This document shows, in pieces, positions 1-64,000 of a stretch of DNA of 64,000 nucleotides. The notes beneath the pieces were generated by a model. It saw only the letters and a program-made list of their open reading frames with translations, was not told the DNA's origin and did not search any database. Made by a program: the position numbers and the translations under genes. The DNA is from an uncultured Butyrivibrio sp. (lineage in GTDB: Bacteria; Bacillota; Clostridia; Lachnospirales; Lachnospiraceae). The stretch spans positions 12,993-76,992 of the forward strand of contig CAYPWY010000007.1 in assembly GCA_964414835.1 (NCBI GenBank), in the 5' to 3' direction. Numbering within the stretch: position 1 is the first letter of the stretch; each line of letters begins with the position of its first letter.

Positions 1-446
1 CACTGAATCCCTTACCAATATGTTCTGTCATCATAGCTGCCATCCCTGATAAATCAACAGCAATTCCCAATGCATGTTCCATTGAACAATATTGACCCGA
101 CTTAAGCTGCAATGGATTTATTATTCTTGATTATAATACTGCCCGGATGTCCATACTTATGTGACATTTTTAATGTACACAAAAAAGCACAGGCATCCTG
201 AGGGAATCCTGTGTACGAAATCAAGATAATATGTTCTTAAGCGAAATGTAAATGCCCTAAAATATTGTACCCCTTATCCAGCAACAGAAACTTCACCCCA
301 ATTATTTTAATTAAATATATCATATATATAAATATATTTGTCAACAATAAACCTTAGTATATTTCCCCATTGAATTTCACCGGTTGTGCCGCCGCCAGAC
401 AAACAATACTTTCGGATTTGTCTGTTGGATTGTCGTCTGAATAACT

Positions 447-478
447 AAAAAGAGCACCTCATAACAAGATGCTCTTAA
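447..478 (-). terminator. Intrinsic terminator after the signal peptidase gene
   Basis: AAGAGCA...TGCTCTT stem with a T-run on the minus strand, just past the stop at 482. Confidence 0.55.
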
Positions 479-481
479 ATA

Positions 482-1165
482 CTACTTTACAAGCTCAACT
501 TCCGGATAATACTTTAGCCATGCCTTGGCAATTATTTCGCTTTCAGGCACATCCTTGTATGTCCAATTTCTGGCATCATTGGATATTGTCCTGTTATCAC
601 CCATCATAAAATATGAGTCATCCGAAACCTCATAGGGACCAAAATCCGGCATATAAACATCAGAAAGATAAGGTTCGACATAAACAATACCATTAATGTA
701 TAATTTATTTGACTTAATTTCAATTGTATCTCCCGGCATACCTACAATACGCTTTACCAACAGCTCCGGCTCTTCATTCTCATAGCACTTATGTTCAAAA
801 ATAACCACGTCGCCTCTTTCGGGTTCCGAAAAAAGATACGCCATTCTAAAGCCTAAAAGTCTGTCTCCGGCATTAATCGTAGGAACCATGGACTTGGTAG
901 GTACATTGGCATTGATTATCACAAAATTGCTGACTATTACATATATAAGAGCCGCCACGGCAGCTATGATAACATAGCTTAAAAGCTCACGAATGACCGA
1001 TTTGTGGACAGAGGCAGACTTACCACTACCGTCCTGCTCACCCGGAATGCCGTCAGCTCCGACATCTGCAATGGGGTCATCCTCTCCGCCCAGTTCAATC
1101 TCAATCCAGTCAAAATCTATTTCATTATCACCTAACGATATTTCTTCTTGTTCATATCGGCTCAT
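482..1165 (-). CDS. lepB: Signal peptidase I with acidic N-terminal extension
   Basis: One TM segment, then VPTKSMVPT (catalytic Ser), LVKRIVGMPGD (catalytic Lys) and GDNRTISNDAR. Confidence 0.95.
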   Translation of the reverse strand: MSRYEQEEISLGDNEIDFDWIEIELGGEDDPIADVGADGIPGEQDGSGKSASVHKSVIRELLSYVIIAAVAALIYVIVSNFVIINANVPTKSMVPTINAGDRLLGFRMAYLFSEPERGDVVIFEHKCYENEEPELLVKRIVGMPGDTIEIKSNKLYINGIVYVEPYLSDVYMPDFGPYEVSDDSYFMMGDNRTISNDARNWTYKDVPESEIIAKAWLKYYPEVELVK

Positions 1166-1178
1166 TTGAAACCTCTGT

Positions 1179-3182
1179 CTATTTGGTTAAAAGACCCATT
1201 ATCTTATTACTTCTTGCAATGAATGCTGTCATGCGCTCCGGGGCAAGCGGTCCGTGGCTCACCAAAGCCAAATCATACAACTGTTCACAGAACATTGTAA
1301 CATTGTCGCTCTGAGGGTTATCAAGTATATATTTGACAAGACTGTTATTAACATTGAGAACAAGTGTCTCTCCCTGTGCGCCAAACATATCAGGGTCCAT
1401 TCCTGCCATACCGTACATCTTCATCATATCAGCCATTCTCTTTGAATTTTCATCAATAGTTATCATAGATGATATTTCAGCATTTTTAAGTTTTTCAGCC
1501 TTAATCTTCAGAGTATCGTCGTTAAGTGATTTTCTGAAAATTTCCTGAAGCTTATCATTATCATCTTTAAGCGTTTCCTCATTATCATTGCCATCTTCCT
1601 TAAAGGTTGCCGACAAATCAGAGTCAATGCTTAAAAATTTCACATTCTCATTCTTCTGCTCAAGATGCGTTATAAACGGCTGGTCGATATTATGCTTAAG
1701 TATAACGGCATCCAAGCCTTCATCCTTGAACATTTTAATATACTGGCTCTGCTCAATCTCATCCTTAACATAAAATACCGTATTCTCATGCTTTTCCTTA
1801 TTAACCTCAAGGCACTCCGGCAATGTCATATACTTTCCGTCAAGATTTTTAAAGAGAATATAGTCATTCATCTTTTCACAGAATTTGTCGTCCTTAAGGC
1901 ATCCGAACTTAATAAACGGACTTATGTCATCCCAGTATTTCTCATAGCTTTCTTTCTCGGTTTTACACATGCCTGAAAGCTTGTCTGCCACCTTCTTGGT
2001 AATATAATCAGAAATCTTCTTGACAAAACCATCATTCTGCAGTGCGCTTCTGGACACATTGAGAGGAAGGTCAGGACAATCAATTACACCCTTAAGCAGC
2101 ATCAAAAACTCAGGAATTACTTCCTTAATGTTATCAGCTACAAACACCTGATTATTGTAAAGCTTGATTACACCTTCAGTGCTCTCAAATTCTATATTAA
2201 TTTTCGGAAAATAAAGGATACCCTTAAGGTTAAAAGGATAATCCATATTCAGGTGTATCCAGAAAAGCGGCTCCTTGTAGTCATGAAATACTTTCCTGTA
2301 GAAATCCCTGTATTCCTCATCCGTACAGTCATTAGGATGCTTTGTCCAAAGAGGTTTGGTATCGTTAAGTGCAACAGGTCTTTTCTTAATCTTATAACGC
2401 TCAGAAGCTGGCTTAGTCTCAACTGTTTTCTTGTTGCCGTCCTCGTCTTCGATTTCTTCGGTCTCAGCCTCCTCCACAACAGTCTCTATGATTGTATCTG
2501 TCTCAAGAAGCTCATCCTTCTCTATCATCTCTGTTTTCTCTTCTGTATCATCGGCATTGTTAAGATAAATTTCGTAAGGCATAAAAGAGCAGTATTTCTC
2601 AATTACTTCCCTTGCTCTGTACTCATTGGCAAATTCGGTGCAGTCATCATTTAAGAAAAGTGTGATTCTGGTTCCCACATCACTCTTATCTCCATCCGCC
2701 ATGTCATACTCTGTTCCGCCGTCACATTCCCAGTGAACAGGAACCGCATCCTCCTTATATGACAGAGTGTCAATAGCAACACGCTCTGCAACCATAAATG
2801 CAGAATAGAAGCCAAGACCGAAATGTCCTATAATCTGGTCTTCATTGGCCTTGTCCTTATATTTCTCCAAAAATGCCTCTGCACCGGAGAAGGCTATCTG
2901 ATTAATATATTCGTTGACCTCTTTTGCAGTCATTCCAAGCCCGTTATCAGTAAAAGTTATTGTCTTATCCTTAGAGCTTACCTCTACCTTAATTACAGGC
3001 TTAACATCTTCGGGAATATCATACTCTCCCATCATATCAAGCTTCTTAAGCTTAGTGATTGCATCACAGCCGTTAGATATTAACTCCCTGAAAAAAATAT
3101 CGTGGTCCGAATACATCCACTTCTTAATTATAGGGAATATATTCTCACTGTTAATTGATAAATTTCCATGTTCCTGTGCCAT
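1179..3182 (-). CDS. htpG: Hsp90 chaperone HtpG
   Basis: IFFRELISNGCDA, DNGLGMT, IGHFGLGFYSAFMVA and LPLNVSRSALQ motifs. Confidence 0.97.
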   Translation of the reverse strand: MAQEHGNLSINSENIFPIIKKWMYSDHDIFFRELISNGCDAITKLKKLDMMGEYDIPEDVKPVIKVEVSSKDKTITFTDNGLGMTAKEVNEYINQIAFSGAEAFLEKYKDKANEDQIIGHFGLGFYSAFMVAERVAIDTLSYKEDAVPVHWECDGGTEYDMADGDKSDVGTRITLFLNDDCTEFANEYRAREVIEKYCSFMPYEIYLNNADDTEEKTEMIEKDELLETDTIIETVVEEAETEEIEDEDGNKKTVETKPASERYKIKKRPVALNDTKPLWTKHPNDCTDEEYRDFYRKVFHDYKEPLFWIHLNMDYPFNLKGILYFPKINIEFESTEGVIKLYNNQVFVADNIKEVIPEFLMLLKGVIDCPDLPLNVSRSALQNDGFVKKISDYITKKVADKLSGMCKTEKESYEKYWDDISPFIKFGCLKDDKFCEKMNDYILFKNLDGKYMTLPECLEVNKEKHENTVFYVKDEIEQSQYIKMFKDEGLDAVILKHNIDQPFITHLEQKNENVKFLSIDSDLSATFKEDGNDNEETLKDDNDKLQEIFRKSLNDDTLKIKAEKLKNAEISSMITIDENSKRMADMMKMYGMAGMDPDMFGAQGETLVLNVNNSLVKYILDNPQSDNVTMFCEQLYDLALVSHGPLAPERMTAFIARSNKIMGLLTK

Positions 3183-3223
3183 TTAAAATCACTCCTTCAA
3201 TGTAAAAAATCTTTCTGAAGAAT

Positions 3224-3252
3224 ATAGTAATACTAAAAAATCAGAAAGTCAA
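3224..3252 (-). promoter_or_regulatory. SigA-type promoter of htpG
   Basis: Minus strand TTGACT-N17-TACTAT. Confidence 0.6.
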
Positions 3253-3259
3253 GAGAAAA

Positions 3260-3286
3260 TTAGCACTCAATGTTATTGAGTGCTAA
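3260..3286. promoter_or_regulatory. CIRCE element (HrcA operator) upstream of htpG
   Basis: Perfect TTAGCACTC-N9-GAGTGCTAA. Confidence 0.95.
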
Positions 3287-4322
3287 CAAAAATATCTTCA
3301 TATATATCATACAGCCGCCCACTGCCGGATTTAACCTCATCCATAGGTACTTTGTTCCAAAAGCCTTGGTTAAATTCAGCGCTGACTCCATCAGTAAACT
3401 CCCCATAATAACCCGAAAAGCTTTCCATTCTTCTGGAAAATATTATCTCCCTGCTCTGCTTATCATAATCACTTTCCACATTATCATTGGTACACTTAAT
3501 GATGTAATAACCAATATCGGTCTCCACCACATCACTGACAGTTCCCATTTCCAGTGCAAACGCTGCATCCTCAAACTGTTTCTGGTATTCTCCTCTTCCA
3601 AATTCCAGAGTATAACAGCTGTCATCACTGTTGTCTTTGGCAAGTGTTACAAAGTCACTGCCATTTATAATCTGTTCCAAAAGCGACTGCGCAAGCTTTT
3701 CTTTGCTCTTTTTCTCTGTCTGTGAAACACTTACCGGATTATTATCCTCATCATAGCTTACTGTTGACAGAAAAATATATTGAACATTAATAATTCTTGC
3801 CTCATCAGTGCTTACCTCAGTATCTATATCATCTGTCACCGAATAAAATACTTTTTCGGCAAGCCTGAGCATTCCATAATACTCTTCAACCGTATCACAG
3901 TCAATAACGCCTTCTTCCACAGTGTCAGCCGGAAGCTCCGAACAATAAAGCGCCGCCGCCTCTTTTATTTTTTGGGTTTCATTTTCCGTAAGGCTTACTC
4001 CGGCATCAGCCGCCATTTGATTAAGACACATAACCTGTTCTATTGTGTCACGCACTGAATTTTTTACATATTCTTCAGCTGTCACACTTCCGATAGGCTC
4101 ACTCCATACATTAGCATCAAAAATATTTTCGTAGGAATACTTAAATTCTCCCAACAAAAGCATGGCGATTGACATATCCACCTTCTCGCCGTTAATTTTG
4201 GCAAAAGTGCTTTTCCCAAGCCCTGTGGTAAATTTAACTCTGCCGCATCCGGTCATCATAATGAAAGATAATATCAATATTATACATACACATATATTAC
4301 GAAATCTTCTATGCCTCAACAT
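3273..4322 (-). CDS. PrsA/SurA-like parvulin peptidyl-prolyl isomerase lipoprotein
   Basis: Start moved to MLRHRR; lipobox MMTG-C; rotamase motifs FVTLAKDNSDD, FEDAAFAL, VSDVVETDIGYYIIK. Confidence 0.85.
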   Translation of the reverse strand: MLRHRRFRNICVCIILILSFIMMTGCGRVKFTTGLGKSTFAKINGEKVDMSIAMLLLGEFKYSYENIFDANVWSEPIGSVTAEEYVKNSVRDTIEQVMCLNQMAADAGVSLTENETQKIKEAAALYCSELPADTVEEGVIDCDTVEEYYGMLRLAEKVFYSVTDDIDTEVSTDEARIINVQYIFLSTVSYDEDNNPVSVSQTEKKSKEKLAQSLLEQIINGSDFVTLAKDNSDDSCYTLEFGRGEYQKQFEDAAFALEMGTVSDVVETDIGYYIIKCTNDNVESDYDKQSREIIFSRRMESFSGYYGEFTDGVSAEFNQGFWNKVPMDEVKSGSGRLYDIYEDIFVSTQ

Positions 4323-4566
4323 ACAGATACCTTCCGTCAGGCAGCAAAAATACCTCCAGCGCCTCACTGACATCATCATATTCTGTGATGTCCACGCCCT
4401 CATCCTTCATAAATTCAAGCAGTTCTGCCTTGTCATCGAAAACCTCCGCCATACAATCCACCAGAAATTTCTGCGCCTCATCAATGCTTGCCGCAACAGG
4501 CTTCGGAAACAGCTGCTCCTGATTCTCATAAAATGCTTCCGCACATATGCTGTCAATTTCACTCAT
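4309..4566 (-). CDS. Small acidic hypothetical protein
   Basis: 85 aa, AGGAGG RBS, 3' end overlaps the PPIase start. Confidence 0.75.
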   Translation of the reverse strand: MSEIDSICAEAFYENQEQLFPKPVAASIDEAQKFLVDCMAEVFDDKAELLEFMKDEGVDITEYDDVSEALEVFLLPDGRYLYVEA

Positions 4567-4622
4567 ATTATTTTATCCTCCTAACACATAAACACCACTG
4601 CACATAAATCGGTTTATACAAA

Positions 4623-5201
4623 TTAAAGCAATTTAATCTCATGCATAAGCCGGGCCACCGGCAGCCCTACCACATTATTATAATCCCCGTCAATGCCTTT
4701 GACGTACTGCGCAAACCTGCCCTGTATCCCATAGGCTCCTGCCTTATCCATACTCTCTCCCCATGCAATATATCCGGCGATTTCCGGCCGGCTCATAGGA
4801 TACACATAAACCTTTGTCTCCTCAACAAAGCTGACAGTTCTGTCACCGTATATAAGTGTCACACCCGTAAGCACACTGTGGCTTTTTCCCTGTATGCCTT
4901 CAATCATCTGAAAAGCTTCTGACTCGCTTTGGGGCTTGCCCAAAATTCTTCCATCCGATACAACTATAGTGTCAGCACCTATAACAAGGCACGGCCTGTC
5001 ACTTTGTTTATTAAGCTTAAGGACTACATCCTGTGCTTTATCACGTGAAAGCTGCCTTACAATCTCCTGCGGTTCACTGCCGCATATGATTTCTTCACAT
5101 GTTGACGGCAAAACCACAAAATGTATACCTACCTGCTCCAAAATCTGTCTGCGTCTTGGAGATGCAGAGGCAAGAACTATATCCACATTATTAATATCCA
5201 T
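4623..5201 (-). CDS. maf: Maf/YhdE nucleoside triphosphate pyrophosphatase
   Basis: VLASASPRRRQIL, IGADTIV, GKP and DKAGAYGIQG motifs. Confidence 0.95.
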   Translation of the reverse strand: MDINNVDIVLASASPRRRQILEQVGIHFVVLPSTCEEIICGSEPQEIVRQLSRDKAQDVVLKLNKQSDRPCLVIGADTIVVSDGRILGKPQSESEAFQMIEGIQGKSHSVLTGVTLIYGDRTVSFVEETKVYVYPMSRPEIAGYIAWGESMDKAGAYGIQGRFAQYVKGIDGDYNNVVGLPVARLMHEIKLL

Positions 5202-5270
5202 CACATGCTCCTGATTTAATAAATTCAAACACATTTATTGTATCAGACAGCCGTAAGTTTTACAACAATT

Positions 5271-5729
5271 TTATACTACCCGTGATGTATCTATATCCGT
5301 CACATCAATTCCCCTGTTCTCAACAGGGGTGGAAAAGACTATCTGCGTACTGGTTCTTCCGAATTTCTGAAGTCTTCCTATAAAAGAATCAAGAACCATA
5401 GTATCAGGAAAAGCAACCTTAATAAGCATTGAAAAATCTCCTGTTACACAGTTACACTCAATAACATTAGGACATTCCTTAATAAACGGATAAAATTCTG
5501 CCTTCTGGGCAGGTATTATCTCAAGATTTATAAATGCCGTGATATAATATCCCAGTTTTGACTGATTTATTTTGGCAGAATAGCCCGTTATAATATTTTC
5601 CTTTTCAAGCCGCTCAATTCTCGCCGACACTGCCGGAGATGACAAAAAAACATTTTCCGCCAAAGTCTTAAGCGGCGTTCTGGCATTCTGCTGTAAAAGC
5701 GTTATTATTTTCTTATCGATTTCATCCAT
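5271..5729 (-). CDS. Lrp/AsnC family transcriptional regulator
   Basis: MDEIDKKIITLLQQNARTP HTH and C-terminal ECNCVTGD; GGAGG RBS before 5729. Confidence 0.93.
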   Translation of the reverse strand: MDEIDKKIITLLQQNARTPLKTLAENVFLSSPAVSARIERLEKENIITGYSAKINQSKLGYYITAFINLEIIPAQKAEFYPFIKECPNVIECNCVTGDFSMLIKVAFPDTMVLDSFIGRLQKFGRTSTQIVFSTPVENRGIDVTDIDTSRVV

Positions 5730-5783
5730 AATGGTACCTCCTGTAAACATCTGGAAAACCCATGAAATTTCCCATAATACAAT

Positions 5784-5838
5784 AAAAAGACACCTACTGC
5801 AATTCCAGTAGCTGTCTCCATTGACATGTCATCTTAAC
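5784..5838 (-). promoter_or_regulatory. Leader terminator overlapped by an ANTAR-like hexaloop hairpin
   Basis: Terminator AGACAGCTACTG/CAGTAGGTGTCT-TTTT; TGTC-AATGGA-GACA hairpin overlaps its 5' arm. Confidence 0.5.
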
Positions 5839-6020
5839 TTATTTAACATAATACATTAAAAAAATTAGAAAATCAAGCAGTTTTTTAATTTTTTTAAGTT
5901 AAAAGCTGGAAAAACTTTGTCAGATACCGTTCCGGCTGAATTTTGATTATTTTATAATTGATATAATATGCCTTTTCTGTTAATATTAACATATAAATCT
6001 CAGTGCGAAAGGAGTTTTTT

Positions 6021-6332
6021 ATGAGCACATACAACGATTATGATGAGGATACCGTAACACTTACCTTTGATGATGATAAAGAGGTGGAATGCAGCATAGT
6101 TGCAATATATCCTGCCAAGGATAAAGAGTATATTGCGCTTCTTCCGCTTGGAGGTCAGGAGGAGGAAAACGGCGAGGTATATATTTACCGCTATTCCGAG
6201 GAGGAAAACGGCGAGCCGTCCCTTGAGAATATTGAAGATGACGATGAATACGAAATTGCCGCTGATGCTTTCGATGAAATGCTGGACAATGAAGAACTTG
6301 ATGAAATTCTTGATGATGAGGACGAGGAATAA
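6021..6332 (+). CDS. DUF1292 family acidic protein
   Basis: VTLTFDDDKEVEC, KEYIALLP, VYIYRY, LENIEDDDEYE pattern; AAGGAG RBS. Confidence 0.85.
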   Translation: MSTYNDYDEDTVTLTFDDDKEVECSIVAIYPAKDKEYIALLPLGGQEEENGEVYIYRYSEEENGEPSLENIEDDDEYEIAADAFDEMLDNEELDEILDDEDEE

Positions 6333-6397
6333 TCCCCGTCCCTTTTTATTTTATAGTACTATTATTGTACAATTTCGGTATTTGGGTATGTTCCCAG

Positions 6398-6614
6398 TCA
6401 GCATATTCCATCAGTTTCATCAATTCTATCTGTGATAATTTTAATTTTACCATTAAGGCGTTCCAATGCGGCTGTCTGCTCCATCGAGCCATCATGCAGT
6501 TTTTTGCAGTTATATTATTGGTAATCATTAAAATAGTCAATACAACGCCCAATGTAATTGAAATGAATGTTACATAAAAACAATTATTTATTTGATGTTG
6601 CGTTTCTTTTTCAT
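6398..6614 (-). pseudogene. Probable methyl-accepting chemotaxis protein remnant
   Basis: GGAGG RBS then MKKKRNIK*; shifted-frame TM segment FISITLGVVLTILMI; then DGSMEQTAALERLNGKIKIITDRIDET resembling an MCP methylation helix. Confidence 0.45.
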
Positions 6615-6639
6615 GGTTCATCCTCCCTCGCTGATTATA

Positions 6640-8178
6640 CTATCTTTCCGTATTGGCTCTCACAGCCTCAAATTCTTCCAAGATTTCTTTGTCCGGTGAT
6701 TTGGTAACAAGACTGACAACTATGGTCATAATCAACGAAACCAGAAATGCCGGAAGAAGCTCATAAAAGTCAAGCACTCCTCCCATTGGCCGGACAAGAT
6801 ATTTCCAGACAAAAACCATTATGCCTCCTGAAACCATTCCTGCCAATGCTCCCCACTTATTGCTTCGTTTCCAGAATAATGCACAGAGCATTACTGCACC
6901 GAAGGCTCCGCCGAAGCCTGCCCATGCAAAGGAAACTATGTTAAATACGCTTGAATTAGGATTTATTGCAATACATATGCCCACTGCACTTATTATGACA
7001 ATTGTAATTCTGGCAATTATAAGACTCTTTTTCTCAGAAAGCTTTACCCTAAAAAAGTCCTGCACAATGTTCTGTGATACGCTTGATGCCGCTGCAAGCA
7101 TCTGGCTGTCTGCCGTTGACATTGTTGCTGCGAGAATACCGGCAAGAATCACTCCTGCAATTATTGCAAAAAATACTCCGTTTTGGCTTATAAGTCCTGC
7201 AATCTTAACTATTACCGTTTCACTGTCACTTCCTTTTAAGGCATCAAGAACACCTGCATCTGTCATTCCAAGACCTACAACACCGATAAGAATTGAAACC
7301 GACATTGCAATTACTGCCCATATTGAAGCTATTCTTCTGGAAAATACAAGTTTTTTCTCGTCGCCTATAGCCATAAATCTTAAAAGAATATGCGGCATTC
7401 CAAAATATCCAAGACCCCATGCCAATGTAGAAAAAATCTTCAAAATTCCGTAATCCGACGAGCCGCCGGTCTTGGCATTATGAATTGCATTCATTTTCAA
7501 ATATCCGGGAAGTGACTTTGCATTGTCCATAACAGCGTCAAAGCCGCCAGCTTTACTTACACCGAATGTGACTACAACAATAAGGGCAACAGTCATAACA
7601 CAGCTTTGAATCAGGTCTGTTGTTGAGACTGCCCGAAAGCCTCCCATAATCGTATATCCCACAATTACAAGAGCCGATATTACCATTGCCGCAATATAGT
7701 CCACGCCAAACAAACTGCTAAACAGTTTTCCGCAGGCTGCAAAGCCCGATGCTGTATACGGGATAAAGAAAATAATAATAACCAATGCTGAAATGGCATT
7801 CAACAGGTTACTCTTATCATGAAATCTTTTTGAAAAGAAATCAGGAATGGTAATCGCCTTAATATTGGCGGAATATCTGCGCAGACGACGCGCAACAAAA
7901 AACCAGTTAAACCATGTTCCCAATGCAAGTCCGATTGCCGTCCATGCGGCATCACATATCCCTGAAAGATATGCAACTCCCGGCAGCCCCATCAAAAGCC
8001 AGCTTGACATATCGCTTGCTTCTGCACTCATGGCAGTGACTAACGGACCAAGTTTTCTTCCTCCCAAATAGAAATCTTCACTGTTCTTATTGTTTTTACT
8101 GAAAACAAAGCCAACCGCTAACATTGCTGCCAAATAAACAGCTATGGCTATAATTATAAAAATGTTTTCCGCAGACAT
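6640..8178 (-). CDS. putP: Sodium/proline symporter (SSS family)
   Basis: DFYLGGRKLGP, SAEASDMSSWLLMGLPG, GYFGMPHILLRFMAI; many TM helices. Confidence 0.92.
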   Translation of the reverse strand: MSAENIFIIIAIAVYLAAMLAVGFVFSKNNKNSEDFYLGGRKLGPLVTAMSAEASDMSSWLLMGLPGVAYLSGICDAAWTAIGLALGTWFNWFFVARRLRRYSANIKAITIPDFFSKRFHDKSNLLNAISALVIIIFFIPYTASGFAACGKLFSSLFGVDYIAAMVISALVIVGYTIMGGFRAVSTTDLIQSCVMTVALIVVVTFGVSKAGGFDAVMDNAKSLPGYLKMNAIHNAKTGGSSDYGILKIFSTLAWGLGYFGMPHILLRFMAIGDEKKLVFSRRIASIWAVIAMSVSILIGVVGLGMTDAGVLDALKGSDSETVIVKIAGLISQNGVFFAIIAGVILAGILAATMSTADSQMLAAASSVSQNIVQDFFRVKLSEKKSLIIARITIVIISAVGICIAINPNSSVFNIVSFAWAGFGGAFGAVMLCALFWKRSNKWGALAGMVSGGIMVFVWKYLVRPMGGVLDFYELLPAFLVSLIMTIVVSLVTKSPDKEILEEFEAVRANTER

Positions 8179-8334
8179 ATTTTCTCCTCCATTAGTAAAA
8201 TATCAAAAAACGGTCATTGTTACATTTTAACAGACTTACAAGCCAGCCGCAACCATTTTTGTGGGACATATAAAAAAATAATACAATAATAAAATATGCC
8301 CGGCGGCATTTTTTATAAAATTAGCGGCATTTTT

Positions 8335-8877
8335 TTAGCCAAGCATCGCCTGAAGCAGAAAAACATGATATTCCTCATCTTTAATAATCCTTGCCAGCAC
8401 TGCATTGACATAACTGTCGGAAATCATCCTCATATGCATTCTATATTGCTTTATGGCTGCTTTTTCAGACTCTATATCTGCCATTATCATTTTTCTTATG
8501 TCAGCGGGCGTAGTAATAAACTGAGGCGTCCACATCTGTTGTATTCCGTTGCGGTGTTTTGCCGTAAAATCAATATTACCGCCCAGCAGAAAAATCAGTT
8601 CGCCTAACTTCTGCAAATGTATCATCTCTGCAATAGCGATTCCCAAAATCGTCACAGCCATGGGACATTTCTCAGATGACATCCTGTTCTCATTGTTGAT
8701 ATACTGTGTGATTGCGGACAGCTCGGACACCGAACCGCAATAATCAACACTTAGCAGATTGGCATAATCACGGTTTTTCTGTTCTACCGCAATGGCCGGA
8801 TAAGGCAAATCCACCATTATAGGCTTTACATTGGAAAAATTGCATGTATTGGTCAAAGGCGCGGTCTTTTCTTCCAT
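8335..8877 (-). CDS. Ferritin-like (rubrerythrin/Mn-catalase/CotJC-like) protein
   Basis: SELSAITQY, IAIAEMIHLQKL, EKAAIKQY and DEEYH diiron-type ligand motifs. Confidence 0.8.
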   Translation of the reverse strand: MEEKTAPLTNTCNFSNVKPIMVDLPYPAIAVEQKNRDYANLLSVDYCGSVSELSAITQYINNENRMSSEKCPMAVTILGIAIAEMIHLQKLGELIFLLGGNIDFTAKHRNGIQQMWTPQFITTPADIRKMIMADIESEKAAIKQYRMHMRMISDSYVNAVLARIIKDEEYHVFLLQAMLG

Positions 8878-8996
8878 AAACAAAATCACCTTCCAATATA
8901 ACTTAGTATTATTATATCGGAAGATGATTACTTTGTGCATCAAAAACCTTGTACAGTTTCTGATTTACTGATTTTATTCAAGTTGATTCTATTTGA

Positions 8997-10841
8997 TTAC
9001 AGGGTATTTGACGCAGGCTCCAAAATCCAGAGCTGGCAATCTCCTCCCCAATATGAATATTGCGCAATATTTCCGCCGATTGATGTACTCCATCCATACA
9101 CATCCAGACATGATGCGCTGGATGTGATTCGTGTCTTTATTGCATATACTCCATTGGAAACTTCTACAATATCAAACTGCTGGTTTGCATTTCCATTGTA
9201 CGCATACTGCAGAATATTTGCATTGTCCGCAGTACTCTTACCTGCCACATCAACTACCTTGGTATAGCCGGAGGCTCCTGTATATATATAATAGTATCCG
9301 TTACTGTTCTTTACTAATTTGAACTTCTGAGCATCACATCCGTTATAAACCCACTGCCTGACATTTGTATTGTTTGCCGACGAACCGTTTTCAACATCCA
9401 GATACAATCCGCTGAAATAACTCTTAATGTAATAAGTACCCTCCAGACTTGAAGCTGCTGCCGCAGCCGAAGAAGTCCCGCTTGCGGCTCCCGAAGATGT
9501 GGTGCTTGCCGTTCCTGAAATATCATTAAATACATATAATGACTTCATTGCAACGCCATTGTTATCAAACAATGTCATATTGTCCCATGAAGAGCCTCTG
9601 TCCGTTGTTGAATAATAGCTCACTGAGCTTTCATAAAGAAGTTCGTAATTGCCTGAAGTAGATGACGCCCAGCCTGAACCATAAGTTCCCCATGTAGAAC
9701 TGTCAACAGAAATCCATTCAGGCGCCCAGTAGAATGCTCCCAGTCCATAGCCTGACATTGTATTATTTACTGATGCCACTGCTGCAAATACATCACGAAG
9801 CGCCTGTGCCTGTCCGGAAACGCTTACGGCATACTCAGCATAATTCATGGAAGATGTTCCCGATACGTTATTTCCCTCTGTATCGCCGTTTGTAAATGTA
9901 TATGGGTAGGCAACCTCAGCTACCATAACCTTCTTATTATACGTCTGTGCTATAGACAAAAGATTTCTTGCAAGGTCGGAAGTTGTTCCATGCCACATCG
10001 GATAATATGAAGTTGCAAAGACATCATAATCGATTCCTAAATTGGCACAGCACTGAGCATACCATGCTCCATTAGTATTAAAATCCGTAAAATGCAGTAC
10101 TTTTAAAATAGAAGTCCCATATTTTTTATTAATGTCATCAACTGCATAACAGCCTTGCTGCATGAGCGCTCCTACACCGGAGGATAAATCCCAGACATTA
10201 TCATATAATCCTCCGACTCCGCACATAGAACCGTTAGTCTCGTTTCCAATCTGAACCATTCCCACATTTACACCGTAATCGAGAAGCTCATTCAGACAAT
10301 AATAGCTCCAATTATAAACTGCATCCTTCTTGTAATCCAGGCTGTAATTTGCCCACTCCTTAGGAGCGTACTGTTTTTCCGGGTCAGCCCAGAAATCAGA
10401 ATAATGAAAATCAATAAATACCTTCATTCCCGCGTCTGTCGCTCTTTTTCCAAGAACCTTTGCATTATACAAATCACAGTTTCCTGCTCCGTATCCTTTA
10501 TAATTGGTTGACTCAGAAGAGTCATAAGGATTATTCCAGATACGAATCCTCACATAGTTTACGCCTGCTCCCGCCAGAATATCAAAAATATCACCGGAAG
10601 TTCCGTCAAGATAATAATATTTCGCACCGCTGTTCTCAAGCGCAATAACCTCTGAAATATCTACCCCTCTTGCAAAATCACTTGTCAGTCCCGATGTAAT
10701 TGCCGATACACCGGAAACTGATGATGCTGCCGCTGAAACATACACCGTTCCTCCCAAAATACTGCCGCCGAAACATACACCTGACATCATGGCTAAAATA
10801 AGCACAAATGTAAATAACCTTTTCCCAATACGCTTTGTCAT
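8997..10841 (-). CDS. Secreted GH53 endo-beta-1,4-galactanase with C-terminal ricin-B (CBM13) domain
   Basis: Signal peptide; RGVDIS, DFHYSDFWADP, VQIGNET, VAEVAYP; Ser/Ala linker; QxF/QxW ricin repeats. Confidence 0.92.
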   Translation of the reverse strand: MTKRIGKRLFTFVLILAMMSGVCFGGSILGGTVYVSAAASSVSGVSAITSGLTSDFARGVDISEVIALENSGAKYYYLDGTSGDIFDILAGAGVNYVRIRIWNNPYDSSESTNYKGYGAGNCDLYNAKVLGKRATDAGMKVFIDFHYSDFWADPEKQYAPKEWANYSLDYKKDAVYNWSYYCLNELLDYGVNVGMVQIGNETNGSMCGVGGLYDNVWDLSSGVGALMQQGCYAVDDINKKYGTSILKVLHFTDFNTNGAWYAQCCANLGIDYDVFATSYYPMWHGTTSDLARNLLSIAQTYNKKVMVAEVAYPYTFTNGDTEGNNVSGTSSMNYAEYAVSVSGQAQALRDVFAAVASVNNTMSGYGLGAFYWAPEWISVDSSTWGTYGSGWASSTSGNYELLYESSVSYYSTTDRGSSWDNMTLFDNNGVAMKSLYVFNDISGTASTTSSGAASGTSSAAAAASSLEGTYYIKSYFSGLYLDVENGSSANNTNVRQWVYNGCDAQKFKLVKNSNGYYYIYTGASGYTKVVDVAGKSTADNANILQYAYNGNANQQFDIVEVSNGVYAIKTRITSSASCLDVYGWSTSIGGNIAQYSYWGGDCQLWILEPASNTL

Positions 10842-10933
10842 TTTTGACCTGCCTTTCATTTAATACATTGGGTTCCGCCACTACTGCCCGTACTAAATGC
10901 AACCTCCTTTCCCGATAAACGGACGCTTGTTGC

Positions 10934-10985
10934 GCAACCGGTTGTTCTATATTTCCAGTATATCAGCACATTATTTTTCTGTCAA
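10934..10985 (-). promoter_or_regulatory. SigA promoter plus LacI-family operator of the GH53 gene
   Basis: TTGACA-N17-TATACT (10957-10985); palindrome CAACCGGTTG (10935-10944) just downstream of the predicted start site. Confidence 0.7.
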
Positions 10986-11179
10986 TTGATATAATAGCTA
11001 TATTTTGGTTTATATTTTCGTCATTTTTTACAAAATTATATTAACATGCATACATATATTCATAAAAAATCACTATCATCTTACGGTTTATCATTATATC
11101 TCATCGAATCATATGAACTGTAGAATCAGGTACACATATGAATCCTGTCAGGTTAGATTTTTGATGAGCGTCAAATATT

Positions 11180-12145
11180 TTATTCTTCCTCTGATTCGCT
11201 GTCAAAATCCTCGTCTTCTGACGGCTCATCATCATCGTATGTTTCCGTTTCCTGAGTCTTAACCTTTTTCACCTTCTGCGGTATCGGGTCTATCTGTGAC
11301 GGCTGCCCTTTAAGCTTTGTTCTCATAAAAACAACAAATGCAAGAGCCGCTACAAAAAGTACTGCTGAGAGCACCTGAGAAACAGCTATGCTGCCTATCC
11401 TAAGCTGGTCAGTTCTGAATCCCTCAATGATAAATCTTATGACGCCGTAGCCCATAAGGTATCTGCAAAAAGTCTCTCCATAAAATTTTTTCCTGTCTCT
11501 GAAAACAATCAGCAAAATGAGAAGCACAAGATTCAGGACACTCTCATAGAGGAATGTAGGCTGAACCTGAACGTATTCAACGCCATTAACCATAACCTTC
11601 ATCGCCTCTGACACAACAACATTGCCACCTATATCGGACATAGGTATCTGCATTGCAAAAAGACCATCAGTATATGAACCGAAAGCTTCTCTGTTAAAGA
11701 AATTGCCCCATCGTCCGATAATTTGTCCTGTTATAAGACCAAGCACTGCAGTATCGGCAAATTTAAAAAATTTAATTTTCTTGATTTTACAGAATATAAC
11801 CGCAACCAAAGCTGCACCTATAATGCCTCCGTAGATTGCAATTCCTCCGCCTCTCAGGTTGACAATCTGAGACAGATTTTTACTGTAGTAGTCCCACTCA
11901 AATATAACATAATATATTCTGGCGCAGATTATTCCTCCGATAATTCCAAAAAGTGTATAATCTATGTAATCATCCACCTTCTGCCCGGTTCTTTTTGCCT
12001 CATAGTATGCCATGAAAGCACCACATACCATAGAAAGTGCCATAATTACACCGTAATAAGCTATCTCAAAACCGAATACCGTAAATCCCTTGTTCACCAA
12101 AACCTCAAATCCAAGGTGAGGAAATCTTATTGGTCCTACATCCAT
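11180..12145 (-). CDS. lgt: Prolipoprotein diacylglyceryl transferase
   Basis: ARIYYV, GGIAIYGG, IGRWGNFFNREAFG and PTFLYES motifs. Confidence 0.96.
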   Translation of the reverse strand: MDVGPIRFPHLGFEVLVNKGFTVFGFEIAYYGVIMALSMVCGAFMAYYEAKRTGQKVDDYIDYTLFGIIGGIICARIYYVIFEWDYYSKNLSQIVNLRGGGIAIYGGIIGAALVAVIFCKIKKIKFFKFADTAVLGLITGQIIGRWGNFFNREAFGSYTDGLFAMQIPMSDIGGNVVVSEAMKVMVNGVEYVQVQPTFLYESVLNLVLLILLIVFRDRKKFYGETFCRYLMGYGVIRFIIEGFRTDQLRIGSIAVSQVLSAVLFVAALAFVVFMRTKLKGQPSQIDPIPQKVKKVKTQETETYDDDEPSEDEDFDSESEEE

Positions 12146-12347
12146 AATTATATCTCCTTAAACAATTCAATCTCTGTGTATTTTAATGAAAATTTATACA
12201 AAATATTGTAATACAAACTCTGTTAAATATCAACTTTCAATTTAATTTTATTGTCTTAAGAAGATAATTGTGCTATATTTTAGTAAGCTGTAAAAAGAAA
12301 ATAAATACGGCACCTTAAAGATGCCGGCGAAAGGATAAGATTACACA

Positions 12348-13445
12348 ATGAAACTGGGAATCGTAGGATTACCGAATGTAGGTAAAAGTACACTTTTTAA
12401 CTCTTTAACAAAGGCAGGAGCAGAATCCGCCAACTATCCCTTCTGTACAATCGACCCTAATGTGGGAGTTGTATCGGTTCCGGACGAGCGGCTTTCACTT
12501 CTTGCAAAGCTTTATGACTCCGCCAAAATTGTTCCGGCTGTAATTGAATTTGTAGACATTGCAGGTCTTGTAAAGGGTGCATCCAAGGGTGAAGGTCTGG
12601 GCAATCAGTTCCTCTCACATATCAGGGAGACAGATGCCATCGTTCACGTGGTAAGATGCTTTGAAAATACCAACATCGTTCACGTTGACGGCTCTATTGA
12701 TCCGCTCCGCGACATTGAGACAATCAACTACGAGCTTATTTTTTCTGATTTGGATTTGCTGGAAAGAAGAATTGCCAAGGTTTCAAGAGGCGCACGTAAT
12801 GACAAAGCCCTTGCCAAGGAGCTTTCACTTCTCGAGGCTCTCAAGTCTCATCTTGAGGAAAGCAAGCCTGCTCGCTCCTATGTTCCTGATGATGATGATT
12901 TAAAGGCACTTATGGCAACCTATGACCTGCTTACAGCCAAGCCTGTAATATATGCCGCTAACGTAAGCGAGGACGACCTTGCAGACGATGGAGCATCCAA
13001 CACATTTGTACAGTCAGTACGTGATTTTGCTTCCAAAGAAGGCAGCGAAGTCTTTGTGGTATGTGCTCAGATTGAAGAGGAAATCTCAGAACTTGATGAT
13101 GACGAGAAAAAAGAATTTTTGGAGGATTTAGGTCTTAAAGAGTCAGGTCTTGATAAGCTTATCAAAGCAAGCTACAAGCTCCTTGGTCTTATAAGTTTCC
13201 TTACAGCCGGTCCTACCGAAACACGTGCGTGGACTATAAAGAACGGAACAAAAGCTCCCGGCGCTGCCGGTAAAATCCACAGCGATTTTGAGCGTGGATT
13301 TATCAAAGCTGAAGTCGTGTATTATCAGGATTTGCTTGACTGCGGTACATATGCCGCCGCCAAGGAGAAGGGTCTTGTGGGCATAGAGGGAAAAGATTAT
13401 GTGGTAAAGGACGGAGATGTTATTTTATTCAGATTCAATGTCTGA
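12348..13445 (+). CDS. ychF: Ribosome-binding ATPase YchF
   Basis: GIVGLPNVGKST, NYPFCTIDPN, DIAGLVKGASKGEGLGN and a TGS domain. Confidence 0.98.
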   Translation: MKLGIVGLPNVGKSTLFNSLTKAGAESANYPFCTIDPNVGVVSVPDERLSLLAKLYDSAKIVPAVIEFVDIAGLVKGASKGEGLGNQFLSHIRETDAIVHVVRCFENTNIVHVDGSIDPLRDIETINYELIFSDLDLLERRIAKVSRGARNDKALAKELSLLEALKSHLEESKPARSYVPDDDDLKALMATYDLLTAKPVIYAANVSEDDLADDGASNTFVQSVRDFASKEGSEVFVVCAQIEEEISELDDDEKKEFLEDLGLKESGLDKLIKASYKLLGLISFLTAGPTETRAWTIKNGTKAPGAAGKIHSDFERGFIKAEVVYYQDLLDCGTYAAAKEKGLVGIEGKDYVVKDGDVILFRFNV

Positions 13446-14090
13446 TGATGCATCTGATGAGTTGATGACAATCATAATTCCGCTGTCAAATTCAACCGCT
13501 GCTTTATCACCAATCAATTCATTGCTTATACATCTTGAATAACCGGGCTTTAAGGTATATCCGTCAAGAGGATACTTAAAGCCCCTTAATTTTATACCCG
13601 TAACAGCCCCTGCAAAGGGCACAAATGATATATATTTATACGGCATTTCCTGTGCCGTGACAGTAAACGATTCATCCGCCAGAAAAATAATGTTGTCCAC
13701 ATCCACAAGTCTTGCCTTTATTCCTTTTTCCAACGCAAAATAGAGGTTGTGTATATTGGCAAGCATATGGTCCATTCTTCCTCCATAAGCGCACAAAACG
13801 TCGATTTCATTGCCGCGCTTTGCCGCCTCAAGCATTGCAATCTCGGTATCCGTATCGTCCTTCTCCGGTATAAATCGCCTCACAAGCACTCCGCCGTTTT
13901 CATATTCCTTCAGGCTGTTGGTTCCGTATGTGTCGAAATCCCCCACAACCATATCCGGAATAACTCCCAGCTCACTGCAATATCCAAGCCCCCCGTCAAC
14001 GGCAATCACATAATCATATTTATTTTTTGCCAAAAATGAGGTGGCAAAGCTCTTATGAAATCTGCCACCTGTAATTATCAATGTTTTCAT
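13425..14090 (-). CDS. thiN: Thiamine pyrophosphokinase
   Basis: AVDGG, GDFD, EKDDTDTE, GGRMDH, ISNE motifs; canonical position after rpe. Confidence 0.93.
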   Translation of the reverse strand: MKTLIITGGRFHKSFATSFLAKNKYDYVIAVDGGLGYCSELGVIPDMVVGDFDTYGTNSLKEYENGGVLVRRFIPEKDDTDTEIAMLEAAKRGNEIDVLCAYGGRMDHMLANIHNLYFALEKGIKARLVDVDNIIFLADESFTVTAQEMPYKYISFVPFAGAVTGIKLRGFKYPLDGYTLKPGYSRCISNELIGDKAAVEFDSGIMIVINSSDASSDIESE

Positions 14091-14746
14091 ACTTTTCCTA
14101 ATATTTTAAGCAGCCTTGACAGGTTGCTGCCTATATCTCCTTTAAATACTGCTGAACCTGCCACCAAAATATCCGCACCACATTCAAGGATTTTTGAGGC
14201 ATTATCCATATTGACACCGCCATCAATCTCTATACTGAAATCAATGCCAAGTTCTTTTCTTATGGCATCAAGCTCGGATATTCTGTCGTAGGACTTTTCA
14301 ATAAATGTCTGTCCGCCGAATCCGGGATTTACACTCATAATGATAACCTGCTTAAGATACGGCAGAAATTCCCTGAGCTCTTCAATATCTGTCTCCGGAC
14401 TTATTGCAAGTGCCGGCTCCGCACCAAGCTCCCCTATCTTCATAAGAACATTTTTAGGAGAACGGCAGGCCTCAATATGTACGGCTATAACATCTGCTCC
14501 TGCCCTCCGAATATCTTCTATGTATCTTTCAGGGTCAACCACCATCATATGCACATCAAATTTCATTTTACAATGACTTCGTATGGACTGAATCACAGGC
14601 ATACCAAAAGAAATGCTGGGAACAAATAATCCGTCCATCACATCAAGATGGAGATATTTTATCCCGGCATCCTCAATAATTCCAAGCTGTTCCCCCAATC
14701 TGGTAAAATCAGCCGCTAAAATTGACGGTGCAAGATGTTTTTCCAT
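14087..14746 (-). CDS. rpe: Ribulose-phosphate 3-epimerase
   Basis: APSILAADF, HLDVMDG, MSVNPGFGGQ and DGGVN motifs. Confidence 0.97.
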   Translation of the reverse strand: MEKHLAPSILAADFTRLGEQLGIIEDAGIKYLHLDVMDGLFVPSISFGMPVIQSIRSHCKMKFDVHMMVVDPERYIEDIRRAGADVIAVHIEACRSPKNVLMKIGELGAEPALAISPETDIEELREFLPYLKQVIIMSVNPGFGGQTFIEKSYDRISELDAIRKELGIDFSIEIDGGVNMDNASKILECGADILVAGSAVFKGDIGSNLSRLLKILGKV

Positions 14747-15624
14747 TAATATTTCCTCTTAGCCTTCAATTCATTATACAAGCTTGTGTATATTTCGTAT
14801 CTCGTTCTGTTGATTCTGCCATTGTCAACCGCCGCCTTCACAGAACAGTCCGGTTCATTGACATGAACACAGCCATTAAAACGGCATTGACCCTCATATT
14901 GTTCAAATTCATTGAAGTAAAATCTTAAAGCCTCCGCCTCCATACCATCACAATTAAGCGATGTAAATCCCGGCGTATCCATTATATAAGTATTTTCCGC
15001 AACACAAAAAATTTCCGTATGCCTTGTGGTGTGTCTGCCACGGTTTATTTTGGCGCTTATTGCTCCGGTCTGTGAATTGGCGTCAGGAAAAATCGCATTG
15101 AGAATAGACGATTTGCCGACCCCGGAGGGTCCCGCCAATGCCGTTGTTTTCCCCAGCATAAGCTCCCTTAACGTACTGATTCCCTTGTTTTCCACTACGC
15201 TTGCAGATATAACTCTGCTGCCGCTGTCTGAAAAGACACCGCAAAGCTCATCTATTTTACCAATGTCCGCCTGGTCGCTTTTATTGAAGCATATTACGGT
15301 TTCAACATTGTTTTGTTCCATATTCACAAGAAATCTGCTTAAAAGATTCAGATTTGGAGCAGGCGATACTGAGGCAAAAACAACCAGTGCCTGATCGATA
15401 TTGGCAACCGCAGGTCTGATTAATTCGTTGGCTCTTGGCAATATCTGATTGACGCTGCCGATATATTCCGTCCGGTCAATTATATCAATATCCACATTAT
15501 CGCCCACAAGTGGCTTAATGTTCCTGTTTCGGAACACGCCTTTGGCATTACACTGGTACACGCCGCCGTCTGCGGCGTGCACATAATAAAATCCGGCTAT
15601 TCCTTTTATTATTTTACCCTGCAT
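14746..15624 (-). CDS. rsgA: Ribosome small subunit-dependent GTPase A
   Basis: NKSD, GPSGVGKSS, GRHTT, DTPG and the C-terminal zinc site. Confidence 0.97.
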   Translation of the reverse strand: MQGKIIKGIAGFYYVHAADGGVYQCNAKGVFRNRNIKPLVGDNVDIDIIDRTEYIGSVNQILPRANELIRPAVANIDQALVVFASVSPAPNLNLLSRFLVNMEQNNVETVICFNKSDQADIGKIDELCGVFSDSGSRVISASVVENKGISTLRELMLGKTTALAGPSGVGKSSILNAIFPDANSQTGAISAKINRGRHTTRHTEIFCVAENTYIMDTPGFTSLNCDGMEAEALRFYFNEFEQYEGQCRFNGCVHVNEPDCSVKAAVDNGRINRTRYEIYTSLYNELKAKRKY

Positions 15625-15627
15625 ATT

Positions 15628-17895
15628 CTACTTTACGGTAACGGTAACACTGAACCCACTGATGGTTTCACTCTGGTCCACTCCGTTAACGTCTTTATAT
15701 GAAACATAAACTGATATTGACGCTGTCTTGGATGTATCAATATTATCAACCTCTGTGGCCGGTATATTAAGCTCTCCAAGTCCGCTTATCACGCTGTATG
15801 CATAAGTCACAGAACTTACCTGCATAGATGCCGGCTTTCCTGATGTTGTAGTGTAAAACACATGAGATTTACAGGTAATCTCTGTATCATCCGTAACATT
15901 TTCAATTACACTTATAATATCATCCGTTGCAATCTTGGCGCTGATGGTAGGGACTGCAGGCTCTGTCTCAGGTTCAGTGGTTGCAGGCTCTGTCTCAGGC
16001 TCGGTGGTTGCAGGTTCTGTCTCAGGTTCGGTGGTTGCAGGCTCTGTCGGCTTAGGACCCTTGCTTATCACAAGAGTTATCACCGTTGTATCAATAGGAG
16101 CTTCTGCATCGATTGTAGCACCTGCCTGTGATATAACCTTACCCTCACCTACGCTGTCATGATAATCATACTCATACTCAATATTGGTAAATCCAAGCGC
16201 TCTAAGCTCGCTTTCGGCATCTTCCTTGGTATCACCTGTCACATCTGGAACCTTTGCCATCTGCTGGGTAACTCCCTTGTAAAGAGTTACGGTAACAGTA
16301 TCTCCGCTCTTAACCAGCTCACCCGGCTGAGGGTCTGTGGCGGCAACCCTGTTAATTTTACTCTCGTCATCAGTCTCTTCATACTGATATGTCGGTGTAA
16401 GACTTTTATTTCTCAATGTATATTCCGCAGATGTCTGTGTATCTCCGATAACGTCAGGCATTTCAAATGTGGATGTTCCCTTGCTTACATACACAACGAT
16501 GGTTGTATTCTTGTCAACCATTTCACCTGCTTCGACACTCTGGTCATATATCTGACCTTCCTCATACAATTCCGAATAATCTTCTATTTTCTTGATTCCA
16601 AGACTATATTTGCTAAGTTCCTCTTTAGCCTGCTCGTATGTGTAGCCCAAAAGCTTTGGAACTTCTACCTTACCGCTGTCATTGGAATCTGTAACATTGG
16701 TAGTGTCCTTGGTGCTTGTAGAATTGCCTTTAGAGAAAAGAGCTACCATCTTGGCAATTACTATAATTGTAATCACAAGTATTACAACACCTACGGCAAT
16801 TCCCAGAATAGTAATAACTTTATCTATTTTCTTGGATGCTGCTGCTTCCTTATCATCCTCTTCATCCTCTTCCGAAACGGCATCCGCTTCTTCATCCTCG
16901 GAAGCCGCCTCCATAGATGCATATGATGTATCGATTTCATCTCGGTCTGTATTTACAACATCTATTTCCGCATTCTTTTTAGATGCACGCTCATTAATCT
17001 CCGCAATATCCTCCGCATCTATCAGCTTGGTTACACCGTTAGGAACAACGGATGAAATTACCACAAAGTCTTCATTAGGGGTTACCAGCGAGCGTTTCAA
17101 ATCAGCAATAAGGTCTGTGACATTCTGATACCTGCGGTCGGTCTTCTTCTGTGTACATTTAAGAACTATTTTTTCAACACTGACAGGAATATCAGGAAGG
17201 TATCTTCTTGGGGACACCATATCGTCCTGTATATGCTGCAGCGCAACGGCCACAGTTGTATCACCTTCAAAAGGAACTCTTCCCGTAAGCATTTCAAAAA
17301 GTGTAATACCAAATGAGTATATATCGCTCTTCTCATCACTGTATCCGCCTCTTGCCTGCTCAGGTGAAATATAATGCACCGAACCCATAACCGAAGAATT
17401 GATAGTGTTGGATGATGCTGCCCTGGCAATTCCGAAATCGGTTACTTTAACCTTACCCTCTTTGGATATAATAATGTTCTGCGGCTTAATGTCCCTGTGA
17501 ACTATGTGGTGCTTATGTGCCGCTTCGATACCCTGCGCCACCTGAATAGCCACGCTTACAGCCTCGCGGACGCCCAGCTTTCCTTTCTTTTCAATGTACT
17601 TCTTAAGGGTTATACCCTCAACAAGCTCCATAATAATATAGTAAATTCCGTCTTCTTCACCAGTATCATATACATTAACTATGTTAGAATGTATAAGCCC
17701 TGCAGCCGATTGGGCTTCAACACGAAATTTGGATACAAATGTTTTGTCCTCACAAAATTCCGGTTTAAGTACCTTAATTGCTACATATCTGTTTAATTTA
17801 TGGCATTTTGCCTTATATACGTCGGACATTCCGCCGGAGCCGATTTTCTCAAGAATTTCATATCTGTCCGCTATAAACATTCCTTCTCTTAACAT
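15628..17895 (-). CDS. pknB: PASTA-domain Ser/Thr kinase (PrkC/Stk1)
   Basis: GSGGMS, HRDIKPQN, DFGIA; one TM; three PASTA repeats. Confidence 0.96.
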   Translation of the reverse strand: MLREGMFIADRYEILEKIGSGGMSDVYKAKCHKLNRYVAIKVLKPEFCEDKTFVSKFRVEAQSAAGLIHSNIVNVYDTGEEDGIYYIIMELVEGITLKKYIEKKGKLGVREAVSVAIQVAQGIEAAHKHHIVHRDIKPQNIIISKEGKVKVTDFGIARAASSNTINSSVMGSVHYISPEQARGGYSDEKSDIYSFGITLFEMLTGRVPFEGDTTVAVALQHIQDDMVSPRRYLPDIPVSVEKIVLKCTQKKTDRRYQNVTDLIADLKRSLVTPNEDFVVISSVVPNGVTKLIDAEDIAEINERASKKNAEIDVVNTDRDEIDTSYASMEAASEDEEADAVSEEDEEDDKEAAASKKIDKVITILGIAVGVVILVITIIVIAKMVALFSKGNSTSTKDTTNVTDSNDSGKVEVPKLLGYTYEQAKEELSKYSLGIKKIEDYSELYEEGQIYDQSVEAGEMVDKNTTIVVYVSKGTSTFEMPDVIGDTQTSAEYTLRNKSLTPTYQYEETDDESKINRVAATDPQPGELVKSGDTVTVTLYKGVTQQMAKVPDVTGDTKEDAESELRALGFTNIEYEYDYHDSVGEGKVISQAGATIDAEAPIDTTVITLVISKGPKPTEPATTEPETEPATTEPETEPATTEPETEPAVPTISAKIATDDIISVIENVTDDTEITCKSHVFYTTTSGKPASMQVSSVTYAYSVISGLGELNIPATEVDNIDTSKTASISVYVSYKDVNGVDQSETISGFSVTVTVK
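15955..16048. repeat. 27-bp coding tandem repeat (about 3.5 copies) encoding EPATTEPET
   Basis: TGCAGGYTCTGTCTCAGGYTCRGTGGT repeated. Confidence 0.9.
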
Positions 17896-17911
17896 ATTCC
17901 CTCCTGATTAC

Positions 17912-18634
17912 CTATGGTTCTATAATTATTATTGAAATATTGTCTTTACCGCCATGTTCATTAGCTATATCAACAAGCGTCTCTGCCCGCTCATTAATTT
18001 CCTTCTTGCTGTTAAGAATTGATGCTATCTGTGAATCCTCAAGCATATTTGACAATCCGTCAGAGCACATAAAAATAGTATCGCCTTCATTAAGCTCAAC
18101 CTCAAAGAAATCTGCCATAACCTCATCACTTCCGCCTATGGCCCTTGTGATTACATTTTTCTTCTCATGCGTTCTCGCCTGCGCCCGGTCTATTGTCCCA
18201 TTGCTTACCATCTCTTCCACAAGGGAATGGTCTCTGGTTATCTGACGAAGCTCATCGCCTAAAACATAAAGTCTGCTGTCACCCACATTGGCCACATACA
18301 CAGACGTGCCTACAATAGTTGCTGCCACAAATGTAGTTCCCATTCCGGTATAGTCGGCAGATGTTGCCGCCAACTCTACTAATTTGGTGTTGGTATATTT
18401 AATTGCATCTGAAATTATCGTGATGGGATTATCATTGCCTGAAGCACGCACATTTTCTATAAATGTCTGCACCGAAAATCTGCTTGCCAAATCTCCTGCT
18501 TTATGTCCGCCCATACCATCTGCAACAATATACAGATTAGGCAGCTTGCCAACAGGTTTGCTTGTACAGTACACATAGTCCTGATTGATGCTTCTGGTCT
18601 TACCCACATCTGTCAAAGCATATGCCTTTATCAT
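17912..18634 (-). CDS. stp: PP2C-type Ser/Thr phosphatase (Stp1/PrpC)
   Basis: NQD, VADGMGGH, NVGDSR, CSDGL and GGKDN motifs. Confidence 0.96.
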   Translation of the reverse strand: MIKAYALTDVGKTRSINQDYVYCTSKPVGKLPNLYIVADGMGGHKAGDLASRFSVQTFIENVRASGNDNPITIISDAIKYTNTKLVELAATSADYTGMGTTFVAATIVGTSVYVANVGDSRLYVLGDELRQITRDHSLVEEMVSNGTIDRAQARTHEKKNVITRAIGGSDEVMADFFEVELNEGDTIFMCSDGLSNMLEDSQIASILNSKKEINERAETLVDIANEHGGKDNISIIIIEP

Positions 18635-18654
18635 AACCGCTCCTTTAGATGTAC

Positions 18655-18719
18655 TTCCATGTAGCTTTTTCTAAGTTATCCACAGGCACCGTCAATATCC
18701 CTGCCCATTTCTCTTCTTA
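18655..18719 (-). repeat. Displaced, degenerate copy of the rlmN 3' end (att-like direct repeat)
   Basis: 60/65 identity to 19447-19511; reads RREMGRDIDGACG*LRKSYME. Confidence 0.9.
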
Positions 18720-18789
18720 ATAGTAACTTTATATAATTCTCACCAATAACATATATATTACTATATCAATAAATCATTTTATCACAACT

Positions 18790-18828
18790 AAAAAGAAAGA
18801 ACAAGTTTTATTTATCACTTGTTCTTTC
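18790..18828 (-). terminator. Intrinsic terminator within the islet
   Basis: Perfect 12-bp stem GAAAGAACAAGT/ACTTGTTCTTTC with a T-run on the minus strand. Confidence 0.7.
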
Positions 18829-18846
18829 GTCTGAAATGCATCTTTT

Positions 18847-18894
18847 TAAGTATAAAAATTTAATATTGCATAAATATAAAAATTTAATATTGCA
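18847..18894. repeat. 24-bp tandem duplication in the islet promoter region
   Basis: TAARTATAAAAATTTAATATTGCA twice. Confidence 0.85.
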
Positions 18895-18964
18895 ATCCCA
18901 TTCAATATATAATATATTATGGTGTGATGTATTATCACAAATATTTATCAAGAAAGGGGAAAGT

Positions 18965-19255
18965 ATGAATATGCGTGGAGGTTGGAAAATCACAGAGGCT
19001 GCAATGGATTATCCTACATGTAGTCTACCTGAGCATGTGGCAACTGCATTTTCAGAAGCTATGGCAGGGTTATTAGGTGCAAAATATGAACCATTAATGT
19101 ATGCAGCCACTCAAATAGTAAGTGGATCAAATCACATGATTTTATGCAGACAGGCTTCATCTGATTTGGAGCATACCGTTAGGCTTGTGACAGTAGTACT
19201 TTATATTCCTATAAATGGGGAGCCGCAAATCTTAACGATTAATCCATTATTTTAA
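18965..19255 (+). CDS. Cystatin-like small protein (96 aa)
   Basis: AAAGGGG RBS; N-terminal GGW and TQIVSGSNH (QxVxG) motif. Confidence 0.65.
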   Translation: MNMRGGWKITEAAMDYPTCSLPEHVATAFSEAMAGLLGAKYEPLMYAATQIVSGSNHMILCRQASSDLEHTVRLVTVVLYIPINGEPQILTINPLF

Positions 19256-19283
19256 ATTTGAAACTATTACATAGTGCGAATTG

Positions 19284-19329
19284 CTCATTGTCGGTGTAGA
19301 TTGGTTATTACATCGGCAATGAGTTTTTT
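19284..19329 (+). terminator. Terminator of the islet gene
   Basis: CTCATTGTCGGTGTA/TACATCGGCAATGAG stem with G-U pairs, followed by TTTTTT. Confidence 0.8.
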
Positions 19330-19428
19330 GCTTTTTGCTTCTGCTTTCTCCGTATTTAATGCTTCAACCAAAAATCCTTAATCACCTATTCTTTTGAAGT
19401 TTGTCTGCTTGACGGACGGTACACCGTT

Positions 19429-20475
19429 TTACCGGGATTCCGGACTTTCCATATAGCTTTTTCTAAGTTGTCCACAGGCGCCGTCTATATCTCTGCCCAT
19501 TTCTCTTCTTACGGTGACATTTATTCTGTTTTTCTCAAGTTTATTTTTAAATTTATTAATACGGTTAAGGTCTGACTGCTTGAAATTGCGCTCCTTTATG
19601 GGATTGACAGGTATTAAATTAATATGGCAATTTATACCTTTTACAAGCTCTGATAATTGTCGGGCACATTCATCGGTATCATTCTCACCTTTGACAAGGC
19701 TGTATTCAAAGGTGACTCTTCTTCCTGTTTTGGCTATGTAATAGCCACACGCCTCCATAATCTCTGATATTGAATATTTATTAGCTATGGGCATAAGAGC
19801 CCTGCGCCGTTCGTCATTGGGCGCATGAAGGGATATAGCAAGCGTCAGCTGCAGTTTCATATCCGCCAGCTCATAAATTCTCGGAACAAGACCGCAGGTG
19901 GAAACCGTAAGGTTTCTGGCGCTTATATTAAGTCCGTTGCCGTCTGTAAGCAGCTTTTCAAACCTGATAAAATTATCAAAATTGTCAAACGGTTCTCCTG
20001 AGCCCATTACAACAACATTGGAAACTCGTTCACCTGTATCTTCCTGTATTCTGTATATCTGGTCAAGCATCTCAGCCGGAGTCAGGTTTCTTGCCAGCCC
20101 GTCAAGGGTTGACGCACAGAACTTACACCCCATCCTGCATCCCGCCTGTGATGATATGCACACAGAATTGCCGTGGTGATAATGCATAAGCACGCTCTCT
20201 ATAAGATTGCCATCACTGAGTCTGAAAAGATATTTGGCTGTGCCGTCCTCCTTGGATACCTGAACACGTACTTTTTCCAAAACCGTAAGCTGACAGCATT
20301 TTGCAAGCTCCTCACGCATCTTAACCGGCAGGTTGCTCATAGCTTCAAAGCCTGTCACAAGCTTAACATGCATCCATTCATATAGCTGTTTTGCCCTGAA
20401 TGCAGGTAATCCAAGAGCTATAATATATTCTGTTAACTCCTCCAAATTCATGGATTTAATATCTGTTTTATCCAT
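19429..20475 (-). CDS. rlmN: 23S rRNA m2A2503 radical-SAM methyltransferase
   Basis: CISSQAGCRMGCKFC, MGSGEP, SLHA and DIDGACGQL motifs. Confidence 0.96.
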   Translation of the reverse strand: MDKTDIKSMNLEELTEYIIALGLPAFRAKQLYEWMHVKLVTGFEAMSNLPVKMREELAKCCQLTVLEKVRVQVSKEDGTAKYLFRLSDGNLIESVLMHYHHGNSVCISSQAGCRMGCKFCASTLDGLARNLTPAEMLDQIYRIQEDTGERVSNVVVMGSGEPFDNFDNFIRFEKLLTDGNGLNISARNLTVSTCGLVPRIYELADMKLQLTLAISLHAPNDERRRALMPIANKYSISEIMEACGYYIAKTGRRVTFEYSLVKGENDTDECARQLSELVKGINCHINLIPVNPIKERNFKQSDLNRINKFKNKLEKNRINVTVRREMGRDIDGACGQLRKSYMESPESR

Positions 20476-20477
20476 AG

Positions 20478-21839
20478 CTATTCCTGTCTTTTAAATGCCG
20501 CAATGAAAAATCCGTCAAATTCATTGTCAAACATACCCGGCTTAATCTCAACAAAGCCGTCTTCAGTAACACAAGCTCCAAGGGCTGCCGGTATTCTTGC
20601 TTCAATATTGATTATATCAAAACCGGACTTTTCAGCAAAATAGCGTGCATTCATAATATTTTCCTGAGGATTAAGGGTACATGTGCTGTATATAAGCGTG
20701 CCTCCCTTTTTAACGTAACGGCTTACCACATCAAGCATTTTCCTCTGGAGTGCACAAAGCTCCTCAAGCCCCTCAGGCGATGCATGATATTTTATATCCG
20801 GCTTCTTATTGAGTATGCCCAAGCCTGAACATGGCAAATCTGCTATAACTATATCTGCCCTATTCTCCCACTTTGAATCGTATTCCGTTGCGTCAAATAC
20901 GCAGGTATCTATGTTATCAAAGCCCATTCTGGCTATGTTGTCTTCTATAAGCGAAATTTTATTATAGGATATATCCCTTGCCTCAATATGTCCTCCTGCG
21001 CCAAGGGCTTCGGCTATGTGAAGACTTTTCCCTCCCGGAGCCGCACACACATCAAGAACAATATCCTGCGGCTTTGGGGCAGCGGCATATTTTACAAGCA
21101 TTGAGCTTGCATCCTGAACCGCAAACAGACCTTCATTAAACTCTTTAAGACTTTCAAGGTAGTCATATCCCCATATCATAAGTGCCTCATCAATATAAGA
21201 GGATTGAATTACATTTATCCCTTGATTTTTAAGGCTGATTGCTAAATCTTCCGGAGATGTTCCTGCGGAATTGCATCTTATGGTAAGCGGTCTTTTGGTA
21301 AACTGTGCTTCAAGCATTGTCTCAGTTGTTTCATAGCCATAGGATTTTATCCAAAGCTCTGTAAGCCACCGTGGAGTTGAATATTTTATGCTGAGAAAAT
21401 CCGGTGAGTTCTCATCCGGGTATTGTATGTCTGATTTGTTACGTGCTATATTTCTCAGAACACCGTTGACAAAACCTTTAAGTGTTGCAAATCCCCTTTT
21501 GGCTGCAAGCTTTACCGCCTCATTACAGACAGCAAAATCCGCCGTACCTTCCATATATATTATTTGATACACGCTCATTCGCATAAGATTCCGGATTACA
21601 GGCTTCATTCTGTCCGACTTAACCTTGGAAAAACAGTCAACTATATAATCAATGGTAATCCTTCTTTCAACACTTCCAAGCACCACATGGGATATAAATG
21701 CCCTATCGTTATGTGGAAGATACTGGTATTTCCTGAGTGCATCAGAAAGTACAAGATTAGCATACTGCTGTTTTTCATTGACTTCCAGTAAAATGTCTAA
21801 AATAACGCTTCTTGTATTCACCTGCATTGTCTGCTGCAC
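20478..21839 (-). CDS. rsmB: 16S rRNA m5C967 methyltransferase
   Basis: NusB-like N-terminus; DVCAAPGGKS, DLPCSGLG and YSTCT. Confidence 0.95.
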   Translation of the reverse strand: MQQTMQVNTRSVILDILLEVNEKQQYANLVLSDALRKYQYLPHNDRAFISHVVLGSVERRITIDYIVDCFSKVKSDRMKPVIRNLMRMSVYQIIYMEGTADFAVCNEAVKLAAKRGFATLKGFVNGVLRNIARNKSDIQYPDENSPDFLSIKYSTPRWLTELWIKSYGYETTETMLEAQFTKRPLTIRCNSAGTSPEDLAISLKNQGINVIQSSYIDEALMIWGYDYLESLKEFNEGLFAVQDASSMLVKYAAAPKPQDIVLDVCAAPGGKSLHIAEALGAGGHIEARDISYNKISLIEDNIARMGFDNIDTCVFDATEYDSKWENRADIVIADLPCSGLGILNKKPDIKYHASPEGLEELCALQRKMLDVVSRYVKKGGTLIYSTCTLNPQENIMNARYFAEKSGFDIINIEARIPAALGACVTEDGFVEIKPGMFDNEFDGFFIAAFKRQE

Positions 21840-21899
21840 CCTTCCTTTGCTATTTTAATAAGCTTCCGCTGAGAATCCTTACATCCCCTGATGCACAGA

Positions 21900-22829
21900 T
21901 TACCCCAGCTTCATTCCCACGTGAACATCATACCCAAGCATAAAAGCTCCTGCCGCCATTCTTTTTTTGCCTTCAATCTGAAGCTCTTCAATGGCAAGTC
22001 CCTTATCGCCTGTTGCAACATATATACGAAGCTTATCGGTCTTATAAACAGTTCCTGCCTCGTAGCCTGAGCAGTCCGTATCGTCAACGGAAGCTTTCCA
22101 GATTTTAAGGCTTTTTCCGTTGATTGATGTAAAAGCACTGGGCCATGGATTAAGTCCTCTTATAAGCCGTTCTATGACAACGGCACTATTGGTAAAGTCA
22201 ATCAGACCCGTCTGTTTGTCCAGCTTGCCTGCATGTGTAGCTTCTCCGCTTTGGCTGACAGGCGTTATTGTTCCTTTTTCAAGACCGTCAAGCGTATCTA
22301 CAAGAAGTCTTGCGCCAATATCGGAAAGCCTGTCAAAAAGGCTTCCCCCCGTTTCATCAGCTGCAAGCTCGTATTTCTCAACCATAAGCATATCCCCGGT
22401 ATCAATGCCCTCGTCCATACGCATAATGGTAACTCCGCTTTCCCTATCTCCATTGATGACCGCCCATTGTATGGGAGCTGCACCACGGTATTTAGGAAGA
22501 AGGGATGCGTGTACATTGACACATCCGAAACGCGGGAATTCAAGTATATCTTTTGGAAGAATCTGACCGAAGGCAACTACCACTATAACATCGGGATTGA
22601 TTTTCTTAAGTTCATCTGCCACATCCGACTGACGGATTTTGACAGGCTGATAAACAGGTATGCCATACTCCACAGCTTTTTCTTTAACAGGCGGAAACTT
22701 TAACTGTCCGCTTCTTCCCTGTGGTTTATCAGGCTGTGTTATGACAGCCTCAACACTGTGTCCCGCTTTGATAATCGCCTCAAGGGTATTTACGGCAAAG
22801 TCGGGCGTTCCCATAAAAACTACTCTCAT
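21900..22829 (-). CDS. fmt: Methionyl-tRNA formyltransferase
   Basis: FMGTPDFA and NVHASLLPKYRGAAPIQW. Confidence 0.98.
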   Translation of the reverse strand: MRVVFMGTPDFAVNTLEAIIKAGHSVEAVITQPDKPQGRSGQLKFPPVKEKAVEYGIPVYQPVKIRQSDVADELKKINPDVIVVVAFGQILPKDILEFPRFGCVNVHASLLPKYRGAAPIQWAVINGDRESGVTIMRMDEGIDTGDMLMVEKYELAADETGGSLFDRLSDIGARLLVDTLDGLEKGTITPVSQSGEATHAGKLDKQTGLIDFTNSAVVIERLIRGLNPWPSAFTSINGKSLKIWKASVDDTDCSGYEAGTVYKTDKLRIYVATGDKGLAIEELQIEGKKRMAAGAFMLGYDVHVGMKLG

Positions 22830-23302
22830 TCCTGCTCCTCACTTGCAACCACATCCATAAGCTCGCCTTCAATATGGTCTATATACAAATCTCCATCAAG
22901 ATGAGCTAACTCATGACAGATGGCTCTTGCCATCAGCTCGTCACCCTCAATAATGTACTCCTTCATATCCGCATCATATGCCTTGGCTTTAACATGCATA
23001 GGTCTTGTGACAATACCTGCCTTGCCCGGAACGCTAAGGCATCCCTCCTGTCCCGTCTGGCTTCCTGATGTTTCAAGAATCTGAGGGTTTATCATAACAA
23101 CAGGTCCGTCACCTATATCAATCACTACTATTCTTTTCAAGATACCTACCTGCGGCGCTGCAAGACCCACTCCATCAGCATTGTACATCGTATCAAGCAT
23201 ATCGCCTATAAGCTCCTTGGTTCTTGCGTCAACCTGGCTTACATTCTTGCATACCTTACGTAAAATAGGGTCTCCTTCAACTCTTATATTTCTTAATGCC
23301 AT
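22826..23302 (-). CDS. def: Peptide deformylase
   Basis: GVGLAAPQVG, EGCLS and HELAH; start at MALRNI after AAGGAGG. Confidence 0.97.
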   Translation of the reverse strand: MALRNIRVEGDPILRKVCKNVSQVDARTKELIGDMLDTMYNADGVGLAAPQVGILKRIVVIDIGDGPVVMINPQILETSGSQTGQEGCLSVPGKAGIVTRPMHVKAKAYDADMKEYIIEGDELMARAICHELAHLDGDLYIDHIEGELMDVVASEEQE

Positions 23303-23318
23303 ATTCTCCTCCTTCAAA

Positions 23319-25532
23319 CTATCGAAAATCAAACATAACACGGCAGTCCTTGAACTGTTCCTCATTATCTTTCAGGTAGCTTTCTATTTTATCTTTTATA
23401 TGTGTCAGCTTTGTGTATTCTTTACATTTATAATAAATCATCCTGTAATAAATGTCATTAATTTTATAAATCGCCGCATCTGCCGGTCCTATAATCTTTA
23501 TACCGGATGCTTTTGCTTCATCATCAGATGTCAAATCCCGCAGCTTACGTGACAATGCAATAGTTTCTGCTTCACTGGCTCCTGCTGTTTTGACGGACAG
23601 CATATGATTGGCAGGCGGATAATCCATAAGCTCCCTGTATCCCATCTCTTCTTCATAGAATGACTCATAATCCTGCGTGGCAGCGTGAACTATACTGTAA
23701 TGCTCCGGGTCATATGTCTGTATCACAACATTGCCGGGGTTTTCTCCTCTTCCTGCTCTTCCTGCCGCCTGTGTCAGCAGTTCAAAAGTGACTTCCGCCG
23801 CCCTGTAATCAGGGCTGTGAAGCGATGTATCTGCAAGAAGTATTCCAACAAGGGTAACATTGCCGAAATCATGTCCCTTAACAATCATCTGGGTTCCTAT
23901 AAGTATATCGGCATCATGGTTGGAAAATTTCTCCAATATCGCCCTATGCCCTTCTTTGCCTTTGGTAGTGTCCAAATCCATTCTCAACACTCTTGCATTG
24001 GGAAAATGCTTAAGAGTGTCCTCCTCGACTTTCTCCGTTCCGGCCTTGAACGTACCTATATGTTTGGAACCGCATTGGGGGCATATGGAAGTAAATACCG
24101 TTTCATAACCGCAATAATGGCACACAAGCCTGTTTCTGCCATGCTGTGTAAGTGAAACATCACAATGAGGACATTGTATCACATTGCCGCAGTCCCTGCA
24201 ATTAATAAAGCCCTGATAACCTCTCCTGTTGAGGAAAAGCATAATCTGTTCTTTCCTGTCAAGCCGGTCTTTTATCAGCTCTTTAAGTCTGTCACTGAAC
24301 ATTGAGCGGTTTCCCTTTTTCATTTCATTGCGCAAATCTACCACGTCAACATGGGGCATGGTTCCTGCACCTGCTCTCCTGTCAAGCCGGTACAGCTTGT
24401 ATATTCCATTCATACATCTGTTGTATGCTTCAAGTGATGGCGTTGCCGAACCGAGTATTACCTTGGCATTGGTCATCCGGGCAAGCTCAATGGCGGTCTC
24501 TCTTGCATGGTATCTGGGAACGGACTCGCTTTGGTAGGCATTCTCATGTTCCTCGTCTATTATTATTGCGCCGAGATTTTTAAAGGGAGTAAAAAGAGCT
24601 GAGCGGGGGCCAATCATTATTTTAAGCCTTCCCTCCTCTGCCATTTTAAAACGGTCATATTTTTCACCTTTGGATAATCTGGAATTGATTACCGACACAA
24701 TGCTTCCGAATCGCATGTAGAAACGCATTATGGTCTGATATGTCAGTGAAATCTCAGGAATGAGAACGATAACCTGACGCCCCTGTTCCAGAATATGGTG
24801 TATTACCTCCATATACACCTCTGTTTTGCCGCTTCCCGTAACTCCTTTTATGAGGCAGGTGCTCATATCGCCGCTGTCATAATCGGAAATAATGCTGTTG
24901 ATTACGGACATTTGTTCTTCATTAAGTTCTATATGCTTCTGCTGTTTTGCACTTATATTAATTGAATTGCGAAATACCGTTATCTCCTCTATATCAATAA
25001 GTCCTGCCTGATTAAGCGCCCTTATTGAAGCCGGTGAAACATTCAGCTTATCAACCAGAAGAGAATACTCTGTGACGGGATTTTCCGATAATGCATGAAG
25101 TATTCTGGACTGGGCTTTTTTCCTTCTGCCGTATTCATCTGCCAAAAGCTTCGCCTCTTCAGGTGATGTCAAAAGCCGTACTGTCTTTCTGTTTTCCTGA
25201 CGCACTTTTTCCTTGACGGGAATTACCGTTTTAAGTGCCTGATTTATTGTTGAGCCATAGCTGGTCTTCATCCAGTAAGCCAGCTTTATCATTCTCTCGT
25301 CAATGGCAAGACTGTCCGGCACTACATCCTCAATATCTCGTATTCTTTCAGGCTCAATCTCAGGAGTATGGCTGAACTCAACCACATAACCTGTTCTGCG
25401 GCTGTTTCCAAAAGGGATATTCACCTTACTGCCGATAGCCACCGCATCCGCAAGACTGTCAGGTATACTGTACTGAAAGGTTTTATCAAGTTTTTCATGG
25501 GAAATGTCAACTATGACACCGGCATATTTCAT
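23319..25532 (-). CDS. priA: Primosomal protein N'
   Basis: GVTGSGKTEVY, DEEH, CxxC zinc cluster and QAAGRAGR. Confidence 0.97.
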   Translation of the reverse strand: MKYAGVIVDISHEKLDKTFQYSIPDSLADAVAIGSKVNIPFGNSRRTGYVVEFSHTPEIEPERIRDIEDVVPDSLAIDERMIKLAYWMKTSYGSTINQALKTVIPVKEKVRQENRKTVRLLTSPEEAKLLADEYGRRKKAQSRILHALSENPVTEYSLLVDKLNVSPASIRALNQAGLIDIEEITVFRNSINISAKQQKHIELNEEQMSVINSIISDYDSGDMSTCLIKGVTGSGKTEVYMEVIHHILEQGRQVIVLIPEISLTYQTIMRFYMRFGSIVSVINSRLSKGEKYDRFKMAEEGRLKIMIGPRSALFTPFKNLGAIIIDEEHENAYQSESVPRYHARETAIELARMTNAKVILGSATPSLEAYNRCMNGIYKLYRLDRRAGAGTMPHVDVVDLRNEMKKGNRSMFSDRLKELIKDRLDRKEQIMLFLNRRGYQGFINCRDCGNVIQCPHCDVSLTQHGRNRLVCHYCGYETVFTSICPQCGSKHIGTFKAGTEKVEEDTLKHFPNARVLRMDLDTTKGKEGHRAILEKFSNHDADILIGTQMIVKGHDFGNVTLVGILLADTSLHSPDYRAAEVTFELLTQAAGRAGRGENPGNVVIQTYDPEHYSIVHAATQDYESFYEEEMGYRELMDYPPANHMLSVKTAGASEAETIALSRKLRDLTSDDEAKASGIKIIGPADAAIYKINDIYYRMIYYKCKEYTKLTHIKDKIESYLKDNEEQFKDCRVMFDFR

Positions 25533-25544
25533 TGGCTGCTCCTG

Positions 25545-27014
25545 TTATTTTATCAGTCCTGCGGCTTTCTCTATCAGCTCGCGGTCGGACATATGGTATT
25601 TTACTCCTTTAATTTCCTGATAGTCCTCGTGGCCTTTACCTGCCACAACTATAATATCTCCCCTCTGTCCATTATCTATGGCGTATTTGACTGCCTCTCC
25701 CCTGTCGGCAATTTTAATGTATTTACCCGATGTTTTCCTGATTCCTGTCTCAATGTCATTCATTATCGCCTCAGGTTCCTCGTTGCGTGGATTATCGCTT
25801 GTTATAACTGTAAAATCTGACATCTGTCCTGATATTTCTCCCATATCAAAACGTCGCTGTGGGGAACGGTTTCCTCCGCAGCCAAAAACAGTGACAATTC
25901 TGTTAGGATGATATTCCCTCAGTGTTGCCAGCAGACTTTTCAGACTCATGGCATTATGGGCGTAATCTATCATCACAATAAAATCATCCGACACCTTGAC
26001 AGGCTCCACACGTCCTGCCGCCTTTGTATTGTAAAGCGCTTTTTCCAAAAGCTCTTTATCTACATTAAAATGCCCTGTAACGGCAATGGCACAAAGTGAA
26101 TTGTACACCGAAAATTCTCCCGGAAGAGTAAGCTCCACATGCATATTCTGTCTGCCCTTTACATCATATGAGGTGGTTATGTGACCGCTGTCGTGGGAGT
26201 AAACTATATTATCTGCGTATATTGATGCTGCGGAGCTTAAACCATAGGTTTCAAGCTCACAGGTATGGCCTTCAAGCACCATATCCGCATGTTCATTGTC
26301 TATATTCACAATTCCTGTTTTACATTGTCTGAACAATCGTCCCTTGCAGGCTGCATAATCCTCAAAGGAGCTGTGCTCATTGGGACCTATATGGTCCGGT
26401 TCAAGATTTGTCAGCACTCCTATATCAAAAATAATTCCTGCGGTTCTGTGAAGCATAAGCGCCTGCGAAGACACTTCCATAACAACACATTTGCATCCCG
26501 CTTTTACCATTCTGTCAAAATATTCCTGAACCTTGTAGGATTCCGGCGTGGTATTAACAGAAGGAATATGTTCATCACCGATAATATTCTCCACAGTGCC
26601 AATAAGTCCGGTTTTGATATTACATGCCTCAAGTATATCACGTACCATAAACGTGGTTGTTGTTTTGCCTTTAGTACCTGTTATTCCTATGGTAAAAAGC
26701 TTTTCCGCCGGATAATCAAAAAATGCGGCTGACATATAGGCAAGTGCCAGCCTTGTGTCGGCAGTTTTGACTACGGTAACACCGGTAAGCGCATCTGTTA
26801 TGTCAATATCACGCTCTATGATAATTGCGGCAGCGCCTTTTTGAACCACATCATCAATGAATGTATGACCATCAACAACCGCCCCGCTTATGCAAACAAA
26901 CACATCCCCCTTTGATACTTTTCGTGAGTCATATTGGAGATTGTTAACCTCTATACCGCGCTCGCCATTGATTAAATCATAATTTAATTTTTGTAATAAT
27001 TTGTCAAGAACCAT
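25545..27014 (-). CDS. murE: UDP-MurNAc-tripeptide ligase (meso-DAP type)
   Basis: GTKGKTTT, MEVSSQ, DYAHN and DNPR (DAP-specificity motif). Confidence 0.95.
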   Translation of the reverse strand: MVLDKLLQKLNYDLINGERGIEVNNLQYDSRKVSKGDVFVCISGAVVDGHTFIDDVVQKGAAAIIIERDIDITDALTGVTVVKTADTRLALAYMSAAFFDYPAEKLFTIGITGTKGKTTTTFMVRDILEACNIKTGLIGTVENIIGDEHIPSVNTTPESYKVQEYFDRMVKAGCKCVVMEVSSQALMLHRTAGIIFDIGVLTNLEPDHIGPNEHSSFEDYAACKGRLFRQCKTGIVNIDNEHADMVLEGHTCELETYGLSSAASIYADNIVYSHDSGHITTSYDVKGRQNMHVELTLPGEFSVYNSLCAIAVTGHFNVDKELLEKALYNTKAAGRVEPVKVSDDFIVMIDYAHNAMSLKSLLATLREYHPNRIVTVFGCGGNRSPQRRFDMGEISGQMSDFTVITSDNPRNEEPEAIMNDIETGIRKTSGKYIKIADRGEAVKYAIDNGQRGDIIVVAGKGHEDYQEIKGVKYHMSDRELIEKAAGLIK

Positions 27015-27056
27015 ATGTCTGCCTTTCTGCAATTATATTATAAATACATACAAATG

Positions 27057-27917
27057 CTATTTTTGAATTTCTACCGAATTAACGCAATTACTCATAAGCA
27101 TTGCAATTGTCATAGGTCCTACGCCACCCGGAACAGGTGTTATGGCAGAAGCGGCAGGCAGCACATCATCATAATCCACATCTCCGCAAAGTATGCTCTT
27201 CCCGCTTTCACTTGTTCCCAGTCTGTGTATTCCCACATCTATAATTACTGCGCCTTCCTTTACATATTCCCTTGTAATAAACTTCGGCTTGCCGATTGCC
27301 ACCACAAGAATATCCGCTCGCTTTGTGACCGCCTTTAAATCCGATGTCTTTGAATGGCAGATTGTTACGGTTCCGTTCTCTCTCAGCAGCAGCAGCGCCA
27401 TAGGCTTTCCTACAATATTACTCCTGCCTACCACTACACATTCCTTACCTGTTATATCAATTCCGCTTCTCTTAATCAGTTCAATAATTCCGGCAGGCGT
27501 ACATGACACAAATCCTTTCTGTCCTATGCTCAAAGCTCCTACGCTCTCAGGATGGAAGCCGTCAACATCCTTAAGCGGGTCAATAGCTTTGATAACCTTA
27601 TCCTCATCTATATGCGCAGGAAGCGGAAGCTGTACAAGGATTCCGTTCACATCGGTTCTGGCATTCAGCTCCTTAATCAAATCAAGAAGCTCCGACTCTG
27701 TTGTTTCCTCAGGAAGCTCATATGCAAGCGAATCTATTCCGACATATGCGCAGGCTTTTTTCTTGTTGCCTACATATACACTTGATGCAGGGTCTGCACC
27801 TACCTGAATGACCGCAAGACATATGTTTATGCCCTTTGACTTATATTCTGCCACTCGTTCCTTTAACTCATCCTTAATCTGTGTTGAAATTAATTTACCG
27901 TCAATTATCTGTGCCAT
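27057..27917 (-). CDS. folD: Methylene-THF dehydrogenase/cyclohydrolase
   Basis: KDVDGFHP, GRSNIVGKP and TPVPGGVGPMT. Confidence 0.98.
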   Translation of the reverse strand: MAQIIDGKLISTQIKDELKERVAEYKSKGINICLAVIQVGADPASSVYVGNKKKACAYVGIDSLAYELPEETTESELLDLIKELNARTDVNGILVQLPLPAHIDEDKVIKAIDPLKDVDGFHPESVGALSIGQKGFVSCTPAGIIELIKRSGIDITGKECVVVGRSNIVGKPMALLLLRENGTVTICHSKTSDLKAVTKRADILVVAIGKPKFITREYVKEGAVIIDVGIHRLGTSESGKSILCGDVDYDDVLPAASAITPVPGGVGPMTIAMLMSNCVNSVEIQK

Positions 27918-27929
27918 ATGCTCTCTCCT

Positions 27930-29300
27930 TTAACACTGTCCGCCGCAAAGCGCCTTTACGCACTCATTAAGCTTCATACCTCTTGAACCCTTGAAAAGAA
28001 CTGTATCCCCGGCATCAAGTTCATTTTTGAGATATTCATCAATCTGCTGCCTGTTTTCAAAATGCTTTATCTTTATATCTGTATTGGAAGCCGCTCCTGT
28101 ACCGATATTCAATGCCAATTCTCCGTAAGTAATCAATTCATCAACATTGTTCTGTGCAATAAATTCTCCCACCTGAAAATGATATTCCGGCGAATCCGTT
28201 CCAAGCTCCAGCATGTCAGCCAAAACAGCTATTTTACGTTTCCTTCCGACGGAACAAAGCACATCTATGCCTGCTTTCATGGAATCGGGACTTGCATTGT
28301 AGGAATCGTCTATAATCGTGATACCGTTATGCCGTATTATCTCCTGCCTCATTGCCACGCCGCCGTATCCAGCCAACGCATCCGCCGCTGCCTGAGGCTG
28401 TATGCCGTATTTTTCCGCCACTGCCACTGCCACAAGCGCATTGCGCACATTGTGAAGTCCCGGCACATTAAGCTTTACATGGCATATTTTAACGCCGCTT
28501 TTCTCTATATGAAAATCTGCTGCATCGCCGGATATTATATCAACGGCACGATAGTCGTTGTTTTCATCCAATCCGAACAACACAACCTGTGACTTAAGCT
28601 CGGACATATGCTTAAGAAGAATATTGTCATCTCCATTTAAAAATACAACGCCTCCATCCACAAGAGCATCAGCTATGTGAAATTTTTCTGCGCATATACC
28701 GTCCTGAGTTCCCAACTGCTCTATATGTGATACCCCGATATTGGTCACAATGGCACAGTCAAGGTCCACAAGCTCAGCAAGTCTCATCATCTCACCGGGC
28801 ATACTCATTCCCATCTCAATAACGGCAATTTCATCATCATATGTCATCTTTGAAAGCGTATTAGGCACACCTATCTGGCTGTTATTATTGCCCGATGTCT
28901 TAAACACCCTGAAGCCTGCTGACAATGCACATGCTACCATCTCCTTTGTGGTTGTTTTACCTACACTTCCGGTTATTCCCACCTTAGGTATGTTCATTCT
29001 TCTGCCGTAACACTTACCTATCTCCTGCATGGCAATTACCGTATTATCGACTTTTATACATGGCACCGCCGCTTCAAATGAGTCATGCTCACTTGTAAGC
29101 ACAGCCGCAGCTCCTGCCTCTATTGCCCCTTCAATGAATTTATGGGCGTCAACCCTTTCACCTATAATTGGTACAAAAAGACAGTTTGTTCCTATTTCTT
29201 TGGAATTAGTGCTTATAGTTTCAATGTGTACCGTATCATCGCCGCAAAGCAGTCTTCCCTTTGTGGCTTCAAGAATATCTTTTACATAAAAATTCTGCAT
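27930..29300 (-). CDS. murF: UDP-MurNAc-tripeptide--D-Ala-D-Ala ligase
   Basis: GSVGKTTTKE, EMGM, DDSYNASP and KGSRG. Confidence 0.95.
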   Translation of the reverse strand: MQNFYVKDILEATKGRLLCGDDTVHIETISTNSKEIGTNCLFVPIIGERVDAHKFIEGAIEAGAAAVLTSEHDSFEAAVPCIKVDNTVIAMQEIGKCYGRRMNIPKVGITGSVGKTTTKEMVACALSAGFRVFKTSGNNNSQIGVPNTLSKMTYDDEIAVIEMGMSMPGEMMRLAELVDLDCAIVTNIGVSHIEQLGTQDGICAEKFHIADALVDGGVVFLNGDDNILLKHMSELKSQVVLFGLDENNDYRAVDIISGDAADFHIEKSGVKICHVKLNVPGLHNVRNALVAVAVAEKYGIQPQAAADALAGYGGVAMRQEIIRHNGITIIDDSYNASPDSMKAGIDVLCSVGRKRKIAVLADMLELGTDSPEYHFQVGEFIAQNNVDELITYGELALNIGTGAASNTDIKIKHFENRQQIDEYLKNELDAGDTVLFKGSRGMKLNECVKALCGGQC

Positions 29301-29337
29301 TATATCTCCCACGCTATCCGCTATTTATAATTTATAT

Positions 29338-31014
29338 TTAAAAAAGACCTGCTATTCTGCCTGTTTCCTCATCAACATCAACCCGCTCCGCCGCAGGTGA
29401 TTTAGGAAGCCCCGGCATTGTCATTATTGTTCCCGTAACAGCCACTACAAAGCCTGCTCCAGCATTTACATACACCTCACGGACATTGATTTTGAAGCCC
29501 TCCGGTCTTCCAAGCCTGTTCTGGTCATCCGACAGGGAATATTGTGTTTTGGCCATGCATACAGGAAGACTGCCAAATCCCATCTGCTGAAGCTTACTGA
29601 GCATCTTTTCGGCTGAAGGTGCAAAGCTTACACCGTCTGCACCATATATTTTGGTTGCTATGGCATTTATTTTATCCTTAAGGGACATATCATCATCATA
29701 TGTAAGGGTAAACGGCTTTTTCTCTTTATCTATCGATTTAAGAACCTTCTCGGCAAGCTCCCTGCCGCCTTCTCCGCCTTCCGCCCAAACATCGGCAATG
29801 GCAAACTCACATCCAAGAGACTCCACATGCTCCTTAATGAATCTGTGTTCCGCTTCCGTATCTGTTATAAAAGAATTAAGAGTGACAACAACATTCACGC
29901 CAAAGCCCTGCATATTCTCTATGTGCTTATCAAGATTGGCTATACCTTTTCTAAGCGCATCAACATTCTCTGTGCCAAGCTCATCCTTAGGGATTCCGCC
30001 ATTGTATTTAAGTGCTCTTACAGTGGCTACGATTACGATTGTATCAGGCACAAGACCTGCCTTACGGCACTTGATGTCCAGAAATTTCTCCGCCCCAAGG
30101 TCTGCGCCGAATCCTGCCTCCGTCACTACATAGTCCGCCAGCTTCAGTGCCATCTTGGTAGCACGAACACTGTTACAGCCATGTGCAATATTGGCAAATG
30201 GTCCTCCATGAACTATTGCCGGAGTATTTTCAAGGGTCTGAATAATATTAGGCTTAATTGCATCCTTCAAAAGTGCCGCCATAGCTCCTGTTGCCTTAAG
30301 GTCGCCTGCCGTAACAGGCTCTCCTGAATAATTGTATGCAACTATTATATCGGAAAGACGCTTTTTCAAATCCGCCATATTATTAGCAAGACAAAGTATC
30401 GCCATTATTTCGGATGCCACAGTTATTACAAAATGGTCCTCCCTGACAAATCCGTCCGCTTTGGTTCCTAAACCTACAACTACGTTGCGGAGCACTCTGT
30501 CGTTCATATCCACACATCTTTTCCAGACTATCTGTCTGGTATCGATTCCAAGTGCATTTCCCTGCTGAATATGATTGTCAAGCATGGCAGCCAAAAGATT
30601 ATTGGCACTTGTTATGGCATGGAAGTCACCTGTAAAATGCAGATTCAAATCCTCCATGGGAACTACCTGTGAATAACCGCCTCCTGCTGCACCTCCCTTT
30701 ACCCCAAAGCAAGGTCCCAATGAAGGTTCCCTAAGCGCAACAATAGCATTCTTTCCAAGCTTATTCAGTGCTTGTGTAAGACCAATGCTGACTGTGGTTT
30801 TTCCCTCGCCGGCAGGGGTGGGATTAATAGCCGTCACCAGTATAAGCTTTCCGTCGGGATTACCGGCAATACGCTGCTCCAGCTGGTCGGAAAGCTTCGC
30901 CTTATACTTCCCGTAAAACTCAAGTTCCTCTTCCTTTATTCCTGCCTTTGCAGCAACATCTTTTATGTTCTCCAATTTTGCTTCCTGTGCGATTTCTATA
31001 TCCGACTTACTCAT
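29338..31014 (-). CDS. fhs: Formate--tetrahydrofolate ligase
   Basis: [20 protein letters not shown] and [11 protein letters not shown]. Confidence 0.98.
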
Positions 31015-31052
31015 ATAACATCCTTTCTGCCAGTCTTTTTTGATGGCATATA

Positions 31053-33743
31053 CTAATTATTTTTCAAATATTCATCAAATTCTTCCATGGTCATAAGAAC
31101 CTTACGAGGTTTTGTACCCTCCTCAGGTCCCACAACTCCCGCTTCACAAAGCTGGTCCATAATTCTGGCCGCCCTGTTAAAACCTATTTTGTACACTCTC
31201 TGAAGCATTCCTATGGAAGCACGCTCTTTTTCAATTATGAATTTTCCTGCCTCTGCAAAATACTGGTCTTTGTCGCCGCCAAAAGTCTGGCTTTCTGCAA
31301 ACCCCGGATTGCTTATAATTTGGGAAACATTCTCATTATATTCAACTGTCTCACTGTGTTCCTTAAGAAATTCAACTACCGCCGAAACCTCCTCATCGGA
31401 CACAAATGCGCCCTGAACTCTTGCAGGCTTCTGATAGCCCTGCGGATAAAACAGCATATCACCTTTACCCAGCAGCTTTTCCGCACCGTTCATATCAATT
31501 ATTGTTCTTGAATCTACTCCGGAAGACACCGAAAAAGCAATACGTGACGGTACATTTGCCTTGATAAGTCCCGTAATTACGTTAACACTCGGTCTCTGTG
31601 TGGCAATAACAAGATGTATACCTGCCGCTCTGGCAAGCTGTGCCAGACGGACGATGGCATCCTCAACCTCGTTGGAGGCTACCATCATAAGGTCAGCAAG
31701 CTCATCTATGATAATTACTACCTGCGGAAGCTTAACAGGCTTATTTTCATCATCTATATCATTAATACTGTCTATTTTTTCATTATATCCCTTGATGTCT
31801 CTGACACCAACCTGTGCAAATTTCTGATACCTGTCAGTCATCTCAGCAACGGCCCAGTTAAGTGCTCCTGCCGCTTTTTTCGGATCCGTGACAACCGGTA
31901 TCATAAGATGAGGTATGCCATTGTATACACTCAGCTCAACCACCTTCGGGTCCACCATTATAAGCTTAACGTCATCAGGATGTGACTTATATAAAATACT
32001 CATAATAATGGTATTGATACATACCGATTTACCGGAACCCGTCGCACCGGCTATAAGAAGATGGGGCATTTTGGCTATGTCCGCAAGTACTGTTTTTCCC
32101 GCAATATCCTTACCAGCGACAAACGCTATTGCCGATGGGTGATTTTTAAAGTCAGTACCGGATAAAAGGTCCCCAAGCAGCACGCCCGACGTCTCTTTGT
32201 TAGGAACCTCTATTCCTACTGCCGCCTTACCCGGAATCGGTGCTTCTATTCGTATGTCTGCCGCTGCCAGATTCAGCTTGATATCATCTGCCAATGATAC
32301 TATTTTACTTACCTTGACACCCTGCTCAGGCTGTATCTCATATCTGGTAACCGCAGGTCCGCAGCTTACATCAGTCACAGTTACCTTAACGCCAAAGTTT
32401 GCCAACGTCTGCTGAAGCTTCATTGCCGTTGTTTTAAGCTCATTGCTGTCAGTGCCCTGACCTTTGCTGCTTCCACGCTTAAGAAGTTTAATCGGAGGAA
32501 ATACATATTTACGGCGTTTTACGGCAGGCTTAGGTACTGTTATGGACTGTTGCTGTGAAATATCCTTGCCCGAATTTTTGTCTTGTGATTTTTCTGCAGC
32601 TTGGGACTGTACGGATTTTTCCTGCTGACTGTTCCCGGTGCCTATATCAACATATTCCTCGTAGGTATCCTGCTTCTCTTCAACATCTGCTGCGGACTCA
32701 AAAGGAAGATACTCCTCCTCTCCCTGAAAAGAATCCAAAGGGCTGCTCTGCTCCTCAGCATAATGGCTGGTGACAAAGTCTTCTATTTCAGGAAGCTCAT
32801 CATAACCGCTGCTCTTAACATCAAGAATATTGTCTTCAAATATTGAAGTATCAGGTGCCGGTTCAAAATTGAATACCTGTTCTCTATTTTTCCTTGACTT
32901 TCCTGAAGGCTTAATCTGATGTATTTCCTCAGCCGGTACGGTGTCCCTGATTTCCGTATCAAATGTAACCCCGTAAACCTTTTTTGAGGCTCTGGTAAGC
33001 TCAACCTTTTCCCTTGGTTCGTTCTTAATTGTAACCTTCTTATGCCCATCCTGTTCCCGCTGATGCTGACGATATTGCTGCATATCGTATCGTGCAGTAT
33101 TGTATACTTTTTTACCGCCCTTTCTGATTCCGCCGATAAATGAACGCTCAGAAATCACAACTATACCGATTATTATAAGAACAATGTCAATAATATACGC
33201 TCCCACTGTTCCAAACCATGTGACAAACAGCTTACATATTGAGCCTCCGAAAAATCCCCCGCCGTTCTTATTAACAGAACACTCCGTATAATACTGTGAA
33301 AATTTCCATTCTCCGGCATGTGCTCCGCTTATCAGCTGGACTAATGTACATATAAGTATCATTACAACAACTCCGGCTATAAGTTTAATCCTTGCCACTG
33401 AGTTATTGCGGTTGGATATCATAAATATCACACCGCCGCAGAGAAGTATGGGAAATATGTAGGCTATAATCCCGAACAGGCCAAAGAAAAACGAACTTAT
33501 TGCAGCCCCAACCATTCCGCCCACACCAAAGTTGGCTATAAAAAATATTATTGAAAGTGCCAATATTATAAGAACAGCAGCCTCTCTTGCTATTCCCTTA
33601 TCCTTGCTGCGGACACTTTTGACCTGTTTTTGCTTTGCAGTGCTTCCTGTTCTCGCAGAATTTGTTCTATTTCTGACAGAAGAAGCCTTGCCCGGTGTCT
33701 TTTTTAAAGACGAATTTCTTGTCTTATTATTACTGGCAGCCAT
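31053..33743 (-). CDS. ftsK: DNA translocase FtsK/SpoIIIE
   Basis: N-terminal TMs, [16 protein letters not shown] and gamma domain [11 protein letters not shown]. Confidence 0.96.
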
Positions 33744-33756
33744 TGTCAGCCTCCTG

Positions 33757-34635
33757 TTATCTTCTTACTATTGAAAACACAATTGCCACTACGCCAAGTA
33801 CGGCACAGTATATGGCAAATCCTATATATCTTTTTCTTCTGATAAGCTTTAACATGTATTTTATACTGAAATATCCCGTCACACCGGCAACTACTGTTCC
33901 CAATATGTATCCCGGAAGATTTGCCGAGCCGAAAGCCTCATTCTTAAGGTCTCCCAGCTTCACCACAACAGCTCCCAATATTGCAGGTATTGACATAATA
34001 AACGAATATTTCACAGCTAATTTCTTATTATAGCCCAGCATAAGACCTGTTGCAATAGTTGTTCCGGAGCGTGAAAGTCCCGGCATCGTCGCAACTCCCT
34101 GTGATATTCCCATAATGAATGCCCCTGAATAAGATGCATCCTTTATGCGCATTGTCCCGTCAGGGTGCTTATCCGCCAAAAACAACAGCACCGCCGTAAG
34201 AATCAGGCATATACCCACAATCCATAATGTTTCCGATGCCCTTTCCACAAGCTCGCTGCCAACCATTCCCAATATCCCTGTGGGAACAGTAGATATAAGT
34301 ACCATAAGCACCAGCTTGCGGTAAGAGGAATTTACCACTTTAAAATATGTATAACGGGTATTTCCCTTGCGTCTCATTATAAATACGAGAAAATTGGCAA
34401 ATATCGTCACCAGCATCCCCCAAAACTCACGAATCATTCCCCATATATCTTCCCTGAACACAATAATTACAGCCACAAGTGTTCCAAGGTGAAGCATAAC
34501 GTCAAAATACATTCCTGAATCAAGATTGATTCCAAGCACTTTTTTAAATATAGCAAGATGTCCCGAACTGCTCACAGGCAGAAATTCAGTGATACCCTGA
34601 ACAAGTCCCATGAGTAACGCCTTAAGTATATTCAA
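33757..34635 (-). CDS. uppP: Undecaprenyl-diphosphatase (BacA)
   Basis: QGITEFLPVSSSGH and PGLSRSG; TTG start after AAGGAGG. Confidence 0.95.
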   Translation of the reverse strand: MNILKALLMGLVQGITEFLPVSSSGHLAIFKKVLGINLDSGMYFDVMLHLGTLVAVIIVFREDIWGMIREFWGMLVTIFANFLVFIMRRKGNTRYTYFKVVNSSYRKLVLMVLISTVPTGILGMVGSELVERASETLWIVGICLILTAVLLFLADKHPDGTMRIKDASYSGAFIMGISQGVATMPGLSRSGTTIATGLMLGYNKKLAVKYSFIMSIPAILGAVVVKLGDLKNEAFGSANLPGYILGTVVAGVTGYFSIKYMLKLIRRKRYIGFAIYCAVLGVVAIVFSIVRR

Positions 34636-34759
34636 CTTTCTTCCTCCTTGATAGTCCCCCGCCGGCCGTAATAAATAACAGCTTATTAAACGCCAAAAAT
34701 GATATAACAGCGGTTTTCAGCTATTATACCATTTTTTCACAACGAATACAAATATGAAT

Positions 34760-35416
34760 TTACATGTGATTTGCGGCAGCATTGCTGCCAATCATCTCAT
34801 AAAGCTTTTCAAATGCCTGATGAATATTCCCGCATTCATTGATTATCCCGGCATCCACAGCTTCGCAGCCCACAAGGATTGTCCCCAAATCCTTCGCCAT
34901 CATCTGTGTTTCCATCATCATATTTTCCAATTCGTTTTCAGGGCAGTTTGAATGAGCCGAAATAAAGCTTATTATTCTGTCCTGTATGGACTTAAACTGC
35001 TTGTAGGTCTGGTTTGTTCCCAGAATTGTTCCGCTCATTCTTACAGGATGGATTATTACCGTAGCTGTCGGCACAATAAAAGAATAATCTGCCGCAACCG
35101 CCACAGGTACACCTATGGAATGACTGTCTCCAAGCACCAGTGATACTGTGGGTTTTGTCACTCCCGCAATTAATTCTGCCAGTGCCAGACCGCATGACAC
35201 ATCTCCGCCAACCGTATTTACCAGAAAAAGTATACCCTTTATATCATCATTGCGCTCCATCGAAGCAATAAGCGGCAGCATATGGTCATATCTGGTGGTC
35301 TTGCTGTCACGGTTGAGATTTTCGTGACCCTCTATCTCCCCTATAATGCTTATTATCTCTATTCCGTCAACAATGCTGCTGCCATATTCTTTTATATCTT
35401 CCTGTCCTTCTGGCAT
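34760..35416 (-). CDS. tepA: ClpP-like TepA protein
   Basis: IIGEIEGH, NTVGGDV, SHSIGVP, IHPVR; near ftsK/spoIIIE. Confidence 0.88.
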   Translation of the reverse strand: MPEGQEDIKEYGSSIVDGIEIISIIGEIEGHENLNRDSKTTRYDHMLPLIASMERNDDIKGILFLVNTVGGDVSCGLALAELIAGVTKPTVSLVLGDSHSIGVPVAVAADYSFIVPTATVIIHPVRMSGTILGTNQTYKQFKSIQDRIISFISAHSNCPENELENMMMETQMMAKDLGTILVGCEAVDAGIINECGNIHQAFEKLYEMIGSNAAANHM

Positions 35417-35443
35417 AAAAACACCTCCGAAAATACTTTTTAG

Positions 35444-35473
35444 AAGTATTCCCGAAGGTTAGTCTTATTATTC
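35444..35473 (-). promoter_or_regulatory. SigF/SigG-like forespore promoter of tepA
   Basis: GAATA-N15-GGGAATACTT; tepA is forespore-expressed in Bacillus subtilis. Confidence 0.6.
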
Positions 35474-36823
35474 CTGATTACCCGTATCTTTCTCATCCGT
35501 ATCATCATCAGCAGCATCAGGCATATCATCGCTCACTCTGGTTATCTCAACCTTGCGGATTACATTGCCCGAAACCTCAAGAATCCTAAAGCAAAGCCCA
35601 TGAGATATTACAACTTCGGTATCATCCTCATCAGGAATCCTGTCCAGCTTATATATGAGAAATCCGTTAAGAGTATCATATTCTTCACTTACAATATCTG
35701 TCCCCAGAAGCCGGTTTAGCTCATCCAGTTCCGTAAGTCCGTCAACAATATAGGCATCATCCTCGTTCTGTTCAATAACCTCCTCCTCGTCATCATACTC
35801 ATCAAGAATGTTTCCTACAATTTCCTCAATAATATCCTCCATGCTGATAACGCCTGCAGTCTGACCATACTCATCAACAACGATTCCCATATGTATTTTT
35901 TCAGCCTGCATATCGCGCAGCAAATCATCGATATCTCTTGTTTCCGGCACAAAATAAGGTTCCCGAAGCAATGCTTTAAGCTTTATTATTGTCTTTTTGC
36001 GGTTAGGTATATTTCTGTACAGTATAAGCGCATCCCTGATATGGATTGTTCCCACTATATTGTCAATATCTCCGTCATAAACAGGAAATCTTGAATACTT
36101 GCCGTCTATATGGTTTTGAATAAAATTCTCCAATGTAATATTACAATCTATCGCCACAATTGAGCTTCGATGAGTCATAATATCTCCGGCAGACTTATCT
36201 CCCAGCTCAAAAATATTGGCTATCATCTCCGCCTCGGAGGCTTCCAGAACACCTTGCTCCTGACCTTCATTGACCATTGTTATTATTTCTTCCTCGGTAA
36301 CATTGTCAGTATTTTCCTTAGGGTCAATTCCGAAAAGTCTTATAACAAAATGTGATATTCCCGTCACCACTGCACATATCGGAAAAAGAACAGCCATTAT
36401 GGCACCTACAATATTGCAATAGCGGTATGCTTTTTTCTCAGGTGAACGCTTGCCTAGTTTTTTGGGAATCATAACGCCAAATACAATAAATATTACAAGC
36501 ATAACCGCCCCTGCCGCAACAGAAATCCATATGCTGTCACTTTTTATACTGCGGCTTATGCGTGCCCTGATTACCGCCAATATGTATCCGCCTGCAATTA
36601 CATTTGTAACAAACATTACAATATCAAAAGTATCCGCAAATCTTGACGGGTCATCAATAAGCTTTTTAAGGCGTATGGACTTCCGGTCTTTCGCCTCTGC
36701 TTTTTCCTCTATCTCTTTCTCGTTAACATTTTTAAGAGCTGTCTCAAATGAATATAAAACAGCATCTATCACAAGGAATAACACAAATAATGCAATTCCT
36801 ATATACGTTTGGCCGTCGCCCAT
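35468..36823 (-). CDS. CNNM/CorC (hemolysin-family, DUF21-CBS-CorC) Mg/Co efflux protein
   Basis: N-terminal TMs; YSRFPVY and VDEYG...MEDIIEEIVG CBS pair; CorC domain. Confidence 0.9.
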   Translation of the reverse strand: MGDGQTYIGIALFVLFLVIDAVLYSFETALKNVNEKEIEEKAEAKDRKSIRLKKLIDDPSRFADTFDIVMFVTNVIAGGYILAVIRARISRSIKSDSIWISVAAGAVMLVIFIVFGVMIPKKLGKRSPEKKAYRYCNIVGAIMAVLFPICAVVTGISHFVIRLFGIDPKENTDNVTEEEIITMVNEGQEQGVLEASEAEMIANIFELGDKSAGDIMTHRSSIVAIDCNITLENFIQNHIDGKYSRFPVYDGDIDNIVGTIHIRDALILYRNIPNRKKTIIKLKALLREPYFVPETRDIDDLLRDMQAEKIHMGIVVDEYGQTAGVISMEDIIEEIVGNILDEYDDEEEVIEQNEDDAYIVDGLTELDELNRLLGTDIVSEEYDTLNGFLIYKLDRIPDEDDTEVVISHGLCFRILEVSGNVIRKVEITRVSDDMPDAADDDTDEKDTGNQE

Positions 36824-36883
36824 AAATTATCCTTTCTGTCTGAATTACTATTATCCTTTTTTGCCGCAGACAATACGGTCATC

Positions 36884-37234
36884 CTATGTACGGATAATCT
36901 CCAGACTTGTAAGGAGAGCCTTATTGACTTTTACAATTATCTCGCTGTCAAGATGGCAGACCTTATCCTTTAATCTTGTTTTATCTATTGTTCTAAGCTG
37001 TTCAAGCAAAATAACCGAATCCTTAATCATATCATACTTAGTAGAGTCAATCTCCACATGTGTCGGCAGCTTTGCCTTGTTCATCTTTGAAGTGATTGCC
37101 GCACAAATCACAGTAGGGCTATGCTTGTTTCCAGTATCATTCTGAACAATAAGCACAGGCCTTATTCCGCCCTGTTCCGAACCGACCACCGGTCTTAAAT
37201 CGGCATAAAAAATGTCTCCTCTTCTAACAATCAC
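36884..37234 (-). CDS. mazF: PemK/MazF (NdoA-like) endoribonuclease toxin with no adjacent antitoxin
   Basis: [33 protein letters not shown] and LEQLRTIDK; GTG start after GGAGTG. Confidence 0.93.
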
Positions 37235-37267
37235 GATTAAACACACTCCGTTAATTAAATTTAACCT

Positions 37268-37297
37268 TATTATTGCTGTTTTCGTGTGTGTTTATAC
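37268..37297 (-). promoter_or_regulatory. SigF/SigG-like promoter upstream of mazF
   Basis: GTATA-N15-AGCAATAATA. Confidence 0.5.
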
Positions 37298-37311
37298 AAT
37301 TTTTTAAAAAA

Positions 37312-38433
37312 TTATCTTACATACTTTCTTTCCACCCGCTGAGAGATACCGCATACAAACTCATAATCAAACTTACCTGAAAGTCGTGAAAGCTCCTCAA
37401 CGGTAATGCACTCATCACCATCTCTGCCGATAAGTGTAACCACATCCTCCACCTGCACACCTTCTATACCGGTAACATCCACCATCATCTGGTCCATACA
37501 TATTCTTCCGATGACCTGTGCTTTCTTACCTCTGATTAAAACATATCCATTGGAAGAAAGTGCGCGCGGATACCCATCAGCATAGCCTATGGCAACGGTA
37601 GCCACTTTGGTAGGGCGGTCCGTTATATAGGTTCTTCCGTAGCTTATACCCTCGCCTGCCGGAAGCTCCTTAACAAAAATAACATGGCTTTTCAATTCCA
37701 TCACAGGATGATAATCAATCTCATTACACATCTCATCGGACGGATGTAATCCATATAATATAATTCCCTCTCTGACCATATCAAGGGCATATTCCGGCAT
37801 ATCAACGATTGCCGCACTGTTGCAGCAGTGCCTTATTTTAAATGTAACGCCTCGTCCCTCAAGCTCATTGAGAAGTCCCATGAATCTGTCAAACTGCGTA
37901 TGTGAAAAGCTTTTATCAGAGCAGTCTGCTGTTGCAAAATGCATAAATACGCCCTCACAGTCCAGATTAGGCAGCTTATATACACGTTCAATCGCATCCG
38001 CCGAGGTTTCATTTACCGGAAAACCTATTCTGTTCATTCCGGTATTAATCTTGATATGGCATTTTGCCGTCATGCCAAGCCTGACAGCACATTCTGAAAC
38101 CTCACGTGCCATTTCTTCTGTAAGCATTGCAAAAGTAATATCACTTCGCATTACTGCCTCATATTCTGCACCGCACACATAACCAAGTACCAGAATCATA
38201 TTCTCTATTCCATGTTCCCTAAGTTCCAATGCTTCCCTGACAGTAGCTACGGCAAAGCCTTCCACTTTATCCTTGATTGCCTGCGCTACCTCTATAGCTC
38301 CATGTCCGTAGGCATCCGCCTTGACAATTGCCATAATACTGACATTTTCACCGACCTTTGTACGTGCCTCTGCCACATTGGCAAGGAGAGCATCAATATG
38401 TATTACTGCATAAGTTCTTGTAAACCTTTCCAT
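37312..38433 (-). CDS. alr: Alanine racemase
   Basis: AIVKADAYGHG, TGMNRIG, GYADG and GRICMDQ. Confidence 0.97.
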   Translation of the reverse strand: MERFTRTYAVIHIDALLANVAEARTKVGENVSIMAIVKADAYGHGAIEVAQAIKDKVEGFAVATVREALELREHGIENMILVLGYVCGAEYEAVMRSDITFAMLTEEMAREVSECAVRLGMTAKCHIKINTGMNRIGFPVNETSADAIERVYKLPNLDCEGVFMHFATADCSDKSFSHTQFDRFMGLLNELEGRGVTFKIRHCCNSAAIVDMPEYALDMVREGIILYGLHPSDEMCNEIDYHPVMELKSHVIFVKELPAGEGISYGRTYITDRPTKVATVAIGYADGYPRALSSNGYVLIRGKKAQVIGRICMDQMMVDVTGIEGVQVEDVVTLIGRDGDECITVEELSRLSGKFDYEFVCGISQRVERKYVR

Positions 38434-38454
38434 GCTGATTATCCTTCTTTACCG

Positions 38455-39945
38455 TTATTTACCCATAACACGCCCAAACTGCTCCAGCAAATCCCCTGCC
38501 AGAACCGTATGCATATTGTTCTCTGCCGCTGCAGCTTCGCCTGCCAGTCCATGTATATACACTCCCATAGCCGCCGCAGAGAAAGGCTCAAGCCGGCAGG
38601 ACAACATTCCTGCAATAACACCTGTAAGAACATCACCCATTCCGCCTTTGCTCATAGCTGCACAACCGGAATTATTTATATAGGTTCTCGGTTCAAAGGA
38701 TGCAACTACTGTGGATGCGTTTTTAAGAACGCATATCACATTATTTTCTGCGGCAAAATTAACAGCTGCACCTACGGAATCAGCAAGTATTTCCGCCTTT
38801 GAAAGTCCGCTCAGACGTGCCATCTCCCCTATATGCGGTGTAATTATAACAGTTGAACCACAGCTTTTCAATAGTGATATATCCTCTGCAATAATATTTA
38901 ATCCGTCAGCATCAATTATTACCGGACATTTGGCAACGCTCAGAACTTTTTTAATTATTTTTGCGGCTGTATAGTCGGTGGAAAGCCCCGGCCCGGCTAT
39001 TATCACATCAGCCTTGGCAGCGCCTTCACCCACAGCCTCAGCCGCATTATCGTCATTGTATCCCTTAACTATTGCCTCCGGCAGCAGATTTCTTATAACT
39101 CCGCAGTTATTTTCGTGGGTAAGTACCTCCACAAGTCCCGCACCGCACCTGTATGCGGCCGCAGCCGCCAAATAAGCAGCTCCGCTCATATTTTCGCTTC
39201 CTGCGATAACTAATGTCCTTCCGTAGCTTCCTTTGTTGGACATGGCATCCCTGACCGGGATTCCATATACATCATCAGTGGTAAAGTACATAGCTGCCCC
39301 AAGATTCCTTACCGCCTCCGGACAAAATCCTATATCCGCCACTGTCACCTCTCCTGCCAAGGCTTTACCCGGATATAACATAAGCCCCTGTTTATTATAT
39401 CCGAATGTCACTGTGGCATCAGCATGTATGGCAGTCCCCATAACACATCCCGTATCCGCATTCACGCCTGACGGAATATCCACGCTAACAACCACATTAC
39501 TGCAGGCATTGATTTTGTCGATAATTCCGGCGTATGACCCGGAAATCTCCCTTGACAAGCCTATGCCGAAAACTGCATCTATTATAATATCATATTCATC
39601 TATTGCCGATAGGTTACGAACCGCCATACCGGAGCGCACTGCAATGTCAAGCTGAATATTAAACTCCTCTGTGGCGTGTTCTTTATCGCCTGCAATTATA
39701 ATATCCACAGCCATCCCCTGCCATGTAAGGATTCTGGCAGCCGCCACTCCATCCGCGCCGTTATTTCCGCATCCGCACACCGCGCATATTTTAACGGCCC
39801 TCCCGAAATCAACAGCAATCTGCGCCGTTTTTGAGGCAACCTCAAAAGCCGCCCGTTCCATAAGAACCACGGAAGGTATTCCCATTTTTTCAATTGTGTA
39901 AATGTCTACGGACTTTGCCATAGCACCTGTCAAAACATATTTCAT
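38455..39945 (-). CDS. nnr: Bifunctional NAD(P)H-hydrate epimerase/dehydratase
   Basis: GCGNNGADG, DAVFGIG, TPHIGEM and GGMGDVLTG. Confidence 0.93.
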   Translation of the reverse strand: MKYVLTGAMAKSVDIYTIEKMGIPSVVLMERAAFEVASKTAQIAVDFGRAVKICAVCGCGNNGADGVAAARILTWQGMAVDIIIAGDKEHATEEFNIQLDIAVRSGMAVRNLSAIDEYDIIIDAVFGIGLSREISGSYAGIIDKINACSNVVVSVDIPSGVNADTGCVMGTAIHADATVTFGYNKQGLMLYPGKALAGEVTVADIGFCPEAVRNLGAAMYFTTDDVYGIPVRDAMSNKGSYGRTLVIAGSENMSGAAYLAAAAAYRCGAGLVEVLTHENNCGVIRNLLPEAIVKGYNDDNAAEAVGEGAAKADVIIAGPGLSTDYTAAKIIKKVLSVAKCPVIIDADGLNIIAEDISLLKSCGSTVIITPHIGEMARLSGLSKAEILADSVGAAVNFAAENNVICVLKNASTVVASFEPRTYINNSGCAAMSKGGMGDVLTGVIAGMLSCRLEPFSAAAMGVYIHGLAGEAAAAENNMHTVLAGDLLEQFGRVMGK

Positions 39946-39971
39946 ATGAACTCCGCTTTTATTGAAAGTAA

Positions 39972-39999
39972 AAAAGAGTTTCGACGCCGAAACTCTTTT
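39972..39999. terminator. Intrinsic terminator after the rex operon
   Basis: AAAAGAGTTTCG-ACGC-CGAAACTCTTTT. Confidence 0.8.
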
Positions 40000-40029
40000 C
40001 CGGGCGATTTACCCATTATTATTTGGATG

Positions 40030-40635
40030 TCAGTCTTTTTTATCCGATTTGTTATCAAAGACCTCCATCATCTCATGTCCCAACAAATCATGCATATATG
40101 TATATATCTCTGTGTTTTTTGTTTCTTTATCCTGCTTTATAAGAATCTTTTTCTTAAGCTCAATACGCATATCATTAATCCATTTCCCCAGAAGCTGTAT
40201 ATCCTCATAATTCTGGTGTATCCTGTCATAACACACCTGAACACCTTCTATAATAAGCTCAAGATTGGCGTTACGTATCTTCTCAGGTATTTCAAGCTCC
40301 TCCTGCTCTAACTGGGCAATTTTATCCTTAGCCTCCATCACAAGATTTTTATTGGTACTCATAAGCTTCTGCCGCTTGGCATCGGACATTTCGGTATTTT
40401 CTACATTATTTATAATTGACTTCATCAAGTCTGTCTTTATCTTGCGGACATCCTTAAGGTCATTGGTTATCTGTCCCTGCCTTTTAAGCAGAGCATTAAG
40501 CTTCTTCTCTAACTGCCTGATTTCCGGCGTCTTGTCTTTCTCCGGAAAAAGCCTGTGATAACGTTCATCCAATGTCACTATAGGCAGACGCTTGTATGCA
40601 ATGCTTTTCTTAACTTCTTCAATAGTAAGAGCCAT
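40030..40635 (-). CDS. Coiled-coil hypothetical protein co-transcribed with rex
   Basis: 201 aa, heptad-rich, starts 3 nt after the rex stop. Confidence 0.8.
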   Translation of the reverse strand: MALTIEEVKKSIAYKRLPIVTLDERYHRLFPEKDKTPEIRQLEKKLNALLKRQGQITNDLKDVRKIKTDLMKSIINNVENTEMSDAKRQKLMSTNKNLVMEAKDKIAQLEQEELEIPEKIRNANLELIIEGVQVCYDRIHQNYEDIQLLGKWINDMRIELKKKILIKQDKETKNTEIYTYMHDLLGHEMMEVFDNKSDKKD

Positions 40636-40638
40636 TTT

Positions 40639-41268
40639 CTACTCCTGTCTTGCAATGTTATATGATAAAGTCATAAGGCTTTCAGATAAATGCACATTCT
40701 CAACCACAACATTCTTGGGTACTATTAAATCCATATGGGCGAAATTCCATATTCCCTTGATACCGGCTTCAACCGCTATTCTTGCCACTTCATTAGCACT
40801 TGTCTTGGGAATCGTCAGCGCCATAATCTCTATCCCGTTATCCCGTATGAAGCCGCTCATCTCATCCATAGTCATTATTTTGGCTCCTCGGCATTCCCTT
40901 CCTATTAATTCGGGATTGCTGTCAAACATGCCCTTTACAACAAAACCTCTCTTGGCAAAATTTGCATAATTGGCAAGAGCCCGCCCAAGATTTCCGGCTC
41001 CCGCAATTATTATATTATGAACACGGTCCATTCCCAGTATTTTAGCTATTTCATCATGAAGATACTCTACATTATATCCGTAACCCTGCTGTCCAAATCC
41101 GCCAAAATGATTTAAATCCTGTCTTATCTGTGATGCTGACACCTTCATTCGGCTGCTCAAATCACCGGAAGATATTCTCTCAACTCCGTTATCTAAAAGT
41201 TCCTCTAAATATCTGTAATATCTGGGCAGTCTCTTGACAACAGCCATTGAAATTTCATTGCGGTCCAT
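40639..41268 (-). CDS. rex: Redox-sensing repressor Rex
   Basis: RLPRYYRYL, SQIRQDL..FG.FGQQGYGY, GAGNLG and IWNFA. Confidence 0.97.
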   Translation of the reverse strand: MDRNEISMAVVKRLPRYYRYLEELLDNGVERISSGDLSSRMKVSASQIRQDLNHFGGFGQQGYGYNVEYLHDEIAKILGMDRVHNIIIAGAGNLGRALANYANFAKRGFVVKGMFDSNPELIGRECRGAKIMTMDEMSGFIRDNGIEIMALTIPKTSANEVARIAVEAGIKGIWNFAHMDLIVPKNVVVENVHLSESLMTLSYNIARQE

Positions 41269-41337
41269 ATATATGCCTCCTCTATACCCGGCTCAATCTT
41301 TCTGCACAATAAAAAATTGACATCATCAATACATACA

Positions 41338-41384
41338 ATTTTAGCAGTATGAATGATAAATGTCAATTTTTTACTTTATCACAA
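41338..41384 (-). promoter_or_regulatory. rex promoter with a candidate Rex operator
   Basis: TTGACA-N17-TAAAAT with extended TG; adjacent TTGTGATAAAGTAAAAAA partly matches the Rex palindrome. Confidence 0.6.
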
Positions 41385-41393
41385 TATGGTATT

Positions 41394-42158
41394 TTAAAGA
41401 CTTACTTTTCTCTTAAGCAGTTCCGACACGCCTATATATGTTCCTATTATGAAAACAATCTCAAACAAATACAGAAGCCATGAGCCACCAATAATCTGAA
41501 GAAAGCTGTCTCCAAAGTCAAATGTCGGTATAAAATTGGATATGACAGATGCCGCTATCCTTATTGCCAAAAAAAGTCCGAATGCCAGCCAGCCTTTGCC
41601 TTTCTTGTTGGCAAGAATCGTAGCACTGAGTGTTATTGCAAGATAAGCAAAGCTTACGGTAAGAAGAATATTTAACCATATGCTTGTGATTGTTGCCGCA
41701 ATGCTTATAACAATATCCATTATTCCTGAGCCGGAAACCATGCTGAGCATCTCATTAATAATCTCCGTAATATCCCTGAAATTGGCATATTTTATGAATA
41801 CGAGCTGTACATCAAGATATATAAAAAGAATATATAATACCGATGCCAGAACCGTCATCAAAAACAGCATAAGATATTTTGCTCCGACTATCTTATATGT
41901 TGAATTAGGGGTCATAAAAGTCATAAAGCTGTACTTGGAATTGAGTTCTCTGGCATATGATATAACTCCCATAATCATCAGGAAAACTATAACCGCCCAG
42001 CCGCAAAGCATAAATAAGATTACCGATATCATAAGATTGGTATCACTTTCAAATATTATACTTCCGGCAAGATATGCTTCAAGTGCAATCAGTACGGCAA
42101 AAATTACAATATATGGCGTCAAATCTTTTCTGAGTTCATATTTAATGAGCTTGAGCAT
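41394..42158 (-). CDS. ABC-2 type exporter permease
   Basis: Start MLKLIKYELRK; about six TMs; overlaps the ATPase 3' end. Confidence 0.85.
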   Translation of the reverse strand: MLKLIKYELRKDLTPYIVIFAVLIALEAYLAGSIIFESDTNLMISVILFMLCGWAVIVFLMIMGVISYARELNSKYSFMTFMTPNSTYKIVGAKYLMLFLMTVLASVLYILFIYLDVQLVFIKYANFRDITEIINEMLSMVSGSGIMDIVISIAATITSIWLNILLTVSFAYLAITLSATILANKKGKGWLAFGLFLAIRIAASVISNFIPTFDFGDSFLQIIGGSWLLYLFEIVFIIGTYIGVSELLKRKVSL

Positions 42159-42858
42159 ATGGTACACCTCCCCATCCGTATACTTCCTTATACAACTGTA
42201 CAAGGGATTTCTGATTGACTGCCCGCAGCTTGTCGGCATCTCCGGCAAGTACAAGCTCTCCGTTCTTCATAAAAAGAGCCCCATTGACAACATGTTCCAG
42301 CTCATCCACAAGATGGCTTGATACAACGATTGTCCTGTTTCCTCCTGCGTTGGCAATAATTGCATTGATTATTACCTCTCTGGCAAGAATGTCAATACCG
42401 TTAAGAGGCTCATCAAGCATTATTATATCTGCATTACGGGAAAGCGCCACGGCAATTTTTAATTTGGCAAGCATACCTGTTGACATATTTTTAACCTTGT
42501 CGTTAAACTGCAGCCCCATTTTGCCAAGCAGGTCATAGAATACCGTTTCACTGAAATCCTTATAAAAATCTTTATAAAATTTAACTATATCACGAATTGT
42601 CATATACGGATAAAAATAACTCTCGGTAGGCATATAAACTATATGCGCCCTGCTTTCACAGCTCAATGGTTCACCATTAAGCTGTATGCTGCCTGATGTA
42701 GGCTTTATAAGTCCCACAATCATCTTCATAAGCGTTGTCTTTCCACTGCCGTTAGGCCCCAAAAGAGCATAAACCCTGCCCGATTCAAGCTTCATATTGA
42801 CGTGGTTGACAGCCGTACATGAATAATACTTCTTAACTAATTCATCGCAAATCAGCAT
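42142..42858 (-). CDS. ABC exporter ATP-binding subunit
   Basis: GPNGSGKTT, degenerate signature MSTGM, LDEP and SSH. Confidence 0.92.
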   Translation of the reverse strand: MLICDELVKKYYSCTAVNHVNMKLESGRVYALLGPNGSGKTTLMKMIVGLIKPTSGSIQLNGEPLSCESRAHIVYMPTESYFYPYMTIRDIVKFYKDFYKDFSETVFYDLLGKMGLQFNDKVKNMSTGMLAKLKIAVALSRNADIIMLDEPLNGIDILAREVIINAIIANAGGNRTIVVSSHLVDELEHVVNGALFMKNGELVLAGDADKLRAVNQKSLVQLYKEVYGWGGVPYAQAH

Positions 42859-42998
42859 ATCAATTTCCTCCACCATATTTTACCTTAATTTTAATGTTAT
42901 TTAATAGTATATCACTAATTTCTTCACATAGCAAGTTGCAAAGAAATTTTCAATAATGTATACTAATATAAAATATTATGGCGAGGTATTATATTTTT

Positions 42999-43823
42999 AT
43001 GGCAGACATTATGCAGATGATTGAGGACGCGGCATCCTATATTAAAGACCGCATTGATTTTACACCTGAGATTGCAATAATTCTCGGTTCAGGACTGGGA
43101 CCTCTGGCTAAGGAGGTCACTGACCCGGTTGTTATGAAATATTCCGACATTCCCCATTTTAAGGCATCAACAGTTGCAGGACATGCCGGTGAGCTTATAG
43201 CAGGAACCGTTGAAGGGCGCAGTGTGCTTGTTATGAATGGACGCTTTCATTATTATGAGGGTCATACTATGGATGTGGTCACACTTCCCATACGCGTTTT
43301 TGCCAGACTGGGTATTAAGAATTTGATTGTCACCAATGCCGCCGGAGGAATCAAGGATTCCCTGCATCCCGGTCAGATTATGCTTATCAATGACCACCTG
43401 AGTTTTATGTGTCAGTCGCCTCTCATTGGTTCTAATCTTGATGAGTTCGGCGTGCGTTTCCCTGATATGACGGAGGTTTATACCAAATCGCTTATTAAGC
43501 TTGCACACCGCATCGCTGATGATAACGGCATTGATGTTCAGGAAGGTGTATACTGCTATTTCCGGGGGCCCCAATATGAAACTCCGGCAGAGATACGTGC
43601 CGTCCGTATGCTTGGTGCCGATGCTGCCGGAATGTCTACCGTTCCTGAGGCGATTACGGCAAGACACTGCGGTATGAGGATTCTCGGCATATCCCTCATT
43701 ACCAACAAAGCCGCCGGACTTGGCGGCACAGGGCTTTCACATGCCGAGGTTACCGATATTGCCCACCGCGCTGAGCAAAACATGGTAACACTGGTAAAAA
43801 ATATAATTGGCGAGTGGAAATAA
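42999..43823 (+). CDS. punA: Purine nucleoside phosphorylase (trimeric type)
   Basis: ILGSGLG, GRFHYYEG, TNAAGG, GPQYETPAE and GMSTVPE. Confidence 0.95.
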   Translation: MADIMQMIEDAASYIKDRIDFTPEIAIILGSGLGPLAKEVTDPVVMKYSDIPHFKASTVAGHAGELIAGTVEGRSVLVMNGRFHYYEGHTMDVVTLPIRVFARLGIKNLIVTNAAGGIKDSLHPGQIMLINDHLSFMCQSPLIGSNLDEFGVRFPDMTEVYTKSLIKLAHRIADDNGIDVQEGVYCYFRGPQYETPAEIRAVRMLGADAAGMSTVPEAITARHCGMRILGISLITNKAAGLGGTGLSHAEVTDIAHRAEQNMVTLVKNIIGEWK

Positions 43824-43825
43824 TT

Positions 43826-45733
43826 ATGGTTTTGAATTGCAGCAATATATGTAAAACTTTCATAGCAGATGAGATACTGCACAATGTATCTTTTCATATA
43901 GAAGAGGGAGAAAAAGCCGCCATCGTAGGAATTAACGGTGCAGGCAAATCTACTCTGTTAAAAATTATTATGAATGAGCTTGATGCTGACAGCGGCATTG
44001 TAACAATAGCAAAGGAACACACCATAGGCTATCTTGCCCAGCATCAGGACATCTCCTCGGACAGAACCATCTATCAGGAGGTCATGACCGTCAAAAAGGA
44101 TATTGTTGACTTGGAGCTGACCCTAAGGTCATTGGAACATCAGATGAAACACGCAGAAGGTCAGGAGCTTGAAAAGCTTCTTAATACTTACACTTTGCGT
44201 AATCACGAATTTGAACAGCAGAACGGCTATGCCGCACGCAGCGAGGTTGTAGGCGTATTAAAAGGTCTTGGTTTTACGGAAAAGGAGTTTGACAAAAGAA
44301 TATCACTGCTGTCCGGCGGTGAAAAAACACGAGTTTCCCTCAGCAAGCTTTTGCTGAGCAAACCGGACATTCTTCTTTTGGATGAGCCTACCAATCACCT
44401 TGACCTGCCGTCAATTGCATGGCTGGAGACATACCTTACCAATTATGCAGGCAGCGTTGTAATCGTGGCTCATGACAGGTATTTTCTCGATAAGATAGTC
44501 GACAAAATCATAGAGCTTGACAACGGTATATGCACTGTATATTCGGGAACATATTCGGATTATTCAGCCAAACGCGCCCAGGTAAGGGCTGCACGTCTCA
44601 AGGCTTACTATAATAACCAGCGTGAAATCAGACATCAGCAGGAAGTTATCGACAAACTCAAATCATTTAACCGTGAGAAATCCATAAAGCGTGCAGAGAG
44701 CCGTGAAAAAATGCTTGCCAAAATGGACGTAGTTGAAAAGCCTCTTGAAGATTCCGACGGAATGCATTTTAAACTTGAACCGGCAGTCATAAGCGGCAAT
44801 GATGTACTAAGCGTAACAGGTCTTACCAAAAGCTTTGGAGAGCGGACTCTTTTCAGTAATATTGATTTTGAAATAAAGCGCGGAGAGCGTGTTGCACTTA
44901 TAGGTGCCAACGGAACAGGCAAAACTACCATTCTTAAAATAATCAACGGGCTTTGTGAAGCTGACGGCGGCGTTGTCAGACTTGGCGCCAATGTGGAATG
45001 CGGCTACTATGACCAGGAGCACAATGTTCTGGATATGGATAAAACTCTTTTTGACGAAATATCGGATACATATCCCGATATGAATAATACCAAGATACGC
45101 AATGTTCTTGCGGCTTTTCTTTTTACGGATGACGATGTGTTCAAGCGCATCGGCGACTTAAGCGGAGGTGAACGAGGCAGAGTACTGCTTGCCAAGCTTA
45201 TGCTGTCCAACTCCAATCTTCTTCTTTTGGACGAGCCCACCAACCACCTTGATATCAATTCCAAGGAAATATTAGAGGAAGCGCTTAATAATTACACCGG
45301 CACCTGTTTTTTCGTGTCCCACGACAGATATTTTATCAATTCGGTTGCCACCCGTATTCTTGACTTGCAAAATTGCACCATAACTAATTATATAGGCAAT
45401 TATGACTACTATCTGGAGAAATCCGTCGCCTCTGCTTCAATCCAGAATCAGAGCACAGCTTCTGATTTTGCTGTTGTATCTACAGCCAAGGAAGACCGCC
45501 TTATCAAAAAAGAGGAACAGGCAAGGGAGCGCAGACGGCTCAATGAAATCGCCAGAATTGAGTCCAGAATATCGGATATAGACAGGCTCATTGAAGAAAC
45601 AGACATTGAGCTTTCCAACGAACAGGTATACACCGACCACAATAAGTCGTCAGAGCTTAGCAGTAACCGGGAAAAGCTCATAGCCGAACAGGAGGAATTA
45701 TATATCCAATGGGAAAGTCTGGAAAACTCCTGA
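43826..45733 (+). CDS. ABC-F family ATPase (ribosome-associated)
   Basis: Two NBDs (GINGAGKS, GANGTGKT), two LSGGE and two DEPTNHLD; no TM; C-terminal coiled coil. Confidence 0.93.
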   Translation: MVLNCSNICKTFIADEILHNVSFHIEEGEKAAIVGINGAGKSTLLKIIMNELDADSGIVTIAKEHTIGYLAQHQDISSDRTIYQEVMTVKKDIVDLELTLRSLEHQMKHAEGQELEKLLNTYTLRNHEFEQQNGYAARSEVVGVLKGLGFTEKEFDKRISLLSGGEKTRVSLSKLLLSKPDILLLDEPTNHLDLPSIAWLETYLTNYAGSVVIVAHDRYFLDKIVDKIIELDNGICTVYSGTYSDYSAKRAQVRAARLKAYYNNQREIRHQQEVIDKLKSFNREKSIKRAESREKMLAKMDVVEKPLEDSDGMHFKLEPAVISGNDVLSVTGLTKSFGERTLFSNIDFEIKRGERVALIGANGTGKTTILKIINGLCEADGGVVRLGANVECGYYDQEHNVLDMDKTLFDEISDTYPDMNNTKIRNVLAAFLFTDDDVFKRIGDLSGGERGRVLLAKLMLSNSNLLLLDEPTNHLDINSKEILEEALNNYTGTCFFVSHDRYFINSVATRILDLQNCTITNYIGNYDYYLEKSVASASIQNQSTASDFAVVSTAKEDRLIKKEEQARERRRLNEIARIESRISDIDRLIEETDIELSNEQVYTDHNKSSELSSNREKLIAEQEELYIQWESLENS

Positions 45734-45751
45734 TTACATATATCAGGCACA

Positions 45752-45793
45752 AAAACGGCATTGCAGCAGTTGTTACTGAGGCAATGCCGTTTT
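45752..45793. terminator. Bidirectional terminator between convergent genes
   Basis: AAAACGGCATTGC...GCAATGCCGTTTT. Confidence 0.85.
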
Positions 45794-45794
45794 G

Positions 45795-46226
45795 TTATTC
45801 CAAACCGGATTTGTCAATATAAATTATCATTCCCGGACCAAGTCCCTCCGTAGGTCTTGCCGTAAATCCATGCTGTATATAAAACTGTTCTCGTCCCTTG
45901 GCACACATCAGACAAAGCATCATACGCGTACCCGGCTGTGTAATTCCCTTAACATAATCCTTAAGCATTCTCAAAATACTTCCGCCTATATTATGCCCTT
46001 GCGCCTCAGGAAGTACAACCAAATCCTGAATATATGAAACAACTGCGCCGTCTCCGACAATTCTTCCCATACCCACAGGTTCTCCATCAACATACGCGCA
46101 CAAGGTATACAGAGCATTCTTTAGTGCCCATTCCGCCTGATTTCTCGATAACTCTATCCATCCTACCCTGTGCCTTAACATAAGGTATGTATCCACATCA
46201 AGCTGATTTTCTCTTATCTCTAACAT
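45795..46226 (-). CDS. GNAT family N-acetyltransferase
   Basis: VGMGRIVGDG, VLPEAQGHNIG and FYIQHGF. Confidence 0.9.
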   Translation of the reverse strand: MLEIRENQLDVDTYLMLRHRVGWIELSRNQAEWALKNALYTLCAYVDGEPVGMGRIVGDGAVVSYIQDLVVLPEAQGHNIGGSILRMLKDYVKGITQPGTRMMLCLMCAKGREQFYIQHGFTARPTEGLGPGMIIYIDKSGLE

Positions 46227-46250
46227 AATAAGCCTCTTTCAAACGACTGA

Positions 46251-46997
46251 TTATTTTATCCCGAAGCTTTCGTTTATACGCTTCCAGTCTGCCTTGAGAA
46301 TACGCTGATTACGTCCTCTGAATTCCGATTTTTCCTCGTACAGATATTTCTGGCTCAAAAGTCCATCCAGTGTAGCCTGTATACGCTCCTTAGGAATTTT
46401 ATTATACTCAGACACACCTTTGACCGTCTTCCAATATGTGGCAACCTTATTCATGCTTTTAAGTCTTTTGAGCGAATCAAGTATCAGGTCGATATAAAAC
46501 TGCTGCTCCTGAACCTGTCTCGGCATCTCAACATATGAGTTGGCCGATGACTTAAGCTTATTGCTGAGGGCATGTTTAACAGCATATATAATAACCTTCT
46601 TATTAAGCTCCCGCAGGTACTGCACTGCAAGATTAAAATGTCCATCACCTGTAAAAATAATAAACACATCAGGAGAATTTTTCTTAGCAGCTTCTCTGTA
46701 AATTGCATCAAGAATAATAAAATCTGTAAAATCTTTATCAACGCCGTCTTTCATACTGGCTGTATGTATAACGTTCTTGGTATATTTGCCAAGCTTATCA
46801 AGTTCAGGGCCTATAACCCGGTTATTAAAATCTCCGTAAAAATATAATTTCTGAATCTTATATTCACTGCGTATTTCATTATACCATTCCTCTACATTGG
46901 GAACCATATTAAACTTGTTGGTATATGAATAAAACCAATGCTCATAATCCACAAATGCTGCCGCTGTCTGTTTTCTGCTGATTCCAAATAATCCCAC
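46251..46997 (-). CDS. NYN-domain (PIN-like) protein with a C-terminal helical/wHTH region
   Basis: FVDYE, KDFTD and TGDGHF motifs; AAAGGAGG RBS with GTG start. Confidence 0.8.
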   Translation of the reverse strand: MGLFGISRKQTAAAFVDYEHWFYSYTNKFNMVPNVEEWYNEIRSEYKIQKLYFYGDFNNRVIGPELDKLGKYTKNVIHTASMKDGVDKDFTDFIILDAIYREAAKKNSPDVFIIFTGDGHFNLAVQYLRELNKKVIIYAVKHALSNKLKSSANSYVEMPRQVQEQQFYIDLILDSLKRLKSMNKVATYWKTVKGVSEYNKIPKERIQATLDGLLSQKYLYEEKSEFRGRNQRILKADWKRINESFGIK

Positions 46998-47094
46998 CTT
47001 TCTCCTCCTTTCTTAAATAATATGTATGTCCAAAGACATATCGCTTTTATTATATAACTTTGGTTTGTCTTTTGCAACACAAAATAAAAAGCGG

Positions 47095-47191
47095 CACAAG
47101 ATGTTGTGTATTTTTTTGTATTTTTAACAACATCTTGTAGACACTCACCAGATATAGTGTTATAATGTTAACCATAGTACATTATATTGTG
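47095..47191 (+). promoter_or_regulatory. nrdD promoter with four NrdR boxes
   Basis: CACAAGATGTTGTG 47095, AACAACATCTTGTA 47126, CACCAGATATAGTG 47146, TACATTATATTGTG 47178; TAGACA-N17-TATAAT. Confidence 0.85.
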
Positions 47192-47280
47192 ATTTTTTGT
47201 GAATTTACATATCAGGGTTTGATGCCCAATATATACACATAAATTAATTATTAAAAAAAAGGTTTGTTCAGGAGGATGTT

Positions 47281-49407
47281 ATGAAAGTAATCAAAAGAGA
47301 TGGCAGAGAGGTTAATTATGACCGCAACAAAATTATAATTGCCATTCAAAAAGCCAATGATGAGGTACCATTCAGCGAGAAGATTTCCGATGATAAAATT
47401 CATGGTATTGTGGCTTCAATCGAGAAGCTTGGCGCAAGCACTCTTCAGGTAGAAGAAATTCAGGATATTATTGAACAGAAGCTTATGGCTGAACGCAAAT
47501 TTGTTCTTGCCAAAACCTACATTATATACCGCTATCAGCGTGAAATGGTTCGTAAATCCAATACAACCGACGAATCAATTCTCGGACTTATCCAGCAGAC
47601 CAACAAATACGCAATGGAAGAAAACTCCAACAAAAACGCCGCAGTTGCATCAACCCAGCGTGACCTTATTGCCGGTGAAGTTTCAAGAGACCTGACCAAA
47701 AGGCTTCTTCTCCCTGAGAAAATTTCAAAGGCTCATGATGAAGGCATAATACATTTTCACGATGCGGATTATTATGTTCAGTCTATTTTCAACTGCTGTC
47801 TCATCAACATAAGCGATATGCTGGACAACGGCACTGTCATGAACGGCAAAATGATTGAAAGCCCTAAGAGTTTTCAGGTTGCATGTACTGTCATGACTCA
47901 GATAATATCTGCCGTTGCAAGCAGTCAGTATGGCGGACAGTCGGTTGACATAAGCCATCTCGGAAAATATCTGCGCAAAACAAAGGATAAATACCGCAAG
48001 CGCTATTCAGAGGAATTTGCCGGAGTATTTACACCTGAACAGATTGAAAAAATAGCTTCAGACAGGATGTTGGACGAGCTTAAGTCAGGTGTTCAGACAA
48101 TCCAATATCAGATAAACACACTTATGACCACCAACGGTCAGTCACCTTTTGTGACACTTTTCCTTAATCTTAAAGAGGATGACCCTTATGTTGATGAAGT
48201 TGCACTTATTATAGAAGAAATACTTAAACAGAGGATTCAGGGAATCAAAAACAAAGCCGGCGTTTATGTTACCCCTGCTTTCCCTAAGCTTATATATGTA
48301 CTCGATGAGCACAACTGTCTCAAGGGCGGAAAATATGATTATCTTACCAAGCTTGCTGTTGAGTGTTCTTCCAAAAGAATGTATCCTGACTATATATCAG
48401 CCAAAAAGATGCGAGAAAACTATGAGGGTCAGGTATTCAGTTGTATGGGCTGCCGTTCCTTCTTAAGCCCTTGGAAGGATGAAAACGGCAATTATAAATG
48501 GGAAGGACGTTTCAATCAGGGGGTTGTCAGCCTTAACCTTCCTCAGATTGGTATTATTGCCCAAGGCAATGAAGAACTTTTCTGGGAACTTATGGAAGAA
48601 AGGCTTTCAATCTGTTTTGAGGCGTTGATGTGCAGACACAAATCACTTGAAGGCACACTTTCCGATGTAAGTCCTATACATTGGCAGTATGGCGCCATAG
48701 CAAGGCTTGAGCCCGGTCAGACAATCGACAGTCTCCTCCACGGCGGCTACTCTACTATCTCATTGGGATATATCGGTCTTTACGAGGTCACAAAGCTTAT
48801 GACAGGTGTAAGCCACACTGACCCTAAGGGTACTGAATTTGCAATGAAGGTTATGAGAAGACTTCGCGAAGCTTGTGATACATGGAAGCGCAACACCGGT
48901 ATCGGTTTCGGTCTTTACGGAACCCCTGCCGAATCACTGTGTTACAGATTTGCAGAGATTGACCGTAAAAAGTACGGGGATATAAAGGATATTACAGACA
49001 AGGGTTATTACACCAACTCATATCATGTTGATGTCCGTGAAAAAATTGATGCTTTCAGTAAATTCCGATTTGAAAGCCAGTTCCAGACTATTTCCAGCGG
49101 CGGCGCAATCTCATATGTAGAGATTCCTAACCTGAGACATAACCTTCCTGCACTGGAAGAAATTGTTAAATTTATTTATGATAATATACAGTATGCTGAA
49201 TTTAACACCAAATCGGATTATTGTCAGGTATGCGGTTTTGACGGCGAGATTATTATCAACGACAAGCTTGAATGGGAATGCCCTCAGTGCCATAACAAGG
49301 ACCACAATAAGATGAATGTTACAAGAAGAACCTGCGGCTATCTGGGCGAGAATTTCTGGAATGTGGGCAAAACCAAAGAAATCAATTCACGTGTACTTCA
49401 CATTTAG
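47281..49407 (+). CDS. nrdD: Anaerobic ribonucleoside-triphosphate reductase with ATP-cone
   Basis: VIKRDG ATP-cone, NCCL, MGCRS, CxxC...CxxC and RRTCGYL glycyl-radical loop. Confidence 0.97.
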   Translation: MKVIKRDGREVNYDRNKIIIAIQKANDEVPFSEKISDDKIHGIVASIEKLGASTLQVEEIQDIIEQKLMAERKFVLAKTYIIYRYQREMVRKSNTTDESILGLIQQTNKYAMEENSNKNAAVASTQRDLIAGEVSRDLTKRLLLPEKISKAHDEGIIHFHDADYYVQSIFNCCLINISDMLDNGTVMNGKMIESPKSFQVACTVMTQIISAVASSQYGGQSVDISHLGKYLRKTKDKYRKRYSEEFAGVFTPEQIEKIASDRMLDELKSGVQTIQYQINTLMTTNGQSPFVTLFLNLKEDDPYVDEVALIIEEILKQRIQGIKNKAGVYVTPAFPKLIYVLDEHNCLKGGKYDYLTKLAVECSSKRMYPDYISAKKMRENYEGQVFSCMGCRSFLSPWKDENGNYKWEGRFNQGVVSLNLPQIGIIAQGNEELFWELMEERLSICFEALMCRHKSLEGTLSDVSPIHWQYGAIARLEPGQTIDSLLHGGYSTISLGYIGLYEVTKLMTGVSHTDPKGTEFAMKVMRRLREACDTWKRNTGIGFGLYGTPAESLCYRFAEIDRKKYGDIKDITDKGYYTNSYHVDVREKIDAFSKFRFESQFQTISSGGAISYVEIPNLRHNLPALEEIVKFIYDNIQYAEFNTKSDYCQVCGFDGEIIINDKLEWECPQCHNKDHNKMNVTRRTCGYLGENFWNVGKTKEINSRVLHI

Positions 49408-49416
49408 AGGATGTTT

Positions 49417-49974
49417 ATGAACTATGCAGATATAAAACTTTTTGATGCCGCCAACGGTCCCGGAATAAGAATTTCACTTTTTGTAAGCGGCTGTACACAC
49501 AGATGCAAAGGGTGTTTTAACCAAGAGGCTTGGGATTTTTCTTACGGTAAGGCATTCACCAAAAAAGAAACTGACTATATCATAGAGCAGCTGGCACCTG
49601 CTCATATAAGCGGACTTACCATCTTGGGCGGAGAGCCAATGGACCCTGCAAATCAGCCTGGAATACTTCCGCTGCTGCGAAAAGTCCGTGAAGTGTACGG
49701 CAATACAAAAAGCATCTGGATTTTTACGGGATACCTTTTTGACAGGGACATCCTTGGGACTATGGTAAAAGAACTTCCATGCACCGAGGAAATCCTGAAA
49801 TACGTTGATGTTATGATGGACGGTCCTTTTATAGAGGAACGTAAGGATTTGAATGCGTATTTCAGAGGTTCTGATAACCAGCGTGCAATTCTTGTTCAGG
49901 AAACTTTAGCAGACAACGGTGAGCTTCATTTCTGGCAGCCTATTGAACCGCAGTACGTTTATCCGTCAACCTAA
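49417..49974 (+). CDS. nrdG: Anaerobic RNR activating enzyme
   Basis: NGPGIR, CTHRCKGC, GGEP and RGSDNQ. Confidence 0.96.
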   Translation: MNYADIKLFDAANGPGIRISLFVSGCTHRCKGCFNQEAWDFSYGKAFTKKETDYIIEQLAPAHISGLTILGGEPMDPANQPGILPLLRKVREVYGNTKSIWIFTGYLFDRDILGTMVKELPCTEEILKYVDVMMDGPFIEERKDLNAYFRGSDNQRAILVQETLADNGELHFWQPIEPQYVYPST

Positions 49975-50063
49975 TCCGGCTTTTCCGGGTTCAGATACAC
50001 ATGGATATATTATATATAATATTGCGTATAGTATTTTATACTTATAATTAAGGAGATTTACGA

Positions 50064-50510
50064 ATGACAGCTGACATAAAAGTTAAGAAACTCAATGAAA
50101 ATGCAATTTTACCTACATACGGTTCAGAATATGCCGCAGGTGCTGATTTATACGCATGTATGGAGCAGTCCATCACTATTGCGCCCCACGAGACTGTTAT
50201 GATACATACCGGTCTTGCCATGGAAATTCCTGAAGGCTATGCCGGTCTTATATACCCAAGAAGCGGAATGGCTTCCAAACGCCACTTGGCTCCAGCCAAC
50301 AAGGTAGGCGTTGTTGACCCTGACTACAGAGGCGAATTTATGATAGCCCTTCACAATCATTCCAATGAGGAACAGACTGTTGAACCGGGAGAAAGAATTG
50401 CCCAGCTTGTTATTACTCCGTTTATTACGGCAGCTTTTAAGGAAACCGACCAACTTGACGAGACCGTAAGAGGTGCCGGAGGCTTCGGAAGTACCGGATA
50501 CGGAAAGTAA
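50064..50510 (+). CDS. dut: dUTPase (trimeric)
   Basis: AGADL, PRSG, GVVDPDYRGE, RIAQ and RGAGGFGSTG. Confidence 0.97.
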   Translation: MTADIKVKKLNENAILPTYGSEYAAGADLYACMEQSITIAPHETVMIHTGLAMEIPEGYAGLIYPRSGMASKRHLAPANKVGVVDPDYRGEFMIALHNHSNEEQTVEPGERIAQLVITPFITAAFKETDQLDETVRGAGGFGSTGYGK

Positions 50511-50516
50511 AAACAC

Positions 50517-50567
50517 AAAACCCCTGCCGCAGAAATATGAAATTGGGGAATCTGTGGCAGGGGTTTT
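50517..50567. terminator. Bidirectional terminator after dut
   Basis: AAAACCCCTGCCGCAGA...TCTGTGGCAGGGGTTTT. Confidence 0.8.
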
Positions 50568-50598
50568 ATATTAATCAATGCTATACCGAAAATCAATT

Positions 50599-51330
50599 TC
50601 ATTCATAACTCTCAATTAATTCAACTGCTGTAACATGCATCGTGTCGGAATTATAGGTAACTTTGACTCTGTCGCCAACAGTAATTATTTGTATAATATG
50701 ACCTTCAGAATCTGTAAAATTATCATTCATTTCACTGCTATAACCGCAAAATCCGAATATGTCACCAAATATTTCCTGTGTCATATATTCATCCTCTGTA
50801 CTATCCGGATAATATATTATTTCACAATCTGTCCCTGCTGCTCCATTTTCAAGACTCTCATTGATATTTTCTTTGTCCCCGTCTCTTATTAAATTTGTTA
50901 TCGGTCCAACAGTTCCATAAAAAGTGTAATCATTATTATATTCTGATACAGACTTGTATTCTTCGGCTTTCAAAATAATATCATCATCCGTCAAATATCT
51001 GTCTCCGTCAAAAATGGCGTAATTAAAATCCTGTCTATCCTTAACATTCATACTGCCATCATAGTGTATGACGGAACCGCTATATTCTATGATTACATCT
51101 GTCCCCTCCGCAAAATCGGTACCGCATTTGTCAACAATCATAGGATATTTCGTATCGGAACATAAATTCACAACATATTCTGTCTCTCTGTTTTCCCTGA
51201 TAATCCCAATACATTTCTTTATGGCAGACTCACTGTCGATTCCATTATCAACCTGCGCTTCACCATTTTTCTCAGCGCAGCCTGAACACAATATTATGAC
51301 TGCTGCTGCAACCAACATCCACCTATTCAT
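50599..51330 (-). CDS. Hypothetical acidic lipoprotein
   Basis: Lipobox CSG-C after a hydrophobic stretch; GAGG RBS. Confidence 0.7.
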   Translation of the reverse strand: MNRWMLVAAAVIILCSGCAEKNGEAQVDNGIDSESAIKKCIGIIRENRETEYVVNLCSDTKYPMIVDKCGTDFAEGTDVIIEYSGSVIHYDGSMNVKDRQDFNYAIFDGDRYLTDDDIILKAEEYKSVSEYNNDYTFYGTVGPITNLIRDGDKENINESLENGAAGTDCEIIYYPDSTEDEYMTQEIFGDIFGFCGYSSEMNDNFTDSEGHIIQIITVGDRVKVTYNSDTMHVTAVELIESYE

Positions 51331-51350
51331 AACCTCTTATACTCCCTTCA

Positions 51351-51647
51351 TTATTTACAAAAATTATAAAACATGCCATTACATTTATAATAAAAATTAT
51401 TTCCGGAATAATAGTACAACCTACTATCCGCATTATTTCCAATTACTGATAAATCCAAATAATTTAACACATATCCAGATTCAATATTTGGATCCATGTA
51501 AATATATCCATATGATTGGCTTATTCTAAATGCTCCGCAAAGTACAATAACATGATACACATCTACATCATAATCTTCACAAGAAATCCCTTGCATATTA
51601 CACATTATTGGACTGCCGCCACTTAATACAGATAATACATTTACCAT
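51351..51647 (-). CDS. Short protein resembling the C-terminal half of a papain-like (C39-type) peptidase, possibly a fragment
   Basis: YHVIVLCG...YIYMDPN His/Asp pattern without an upstream catalytic Cys region; own TTGACA-N17-TATTTT promoter and AAGGGG RBS. Confidence 0.45.
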   Translation of the reverse strand: MVNVLSVLSGGSPIMCNMQGISCEDYDVDVYHVIVLCGAFRISQSYGYIYMDPNIESGYVLNYLDLSVIGNNADSRLYYYSGNNFYYKCNGMFYNFCK

Positions 51648-51729
51648 ATATACTGCCCCTTAACGGAAAATTATCAAGTATAAAATACCATATATTTCAC
51701 TATGTGTCAACGTTGTCACTATTAAACTG

Positions 51730-53097
51730 TTAAAACCGCATTTTTTTCTTCTGCTTATTCCATACAATCACAAAACATATCACATGCACAGCAAATGTAA
51801 TTGCCCACGTCACCGGGTATGACATATAAATCACTTTGGTGGTGTGATATTGGGGTATCTGGAAAACAGTGGCAAGCCATACAAACCTCAGTCCGCAGGC
51901 ACCAATCAGCGACACCGCCATAGGCATAACCGCATAACCGATGCCTCTTATTGAACCCACCATAACATCCATCATTCCACACAGCGCATATGTTCCGCAT
52001 ATTATCATAAGGCGTACCATTCCGGCTTCCACCGCAACGGGATTGTCAGTGTATATTCCAAGCAGTGAATTTCCGAAAAATACTGCAAGCTGCCCAAGCA
52101 CCACTCCTGTAACTATAACACAACCCTGACCGGTAAAAAGTATCTTCTTAATCCTGTCCGACTTACCTGCGCCATAATTCTGCCCTGTAAAGGACAAAGT
52201 AGTATGATGAAAAGCATTCATTGCCATATATACAAAACCCTCTATATTGGCTGCCGCCGAATTACCTGCCACCACTATCTCCCCGAATATGTTAATAGAC
52301 GACTGTATAACAACATTGGACAGTGAAAATACCGTTCCCTGAAATCCTGCCGGAAGTCCGATTTGCATTATACTTTTTAATTTGCTGCCGTAGATATGCA
52401 GACTTTTAATCTCAAAATGTACTGCCCCTTTATCCTTAAGCATACATATTACAATAAGAGCAGCCGATACTGTCTGTGATATAACAGTGGCTATTCCCAC
52501 TCCTGCAACATCCAGATTAAACACGATTACAAGAAGCAGATTCAGTCCCACATTAATGGCCCCCGCTATAAAAAGATAGTACAGAGGTCTTTTGGTATCT
52601 CCTACCGCACGCAGTATGGCACTGCCGAAATTATAAATCATCATTGAAGGCATACCAAGAAAATATATCCTCAGATACAATGCAGCAAGATTAAGAATCT
52701 CATCCGGTGTCTTCATCAGTATAAGAAGTTTTTCGGCAAAAATCTCTCCCACAACAGCAAGTATAATTCCGCTTATAAGGCTTAAAAGCATTGCTGTATG
52801 CACCGTCTCACTAAGGTCACGCTGCCTGACAGCTCCATAGTAACGTGCAACAAGAACATTCGCACCAACCGACAAACCTATAAATACATTGGTAAGCAGA
52901 TTGATAAGCGCCGTATTTGAACCGACAGCTGCCAGTGAGTTATCTCCCGCATATTTACCTACAACTATTATGTCCGCTGCATTGAACAACAACTGCAGTA
53001 TACTTGAAAACATCAAAGGAAATGCAAATAAAAGCATCTTTTTAAGAATTGGCCCATTGCACATATCCATCTCATATCTGTCTTTTTTCATCCTCAT
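51730..53097 (-). CDS. MATE family efflux transporter
   Basis: QLLFNAADIIVVG, RAVGDTKRPL and GAGK repeats; about 12 TMs. Confidence 0.95.
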   Translation of the reverse strand: MRMKKDRYEMDMCNGPILKKMLLFAFPLMFSSILQLLFNAADIIVVGKYAGDNSLAAVGSNTALINLLTNVFIGLSVGANVLVARYYGAVRQRDLSETVHTAMLLSLISGIILAVVGEIFAEKLLILMKTPDEILNLAALYLRIYFLGMPSMMIYNFGSAILRAVGDTKRPLYYLFIAGAINVGLNLLLVIVFNLDVAGVGIATVISQTVSAALIVICMLKDKGAVHFEIKSLHIYGSKLKSIMQIGLPAGFQGTVFSLSNVVIQSSINIFGEIVVAGNSAAANIEGFVYMAMNAFHHTTLSFTGQNYGAGKSDRIKKILFTGQGCVIVTGVVLGQLAVFFGNSLLGIYTDNPVAVEAGMVRLMIICGTYALCGMMDVMVGSIRGIGYAVMPMAVSLIGACGLRFVWLATVFQIPQYHTTKVIYMSYPVTWAITFAVHVICFVIVWNKQKKKMRF

Positions 53098-53203
53098 CGC
53101 CGCGCCTCACACTGCTTGTATAAAATAATAAACATCCGTGCATTATGTATTTACCGGATGTTTATTATATCACTATTAAATTGATTTGTGTACACCTAAT
53201 TAC

Positions 53204-53242
53204 AAAAACAGTGTCATTACAAAACATGTAATGACACTGTTT
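53204..53242 (-). terminator. Terminator closing the peptide transcript
   Basis: Perfect 16-bp stem AAACAGTGTCATTACA/TGTAATGACACTGTTT with a T-run on the minus strand. Confidence 0.85.
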
Positions 53243-53276
53243 CCGTTACCGTTTTATGCTGCCGGCACAACGTCCA

Positions 53277-53345
53277 TCAACAGCCGACCCAAAAACGGCA
53301 ACTAATATAATAAATACTCTCCTGCAAAACCAGCCTTACGTGCAT
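53277..53345 (-). CDS. 22-aa micro-ORF MHVRLVLQESIYYISCRFWVGC (peptide, or frameshifted 5' gene remnant)
   Basis: GGGGAGG RBS only 3 nt before the ATG; lies before the terminator. Confidence 0.35.
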   Translation of the reverse strand: MHVRLVLQESIYYISCRFWVGC

Positions 53346-53380
53346 TTTCCTCCCCTGCACTTAAATCAATCAGGCTACGC

Positions 53381-53443
53381 TTATAACCCAAGAAGCTTCT
53401 TAAGCCACTCCCATACATCATCTATTAAGAGATTGACGCCCAT
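53381..53443 (-). CDS. 20-aa amphipathic peptide MGVNLLIDDVWEWLKKLLGL
   Basis: AAGGGAGG RBS 7 nt before the ATG; dedicated promoter; helical hydrophobic periodicity. Confidence 0.7.
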   Translation of the reverse strand: MGVNLLIDDVWEWLKKLLGL

Positions 53444-53473
53444 AACTGCACCTCCCTTGTGATTGATGAGTTC

Positions 53474-53544
53474 ATTATACATAGCCTTTCCAGAAAATGG
53501 AATAGCTTCCACTTAAGCGGTCATATTTTCGACAAAACGGTCAT
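53474..53544 (-). promoter_or_regulatory. LytTR-type activated promoter
   Basis: Direct repeats ATGACCGTTT (53535-53544) and ATGACCGCTT (53515-53524), 20-bp period, upstream of weak -35 TTCCAT-N17-TATAAT. Confidence 0.7.
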
Positions 53545-53549
53545 CATAT

Positions 53550-54851
53550 TCATAGGTTATAAGCCGGATTTTGCTTATTGTGAAGAATTATATGCAGTGA
53601 GTATATATTGTTGTCTGTGCTTATTGTCATGCTTCCATTATAATTGGCTACCGCATCACCTACGTTCACAAGCCCCAGCCCGTGATTTTCATAGTCAGCC
53701 TTGGTGGTTGCAATTACTCCGCCGTCAACATTCAGGCTGCCGGCATAATAATTGCTTATATTTATCATAATAAAGCTATTATCATACTTAAATTCCAGCC
53801 GGACGCTTCTCTTGTCAGCATCATCAAGCTCCGAGGCTGCCTCTATGGCATTTTTAATTATATTGGATATTATGGTACATAAATCATAACTGCTTATATT
53901 GACAATCCCCGGAAATCTGCCGCTGACATTGACGGTAACATTTTCCCTGTCAGCTGTAAATATATATTGATTGATTACCGCATCTGCAATGTCACATCCC
54001 ACTGAGATTCTGTTTACTGTCTGCGCCCCTTCTATATTATCCCTGACCTTCTCCATATACTCCGATAATTCTTCGTATTTTCCATTCTCAATACAATGCT
54101 CAATCACATTCATATGCGCCTGAACATCATGCCTGAATTTCCTGGTATTTTCCTCCTTTCTCTCAAGATATGCATAGTGCTGCTCCTGCATCTTAAGATA
54201 CTGCCTGTTAATCTCATCCTTCTCCTTATACACGTTCTTGGTGGCAGCCAGCATAAGAATGGTACCTACCTCAAAAAGCAGGCTCACCACTGCCAGATAA
54301 AATACGATGTATACACCCAGCGCATACTCCATGCTGAATATTGTATCCACCATAATCGTTATGACCATACCGTTGCACAGGCATACAACCAGCGTCAGAC
54401 CATAATAGGGCAGCCCGATTTTTACCCTGTGCCTGTAAAATCTGTTTGCCAGCCATCCCCACACTGCCACAACACAGGTTGTCACTGCTGCACCGATACA
54501 TTTTACAACTAATTCCTTCTCCGGGAAATCAGTTATCATATACCTTAACAGGCTGCAGCACATATAGTCCATAAACGACACTATAATTGCTGCCCACACG
54601 TCCAACACCAGAAGCTTCCATATTCTCCTGTCGTCAAACATTATCAGAGATGCCGCTACAATAAATACTAAATAAACGCCCATATTATATATACCGTTGG
54701 CAACCAGAACAACAATCGCTATGTACAATACAGGTACAGCAAGCATCAGCTTTGATTTTTTCCTCTGATGCAGGTCACTAAGTCCCCTTAATACAAGATA
54801 TAATTTTGCAAATTCAAGCAAATAACTTATTCCATAACCAATATACTCCAT
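53550..54851 (-). CDS. AgrC/ComD-like (HPK10, GHKL) membrane histidine kinase
   Basis: 6-7 TMs, RKFRHD H-box, NIIKNAIEA N-box and HGLGL. Confidence 0.9.
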   Translation of the reverse strand: MEYIGYGISYLLEFAKLYLVLRGLSDLHQRKKSKLMLAVPVLYIAIVVLVANGIYNMGVYLVFIVAASLIMFDDRRIWKLLVLDVWAAIIVSFMDYMCCSLLRYMITDFPEKELVVKCIGAAVTTCVVAVWGWLANRFYRHRVKIGLPYYGLTLVVCLCNGMVITIMVDTIFSMEYALGVYIVFYLAVVSLLFEVGTILMLAATKNVYKEKDEINRQYLKMQEQHYAYLERKEENTRKFRHDVQAHMNVIEHCIENGKYEELSEYMEKVRDNIEGAQTVNRISVGCDIADAVINQYIFTADRENVTVNVSGRFPGIVNISSYDLCTIISNIIKNAIEAASELDDADKRSVRLEFKYDNSFIMINISNYYAGSLNVDGGVIATTKADYENHGLGLVNVGDAVANYNGSMTISTDNNIYSLHIILHNKQNPAYNL

Positions 54852-54867
54852 TATTTCCTCCTTGGTA

Positions 54868-55572
54868 CTACGTTGTGGCTATCAGATTGCGCCACTTTAT
54901 CAAATTTGCTATAAACTCCTTGCTTTTCCTCCTGCTTATAGGTATTTTAGTCTGGTTTATCAGGTACAGCGTATCCTTTTCAAATCTGTCCACATACCGG
55001 AAATTTACTATGTATGATTTAAAAGGTATGCCAAATTCGTAATTCTTGAACACATTCCAAAGCTCCAGCATATTGAGATTTGCCTCAATATCATATTTTC
55101 TATGATGTATTATAACCTTGCGGAGCATTGTCTCAATATACATTACATCTTTCACGTACATTGGATGTATCATGGAAGTCTTTACGTCATAGATTTTGAC
55201 CATGGGGTTCTCCCTGTTAATGGCAGCCAATGCCAACATGGCTTCCCTGATTTCCTCCTCCATATTATTCTTGTCTATGTACCGAAAGGCATTGACCTTA
55301 TACCCCCTTCTGGCAAACTGTGTATATGATGTCAACATAATCGAACGGCTGTCGGGATGCATTTTGGAATAACTGCTGCATATTTCAAAACCATTCTGAC
55401 AATTTTCTCCTAACTCCACATCATAGAATACTATGGAATATTCAATTCCGGCAGATAAAAACTCTTCCCCCGAAGCATATTTATCCACACGTATGTTTTT
55501 TGCAAATATTTTTCTGATTGTTTTTACAGCTCTGTCCCTCCAGAGCTCTTCATCATCAATTACCGCTATCAT
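54868..55572 (-). CDS. LytTR family response regulator
   Basis: Receiver (IDDE, YDVEL, TS, YIDK) plus LytTR domain (MYIET..RKVIIH, SYIVNF, IPISRRK). Confidence 0.92.
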   Translation of the reverse strand: MIAVIDDEELWRDRAVKTIRKIFAKNIRVDKYASGEEFLSAGIEYSIVFYDVELGENCQNGFEICSSYSKMHPDSRSIMLTSYTQFARRGYKVNAFRYIDKNNMEEEIREAMLALAAINRENPMVKIYDVKTSMIHPMYVKDVMYIETMLRKVIIHHRKYDIEANLNMLELWNVFKNYEFGIPFKSYIVNFRYVDRFEKDTLYLINQTKIPISRRKSKEFIANLIKWRNLIATT

Positions 55573-55650
55573 TCTTCACCCTTCCATTAATTCATTTTTA
55601 CATTAAATCACGTCAACGGTGCATAGAAGCAAAACCCTATGCGCCATTTT

Positions 55651-57939
55651 TCACGCTCTTAATTTGGTTCCTTTTCCGTCACGCTTGGCAGTTTTCAGCT
55701 TCCTAAGGGAGACCTCCCTGCCTTTGTAGTCAATAGTAATATCCGCGTCTTCAGGTATAAGATATACGTCATCTATGCTGTCGCCTGCTGCAAGCTTGAT
55801 ACCCCTTACTCCCACTGCGCCTCTTTTTTTCTCAGGTATGTCTGTAAGCGGAAATTTAAGAAAATACCCGTCTGCTGACTGTAATACCACAAGCTGGCTG
55901 CTTATTATACACGTTCCCTCTTGACCGTCATTTTCCATAGACCTTGCATCCGTTGCGCAGATGTTTATTACACTGTCCTTGTCATTAAGCTTGGTAGCTG
56001 CTATGGTACGCTTGGCAGCTTCAAACTCACTACCGTCAACCAGCTTCATCATACCGCCTTTAGTCACAAACAGCAGTTTTCTTTCCTTAAGCTGCTCCGA
56101 GGAACACAGATATACAATCTCCTCTCCTGCGCTGCTGTAATTTCCCAGATTGTCAATCGGAGTACCTTTGTCCCTGAATTTGGTGAAAGGTATATCTTTG
56201 ACCTTAATCTGATGAAGATTACCATTGTCTGTAAAAATACATATTTTATCGGTATTCATACAACTGAACACATATTTATTTTCTGCATATATTGCATCCT
56301 GATTCCGTTCAAAAGCCGCCTTGTCGATTGTCTTTGAATATCCGAAGCGGTCCATAATAAACACAACCTCCTGCTCCACAATCTTAGGTTCTTCATAGAC
56401 TGCCGCCTCAGCGTCTTCAATGATTGTAAGACGAGTTACTCCGTATTCCTTCTTAATCTGTTCCAAGTCCTTTTTGATGGCCTTTTTCATTGCTTTTTTG
56501 CTGCCGAGAATGTCCTCATATCTGGCAATTTTAAGGAGAGTTTCCTCATATTCCTTTTCAAGAGCTTCTATCTCCAAGCCTATTAATTTATAAAGACGAA
56601 GCTCAAGTATTGCCGATGCCTGCCTTTCAGTGAAATGCAGCTTTGAGGCTGCCTTTTGGGACTGTTCCGACTTAAATTTGATGTCTGTGGTATCGCCGGA
56701 AATAAGACATGCTTTTGCCTGCTTAAGATTTTTACTTCCCCTGAGAATTTCAATAATAAGGTCAATTATGTTGCACGCCTTAATAAGTCCTTCCTTGACC
56801 TCTTTGTTATCGTATTCTTTCTTGAGAAGTGTGGTATATTTACGTGTGTTAATCTCATACTGAAATTCCACATTATGTTTTATTATATCCTTAAGTCCCA
56901 AAACCTCCGGTCTTCCCTCTGCAATTGTCAGCATATTAACGCCAAAGGTGTCCTCAAGCTTGGTCTTTTTGTATAAAAGGTTCTCAAGCTTCTTAATATC
57001 CGCATTCTTCTTCAGTTCAAGAACGATTCTTATGCCCTCCTTGGAGGATTCATTGGAAATATCAGTTATATCCTGCGTCTTCTTGGTTTCTATAAGGTCA
57101 ACAACATCGGATATGAACTTGCTTATTCCCACACCAATCATAGTATAAGGAATTGCACTTATAACCAGCTTGTCCCTGTCGGATTTTTTCTTGCCCGGCT
57201 CAAAATCCACATTGCCGCGAAGCTTAATTTTGCCTGTTCCCGTCTCATATATGCCAAGAAGCTCGCTTTTATTGACAACTCTTCCTCCTGTCGGAAAGTC
57301 AGGTCCCGGCATGTATTCCATAAGCTCAGCGGTAGTTATCTTTTCATTATCCATATACGCCTCAACCGCATTGATAACTTCAACCAGATTGTGGGTAGGT
57401 ATGTTTGTTGTCATACCGACAGCTATTCCCTCTGAACCGTTAATAAGTATGTTGGGAACCCGTACAGGAAGAACGGAGGGTTCTTTTTCCGTCTCGTCAA
57501 AATTCGGTACAAAGTCCACAACATCCTTGTCCAAATCCTTAAGATACACATCCTGAGTGAATTTTTTCAGTCTTGCCTCAGTATATCGCATGGCAGCAGC
57601 TCCGTCACCTTCTATGGAGCCAAAGTTGCCATGACCGTCTACAAGAGCCATACCCTTCTTAAAATCCTGCTCCAACACCACAAGTGTCTCATAAATGGAG
57701 CTGTCACCGTGAGGATGATATTTACCCATGGCATCACCTACGATACGTGCCGATTTACGGTGAGGTTTATCGTAATTAAGTCCCAACTGGTCCATAGCAT
57801 ATAATACACGGCGCTGAACAGGCTTTAATCCGTCCCTTACATCAGGAACGGCACGTGCCGTAATAACACTCATGGAATAATCTATAAATGATTTCTGCAT
57901 CACATCGGAGTATTCTGTTTTCAAAATAGTCTCAGCCAT
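55651..57939 (-). CDS. parC: Type IIA topoisomerase subunit A, Topo IV-like
   Basis: DGLKPVQRR, YHPHGD, AAMRYTE; short CTD with no clear GyrA box; ParC versus second GyrA is uncertain. Confidence 0.75.
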   Translation of the reverse strand: MAETILKTEYSDVMQKSFIDYSMSVITARAVPDVRDGLKPVQRRVLYAMDQLGLNYDKPHRKSARIVGDAMGKYHPHGDSSIYETLVVLEQDFKKGMALVDGHGNFGSIEGDGAAAMRYTEARLKKFTQDVYLKDLDKDVVDFVPNFDETEKEPSVLPVRVPNILINGSEGIAVGMTTNIPTHNLVEVINAVEAYMDNEKITTAELMEYMPGPDFPTGGRVVNKSELLGIYETGTGKIKLRGNVDFEPGKKKSDRDKLVISAIPYTMIGVGISKFISDVVDLIETKKTQDITDISNESSKEGIRIVLELKKNADIKKLENLLYKKTKLEDTFGVNMLTIAEGRPEVLGLKDIIKHNVEFQYEINTRKYTTLLKKEYDNKEVKEGLIKACNIIDLIIEILRGSKNLKQAKACLISGDTTDIKFKSEQSQKAASKLHFTERQASAILELRLYKLIGLEIEALEKEYEETLLKIARYEDILGSKKAMKKAIKKDLEQIKKEYGVTRLTIIEDAEAAVYEEPKIVEQEVVFIMDRFGYSKTIDKAAFERNQDAIYAENKYVFSCMNTDKICIFTDNGNLHQIKVKDIPFTKFRDKGTPIDNLGNYSSAGEEIVYLCSSEQLKERKLLFVTKGGMMKLVDGSEFEAAKRTIAATKLNDKDSVINICATDARSMENDGQEGTCIISSQLVVLQSADGYFLKFPLTDIPEKKRGAVGVRGIKLAAGDSIDDVYLIPEDADITIDYKGREVSLRKLKTAKRDGKGTKLRA

Positions 57940-57948
57940 ACTGCCCTC

Positions 57949-59874
57949 CTATATGTCAAGCTCTGCATCATGCGCATGTTCATGTATAAAATCACGTCTC
58001 GGCGGAACTTCCGTTCCCATAAGAATGGAAGTAACATAGGAAGCCATTTTTGCATCCTCAATCTCCACCTGCTTAAGGATTCTTGTATCAGGGTTAAGAG
58101 TGGTCTCCCAAAGCTGGTCCGCATCCATCTCTCCAAGTCCCTTGTATCTCTGAAGGGTAAATGACATTCCTTCATGCTCCCTGCGGTATTTTTCAAGCGC
58201 CTTATCGTCATAGAGATATTCGCCCTCGCCTTTTTTCGGAACCACCTTATAAAGCGGAGGTGTTGCCAGATATACATGTCCTTCCTGAATAAGCTCAGGC
58301 ATAAACCTGTAAAAAAATGTAAGCAAAAGTGTGTCAATATGTGCTCCGTCCACATCCGCATCAGTCATGAATATTATTTTGTTGTACCGGAGCTTACTTA
58401 TATCGAAATCATTGCCATAGCCCTCGGAAAAACCGCATCCGAAAGCCGTTATCATTGTCTTTATCTCTGCATTGGCAAGAACCTTATCCATTGTCGCCTT
58501 TTCAACATTGAGTATTTTTCCTCTTATTGGAAGAATTGCCTGTGTTTTGCGGTTACGGGCTGTTTTGGCAGAGCCTCCTGCCGAATCTCCCTCAACTATA
58601 AATATTTCACATTCCTCAGGATTGCGGCTTTCACAGTTGGCAAGTTTACCATTGGTATCGCAGGAAAACTTCTGTTTTACCAAAAGGTTAGTCTTAGCCT
58701 TTTCCTCCTGTTTGCGGATTTTGGCAGCTTTCTCGGCACATGCTATTACGTTCTTAAGGGTTTCCAGATTCTTGTCAAAATACCTTACAAGCTCATCGCC
58801 TGCAATATCCCCGACTATTTTACCTGCATCCTGATTGTCAAGCTTTGTTTTTGTCTGACCTTCAAAACGTGGCTCAGGGTGCTTAATAGCCACGATTCCC
58901 GTCATTCCGTTACGAACATCCCCACCGGTAAAATTCGCATCCTTTTCCTTGAGAATACCAAGCTCTCTGGCATACTGGTTGATTACCATTGTGAATTTGC
59001 TCTTAAAGCCTGTTATGTGGGTTCCGCCTTCCTGTGTATATATGTTGTTGCAAAAACCAAGTATGGACTCCTGAAATTCGTCCACAAACTGGAACGCACA
59101 TTCCACTTCTATGCCTTCCTTGGTGTCTTTAAAATACACCACATCATGGACTGCCTCCTTGCCCTCATTAAGCGCCTTGACATATGCTGTAATTCCCTGT
59201 TCTTCATGGAATGTCAGCTTCTCCTGGCTGCCTTTTCTCTTATCTTCAAATACTATGGTAAGCCCCGGATTAAGATACGCCGTCTCATGAAGTCTGCTCT
59301 TGATATTTTCTGACTTAAATTCTGTCTTTTCAAAAATTGAAGCGTCAGGCAGAAACGTCACCGATGTTCCGGTATCGTTTTTGCGGCAGGTTCCGCACTC
59401 TCTCAGCGCATAACACACCTTGCCTCTTTCATAACGCTGTTCATAAACAACACCGCCGCTTTTTATGCGAACCTCCAGCCAGTCTGAAAGCGCATTGACT
59501 ACTGACGCACCCACACCATGAAGTCCGCCCGAAATCTTATATCCTCCATCTCCGAACTTTCCGCCTGCATGAAGCATTGTAAATACCACTTCAACTGCCG
59601 GGATTCCTGCCTTCGGATGTATTCCTGTAGGTATTCCACGCCCATTGTCCGTTATTGTGGCCGAACCATCGTCATTAAGCGTCACCGATATAACATCACA
59701 ATAACCTGCCAGATGCTCGTCCACAGAGTTATCTGCAATCTCGTATATGAGGTGGTTTAGACCTTTTGTAGATACGCTTCCTATATACATACCCGGTCTT
59801 TTTCTCACTGCCTCAAGGCCTTCCAAAATGGATATGCTGGAAGCGTTGTACTGTTGTTCTGTTTTGCCCGCCAT
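57949..59874 (-). CDS. parE: Type IIA topoisomerase subunit B, Topo IV-like
   Basis: EAVRKRPGMYIG, GGLHGVG, EGDSAGG, DADVDG and RYKGLGEM; start at MAGKTE after GAAAGGA. Confidence 0.78.
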   Translation of the reverse strand: MAGKTEQQYNASSISILEGLEAVRKRPGMYIGSVSTKGLNHLIYEIADNSVDEHLAGYCDVISVTLNDDGSATITDNGRGIPTGIHPKAGIPAVEVVFTMLHAGGKFGDGGYKISGGLHGVGASVVNALSDWLEVRIKSGGVVYEQRYERGKVCYALRECGTCRKNDTGTSVTFLPDASIFEKTEFKSENIKSRLHETAYLNPGLTIVFEDKRKGSQEKLTFHEEQGITAYVKALNEGKEAVHDVVYFKDTKEGIEVECAFQFVDEFQESILGFCNNIYTQEGGTHITGFKSKFTMVINQYARELGILKEKDANFTGGDVRNGMTGIVAIKHPEPRFEGQTKTKLDNQDAGKIVGDIAGDELVRYFDKNLETLKNVIACAEKAAKIRKQEEKAKTNLLVKQKFSCDTNGKLANCESRNPEECEIFIVEGDSAGGSAKTARNRKTQAILPIRGKILNVEKATMDKVLANAEIKTMITAFGCGFSEGYGNDFDISKLRYNKIIFMTDADVDGAHIDTLLLTFFYRFMPELIQEGHVYLATPPLYKVVPKKGEGEYLYDDKALEKYRREHEGMSFTLQRYKGLGEMDADQLWETTLNPDTRILKQVEIEDAKMASYVTSILMGTEVPPRRDFIHEHAHDAELDI

Positions 59875-60039
59875 ATACTTACAATATTTCCTTTCATATA
59901 AATATTCATCAACAGGACTGTCACTATGCAATGTACTCCTTCGGTGCAGCAAATCCTTACGAATGTCCACAGCACAAAAAGACTTATCGCAGTCCCGGTA
60001 CAATTTACGCTATAGGCCGAAAACGCCCTATCATCGTTC

Positions 60040-60092
60040 ATTGTACCACAACATCTAGTGATAAGTCCATTTATTTTTAACAAAATATGGTA
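60040..60092 (-). promoter_or_regulatory. parE promoter overlapped by two NrdR boxes
   Basis: CACAACATCTAGTG (60047) and AACAAAATATGGTA (60079), 32 bp apart; TGGACT-N18-TACAAT with extended TG. Confidence 0.7.
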
Positions 60093-61634
60093 CTATTCTT
60101 CCGTATCATCAACAATTTTAAGTTCAAACCAGAATATGCTTCCCTTGCCAAGCTTGGAGCTTACTCCAAATCCGGCATTGTGCAGTTTCAAAATATTCTT
60201 TACTATGGAAAGCCCTATTCCAGAGCCTTGCATTGCACGCTTGTGGGTTTTGTCTACTTTATAGTAGCGCTCCCATATATTGGCAAGCTCATCATCGGCA
60301 ATTCCATTGCCATGGTCCTCCACCTCAAGCCGCACCACATCACCATTAACTATCTGGCGCACAATTACCGTTTTATCATCACCGGAATAATTTATAGCAT
60401 TGTTAATAAGATTGTATATTACCTGATACACCTTATACTCATCGGCATATACCTTGACATCATCCTTATACTCAAACTTAATGTTATAACCACTCTGCTC
60501 TGTCAGCTTTGAATATCTGTTCATCACAGCAAGTATACTTGCCGTAAAATCAAAAACAACATTATGAAGCTCGGCATCTCCTGCCTGAAGCTTTGACAGC
60601 TCCAATATGTCGTTAACAAGATTGGTGAGCCTTGTAGTTTCATCTATGATTACCTGAATATTCTCCGGTGTGTTTTCTCCCGGCAAATCACGCATGACTT
60701 CCGAATAAGCTGTAATCATTGTCAAAGGCGTACGCAAATCGTGGGATACATTGGCTATTAATTCATGCTGGAGTTTATCAGTATGACCAAGCTCTTTTGC
60801 CGCATAATTCAGTGTATGCGAAAGCTCCTCAACCTCTCTGTATCCGGTTCCGTTAAATGTTGTGCTGAAGTCTCCTTCTGCAAGCTTTTTGGCAGACTCA
60901 TTAATCTTCACTATGGGCTTGGAGGTCAGCTTGGATATGACAAACGCCATTATTGATGCCATTACAACAAAAATAACCGAGATATATACAAATTGTATGC
61001 GCAGGGTATAAACAGTGGCATCTACAGGTGTAATAAGCATACTGATAAGAAGCAGCTGTTCATTGCCGTCATTATCTGTAATAATCTTGACATAAATCAT
61101 ACTTTTTGCTTCCGAGACATAATTTTTTATTGTATATCCTCCGAAACCGCTATTGTCGGTATTCTGTCTTTGCTCATTATTATCCTGTGTTGAAAACTGT
61201 GTTGTTACATCGTTATCCTCCTTAGGCCTCATTTCATTTTCGTAATTATATCTTCCGCTTACTTCATATGTAATAGTGCCGCCGTTTGCCTTGGCCTTAT
61301 TATAAAAATATAAAAACTTTTCGTAGTTATGTATGAAAATATGACTGTTTTCCATTATATTGGTACTGTATATGCTCTCACCGTCAGAGTCTGTCAAATT
61401 TATCCCAATGTCATATTTATCAGCAAGCTGCTCTATATATTCCTCTATATCCTCCGAATCAAGGTTATCCAAAAGCTTTCCCGCCGCCGTCTTCAGCTCG
61501 CGTTTCTTAATTTCCTGATAAAAGCTGTTTAAGTGGGCAATCTGAAAATACCATACCAGAAACAGCAGGAATGCCGTAAATCCGATAAGGTATATGAATA
61601 TGCGCCACTTTATACTCATTTTGTTATGCTTCAA
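60093..61634 (-). CDS. HAMP-domain sensor histidine kinase
   Basis: Two TMs, HAMP, SHDLRTPLT, NLINNA and GSGIGL; start uncertain (61619-61646). Confidence 0.92.
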   Translation of the reverse strand: MKHNKMSIKWRIFIYLIGFTAFLLFLVWYFQIAHLNSFYQEIKKRELKTAAGKLLDNLDSEDIEEYIEQLADKYDIGINLTDSDGESIYSTNIMENSHIFIHNYEKFLYFYNKAKANGGTITYEVSGRYNYENEMRPKEDNDVTTQFSTQDNNEQRQNTDNSGFGGYTIKNYVSEAKSMIYVKIITDNDGNEQLLLISMLITPVDATVYTLRIQFVYISVIFVVMASIMAFVISKLTSKPIVKINESAKKLAEGDFSTTFNGTGYREVEELSHTLNYAAKELGHTDKLQHELIANVSHDLRTPLTMITAYSEVMRDLPGENTPENIQVIIDETTRLTNLVNDILELSKLQAGDAELHNVVFDFTASILAVMNRYSKLTEQSGYNIKFEYKDDVKVYADEYKVYQVIYNLINNAINYSGDDKTVIVRQIVNGDVVRLEVEDHGNGIADDELANIWERYYKVDKTHKRAMQGSGIGLSIVKNILKLHNAGFGVSSKLGKGSIFWFELKIVDDTEE

Positions 61635-62304
61635 AGCGATAGCCAACTCCTCTCAAAGTCACAAGATAGCTCCGGTAATCGCCAAGACTGCTTCTGAGCA
61701 GCTTGATATGCGTATCCAGAGTTCTGTCATCCCCATAGTAATCGTATCCCCACACTTCTGTGATAAGTTTTTCTCTTGACAGGGCAATTCCACGGTTTCT
61801 TACCATATAAAACAACAGGTCATATTCCTTAGGTGTCATATTTATGCGCTGCCCATCTATAATTACCACTCTGGCTGTACAGTCAATCTCAAGTCCTCCG
61901 ATGCGGTAAACTTCCTTTTTGTCTGCTCCTGTATTTTGTGCCGGATACCTTCTGGCAAGCACAGCTTTAACCCGCATCATAAGTTCCCTCGGAGAAAAAG
62001 GCTTAACGACATAATCATCTATTCCAAGTTCAAAGCCATGGATTTTATCGTATTCTTCTCCTCTTGCCGACAACATAATAATAGGAATTTCCCTGACATT
62101 GAGTATCTGACGACATGCGGAAAACCCGTCCAGCTCCGGCATCATAACATCTATAATTATAAGGTCATAATTCTCTGACCTTACCTTAAGCAGCGCTTCC
62201 ATTCCATCAGACGCTTCATCAATATCATATCCCTCAAATTCGGCATATTTTTTAATAATAACCCTTATTTTCTCCTCATCATCCACAATCAACAATCTAC
62301 TCAT
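61624..62304 (-). CDS. OmpR family response regulator
   Basis: VDDE, DVMMP, KPF, and wHTH RTLDTHIKLLR..TLRGVGY. Confidence 0.95.
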   Translation of the reverse strand: MSRLLIVDDEEKIRVIIKKYAEFEGYDIDEASDGMEALLKVRSENYDLIIIDVMMPELDGFSACRQILNVREIPIIMLSARGEEYDKIHGFELGIDDYVVKPFSPRELMMRVKAVLARRYPAQNTGADKKEVYRIGGLEIDCTARVVIIDGQRINMTPKEYDLLFYMVRNRGIALSREKLITEVWGYDYYGDDRTLDTHIKLLRSSLGDYRSYLVTLRGVGYRFEA

Positions 62305-62385
62305 ATCATATCCTCATAAAAAAATGTCACATCTGCACCTTATATCTGATATAATAAAATACAAATGTGACAATACTGTGTTTGA

Positions 62386-63879
62386 TTAAATAATGTTGAG
62401 TATTTTTTTTACCGTCGCTTTCATTTCTGTTCTGTCACAGACAGTATCATGAAGCACAGGTGCCGTTCTGATGTCCTCAATCGCCTGAGGAACCTTTACA
62501 TTGGCTATCCTGCTGAGCTCATCCACAAGTTCAAAGTCAGACAATACATCATACTTATCTTTATCAATAGCACTCATAACGCTTCTTGTGAATTTAAAAG
62601 GACTTGCAGTGGAAGCAATAACTGCCTTTGTATCATCTCCGGTGTCAGCCACATATTTTTTGTATACACCTGCGGCAACCGCCGTATGCGTATCAATAAC
62701 ATATCCTGTACCATCATAAACTGATTTTATAACCTGTGCCGTCTCCGTCTCGCTGGAATAATTGCCGTAAAAATCTTTCAATTCTTCCTGCATACCGGAT
62801 GTAATAGTGTATTTACCGTCCGTCTTAAGACTTGTCATAAGACCGTTGTTAACCTTGGCATCAGCACCTGCAATCTTGTAGATAAGTCTCTCAAGATTGC
62901 TTGATATAAGAATATCCATTGAAGGAGATGACGTAAGAACAAATTCCCTGTTTTTGTCATATGTTCCTGTTGAAAAGAAATCATAGAGCACCTTATTCTC
63001 GTTGGAGGCACATATAAGCTTATTAACCGGAAGTCCCATATTTTTCGCATAGTAAGCGGCAAGTATATTGCCGAAATTACCTGTAGGAACCACCACATTA
63101 ATCTTCTCTCCTGCTGCAATCTCCCCGTTGCCGAGAAGCCTTGTATATGCATATACATAATAAACTATCTGAGGAACAAGTCTTCCTATATTAATAGAAT
63201 TAGCTGACGAAAACTGATAACCTGCATTGTCAAGCTCTGCCGCAAGCTCCTTATCGCCAAACATGTTCTTAACACCGGTCTGGGCATCATCAAAATTACC
63301 ATGAATACCTACAACATATGTATTATTCCCCTTCTGGGTAACCATCTGTTTCTCCTGAATAGGACTTACCCCGTTCTTAGGATAAAATACGATAATCTTA
63401 GTACCCTCAACATCCGCAAAGCCTGCCAACGCAGCTTTACCCGTATCGCCTGATGTGGCAGTCAGAATAACAATATCGTTCTTAATGTTATTCTTGCGGG
63501 CACTGGTTGTCAAAAGATGAGGAAGTATGGAAAGTGCCATATCCTTAAATGCGATTGTTGCGCCATGGAAAAGCTCCAGATAATATGCACCGTCAGCCTT
63601 AACAAGAGGAGCGATTTCGTCAGTATCAAACTTGGAATCATATGCCTTGTCAATGCAGGCCTTCAGTTCCTCTTCCGTAAAATCGGTAATAAAAAGCTTC
63701 ATTACCTGGTATGCCACCTGTTTGTAGTCCATCTCAGACAACTTGTCCAGACTTATATCAAGTGCCGGTATCTTCTCAGGCACATAAAGACCGCCGTCAT
63801 CTGCAAGACCTTTAAGTATTGCCTGTGAAGCGGTCACCTTAACATCTTCACTTCTAGTGCTTCTGTAATAGAGAGACAT
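62386..63879 (-). CDS. thrC: Threonine synthase
   Basis: YRSTR, ELFHGATIAFKD, ATSGDTG, NSINIGRL and PTGNFGN. Confidence 0.96.
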   Translation of the reverse strand: MSLYYRSTRSEDVKVTASQAILKGLADDGGLYVPEKIPALDISLDKLSEMDYKQVAYQVMKLFITDFTEEELKACIDKAYDSKFDTDEIAPLVKADGAYYLELFHGATIAFKDMALSILPHLLTTSARKNNIKNDIVILTATSGDTGKAALAGFADVEGTKIIVFYPKNGVSPIQEKQMVTQKGNNTYVVGIHGNFDDAQTGVKNMFGDKELAAELDNAGYQFSSANSINIGRLVPQIVYYVYAYTRLLGNGEIAAGEKINVVVPTGNFGNILAAYYAKNMGLPVNKLICASNENKVLYDFFSTGTYDKNREFVLTSSPSMDILISSNLERLIYKIAGADAKVNNGLMTSLKTDGKYTITSGMQEELKDFYGNYSSETETAQVIKSVYDGTGYVIDTHTAVAAGVYKKYVADTGDDTKAVIASTASPFKFTRSVMSAIDKDKYDVLSDFELVDELSRIANVKVPQAIEDIRTAPVLHDTVCDRTEMKATVKKILNII

Positions 63880-64000
63880 TTTAAGTACCACCTTTTTCCC
63901 AATTATAATGTATATTGTCTTTTCCAGACTTAATTGAGTATATATTAACATATATCATGTCAAAAATACAAGTGGCAGACACATAATAAATCAAAAATGT

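Follow-up and report, generated by a model that had tools for sequence, protein, structure and literature searches.

The window analysed here is a stretch of 64,000 nucleotides from the genome of an uncultured Butyrivibrio sp. On its minus strand, a gene pair for a response regulator and a histidine kinase is followed by a short unit with a 20-codon micro-ORF. In the direction of transcription, the features are:

54868..55572, minus strand: LytTR-family response regulator, 234 aa, REC and LytTR domains (Pfam PF00072, PF04397)
53550..54851, minus strand: GHKL histidine kinase, 433 aa, with an AgrC-like cytoplasmic part (PF14501)
53535..53544, minus strand: distal direct repeat ATGACCGTTT, a predicted LytTR box; its core also occurs after the kinase stop of the related locus L105
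53515..53524, minus strand: proximal direct repeat ATGACCGCTT, a predicted LytTR box, period 20
53474..53502, minus strand: predicted activator-dependent promoter, weak -35 TTCCAT, 17 nt, TATAAT at 53479-53474
53451..53458, minus strand: ribosome-binding site (RBS) AAGGGAGG, 7 nt 5' of the ATG at 53443
53381..53443, minus strand: micro-ORF MGVNLLIDDVWEWLKKLLGL, 20 codons, amphipathic helix, net charge -1, from a family of 45 peptides
53243..53380, minus strand: 138-nt trailer with a hairpin (roughly 53245-53302) and a questionable 22-codon ORF (53277-53345)
53200..53242, minus strand: intrinsic terminator, perfect 16-bp stem, 5-nt loop, T-rich tail

The kinase has seven predicted N-terminal helices and the H-box FRHDVQAH, in which His241 is invariant in 84 homologues; the phospho-acceptor Asp51 of the regulator is invariant across its subfamily (alignment A1). 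The first-pass annotation had assigned the kinase to HPK10. Fold and profile matches agree with an AgrC-like protein: the top three Foldseek matches of the AlphaFold model (mean pLDDT 91) were S. aureus AgrC, and the NCBIfam AgrC model matched with E 4e-11, far below its cut-off. However, the defining feature of HPK10, a Tyr two residues after the phosphorylated His (PMC3353171), is absent, so that the HPK10 label is an approximation. Among 30 H-boxes compared, 29 have L, I, F, M or V at this position and the variant H-box of L157 again has M; Tyr never occurs. As in HPK10 kinases, the H-box has no Pro and there are no D- and F-boxes, as judged by inspection of the translation and from the A2 consensus. 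The kinase of P0001 is 96% identical to that of the window. The kinases of the relatives for which selection on the peptide was shown are about 30-37% identical; a search of metagenome contigs with the window kinase gave no matches.

Promoter, trailer and terminator

The proposed repeats, -35 and TATAAT elements, RBS and micro-ORF were each located on the minus strand as annotated. Two ATGACCG heptamers (53544-53538 and 53524-53518, minus strand) lie with a period of 20 directly 3' of the kinase stop, which ends at 53550. An exact ATGACCG pair at a spacing of 19-22 occurs only once in the 2.0-Mb assembly, and none of 100 shuffles of the promoter matched the quality of the repeat pair. The -35 element TTCCAT matches TTGACA at two of six positions and is overlapped by a degenerate third repeat; relatives have TTTACA or TTTACT at the equivalent position. 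A scan for consensus promoters and terminators returned neither the peptide promoter nor the terminator of the window.

The terminator, with arms at 53242-53227 and 53221-53206 (minus strand; fold z -8.7), has the 16-bp perfect stem that had been described, but it does not directly follow the ORF, as the 138-nt trailer lies between them. It separates the unit from the promoter of a MATE transporter gene (53192-53164). The MATE gene is not counted as a component of the system, given its separate promoter and the absence of MATE genes among 88 neighbouring genes scanned.

The hairpin-bearing trailer and strong terminator 3' of the ORF would suit an incidental ORF in a transcript that is inert or acts as a regulatory RNA in the style of RNAIII or VR-RNA. 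We regard this as very improbable: without the terminator the trailer folds with a z of only -1.9, it has no homologue, and across loci the peptide recurs but the trailer does not. The trailer matched nothing among the fetched loci, its antisense matches in its own genome were at chance level, and nine Rfam matches were all far below the gathering scores and none was credible.

The micro-ORF at related loci

The hydrophobic moment of the window peptide (0.825) ranks first among the 109 RBS-led micro-ORFs of 11-25 aa in its genome, and the hydrophobic and charged positions listed in the first-pass annotation agree with the translation. The absence of Cys was likewise borne out, Cys being present in 5 of the 45 family peptides. 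These 45 distinct members are 13-20 aa long (median 14) with net charges of -1 to +2; window-type peptides have a conserved C-terminal core and variable first residues. Searches of Pfam, NCBIfam and PDB sequences with the window peptide gave nothing significant, including no AgrD profile match, and BLAST of the peptide region in 22 genomes of the genus found no direct homologue. A back-translated peptide pattern hit 11 metagenome loci, all of which were rejected as unrelated frames without kinase or regulator. In five genomes a peptide pattern gave ten matches, one exact (the ORF of L105 itself) and nine with one mismatch. The relatives' promoter motif had no matches in viral contigs.

We used a filter for aromatic amphipathic micro-ORFs of 13-20 aa, with thresholds fixed after 26 peptides had already been viewed. 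A passing micro-ORF was found within 350 nt in 32 of 47 complete loci of clade A, the LytTR/GHKL clade of the window (a count that includes an apparently spurious ORF of L086, situated within a longer gene but in a different reading frame, and misses the L073 peptide gene with its alternative start), in 0/32 loci of sister clade B and in 1/18 other LytTR/GHKL loci. With the composition filter removed, the numbers were 35/47 for clade A versus 5/32 for clade B. Expectations from the genome background were 0.5 and 0.3 loci. The frozen filter passed 13 of 21 new clade loci. Under the strict filter 15/47 and 8/21 clade loci had no adjacent peptide, and none adjoins the window's two closest kinases, L165 and L064. 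A relaxed-RBS scan (+/-1200 nt) revealed further convincing members (L069, L077, L085, L141, L105 and L159), but it is unfit for counts because 12 of 36 group-B loci also matched. Among isolates, Roseburia lenta NSJ-9 carries L072 and Eubacterium sp. AF36-5BH carries L081.

The closest counterpart is L105, which groups with the window at support 1.00. The proposal that homologous loci be inspected for the micro-ORF and the repeats was answered here: boxes ACCGTTT/ACCGCTT with a period of 20 follow the kinase stop, and the peptide core FWEWLRKLIGG is near-identical to that of the window. Similar cores lie downstream of the kinase/regulator pairs of L157 (WIEWIKKALGL) and L109 (WIEWIRRLWGL). L071 and L073 encode identical 17-aa peptides with seven synonymous and no non-synonymous codon differences; selection is shown for relatives only, as no close homologue of the window ORF came with DNA context.

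The claim that there is no double-glycine leader required testing, because in the window no stop interrupts the frame for 23 codons upstream, and translation of the RBS in this frame gives K-G-G. The peptide could thus be an ordinary processed pheromone, either a short precursor trimmed by a housekeeping protease in the manner of SHP or ComS, or a 43-codon, GTG-initiated double-glycine prepeptide. The open frame, with E-L-x-x-x-x-G-G before A-V-M, would agree with this, as would the conserved C-terminal core behind variable first residues. However, it is the in-frame reading of the RBS that yields the G-G, and no RBS precedes the GTG. The homologues pass the leader test: a stop lies less than 12 codons upstream in 25 of 39 peptide frames (two codons in L105, none in L157), an RBS-led upstream start is found in 1/39, and members of 13-14 aa could hardly accommodate a leader. 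The window's own genome (83% complete) yielded no C39 peptidase, nor did any of five carriers, two of them 99% complete. We therefore consider a processed precursor quite improbable; a few N-terminal residues may still be trimmed.

As for agrB, the window has none, as claimed, yet a distinct and complete agr locus lies elsewhere in the genome, on contig C18; the one AgrB of the genome is encoded there with its own agrD and its own kinase/regulator pair. The scan of the 88 neighbours detected no AgrB or C39 peptidase and no conserved exporter, immunity or PSM-exporter gene adjoining the peptide gene.

Co-variation of peptide and sensor

In L071, L072 and L074 the regulators are 96-98%, the kinase cores 97-99% and the promoters 90-97% identical, whereas the sensors (helices 1-6) share only 38-45% and the peptides 39-56%; sensor identity is back to 85-96% at helix 7. 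This hypervariable peptide/sensor block is present in the relatives L071-L075, and the agr groups have the same kind of region (PMC10482373). Over 30 loci, which as kin are not independent of one another, the partial correlation with the peptide was 0.25 for the sensor (0/500 permutations), 0.07 for the core and 0.02 for the regulator; in 21 close pairs, likewise related, rho was 0.73, 0.16 and -0.18, respectively. L091 and L097 have dissimilar peptides with sensors that are 65% identical. In most relatives 60-130 nt separate the peptide gene from the end that codes for the sensor, so that block recombination alone could produce such co-variation.

Since the peptides of related loci vary together with the sensor half, the signal of the kinase is likely to be this peptide itself, and on balance we lean towards the 20-residue peptide being a leaderless autoinducer of the AgrC-like kinase. 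It would be translated without a cleavable leader, leave the cell, form an amphipathic helix at the membrane surface, and bind and activate, rather than inhibit, the seven-helix sensor. The paired repeats are the predicted binding site of the LytTR partner, which would thereby turn on the peptide gene and may also turn on an operon for secreted proteins and an ABC transporter elsewhere in the genome. The box pair of the peptide promoter is seen again just past the regulator in 15 of 27 loci. The window's own genome holds 21 box-pair matches, including only one zero-mismatch pair besides the peptide promoter; it lies near position 9241 of C23, ahead of genes for a secreted-type protein (133 aa), two large proteins and an ABC ATPase, the putative regulon target. 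This ATPase scored 110 bits against the PmtA model (cut-off 350), and many generic ABC models gave similar scores.

The same co-variation would be equally expected if the peptide were a feedback regulator in cis, induced by the regulator and entering the membrane from the cytoplasm to damp or tune its own kinase with no action between cells. MgrB acts on PhoQ as such a feedback peptide. Sda and KdpF bind kinases, according to the available text of PMC10730256. The lack of a leader and of a conserved exporter would suit this explanation. The sensors diverge on both sides (mean identity 0.22 in the outer and 0.25 in the inner half), a pattern in keeping with action of the peptide from either side. 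It gives no clear reason, however, for a block of 38-45% sensor identity within flanks of 96-99%; in agr such allelic blocks mark social signalling (PMC10482373). It would also leave a seven-helix kinase that has no extracellular domain without another ligand gene. We judge it unlikely.

The first-pass annotation had offered either a pheromone or a PSM-like peptide. Its underlying picture of a LytTR-box promoter and a leaderless amphipathic peptide without its own agrB agrees with the comparative evidence, and of the two roles pheromone fits better, because the peptides co-vary with the sensor half and are near-neutral. A peptide that is mainly an effector, PSM-like or resembling a leaderless bacteriocin, with a kinase that senses another cue or the toxin secondarily, is a minority rival that we hold to be rather improbable. 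Size and amphipathy are as in PSMs, which AgrA activates directly, and the sole bacteriocin resemblance in the PDB was to BacSp222, over 10 residues and non-significant (E 4-6). A dual role is conceivable, as PlnA is both pheromone and membrane-active (PMC3769724, available text). Against an effector stand the net charge (-1 in the window, -1 to +2 over the 45 peptides) and the median length of 14, the single copy per locus and the lack of a conserved immunity or PSM-exporter gene; moreover, co-variation with the sensor domain is not required of a peptide that serves purely as an output.

Implications and comparison with known systems

If the autoinducer reading holds more widely, and here we see the chances as evenly balanced, the family would form a Lachnospiraceae quorum-sensing class in several gut genera. 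Its ligands would be unmodified, leaderless amphipathic helices of 13-20 residues that address AgrC-like membrane kinases, and its pherotypes, numbering dozens, would be exchanged as blocks of peptide plus sensor. For the first time, a leaderless signal would be read by a kinase at the cell surface and not by a cytosolic RRNPP receptor. Gram-positive signalling through surface receptors is described with a precursor whose leader is cut off (10.1101/2024.08.13.607696, available text), and the known leaderless signals work via cytosolic receptors (PMC10518010, available text); a leaderless helix with a membrane kinase would join the two. Some of the numerous 'orphan' LytTR/GHKL pairs in Lachnospiraceae would thereby gain ligands, the export of such peptides would become a question in its own right, and orthogonal inducible switches could be had for use in gut commensals. 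Testing would be cheap, since these are short linear peptides that can be synthesized, and L071, L072 and L074 offer natural swaps of specificity in which the kinase core hardly changes.

No description of a leaderless peptide paired with an AgrC-like kinase was found in the open full-text literature; small-protein catalogues may list single peptides. Among the closest known systems are the leaderless communication peptides (LCPs; SIP/RopB), which are likewise hydrophobic and aromatic, are encoded by ultra-small ORFs next to their receptor, and carry no sequence for secretion or processing. They are mostly 8-10 aa long and bind cytosolic RRNPP regulators, whereas the window family combines 13-20-aa helices with a membrane kinase; the available text of PMC10518010, on which these statements rest, contains neither 'histidine kinase' nor 'two-component'. 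The window locus has no RopB/RRNPP neighbour, but a GHKL kinase, a LytTR regulator and a MATE transporter.

PSMs and delta-toxin are likewise amphipathic peptides of about 20 aa under direct LytTR control, which in the window is predicted from the LytTR-box promoter. The window peptide differs from them in having no significant sequence match, in being single and near-neutral, in lacking an adjoining Pmt-type exporter and in its family's co-variation with the sensor.

The double-glycine three-component systems include ComC-ComD-ComE and BlpC-BlpH-BlpR as well as PlnA-PlnB-PlnC/D. They resemble the window in the small peptide gene, the multi-helix kinase, the LytTR regulator and the paired-repeat promoter; PlnA itself is a membrane-interacting pheromone of 26 residues (PMC3769724, available text). 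Unlike ComCDE and PlnABC, the window system has no leader, no C39-ABC exporter and no HPK10 Tyr, and the predicted targets are secreted proteins with ABC transporters instead of classical bacteriocin operons.

With staphylococcal and clostridial agr (AgrBDCA) the system shares the AgrC-like multi-helix kinase, the LytTR regulator and, in relatives, the hypervariable peptide/sensor block. The AgrD propeptide has 40-50 aa, a ring Cys or Ser and a charged tail (PMC10482373), whereas the window peptide has 20 aa without a ring Cys or an acidic tail and is encoded at a locus without agrB.

Architecture of the window locus

The window feature is real. The repeats, weak -35, TATAAT, RBS and short ORF that the first-pass annotation placed after the kinase stop are all present in the sequence, and the regulator and kinase lie immediately downstream of a topoisomerase gene pair.

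Layout of the LytTR regulator, kinase and peptide unit in the window
53200-55572, minus strand: whole unit (regulator, kinase, boxes, promoter, micro-ORF, trailer, terminator)
54868-55572, minus strand: LytTR regulator
53550-54851, minus strand: GHKL kinase
starting 5 bases past the kinase stop: box pair (predicted LytTR sites), ATGACCGTTT and ATGACCGCTT, period 20
after the boxes: predicted promoter, TTCCAT-17-TATAAT
between TATAAT and the ORF: RBS, AAGGGAGG
53381-53443, minus strand: micro-ORF, 20 codons
between micro-ORF and terminator: trailer, 138 nt
3' of the trailer: terminator, perfect 16-bp stem and T tail

The assembly contains the exact heptamer pair at this one site, and none of 100 mononucleotide promoter shuffles gave a pair as good as the real one. 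A consensus scan for promoters and terminators returned neither the window promoter nor the window terminator. The stem said to close the unit is indeed perfect, but the trailer separates it from the ORF; the fold z-score of the entire transcript (-5.1) is due to this terminator, since the trailer without it scored -1.9. The peptide is amphipathic as proposed, with the highest hydrophobic moment among the 109 RBS-led micro-ORFs of the genome. A possible second micro-ORF (window 53277-53345, minus strand; 22 codons, GGGGAGG just 3 nt before the ATG) has a low moment of 0.39, and neither a family nor a homologue was found for it. Downstream of the MATE gene, two uncharacterised ORFs of 98 and 243 aa (window 50599-51647, minus strand), the latter beginning lipoprotein-like, had no Pfam match over the cut-off.

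The catalytic residues Asp51 (regulator) and His241 (kinase) are invariant across their respective alignments. The AlphaFold model of the kinase (84 sequences, mean pLDDT 91) predicts seven helices ahead of a coiled coil and no extracellular domain, and the predicted N-out, C-in topology agrees with the loop charges. The top three Foldseek matches were cytoplasmic structures of S. aureus AgrC, which was also the best NCBIfam match, at 43 bits versus a cut-off of 500. The kinase had been labelled HPK10; its likeness to AgrC stands, but the H-box, FRHDVQAH, lacks the Tyr ascribed to HPK10 in PMC3353171, so 'AgrC-like' is more exact. Judged by sequence, the pair is divergent. One kinase copy was found at 96% identity, the next-best homologue among 1.84 billion representatives being 37% identical; for the regulator, apart from that copy, the best homologue was 39% identical.

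The absence of agrB proposed earlier holds for the locus, and neither AgrB nor a C39 peptidase was detected among its relatives' neighbours (88 scanned of 150 ORFs at 26 loci), but the genome has a single agrB elsewhere, on contig C18, adjoining a true agrD and a different regulator-kinase pair. This is a complete separate agr locus (G000:C18, L180:296-3240), with regulator and kinase on one strand and a 47-aa AgrD (TIGR04223) and AgrB on the opposite one.

A family of RBS-led micro-ORFs

Direct searches of genus genomes and metagenome contigs with the window peptide region returned no homologue. What led to a family was genome G475: ahead of a related pair there, an RBS is followed by a 17-codon ORF whose product has a W-L-K-x-L-G core. 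A regulator alignment was used to draw from GTDB genomes the 80 best of 171 confirmed loci, almost all of which bear Lachnospiraceae or one of its genera in their titles; 20 further stretches, half of them duplicates, were added. Clade A (regulator profile of at least 235 bits, window included) and its sister group B (190-220 bits) were defined by score, independently of peptide presence. Counting only loci with both flanks complete, 35 of 47 in clade A, 5 of 32 in group B and 2 of the 18 other LytTR/GHKL loci have an RBS-led ORF of 11-25 codons no more than 350 nt away. A strict filter, which demanded two aromatics, a mean hydrophobicity of 0.5 or more and a moment of 0.52 or more, was passed by 32/47, 0/32 and 1/18, respectively, versus 0.5 and 0.3 expected from genome background. 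Since the thresholds were chosen after 26 peptides had been seen, they were frozen for newly fetched loci, and 13 of 21 new non-duplicate clade A loci passed. The counts overstate independence because many loci are kin, the new ones mostly from one genus. Visual inspection of the eight misses showed the same kind of ORF with a weaker RBS in two (L197, L207), an apparently frame-shifted ORF in one (L206) and an ORF seemingly interrupted by an insertion sequence in another (L204); the remaining four have no such ORF. The micro-ORF anticipated at homologous LytTR-kinase loci recurs in both samples.

Altogether the loci yielded 45 different peptides, 13-20 aa long (median 14), with net charges of -1 to +2; 36 contain Trp and five Cys. 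Their genes may precede the pair, sit between its two members or follow it, and 21 of 35 promoter rows (one locus twice) carry a direct-repeat pair of period 19-22 that beats at least 98 of 100 shuffles. Locus L162 has two tandem clade A pairs whose 13-aa peptides, one per pair, differ from each other; after the second pair comes a large Ig-like/RHS protein. At L119/L133/L136 (L161), a regulator and upstream peptide have no kinase within 11 kb and are preceded by leucine-rich-repeat and cellulose-binding-domain proteins. At L213:792-3643 (G428; profile 180/291 bits), outside clade A, a 15-aa Trp-rich micro-ORF comes after the pair and is in turn followed by a plantaricin-C-like lantibiotic precursor, and a promoter motif is repeated there; the peptide type may reach beyond clade A and control a lantibiotic here.

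In a tree built from the kinase core and the regulator (57 rows, 447 columns; loci lacking a full kinase were omitted, as was most of groups B and C), the window clusters with L105, L064 and L165 at support 1.00. L105 mirrors the window, with the kinase stop followed by ACCGTTT/ACCGCTT boxes (period 20), a weak -35, an RBS and a peptide of 19 aa whose core is FWEWLRKLIGG; a secreted-type protein and a VanZ gene follow. Related cores lie downstream of the pairs at L157 (WIEWIKKALGL) and L109 (WIEWIRRLWGL), and the motif [WF]x[ED]W[LI]x[KR] is shared by six peptides of the family. An adjacent peptide was looked for and was absent at L064 and L165, whose kinases are the most similar to that of the window by identity.

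At two related loci, L071 and L073, the genes for one and the same 17-mer differ by 7 synonymous versus 0 non-synonymous codon changes; ten close pairs, non-independent and preselected at peptide identity of at least 80%, gave 20 versus 2. That the element acts as RNA or is an incidental ORF seems most improbable. The window frame is open for 23 codons upstream, and its RBS read in frame gives K-G-G, which could be mistaken for a double-glycine leader. A trimmed precursor is very unlikely: an upstream stop ends 25 of the 39 family frames within 12 codons (L105 after 2, L157 after 0), only one of 39 has an RBS-led upstream start, and C39 was found neither in the window's own genome (83% complete) nor in five carrier genomes, two of them 99% complete. 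The peptide is leaderless in this respect, as first suggested; a few N-terminal residues may still be lost by trimming.

Co-variation of peptide and sensor

Three related loci (L071, L072, L074) share 96-98% identity in regulators, 97-99% in kinase cores and 90-97% in promoters, versus just 38-45% in sensors (the N-terminal helices) and 39-56% in peptides. The L071 peptide is identical to that of the more distant L073 (core 83%), the sensors being 57% identical. The variable block comprises the peptide and helices 1-6 and stops at helix 7. Across 30 loci, the peptide-sensor partial correlation was 0.25 with core and regulator controlled (0/500 permutations), though peptide and sensor are physically linked in most loci and share ancestry; the corresponding values were 0.07 for the core (57/500) and 0.02 for the regulator (188/500). 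In 21 close pairs, rho was 0.73 for the sensor, 0.16 for the core and -0.18 for the regulator. As a counter-example, L091 and L097 have sensors 65% identical and unalike peptides.

On balance, the peptide is probably a leaderless autoinducer that exits the cell, binds its cognate sensor and induces its own promoter together with an operon on contig C23. A basal amount would leave the cell, rest in the membrane interface and bind the seven-helix sensor; the signal would pass via His241 and Asp51, and the activated regulator would switch on both promoters. Every physical step of this scheme is inferred. The outer side of the sensor diverges only slightly more than the inner (identity 0.22 versus 0.25; 639 of 903 pairs). 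A peptide giving feedback in cis is conceivable, if unlikely.

Predicted targets and relation to known systems

Of the 27 loci where the peptide lies upstream, 15 have the same box pair again just past the regulator, followed mostly by signal-peptide-like proteins without a Pfam family, by ABC transporters of the MacB/FtsX or DUF1430 type and, at some loci, by RHS-type or amidase proteins. A degenerate box model, built after these loci had been seen, found 21 intergenic pairs in the window's genome, with zero mismatch only at the window and at G000:C23:9241. From there (L177:4241-10198), the boxes are followed by a -10, an RBS and a 133-aa secreted-type protein, then by two uncharacterised proteins of 853 and 692 aa and an ABC ATPase, the usual target layout of the family. 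The C23 operon is likely a trans target of the window regulator, as predicted from sequence.

Other elements accompany peptides elsewhere. A highly conserved leader 5' of the peptide, containing GTATATACGGAAAGGA and a palindrome of the TTGTCCGGACAA type (L070, L076, L079-L082, L088, L102, L107, L108, L110, L126 and others), absent from the window, has a 5' end able to pair with the RBS and several GGA motifs, which suggests translational control. At L071-L075 and others, an inverted repeat between peptide and kinase, around a -10-like hexamer and overlapping the kinase RBS, could serve as terminator, promoter or translation control. At L160:5300-6065, which is also the location of L109, a short precursor-like ORF and a PqqD-family gene come after the peptide and have no maturation enzyme adjoining them, possibly a remnant RiPP cluster under the peptide's promoter.

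MgrB, ComCDE/BlpCHR and SHP/ComS trimming are further systems for comparison. The literature searched gave no account of a leaderless peptide coupled to an AgrC-like kinase; the accessible text of 10.1101/2024.08.13.607696 deals with RRNPP systems, and comparisons with Sda and KdpF were drawn from parts of PMC10730256. PSMs have the same shape and direct LytTR control (PMC4227749 and PMC10482373), and a PSM- or bacteriocin-like effector is a decidedly unlikely reading. The LCP class shares leaderlessness, but its receptors are cytosolic (PMC10518010). The variable block of peptide and sensor matches the hypervariable region on which agr groups rest, as described in PMC10482373. As an autoinducer, the peptide would work as PlnA/PlnB/PlnC (PlnA pheromone, PMC3769724) or agr do, but the window system falls outside both types, with no leader, C39, AgrB or ring Cys. 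It is probably a new variation on three-component peptide signalling.
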